DNA from: Candidatus Latescibacterota bacterium
Lineage (GTDB): Bacteria; Latescibacterota; UBA2968
Assembly (NCBI GenBank): GCA_038279365.1
Contig: JAYODI010000042.1
Coordinates: 34,903 to 46,704 of the forward strand
DNA: 11,802 nucleotides
Direction of reading: 5' to 3'
Notes under the pieces: generated by a model
The model's database searches: none
What the model saw: only the letters and a program-made list of their open reading frames with translations
Told to the model about the DNA's origin: nothing
In this document: positions 1-11,802 of the stretch, piece after piece
Layout: each line of letters begins with the position of its first letter
Numbering within the stretch: position 1 is the first letter of the stretch
Translations under genes and position numbers: made by a program

Positions 1-1992
<1,992 letters not shown>

Positions 1993-1996
<4 letters not shown>

Positions 1997-3315
1997 TCCT
2001 ATATTTCTTAATCCAGCGGTGGGTAAAAAAACAAATAAAACTCCGGGTGATACTCGGAGTTTTATTTATTAGTGGCCTGCCAATACAAGCCCAGCAACAA
2101 ATGACAGCAGAATGGGTAGAAACCCGCCTTGGAGAACTGGGCAGTTCTCGAAAGTATATCGGACGGGTAGCCTATCAAGATTCTTTAGGATCTATACAAA
2201 TTGAAGCAGATTCCGCGATTGTAACGGGTTCTGAATATGTATTTGTATCCAATCTCAAATTTCAAGATTCGGTTCGGGTCATTCGGGCAAAGGAATTGCG
2301 TTTTAATGAAAAAGAACACGTTGCTCAATTTTTAGGTGATGTTTTTTTTCAGGATAAAAAAGGATCTTTGTCTGCATCAGAGATCGTTGTATGGCCCGAT
2401 TCTCAAAAAATAGAGGCCAAAGGTGGAAGTGTTTTTGATCTCACGTTAAGGTCCCAGCGCGTAAAAGCAGATCGACTTACTTATGATGGTCAACGCGATC
2501 ATGGTGTGGGTTTGGGAAATGTTGTGGCAACGGTTGTTGGTGACCAAGGAGATTCACTATGTATTCAAACTGATTCTTTGCATTTTGCATCTCAAGAAGA
2601 AAACTTTTCTTTTTGGGGCATATCCAAAATCCAACAATTGGGAATGGGTTTGTTTGCAACCCGAGGACGCTATCAAGGGGGAATATTGCAGGCCAGTGGT
2701 TCACCTGAAATTTATTGGTCGCGCTCATCACAAGCAGACTCGGTTTGGGCCAAAGCCGATTCTATTGATATGCGATTTAACGATCAAGAATTGCGTTCCT
2801 TCGCTTTGTTTTCGGGAACGGTTATAAAATTGAGTGCGTTACAACAGGGTTCTGTTCAAACCGTAAGAGGTGATTCTGCCAGAATAACACTCCAAAACAA
2901 AGATATTTTGTCTATGTGGGTGTTTGATAACACGAATCTTCACTTTGAAAAAGAAGATCAAACAATAACGTTGCGTGGCGATTCTGTGGCAGTTTGGTTT
3001 ACGGAAGGGAATTTGGACAGCCTTGAGGTTTATGGACCTGGAGATGGCAAGTATCAGGGCAAAGACGATGGCGTCAGTCAGGTATCTGGAGATAAAAAAA
3101 CATTGTGGTTTAAAAACAATGAGCTTGTAAAGATGATTATCGTAGGCAATGCATTTTGTCATTATGTTGCCAGAGGCGAAGAAGATGTGAACCGAGTAAA
3201 CTTTAGCGGCGACACTTTGGTTTTGGATTTTGCAAAAGGTGAATTGTCTCAAATAGATGTGGTTGGTCAAGTTAAAGGGGTCTATTTACAAAACAAAACG
3301 GAAAAGATGCCGTGA
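1993..3315 (+). CDS. lptA: Extended LptA/OstA-like periplasmic beta-jellyroll protein (440 aa)
   Basis: Signal-peptide-like N-terminus (…KLRVILGVLFISGLPIQA), about ten repeats of an x-x-[AG]-D-[ST]-x-x-x strand motif followed by G-N/D-V-type turns, position between lptC and lptB, GTGA overlaps with both neighbours. Confidence 0.75.
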
Positions 3316-4034
3316 CTTTAGATGCTAAAAATTTAGAAAAATTTTATGGAAAGCGCCGAGTTGTTAATGGCATCACATTGTGTGTGGAGGCTGGTGAGGT
3401 TGTGGGGTTGTTGGGCCCTAACGGTGCAGGAAAAACAACATCTTTTTTTATGATTGTTGGGGCAATTGCCCCAGATCGCGGTCAGGTGATGTTGGCAGAG
3501 AGAGATGTTACGCATTTGCCCATGTATAAACGCGCCCGAATGGGCATTGGTTATTTGTCTCAAGAACCTACTGTATTTCGAAAATTAAGCGTATGGGACA
3601 ATGTGATGGCGGTTTTGGAGCATATTGAAAAAGATCGCACAAAAAGGGTTCAGAAAGTTGAAAGGGCTTTGGATGATCTGGGGCTTGGTCATGTGCAAAA
3701 ACAACGAGCCGAAAGTCTTTCTGGTGGGGAAACGCGTCGATTGGAAATTGCTCGTGCATTGGTCCAAAATCCAAAATTTATGTTATTGGATGAACCATTT
3801 GCAGGTATTGATCCCAAAGCAGTCGAAGATATACAGGGTATTATCATGCAATTAAAGGCACGTGGCATCGGGGTTTTGATTACAGATCATAATGTGAGGG
3901 AGACACTAAGCATTACAGATCGATCTTATATTTTGTCAGATGGGCAGATATTGGTTGCCGGTACACCTCAAGAATTGGCGGAAAATGCAGAAGCCCGCCG
4001 AATTTACTTAGGGGACCGTTTCCGATTGGACTAA
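3312..4034 (+). CDS. lptB: LPS export ABC transporter ATP-binding protein LptB
   Basis: Walker A GPNGAGKT, Q-loop YLSQEPTVFRKL, signature LSGGE, Walker B LLDEPFAGIDP, H-loop ITDHNVRETL, C-terminal YLGDRFRL; 240 aa. Confidence 0.97.
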   Translation: MTLDAKNLEKFYGKRRVVNGITLCVEAGEVVGLLGPNGAGKTTSFFMIVGAIAPDRGQVMLAERDVTHLPMYKRARMGIGYLSQEPTVFRKLSVWDNVMAVLEHIEKDRTKRVQKVERALDDLGLGHVQKQRAESLSGGETRRLEIARALVQNPKFMLLDEPFAGIDPKAVEDIQGIIMQLKARGIGVLITDHNVRETLSITDRSYILSDGQILVAGTPQELAENAEARRIYLGDRFRLD

Positions 4035-4053
4035 CCAGCAGGTAAAAAAGGTA

Positions 4054-4080
4054 TTTACATTGGGTGCGGTTTGTTATTAT
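4054..4080 (+). promoter_or_regulatory. Possible sigma-70-type internal promoter for rpoN
   Basis: TTTACA (4054-4059) and extended -10-like TGnTATTAT (4072-4080) in the 104-bp lptB-rpoN gap; the 15-bp spacer is non-optimal, so the call is tentative. Confidence 0.3.
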
Positions 4081-4138
4081 CTTTATCTGTGCATCGTTGG
4101 AACAGTTTTTGATGTATCCCTTCTCACTGAGTGGTCTT

Positions 4139-5644
4139 ATGATTCGTCTTCAACACACACAAACGACTTCCCTACAACAAAAGTTGGCGCCCCAACTGAT
4201 TCAGTCATTGCGTCTGTTACAGATGCCAACGCTGGAGTTGGAACAACTGATCCAACAAGAATTAGAAATGAATCCATTGTTGGAAATAGACGAAGATCAA
4301 AACCAAGACTTAGAAGAGGCAGAAGCACCAGAACCTGAATCTGAAGTAAATATTGAAGCAGAAGCCGATGTGAAGGAGCAGGAAGAGGCTGAACCTGATG
4401 TTGAAGATAATGAGCGTTTGGATGAATTGGAATTTGAAAATGCCGATATGGACAACAAAGACCAATTTGACGAAGATGATTGGGATCTTTATCTCAATGA
4501 GTCTGGGTATAGCAGTCCAAGAGAAGAATTTGACCCCAATGTTGAAGATTGGACCCATGATGGGGCCAGTTTGAGATCTTTGGAAGATCTGTTGCATGAA
4601 CAACTTTTGCTTACCGGTTTGAGTCATAATGACAAAGAAATTGCCGATTATTTGATAGGTAATATTGATGAAGATGGGTTTTTATGTACCCAAACCTTTG
4701 AAGTTGCAGATATCTTGGGTGTTGATGAAGCCGATGTTGAACGCGTTTTGGCTGTGATCCAGACCTTAGAACCACCCGGTGTGGGGGCGCGTAATTTACA
4801 AGAGTGTTTGCTTATTCAATTAAAAGAGCAAGGTTTTACCAGTGGTATGGTTGTCGAAATTGTGCGTGATCATTTAGATGACTGGATCAATCGTCGCCAT
4901 AGCAAAATTATGCGTGCGTTGGGTGTGGATCTTGACGACTTACGTGAGGCAGAACTTGTTATTGCAGCGCTCAATCCCAAGCCAAATGTCGAATTAGAGC
5001 CCACCGTAAACCTAAATCATGTCATACCAGATTTGGAAGTTCAAGCTGTTGGTGATGAATTTGTGGTTTCCTTAACGGATCGAAACGTTCCTGCTTTACG
5101 TGTTAGCCCTATTTATAGATCTGTTTTGAGTCAGTCCGAGCGGGAAGGGCGCGATGCAAAAAAGTTTGTGGTTGATCGCCTCAATTCGGCAAGGTGGTTT
5201 ATTAGTGCCATTCATCAGCGGCGCGCAACCATGTTGAAGGTCATGCGGTGCATTGTTGAAAACCAAAGGGTCTTTTTTGAAAAAGGCGCGGGTAATTTGC
5301 GCCCAATGGTTTTGCAAGAGGTAGCAGATAAGGTTGGCATGCATGTGTCAACGATTAGCCGTGTGAGCAATGGAAAGTATGTTCAAACGCCACATGGGGT
5401 GTTTGAGCTGAAATATTTTTTTGACGGTGGGCTTAGTCGTGATGATGGCGATGATATTTCAGCACGCAGTGTCAAAGAAAAAATAGCCAAACTCATTCAG
5501 GAAGAAGATACAAAAAGCCCTTTAAGTGATCAGCGCATTGCCGATATTTTGAAGGATGATGGAATTGATATTGCACGTCGAACAGTTGCAAAGTATAGAG
5601 ATCAGCTAAAGATTAATCCTGCCAGGCATCGAAAAGTGATTTAA
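4139..5644 (+). CDS. rpoN: RNA polymerase sigma-54 factor
   Basis: Region I Gln/Leu-rich MIRLQHTQTTSLQQKLAPQLIQSLRLLQMPTLEL…NPLLE begins at ATG 4139 (preferred over GTG 4064). Acidic region II, EPPGVGARNLQECL, HTH MHVSTISRV, PLSDQ and RpoN box ARRTVAKYR. Confidence 0.98.
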   Translation: MIRLQHTQTTSLQQKLAPQLIQSLRLLQMPTLELEQLIQQELEMNPLLEIDEDQNQDLEEAEAPEPESEVNIEAEADVKEQEEAEPDVEDNERLDELEFENADMDNKDQFDEDDWDLYLNESGYSSPREEFDPNVEDWTHDGASLRSLEDLLHEQLLLTGLSHNDKEIADYLIGNIDEDGFLCTQTFEVADILGVDEADVERVLAVIQTLEPPGVGARNLQECLLIQLKEQGFTSGMVVEIVRDHLDDWINRRHSKIMRALGVDLDDLREAELVIAALNPKPNVELEPTVNLNHVIPDLEVQAVGDEFVVSLTDRNVPALRVSPIYRSVLSQSEREGRDAKKFVVDRLNSARWFISAIHQRRATMLKVMRCIVENQRVFFEKGAGNLRPMVLQEVADKVGMHVSTISRVSNGKYVQTPHGVFELKYFFDGGLSRDDGDDISARSVKEKIAKLIQEEDTKSPLSDQRIADILKDDGIDIARRTVAKYRDQLKINPARHRKVI

Positions 5645-5681
5645 GTTAACTCTGTTGCGGATTTGACCTGAGGTGATTGTT

Positions 5682-5996
5682 ATGGAGTTTGTATTTATTG
5701 GTTTGGCTTTGGGGTGTGGTGCATTTTTGTTTCGGATCGTATCCGAATACATGAGTGAAACCCCTATTTGGCAGACTAAAATTGAGCAAGCCGAAGAAGA
5801 ACGCTTGCAATATGAGGCGCAAGTAGAGTCTTTGATGGCCTCTAAAGATGATTCTGCCGCACAGGCCAAAACGATGGATCAAGAAATAAAGACGTTGGAG
5901 CAAATGCGAGACGAACTCAAATCTCAAGTTGAAACGACAAAAAAAGAGATGGCCCGTCAGGGAAAAATAATCATGAAAAGGCAATCCTCGGAGTGA
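5682..5996 (+). CDS. Hypothetical small protein, N-terminal transmembrane helix plus coiled coil (104 aa)
   Basis: SD-like GAGGTG (5670-5675) 6 nt before ATG 5682; hydrophobic N-terminus FVFIGLALGCGAFLF; E/Q/K-rich heptad-like remainder; stop overlaps the next start (GTGA). Confidence 0.8.
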   Translation: MEFVFIGLALGCGAFLFRIVSEYMSETPIWQTKIEQAEEERLQYEAQVESLMASKDDSAAQAKTMDQEIKTLEQMRDELKSQVETTKKEMARQGKIIMKRQSSE

Positions 5997-6874
5997 CTTT
6001 GATGATCAAGTGGTATTTTTTGACAGCAGCTGGGTTCGTCCTGGCTGTTTTTTTGATGGGGTGTGGCCAGCCTTCTTATAGGCTAAATGGAGTGACGCAA
6101 CTTCAACAGGTTGCACTATTGGACAGCACAACCCAAGTTTCAATAGATTCTGTGCGTGTAGAATTTAAGCACCTAATGGATTTTTTGAAAAAAAGTGAAA
6201 TTGCTGCGATAGATTCTGTTTCAAAGAGTGCGTCTGAGTTGGGGCCAACAATACAAAAAGCGCAGCAAGCACTGCGTTTGGCAAATGAAAAATATGCAAG
6301 GGCATTTGAACAAATGCATCGCTTTCGATCATTTGGGGGAAATCCCGTCTTTTCAAGTGAAGATGTGGGTGTGAGCACGCAAAAACTGCTAAATGAAATT
6401 CCAGGACGATTTTACAAAGGGCGGGCATTTTCACTCGAAACAGAGGGGCAAATTCGGCGTTTTGTTAAAGCGGAATTGGTGCCAATAGAAGCCGAAGTCA
6501 ATCAGGCAGAGGCGCGGGTGAGACGGCTAAGAAGTGCCAAAACGGGGCGATCAAAAGCCAAGGAAGAGATGGCAAAGCAATTTACGGAAAAGAGAAGGCG
6601 TGTTACGGAGGCCGCAACCGAAGATATTAGAAAAGTTATTCAACAACATCGGTTGCGGGTTGCCAATGTAGATACCTCTGGGCAGTATGTTTTTATCAAT
6701 GTTGGTCAAGGTAAGTATTATTTGGCTGGCGGAGATCTTGATTCTACAGATTATGTGGTTCAGGTGATGGTCTCATCTCACGTTCACCAAAATATTTCAG
6801 CTAATGTTGGCAGTCCTATAGGGATATTAGATGGGGCAGATACGACAAACTCAGATGAAGGTAATGGCATTTAA
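5993..6874 (+). CDS. Hypothetical lipoprotein with long helical region and C-terminal beta-sandwich (carboxypeptidase-regulatory/Cna-B-like) motif
   Basis: Lipoprotein signal KWYFLTAAGFVLAVFLMG-C (Cys codon 6062-6064); A/E/K/R/Q-rich helical middle; C-terminal VDTSGQYVFINVGQGKYYL motif. Start is GTG 5993 or ATG 6002. Confidence 0.78.
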   Translation: MTLMIKWYFLTAAGFVLAVFLMGCGQPSYRLNGVTQLQQVALLDSTTQVSIDSVRVEFKHLMDFLKKSEIAAIDSVSKSASELGPTIQKAQQALRLANEKYARAFEQMHRFRSFGGNPVFSSEDVGVSTQKLLNEIPGRFYKGRAFSLETEGQIRRFVKAELVPIEAEVNQAEARVRRLRSAKTGRSKAKEEMAKQFTEKRRRVTEAATEDIRKVIQQHRLRVANVDTSGQYVFINVGQGKYYLAGGDLDSTDYVVQVMVSSHVHQNISANVGSPIGILDGADTTNSDEGNGI

Positions 6875-7650
6875 TGGTCTGTTTGGTGTGTACTGATTTC
6901 ATCTTCTGAGATTTTATGAACGCTTTTGGGGTTAAATGTTTGTCGTGTGTTCATTCGCAAGGCCACTTCGATTCGCCCGCCTGTAAGTACAAAAAACTGC
7001 ATCAAAATACCCCCGCCTTGCATCGTTTCTACCTGATAGGTATTTTTATTTAATCCCGATAATGCATTTGATAGCATGTCATCACCCCTTGGGTCTTTTA
7101 GTACGGATTCGGGCAAGGCCATGATGAGGGTTCCTGGGGTATTATTGATCGCTTTGCCAATTTTTTCGCGTATGTCAATCATGTAATGGATGGCTTTTTG
7201 GGTCTGCTCAAATTCATGATTTGCTGTATCTTTGGGTGGGGTGATGCCCCAAGTTAAGTGGTGGATAAATGGGTTTCCATATCCTTGACTGAGCATTTCG
7301 TTTCGTGCATCACTGTCTACAGGATGAACGACAGCAACATACCGGAACCACCCTTTTTGGAGGGCTGGGTGATTTGCTGGCAACCCAGAAGGGACATTAA
7401 TGTAGTCTTGCCCATCAACGGGCGATGGGTAACATTTGGTGTCCCAACCTGCAATATATCCCATTTTTTTTAACGGACCAGAGACCAAGTGAGGTGGGTC
7501 TGTAAAAATGGCCGCGTGATCCATTTGGGGGTAAAGCGATACACCCGCCGCAAGGATCTTCTGTGCCACATCTTTTGCTTCATTAAGTCTTTGTGTGGCA
7601 TTGTCAATTTTGAGTACATCTGAAAAATTTTCGGGCAATAAAACTTCCAT
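6871..7650 (-). CDS. Hypothetical protein, probable VOC-superfamily metalloenzyme (HPPD C-domain/DUF1338-like), 259 aa
   Basis: Strong SD AAGGAGA just upstream of ATG at 7650 (preferred over the 7755 start). Motifs MDHAAI, GNPFIHHLTW, GILMQFF and RIEVALR…TF match the order of metal-ligand motifs in HPPD-like VOC enzymes. Confidence 0.7.
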   Translation of the reverse strand: MEVLLPENFSDVLKIDNATQRLNEAKDVAQKILAAGVSLYPQMDHAAIFTDPPHLVSGPLKKMGYIAGWDTKCYPSPVDGQDYINVPSGLPANHPALQKGWFRYVAVVHPVDSDARNEMLSQGYGNPFIHHLTWGITPPKDTANHEFEQTQKAIHYMIDIREKIGKAINNTPGTLIMALPESVLKDPRGDDMLSNALSGLNKNTYQVETMQGGGILMQFFVLTGGRIEVALRMNTRQTFNPKSVHKISEDEISTHQTDH

Positions 7651-7862
7651 ACGATCTCCTTGTTGATGGGCATATGTCCACACAAGAAATGCCTTTCGAA
7701 TCCCAACGTCAAGCCAAAAAAAACACAGATTATTTTGAAGTTGGCAAAAATGCAATTCGTGGGTTAATTACAAGTTCATAATTCTAAGAAATTTAAAACC
7801 AATGACTTTGGTCTCGTCAATGGATATCAGAAAAAAAGATTACGTTTTTCTGGTAAACAAGA

Positions 7863-7879
7863 TCAAAGTGTCACTTTGA
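7863..7879. promoter_or_regulatory. Perfect 17-bp palindrome, candidate operator
   Basis: TCAAAGTG-T-CACTTTGA, 8-bp arms with a 1-nt centre, ending 9 nt before the TTG start at 7889. Confidence 0.45.
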
Positions 7880-7888
7880 AAAGAAACT

Positions 7889-8521
7889 TTGGCTACTGCA
7901 AAACGCGTTTTGGTTATTGATGACGAAGAGACGGTCGCAAAGCCCATTGAGCATATTCTTAGGTTGTACAATTACGATGTACGCATGACAACCCAATGGA
8001 CAGATGCTCTGGACTTACTCCAAGATGAAACATTTGATTTGATTACCCTTGATCTTGAGATGCCCACAATTGATGGGCCGACAATGTTGCGTTTTATTCG
8101 TGAAAATGGTCTTGAAACACCCGTTATCATTATTTCAGCCAGTATTACAGAACGCACCCCTCAAGATCTTGCGGAATTTAATGTATCGGCTTTTGTTTAT
8201 AAGCCATTTAAAGTATCTCATATCAAAGAAATTATTGAACAAACCATAGGCGAAAGCGTTCCCAATGAAGAGGAACACGCTGTTGACTTAGATGAATTTC
8301 TTCAAAGTTCACCTCAGGTATTGGCACCAAGAAAAAAAGAGGGTATTGAAGAAGAAAAACCACGTCTACATCGTGTAAAAAAGAAGCGCAAAAAGAAATT
8401 GTTTTCTTCTAAAGAGCAAAAAACACAGACGCTTATTGCTTTTGCGATCATTGCAATTATCAGTTTGTTTCTCAGTGGATTTATGTCGGCATTTCGACAA
8501 CAAGTGAGCAGTATGTTTTAA
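7889..8521 (+). CDS. Response regulator receiver-domain protein with C-terminal transmembrane helix
   Basis: REC residues intact: D11/D12, phosphoacceptor D55 (LITLDLEMP), S83, K105-P106. Then a charged linker, polybasic RVKKKRKKK and hydrophobic LIAFAIIAIISLFLSGFMSAF. TTG start is forced by an in-frame TGA at 7877-7879. Confidence 0.9.
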   Translation: MATAKRVLVIDDEETVAKPIEHILRLYNYDVRMTTQWTDALDLLQDETFDLITLDLEMPTIDGPTMLRFIRENGLETPVIIISASITERTPQDLAEFNVSAFVYKPFKVSHIKEIIEQTIGESVPNEEEHAVDLDEFLQSSPQVLAPRKKEGIEEEKPRLHRVKKKRKKKLFSSKEQKTQTLIAFAIIAIISLFLSGFMSAFRQQVSSMF

Positions 8522-8536
8522 TTGAAATACCTTTTC

Positions 8537-8574
8537 AAAAAAACCTCCGGTCTTATAGATCGGAGGTTTTTTTT
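8537..8574 (+). terminator. Rho-independent terminator, potentially bidirectional
   Basis: A7-CCTCCGGTCT-TAT-AGATCGGAGG-T8: 10-bp stem with one G-U pair, U-tracts on both strands, 15 nt after the response regulator stop. Confidence 0.92.
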
Positions 8575-8614
8575 GTGTTAAATGTGAACGGCAGATAAGC
8601 CTTATTGAACAATG

Positions 8615-8631
8615 TGTGCCATTTTTTTACA
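8615..8631. promoter_or_regulatory. Candidate upstream activator sequence for a sigma-54 enhancer-binding protein
   Basis: TGT-GCCATTTTTTT-ACA (TGT-N11-ACA, T-rich core) about 100 bp upstream of the predicted sigma-54 start site. Confidence 0.35.
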
Positions 8632-8698
8632 ATCATTCAATAATCAAAACGAATCATTAGTACTTGTTAATTATTGCTTTATGAAAAAAAATCGATAT

Positions 8699-8714
8699 TG
8701 GCACCTGTCTTGCA
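8699..8714 (+). promoter_or_regulatory. Sigma-54 (-24/-12) promoter
   Basis: TGGCAC-CTGTC-TTGCA is an exact match to TGGCAC-N5-TTGCW, with GG at 8700-8701 and GC at 8712-8713. Intergenic, correctly oriented, 25 nt before ATG 8740. Confidence 0.88.
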
Positions 8715-8739
8715 TTAACAAAGTGAAAAAGGACAGGCA

Positions 8740-10914
8740 ATGATTCGATGGTTTTCTTTTGGGGCATGTATTGGATTGATCTGCGTGGTCATTTTCAGTA
8801 CAGAAGGGTTTTCAGATACACTCGATTTTGGTCGTGTGAGAATAGGCTCTCAGCAATTGGATACACTCCTTTTTAAAAATGAGAATTTGGTAAACATGAT
8901 GATTTCCAAAACCACTGTATCGGACACCGTCTTCTCTTTGCCATCACAGCCTTTTTCGGGTGCTCTGAGTCAATTGGCCCCAGGTGAAGAGAGGTGGGTG
9001 CCAGTGATTTTTTTTCCGCAGGGTGTCAACCAGGATTCGGGGCAAGTGGTTTTAGAAACAAATATTGGGACGTTTTATTTGCCATTGATGGGGGAAGGGG
9101 TTGAAGAAGTGGTGGTTATCAACGAAATACTTGCTGATCCAGCTTCTAATTTATCAGGTGATGCCAATGGTGATGGCATTCGAAACAGCAATGAAGATGA
9201 ATTTGTTGAGTTGTTAAATACAGGAAAGTATCCAATAAACATTGGGGGATGGCAAATTTTTGATGCGGGCGCTTCTCAAAGCAATCGATTGACATTTCCT
9301 CCTGAAACTTGGATAGGCCCATCAGAACGTGCGGTGGTGTTTGGTGGTGGAGAACCAAAGGGTATTTTGGGAAAAGTTTTTGTTGATGATGGCCGAATAG
9401 GTGGTGGGTTTCGCAATTCTGGTGATGAGATCATTCTTTTTGATCCCACCCTTGATGACACCCTTGCATTTGTGACTTATGGTGCTGAGGGGAATAAAAA
9501 TACCTCATTGGTGAGGTGGCCTGAAGGTATTGGAGATTGGTACTTGCACACTGAGTTTCCAGGTCAGAACGATTTGTTTTCACCCGGAACGGCAAGAACC
9601 GTTGTGACCAAGATTAAAGTGATGAGCCAAGACACATCCATTGCATTTGGAGATTCATTGCATTTGCCTGTTATGAAGTTTTTGTCAAACGGGTCTTCTG
9701 AGCCTATCAAAAACGAAGATTTGAATTGGCATACATCCATTGAAAATGTAATGATCCAAGAAAATAGCGGTGTTTGGGTGAGCAAGCAACAAGGGGTTAT
9801 CCAAATATATTCCGACTTTCAAGGCTTTCTATCAGACACCCTTTTAATCAGGGTTCTGCCACCAAAGATGGTGAGATTGGATGTTTCTATAGAGGACTCA
9901 CTGCTCTTGATAGGAAAAACATATGGGCTTCGGGTAGAAGGTGTTATTTCTGAATCTGAGAAAACGGTTTTGCAAGATGGATATCAGATTGCATTAAGCG
10001 ATTCTGGCATCGCACGTGTTGTGAATGGGGAGATTCAAGCGCTTTCTTTTGGTTCTTGTGAGGTAACTGTGTGGCAGGGGGATTTGCTTGGGCGTGTAAA
10101 TGTTCAGGTTGTTGCTTATGGGGATCTCAATGCAGATGGTGAACACACCATCTGGGATGCAGTTCGGGTTGTGCATTTAATTTTAGGGATTGAACCCCAA
10201 GCCACAGATTTTGAGAAGCAATCTGCAGATTTTAATCAAGATGGTGTTTTGGATATACGAGATCTTATTGGGGTGATTCAACGGATGTTTCAGGGGGAGA
10301 TTGTTTCCAATAAATTGGCAGAAAATAGATCAAATATCGGGGTGAGGAAACGGATTGGGGGTGTTTCTTTGGATATACCTTCGCAAACGATCGCTATTAC
10401 CTTTAAAACAATGTCCAACCAAAACAAAAGCATTAAAGCATCAAGTGGGCACATCTTTTGGGTGCAGGATGATATGGGGGGGAAGGGGATCATTTTGCCT
10501 GGTGAAGAAATGGGGGTGGTTTGGCAATCTCAAACAGTTGAAGTATTTGGGGCATCGGCATTGGAGGCATTTGAATGGATGGCATGGAAATTAGATGGCA
10601 GTAGTTATTTGTTATTATCTCAAGATGAGAGCGGCGGTGGTGTAAAGATTTTGGGGTCACATCCAAATCCATTAAATCCCTCTACTACAATAGATTACCG
10701 CATATCAGTGCCACAGGCAATCACTATTAATGTTTATAATATTACGGGACAATGGATATGTGAACTATATGATGGTTATATGCCAAATGGTTTGCACAAA
10801 ACCACTTGGAATGGTTACGATGCTGAGGGGAGAGTTGTGGCCAGTGGATTATATTTTGTGCAATTAAAAGGAGCTTTAAATGTTTCTACGCTGAAGATGG
10901 TCGTGCTGCGATGA
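8740..10914 (+). CDS. Secreted multidomain protein: ASH/choice-of-anchor-D-like Ig, lamin-tail domain, Ig-like repeats, dockerin, FlgD-Ig/T9SS type A-like C-terminal domain
   Basis: Signal peptide. LDFGRVRIG…LAPGE…F.P…GEG Ig domain (~8818-9100). VVINEILADP…DEFVELLN…GGWQI.D…SPG lamin-tail domain (~9109-9590). Duplicated Ca-loops GDLNADGEHTIWD and ADFNQDGVLDIRD (~10120-10290). HPNPLNPSTTI…VYNITGQ…WNG.D..G..VASGLYF…KMVVLR (10660-10911). Confidence 0.88.
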   Translation: MIRWFSFGACIGLICVVIFSTEGFSDTLDFGRVRIGSQQLDTLLFKNENLVNMMISKTTVSDTVFSLPSQPFSGALSQLAPGEERWVPVIFFPQGVNQDSGQVVLETNIGTFYLPLMGEGVEEVVVINEILADPASNLSGDANGDGIRNSNEDEFVELLNTGKYPINIGGWQIFDAGASQSNRLTFPPETWIGPSERAVVFGGGEPKGILGKVFVDDGRIGGGFRNSGDEIILFDPTLDDTLAFVTYGAEGNKNTSLVRWPEGIGDWYLHTEFPGQNDLFSPGTARTVVTKIKVMSQDTSIAFGDSLHLPVMKFLSNGSSEPIKNEDLNWHTSIENVMIQENSGVWVSKQQGVIQIYSDFQGFLSDTLLIRVLPPKMVRLDVSIEDSLLLIGKTYGLRVEGVISESEKTVLQDGYQIALSDSGIARVVNGEIQALSFGSCEVTVWQGDLLGRVNVQVVAYGDLNADGEHTIWDAVRVVHLILGIEPQATDFEKQSADFNQDGVLDIRDLIGVIQRMFQGEIVSNKLAENRSNIGVRKRIGGVSLDIPSQTIAITFKTMSNQNKSIKASSGHIFWVQDDMGGKGIILPGEEMGVVWQSQTVEVFGASALEAFEWMAWKLDGSSYLLLSQDESGGGVKILGSHPNPLNPSTTIDYRISVPQAITINVYNITGQWICELYDGYMPNGLHKTTWNGYDAEGRVVASGLYFVQLKGALNVSTLKMVVLR

Positions 10915-11802
10915 GGAGAATAGTATTCTGTTTGATTCTGTGTTGCTTTTTTGAAAGGGTATCTTGGGCTGAATCCTCAAGTGTAAAAATAGATATTGGG
11001 CAAGCGTTGGGGATGCCATCCGATACCATAGAGGTTCCGGTCAAAATCCAATCATCTCAATCTTTATCCGGAGTTGCATTTGTGGTGTCTTACAATAGCT
11101 CAGACGTGGAATATTTGGGATCGGAGCAGGTCGTGTTTCCTTTTAATGTTTTTGAAAGCAATATCCAAGGATCTTTGAGTTATGTTTTTTTAAACCCAAA
11201 TACAACTGCTGTTTTGATGCCTGGAAATCATGTGTTGGTGGTAATGAAATTCAAAATTAACCAAATGGATCAAGAACGAAAAATTAAACTAAATGGCACA
11301 GACTTTTCATTTACAGATGGTCAATTTTCACCAAATGAACGTGTTGGAAAAATCAATTCTGGGGAAATTGTTGTAACGCAGCAAGTTGTGCGTCTTCATC
11401 AAGCAATGTGGATGTCTCAAAATGTTTTGCGTATGGATGTCGAATTAAAAAACCTAGAAGAAGTTTCCGCTATTCAAATGGTGCTTCGTTGGCCAGATTC
11501 TCGACTGGCCTTTCAAAACATTCAGCCCGTTCAAAGAGCCCGCAGTTGGCAGGTTTTTGTTCATCCCCAACAAAAGAGTTTGGGGTTAATATTGGCTGAT
11601 ATGAGTGGCAATAACGCCATTGCTCTTGGGCAAGGTAAAATTTTAGAATTGTTCTTGGCCCCAACAGACGGCACTGAACTGTCTGGGAAAATGGTGATTG
11701 ATAGTTTGATTGTTACGGACAGATCGGGAGAAAAGGTAGCAATCGCATACGAGCCGACCATTTTGAGTAATAATGGACGTGAAGATTTTGCCGCGAATGA
11801 AG
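10911..11802 (+). CDS. Secreted protein with two tandem cohesin-like domains (scaffoldin-like), 3'-truncated by window edge; missing from ORF track
   Basis: ATG overlaps the upstream stop (ATGA); 297 codons without a stop to the window end. Signal peptide MRRIVFCLILCCFFERVSWA. Domain 1 VKIDIGQALGMPSDTIEVPVKI…LSGVAFVVSYNSSDVEY…LVVMKFKI…GEIVV (~10980-11375). Domain 2 MDVELKNLEEVSAIQMVLRW…LILADMSG…GQGKILEL…LIVTDRSG (~11385-11760). Confidence 0.85.
   Translation, partial: MRRIVFCLILCCFFERVSWAESSSVKIDIGQALGMPSDTIEVPVKIQSSQSLSGVAFVVSYNSSDVEYLGSEQVVFPFNVFESNIQGSLSYVFLNPNTTAVLMPGNHVLVVMKFKINQMDQERKIKLNGTDFSFTDGQFSPNERVGKINSGEIVVTQQVVRLHQAMWMSQNVLRMDVELKNLEEVSAIQMVLRWPDSRLAFQNIQPVQRARSWQVFVHPQQKSLGLILADMSGNNAIALGQGKILELFLAPTDGTELSGKMVIDSLIVTDRSGEKVAIAYEPTILSNNGREDFAANE

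Follow-up and report, generated by a model that had tools for sequence, protein, structure and literature searches.

The window analysed here is an 11,802-nt stretch of a Candidatus Latescibacterota MAG (6.03 Mb), whose 3′ edge is the end of contig C1 and falls inside the second of two adjacent genes, gene 1 and gene 2 (Table 1). Upstream, the window carries LptC, an LptA-like gene, LptB and rpoN, so that the Lpt genes named in an earlier annotation made from the letters alone (hereafter the sequence-only reading) were recovered. The flanking gene that marks the locus in relatives has no Pfam or NCBIfam match, and shows 62-67% identity to the gene upstream of the locus in both its split (type A) and fused (type B) forms. 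Between this gene and the operon lies a response regulator that consists of a receiver and a ~90-aa tail with no AAA+ domain, the NCBIfam matches being confined to the receiver; it is not a sigma-54 activator. A hairpin and U-run follow, and none of 200 shuffled sequences folded equally well (0/200). The hairpin is absent from the listing of the consensus terminator scan; modelled as a terminator, it is predicted to insulate the operon from the gene upstream.

Table 1. Features of the locus, with positions counted from the first letter of the window.
Feature	Position	Strand	Basis or remark
rpoN	4064-5644		
Conserved flanking gene, 294 aa	6871..7755	-	marks the syntenic locus in relatives
Response regulator, between flanking gene and operon	7889..8521	+	Pfam Response_reg, residues 7-116, 84.3 bits
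Hairpin then U-run (terminator)	8537..8573	+	MFE -22.7 kcal/mol, z -7.7
Sigma-54 -24/-12 element, TGGCAC-N5-TTGCA	8699..8714	+	11/11 consensus match
Gene 1, 724 aa	8740..10914	+	Ig, LTD, Big, Dockerin_1, sandwich, TIGR04183; AF2 pLDDT 74.8
N-terminal Ig (ASH/PapD-like), residues 26-121	8815..9102	+	fold match
Lamin tail domain (LTD), residues 125-247	9112..9480	+	Pfam LTD 51.5 bits, cut-off 34.3
Two Big-like Ig domains, residues 289-458	9604..10113	+	AF2 strands
Type I dockerin, two Ca-binding loops, residues 460-515	10117..10284	+	Dockerin_1 32.9 bits, cut-off 22.9
Beta-sandwich, residues 534-625	10339..10614	+	AF2 strands, low to moderate confidence
T9SS type A C-terminal sorting domain (CTD), residues 642-722	10663..10905	+	TIGR04183 32.0 bits, cut-off 23
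ATGA, gene 1 stop / gene 2 start overlap	10911..10914	+	
Gene 2, 5′ part, 297 aa, open at contig end	10911..11802	+	
Cohesin 1 (type I-like), residues 25-154	10983..11372	+	Pfam Cohesin 41.2 bits, cut-off 24.1
Cohesin 2 (type II-like fold), residues 156-290	11376..11780	+	PDB profile and predicted fold

The -24/-12 element, which matches the consensus as the sequence-only reading had it, ends 25 nt before the ATG of gene 1, with an AGGA at 8730-8733. It resembles known sigma-54 (RpoN) promoters in its GG-N10-GC core, its full TGGCAC-N5-TTGCA sequence and its suitable distance from the start codon, and the genome encodes rpoN. The strict 11/11 motif was found 16 times in the 6.03-Mb genome, compared with 2.6 expected from base composition. 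In relatives, a motif of at least 9/11 was found upstream of 11/12 split loci and 21/22 fused loci, that is, at 32/34 related loci compared with 9/265 control windows. Because relatives with neither dockerin nor cohesin have the element as well, the promoter belongs to the whole LTD-array locus; the earlier proposal of sigma-54 control was thus upheld as to a conserved element, but not as a property specific to the dockerin-cohesin pair. When the genome's 27 sigma-54 activator matches were checked, none lay on contigs C1 and C21, and neither a cognate activator nor an upstream activator site was identified for the gene 1 promoter. Judging from the motif and its conservation, we infer that the operon is sigma-54-dependent in vivo.

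The gene 1 product is ordered as signal peptide, Ig domain, LTD, two Big-like domains, dockerin, beta-sandwich and T9SS CTD. Its Ig domain matched the SPD-2 domain of CEP192 (7ptb; Z 12.5, rmsd 2.1 over 95 residues), while the Pfam HYDIN_VesB/ASH and NCBIfam choice-of-anchor D matches were all below cut-off. The LTD belongs to PF00932 and matched the lamin B1 tail (3jt0_A; Z 11.0, rmsd 2.5 over 96 residues). The two Big-like domains, taken together, matched an Ig-like region of LigA (8gyr_A; Z 12.9, rmsd 8.2 over 171 residues) and are missing from the short orthologues L102 and L103. As had been claimed, the dockerin Ca motif is duplicated: the loops DLNADGEHTIWD and DFNQDGVLDIRD both follow D-x-N-x-D-G-x-x-x-x-x-D, the duplicated-loop architecture of PF00404, and the D-x-N-x-D-G pattern is the defining feature of type I dockerin Ca loops. 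Across an alignment of the window protein with 10 orthologues (overall identity 30-44%), loop residues G461, D462, D466, D473 and D508 were invariant in all 11 sequences. The AF2 model of the dockerin has three helices (471-482, 490-496 and 506-516), and the PDB entries closest to this domain in sequence are those of type I dockerins (1daq, E 0.003; 6kg9, E 0.009). The beta-sandwich matched no Pfam or NCBIfam family, and profile comparison showed no sign of a cohesin. At the C-terminus, model residues 506-724 matched a chain of PorU (6za2_A; Z 11.0), and a further match was to the C-terminal part of PorZ (5m11; Z 8.7). Of the FlgD-Ig/T9SS tail read earlier, the T9SS part was confirmed by TIGR04183, but the FlgD_ig match fell under its cut-off. 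No catalytic family was found in gene 1 with Pfam and NCBIfam, in agreement with the earlier reading.

Gene 2 begins within the ATGA that ends gene 1, the coupling noted before. Contig C1 overlaps the reverse strand of contig C21 by 55 nt in an overlap that is exact, in frame and unique in the genome, and Logan contigs extend 23-204 nt beyond the window end. The evidence for this putative join is the 55-nt overlap, and the contamination of the MAG is estimated at 7.4%; in the orthologues, the entire gene lies on a single contig. With the C21 continuation, gene 2 would encode ~1619 aa comprising two cohesins, a linker with six PSHPE repeats, four LTDs and a T9SS CTD, the LTDs and CTD being placed with our own HMMs. 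Pfam LTD matched the C21 part in four stretches (173 bits), and the continuation scored 25.9 bits against TIGR04183 in the genome search (cut-off 23). Thus the downstream sequence, beyond the reach of the sequence-only reading, modifies its scaffold: gene 2 encodes no multi-cohesin scaffoldin; its two cohesins lead into four LTDs and a T9SS tail of its own, bringing the LTDs across both proteins to five.

Both N-terminal domains of gene 2 were predicted to fold as cohesins, as proposed earlier, and not as generic Ig or CBM folds. The AF2 model of this region (pLDDT 87.4) has the nine-stranded jelly-roll of PF00963. Cohesin 1 was recognised by PDB profile (E 4.8e-11), matched the type I cohesin CaCohA2 (6kgd_A; Z 19.5, rmsd 1.8 over 134 residues) and superposed on solved dockerin-binding cohesins with rmsd 1.6-1.8. 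Cohesin 2 has no Pfam match in the window protein, and its assignment by sequence is marginal; the PDB matches of the orthologue profile are all cohesins (2xdh, 4e-4; 5aoz, 9e-4; 5m2o, 1.5e-3), its predicted fold matched the type II cohesin 4wi0_A (Z 13.1, rmsd 2.8 over 130 residues), and two Pfam Cohesin stretches are present in orthologues L098 and L099. Since neither gene 1 nor gene 2 contains a catalytic or CBM family in Pfam or NCBIfam, the pair is not a cellulosome in the strict sense.

Related Latescibacterota share the gene pair, the close coupling of the two genes and the -24/-12 element. Using family HMMs, a coh1-coh2-LTD(n) gene was found directly 3′ of the dockerin gene in 11/12 dockerin-bearing loci, the twelfth being interrupted by a run of N. 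Pfam Cohesin was likewise detected in the downstream gene at 8/10 split loci scanned, a set that has genomes in common with the 12. Among 11 loci compared for spacing, one of them with an ambiguous start, the genes overlap by ATGA or are separated by at most ~10 nt at 7, by 40 nt at one and by 110 nt at two; the ATGA overlap recurs in L096, L102 and L103, and a 1-nt gap (TAAGATG) is found in L097 and L104.

In other species, some of them congeners of species that have the pair, this syntenic locus encodes a single fused LTD-array protein, and the genes that flank split and fused loci are orthologues (80-88% identity within genera). The fused protein lacks exactly one block, Big-dockerin-sandwich-CTD / signal peptide-cohesin-cohesin. 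The 1566-aa fused protein of G030 aligned with the gene 1 product of its congener G039 over residues 1-387 of the latter (62.5% identity) and with residues 380-1623 of G039 gene 2 (67.5% over 1260 residues), and was also colinear with the window's own two proteins. No dockerin or cohesin was found at the fused loci (0/22), and five fused-type genomes contained no cohesin-dyad orthologue elsewhere (top match 28.9 bits); other cohesins are retained elsewhere in fused-type genomes. In a flank-gene tree of 29 rows, the two forms require at least two changes, and the AU test rejects either form as a single clade (p 5.9e-55 and 2.3e-54). An origin of the split form by frameshift or misassembly of the fused gene is hardly credible, even though the window is a MAG contig ending within gene 2 and gene 2 is in pieces in one relative (L097/L111). 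The split form adds several hundred residues of foldable domains (dockerin, CTD, signal peptide and two cohesins) and occurs in 12 loci of different assemblies, closed chromosomes included; together with the conservation of gene 1 and the G030/G039 colinearity, these loci contradict such an origin.

Since fused relatives lack exactly the intervening block, the two products would be expected to act as one unit joined by dockerin and cohesin. Overall, we consider it likely that the sigma-54-dependent two-gene operon encodes the halves of a non-enzymatic surface LTD array that are rejoined by a dockerin-cohesin contact. Each product carries its own predicted Sec signal peptide and T9SS CTD, so that each half could pass the two membranes by itself. 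Once both are outside, the type I dockerin, which lies near the C-terminus of the gene 1 product, would plug, with Ca2+, into an N-terminal cohesin of gene 2, most likely the type I-like cohesin 1; both the binding and the choice of cohesin are predicted. Docking would restore the order Ig-LTD-Big...LTD-CTD, which is a single polypeptide in relatives, and the assembled array would be held on the outer membrane via the gene 2 T9SS tail, although both products, each with such a tail, could be anchored separately. Export and anchoring by T9SS are likewise predicted, as is a ligand for the LTDs, and the array probably serves adhesion or ligand capture. The conserved pair, coupling and promoter, and the fused relatives lacking the dockerin-cohesin block, also lend support to the cognate-partner surface complex suggested by the sequence-only reading.

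The co-occurrence of dockerin and cohesin is no independent evidence of binding, because the two are adjacent on the DNA and a single insertion or deletion gains or loses both. Physical linkage alone would account for it if the dockerin-like and cohesin-like modules were spacers, Ca-binding and Ig-like, with no affinity for one another, in proteins acting independently, each with its own export and anchoring signals. We regard this as very improbable, since the dockerin keeps its two Ca loops and its three helices while overall identity is 30-44%, cohesin 1 superposes closely on cohesins solved as dockerin binders, and each element of the missing block corresponds to a need of separately exported halves that reassemble in the original order.

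The genome encodes ~21 dockerins and 13 cohesins including this pair, many on T9SS cargo, and of its 22 T9SS-tailed proteins 12 have cohesin or dockerin matches; dockerin-cohesin-CTD tails are present on C34, C96, C53 and C57. A search for T9SS machinery that covered SprA, PorU and PorV found SprA at 702.6 bits (cut-off 200), a PorU-like gene at 258 bits (NCBIfam cut-off 420) and a PorV-like gene at 151 bits (cut-off 250). With ~20 other dockerins, as the census showed, and 12 other cohesin matches, cross-pairing is possible. The cohesins of gene 2 might mainly bring the genome's enzymes that carry dockerins (polysaccharide lyase, sulfatase, subtilase and others) to a scaffoldin decorated with LTDs and anchored through T9SS, gene 1 being just one client or docking on other anchoring cohesins. 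Indeed, dockerin matches share ORFs with chondroitinase B (C38), sulfatase (C165), subtilase S8 (C127) and Vgb-lyase/NHL propellers (C6 and C24), although Dockerin_1 reappears in a Pfam scan at E <= 1e-4 for just two of them, those on C127 and C6. C80, C104 and C127 encode small cohesin-CTD proteins that resemble anchors, the two cohesins of gene 2 differ in type, and a comparable model has been proposed for Cloacimonadota in the portion of PMC8542988 available. However, neither operon product has an enzyme domain, and the fused relatives lose the cohesins along with the gene 1 dockerin while keeping the LTD array and, elsewhere, other cohesins. Because cohesins and dockerin are lost together, a private link fits better than a general enzyme dock. 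We therefore hold enzyme recruitment as the main role to be unlikely; it is compatible with rejoining of the two halves if, for example, cohesin 2 takes enzymes.

Cohesin-dockerin pairs are mostly known as enzyme loaders of Gram-positive cellulosomes. The present pair is like the clostridial type I pairs (C. acetobutylicum CaCohA2-CaDoc0917, 6kgc-6kgf; C. thermocellum CelS, 1daq) in that cohesin 1 superposes on theirs, the dockerin carries both canonical Ca loops and finds its nearest PDB matches among theirs, and plug and socket are on separate secreted proteins. It differs from them in having no enzyme or carbohydrate-binding module, a diderm host, a putatively sigma-54-controlled operon and T9SS sorting domains, in place of SLH or sortase, for predicted export and anchoring; instead of loading enzymes, it would join two halves of one LTD array. 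The features singled out earlier as unusual, a diderm host, the lack of a glycoside hydrolase and a T9SS tail, are all present, but in-silico precedents exist in the available parts of two studies. For Candidatus Stygibacter (Cloacimonadota), the text available proposes, in silico only, a cellulosome-like complex in an FCB-group diderm with secreted dockerin proteins and a cohesin protein with a T9SS-type CTD (Williams et al. 2021, PMC8542988). There, dockerins are on GH18, GH57, S8 and C25 enzymes and the scaffoldin, 3755 aa long, has CBMs as well as tandem cohesins, whereas here both partners are non-catalytic LTD proteins of one operon with a fused form in relatives. The 'Planctosome' of freshwater Planctomycetes, also an in-silico model, places LTD and cohesin on the same large secreted protein, whose partners are dockerin proteins, and, in the sections available, has no cellulose link (Andrei et al. 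2019, PMC6461901). As those sections describe it, its single LTD is read as a membrane tether, with P-domains, peptidase clients and no T9SS; in the present system five LTDs are spread over two T9SS-tailed proteins, and the operon encodes no enzyme clients.

In this diderm, a dockerin-cohesin pair seems to stand in for a peptide bond within a surface array that is not enzymatic. With the unsplit protein encoded at this locus in relatives, the comparison provides a rare argument, from an uncultured phylum, for a specific plug-socket pairing. Tentatively, cohesin-dockerin may even serve as a natural protein-splitting device, with one-chain and two-chain states interchangeable at one sigma-54 locus and switched at least two times; we give this reading slightly less than an even chance. 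The role of bacterial LTDs is described as unknown in the available part of one study (PMC6085458), and the locus frames a testable question, namely the ligand of tandem bacterial lamin-tail domains. It also nominates a probably orthogonal pair for protein engineering. Cohesins are present in 71/81 sampled Latescibacterota genomes, and the locus suggests that assembly of T9SS cargo by cohesin-dockerin is a habit of the whole phylum; if the splitting-device reading is true, the T9SS surface proteome of the phylum would be largely a snap-together kit, and this locus would be evolutionary proof of which plug fits which socket.

Gene 1, the 724-aa LTD/dockerin/T9SS protein, gave matches over cut-off to Pfam LTD (lamin tail domain; residues 125-247, 51.5 bits), Pfam Dockerin_1 (residues 460-515, 32.9 bits) and the NCBIfam T9SS type A sorting domain TIGR04183 (residues 642-722, 32.0 bits against a cut-off of 23), together with matches to FlgD_ig, Por_Secre_tail and ASH/choice-of-anchor D Ig that stayed below theirs. 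For the tail that the sequence-only reading had called FlgD-Ig/T9SS type A-like, the sorting-domain match was over cut-off and the FlgD_ig match under it. The duplicated calcium-binding motif could be read as two dockerin loops, DLNADGEHTIWD and DFNQDGVLDIRD, and, as had been claimed, no catalytic family was matched in Pfam or NCBIfam. An AlphaFold2 (AF2) model based on 11 orthologues (pLDDT 74.8) placed the predicted domains in the order given in the table, and the solved sequences nearest the dockerin were the type I dockerins of CelS (1daq, E 0.003) and CaDoc (6kg9, E 0.009). The poorly defined beta-sandwich that follows the dockerin was matched by neither Pfam nor our own HMMs; it was considered as a degenerate cohesin, a candidate that was rejected when a profile-profile comparison of the orthologue alignments of gene 1 and of the gene 2 N-terminus aligned the start of the LTD only.

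Features of the window, of the gene 1 product and of the continuation of gene 2 on contig C21 (nucleotides of the window unless residues are named)
Feature	Position	Detail
Partial pyrG, lptC, lptA-like gene, lptB, rpoN	1-5644	canonical cluster, 3 kb upstream of the operon
Conserved flank gene	6871-7755 (-)	62-67% identity to the upstream flank gene of split and fused relatives
Response-regulator gene	7889-8521	receiver domain and unassigned tail of ~90 aa, no AAA+ domain
Hairpin and U-run closing the response-regulator gene	8537-8573	-22.7 kcal/mol, z -7.7 (folding)
Sigma-54 -24/-12 element	8699-8714	TGGCAC-N5-TTGCA, full consensus, 25 nt ahead of gene 1 ATG
AGGA	8730-8733	between the -24/-12 element and gene 1 ATG
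Gene 1	8740-10914	724 aa
Gene 1 signal helix	N-terminal	first part in order, AF2 model
Gene 1 Ig domain	residues 28-121	AF2; best fold match CEP192 SPD-2, Z 12.5, rmsd 2.1 over 95 aligned
Gene 1 LTD	between Ig and Big-like domains	fold match lamin B1 tail, Z 11.0, rmsd 2.5 over 96 aligned
Gene 1 two Big-like (bacterial Ig-like) domains	residues 289-458	AF2
Gene 1 dockerin	residues 471-516	three helices, AF2
Gene 1 beta-sandwich	residues 534-625	poorly defined, AF2
Gene 1 sorting domain	C-terminal	PorU chain Z 11.0, rmsd 2.4 over 90; PorZ chain Z 8.7, rmsd 2.7 over 84
ATGA overlap	10911-10914	gene 1 stop / gene 2 start
Gene 2 linker	C21 part, just after the cohesin dyad	6 x PSHPE
Gene 2 four LTDs	C21-part residues 100-252, 360-513, 629-783, 1090-1188	own HMMs; Pfam 173 bits, 4 stretches
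Gene 2 T9SS tail	end of C21 part	

The two genes overlap by the ATGA that had been read from the sequence. Within the window gene 2 comprises 297 residues, opens with a signal peptide and carries a Pfam Cohesin match (residues 25-154, 41.2 bits), while its second domain had no Pfam match in the window protein. When the profile of the gene 2 orthologue alignment was compared with the PDB, positions 18-155 matched cohesins (E 4.8e-11), and positions 156-292 gave matches of E 4e-4 to 1.5e-3, every one of them a cohesin. The AF2 model of gene 2 (pLDDT 87.4, pTM 0.77) had the cohesin dyad 3l8q as its top Foldseek match (E 5.5e-14); residues 20-157 superposed on type I cohesins (6kgd_A, Z 19.5, rmsd 1.8 over 134 residues) and residues 156-289 on type II cohesins (4wi0_A, Z 13.1, rmsd 2.8 over 130 residues). 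These profile and fold matches indicate that both predicted domains are real cohesin folds and not generic Ig or CBM folds, in keeping with the two cohesin-like domains first described.

The window covers positions 34903-46704 of contig C1 and stops where that contig stops. The reverse complement of C21 opens with 55 nt identical to the end of C1, an overlap that is unique in the genome. C21 carries the gene 2 frame on for 1340 codons, giving a total of ~1619 aa with the 18 shared residues counted once. We infer from this overlap that the two contigs join; the join agrees with orthologues bearing the whole of gene 2 on one contig and with Logan contigs from four DNA runs, which extend 23-204 nt beyond the window end. 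The six-fold PSHPE repeat lies at ~6590-6680 of C21 (locus L003, minus strand), ~40 codons past the contig break, and may have contributed to that break. Beyond an 89-aa same-strand ORF, ~300 nt past the gene 2 stop, there is a terminator-like hairpin.

Full-length gene 1 orthologues were aligned from 10 relatives (30-44% identity), and the LTD core and the dockerin calcium-loop residues were invariant across them. Pfam Cohesin was matched in the downstream gene at 8 of these 10 loci, and alignment showed the two-domain layout at the N-terminus of each of the 11 downstream genes. HMMs built from these alignments were run on 64 related loci, many of which share genomes with the first set, from MAGs labelled Candidatus Latescibacterota and, in a few cases, Gemmatimonadota. 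The LTD-dockerin-CTD architecture (CTD, T9SS C-terminal sorting domain) was found at 12 loci, with cohesin1-cohesin2-LTD(n) directly downstream at 11, confirming that the two genes are co-conserved; at the twelfth an N-run interrupts the downstream gene just past the signal peptide. From the gene 1 stop to the gene 2 start there was an ATGA overlap at four loci, 1 nt at two, about 10 nt at one, 40 nt at one and 110 nt at two, the distance being not assignable at one. The gene 1 orthologues of L102 and L103 (genomes G006 and G022) are 572 aa long and keep Ig, LTD, dockerin and CTD but have neither of the two Big-like domains; the genes partnering them encode 4 to 6 LTDs. Dockerin and cohesins are neighbours on the DNA, so linkage accounts for their strict co-occurrence, which by itself is no proof of binding.

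At 22 further loci a single protein, LTD x4-5 - CTD, was found (the fused form), in which our HMM scan detected neither dockerin nor cohesin. Between split and fused forms the upstream flank gene is 86-88% identical in genus g7 and 81-85% in genus g5, and the downstream flank gene 81-83% in g7, showing that the split and fused loci are the same locus. Residues 32-418 of the fused protein of genome G030 (1566 aa) correspond to gene 1 residues 1-387 of its split congener G039 (62.5% identity), and residues 321-1566 to residues 380-1623 of the G039 gene 2 (67.5% identity over 1260 residues). The same fused protein is colinear with the window proteins, with 39% identity to gene 1 residues 26-382 and 27% to residues 626-1340 of the C21 part of gene 2. 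What the fused form lacks is exactly the second Big, dockerin, beta-sandwich, CTD and stop of the first gene and the start, signal peptide, cohesin 1 and cohesin 2 of the second, the absent block including a He_PIG domain too in g7. No relocated cohesin dyad was found in five fused-type genomes (best profile match, 28.9 bits). A tree was built from the upstream flank gene (8 split rows and 21 fused; L110, L111, L116, L120, L124 and L144 were left out, having no flank match within the 8.2 kb searched). On it the two forms require at least two changes, and an AU test rejected a single clade for either form (p 5.9e-55 and 2.3e-54). In each of the two main clades the split rows diverge early, under a midpoint root that does not fix the direction of change.

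This comparison supports, by a fusion-type 'Rosetta stone' argument, the proposal that the two proteins are cognate partners, with products predicted to act together and dockerin and cohesin placed at the break. Each element of the missing block is one that a T9SS cargo cut in two would need. The N-terminal half, once separate, would need a new export tail and the C-terminal half its own new signal peptide, and a plug ending the first half with a socket opening the second would bring the parts back, outside the cell, into their original order. Binding of dockerin to cohesin is plausible, and the conserved calcium loops and the fit of the cohesin 1 model to solved dockerin-binding cohesins add to that plausibility. 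No enzyme domain was found in the array proteins. On the cell surface the LTD array most likely serves in adhesion or captures a ligand, this role being the weakest link in the proposal. In the ExeM study the LTD proved dispensable for the degradation of extracellular DNA, and the discussion there states that the role of the LTD 'has not yet been elucidated' and describes tandem LTD repeats in secreted bacterial proteins (PMC6085458).

The consensus -24/-12 promoter noted by the sequence-only reading was present ahead of gene 1. The genome has 16 copies of the strict motif, compared to 2.6 expected from base composition, and 12 of the 16 are followed within 150 nt by the start of an ORF of 100 aa or more. 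Motifs scoring at least 9/11 lay within 400 nt upstream of 11/12 split and 21/22 fused loci, against 9 of 265 equally sized control windows drawn from those loci, indicating that the promoter is a general feature of the LTD-array locus. Such a motif (score at least 9, within 250 nt) was absent from all 36 other cohesin/dockerin ORFs of the genome. The lptC, lptA-like, lptB and rpoN genes of the window mark the host as a diderm with its own sigma-54; sigma-54 activator matches numbered 27 in the genome and 0 on C1 or C21. Sequence and conservation suggest that the operon depends on sigma-54. The response-regulator gene separates the operon from the conserved flank gene; at L105 (same genus) a 206-aa ORF stands there, and other genera are without one. 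The hairpin closing it was not picked up by a consensus terminator scan, but folding did so. Another strict motif, on contig C39 (~33000-36780, minus strand), precedes a 1226-aa signal-peptide protein with a T9SS tail, so sigma-54 control of T9SS cargo would not be unique to the window operon. IHF often assists sigma-54 promoters, and downstream of gene 2 the opposite strand carries an IHF/HU-like gene (C21, L003, 668-1045), which may be coincidence.

The DNA of the window is present in estuary and marsh sediments. Across the source assembly (a 6.03-Mb MAG of 199 contigs) there were 30 Dockerin_1 matches (E <= 0.01; 21 over cut-off) and 14 Cohesin matches (13 over cut-off), together on 37 ORFs; cohesins other than those of gene 2 are on contigs C80, C104, C125, C127, C196, C57, C96 and C53. 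Pfam was run on 35 of the 37 (the two window ORFs excepted), and ORFs in which the genome search had matched a dockerin carried chondroitinase B, sulfatase, subtilase S8, Vgb-lyase/NHL propellers, FG-GAP repeats or a multihaem MtrC-like cytochrome. T9SS tails end several of the cohesin proteins; TIGR04183 tails number 22, of which 12 are on cohesin/dockerin ORFs (one through a sub-threshold dockerin match). Among T9SS machinery genes SprA was over cut-off and PorU-like and PorV-like genes were under theirs. Of the 81 genomes sampled across the phylum, 71 had Cohesin (47 of the 50 of high quality), a single genome giving as many as 34 matches.

Such modules also occur together at several other loci of the genome. 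On C57 (606-6184; L067, L068) a sigma-54 activator gene is followed by a cohesin-cohesin-dockerin protein and a multihaem MtrC/MtrF-like cytochrome with dockerin, cohesin and T9SS tail, which suggests an extracellular electron-transfer protein mounted via cohesin-dockerin. C127 (11-4318; L075, L076) holds, on one strand, an activator gene, a cohesin-CTD protein and a subtilase S8 with C-terminal dockerin, looking like an anchor-plus-enzyme pair. At neither of these loci was a convincing -24/-12 motif found. The small operon at C196:45280-47397 (L082, L083) consists of a dockerin gene and then a tandem-cohesin gene, both 347 aa and 30 nt apart, neither protein with LTDs or a clear T9SS tail. 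A tail of the layout 'dockerin - cohesin-like - T9SS CTD' terminates several large proteins (C34, C96, C53, C57, C1:1-873).

Non-cellulosomal cohesin-dockerin systems have been put forward for diderms on genome data alone, in Cloacimonadota with dockerin-bearing enzymes and a scaffoldin that has a CTD (PMC8542988), and in Planctomycetes with an LTD-plus-cohesin protein (PMC6461901). LTD is listed among the modules of C. thermocellum cellulosomal proteins in a table legend of PMC6083626. Dockerins are attributed to Latescibacteria in the discussion of PMC7424252, citing Farag et al. 2017; Youssef et al. 2015 (PMC4454575), considered as a source for Latescibacteria cellulosomes, was set aside, its main text containing no cellulosom*, dockerin, cohesin or scaffoldin. 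A limited literature search returned nothing linking Latescibacter* with T9SS/type IX secretion, or dockerin with Latescibacterota. A sigma-54 operon of two LTD proteins without enzyme domains, together with a split/fused polymorphism, was likewise not found described in the main texts covered by that search, a statement limited by closer architectures that may be in the supplements of PMC8542988 and PMC6461901. Overall, the main value of this locus lies in the natural comparison of split and fused forms and in what it suggests for T9SS surface assembly in the phylum.
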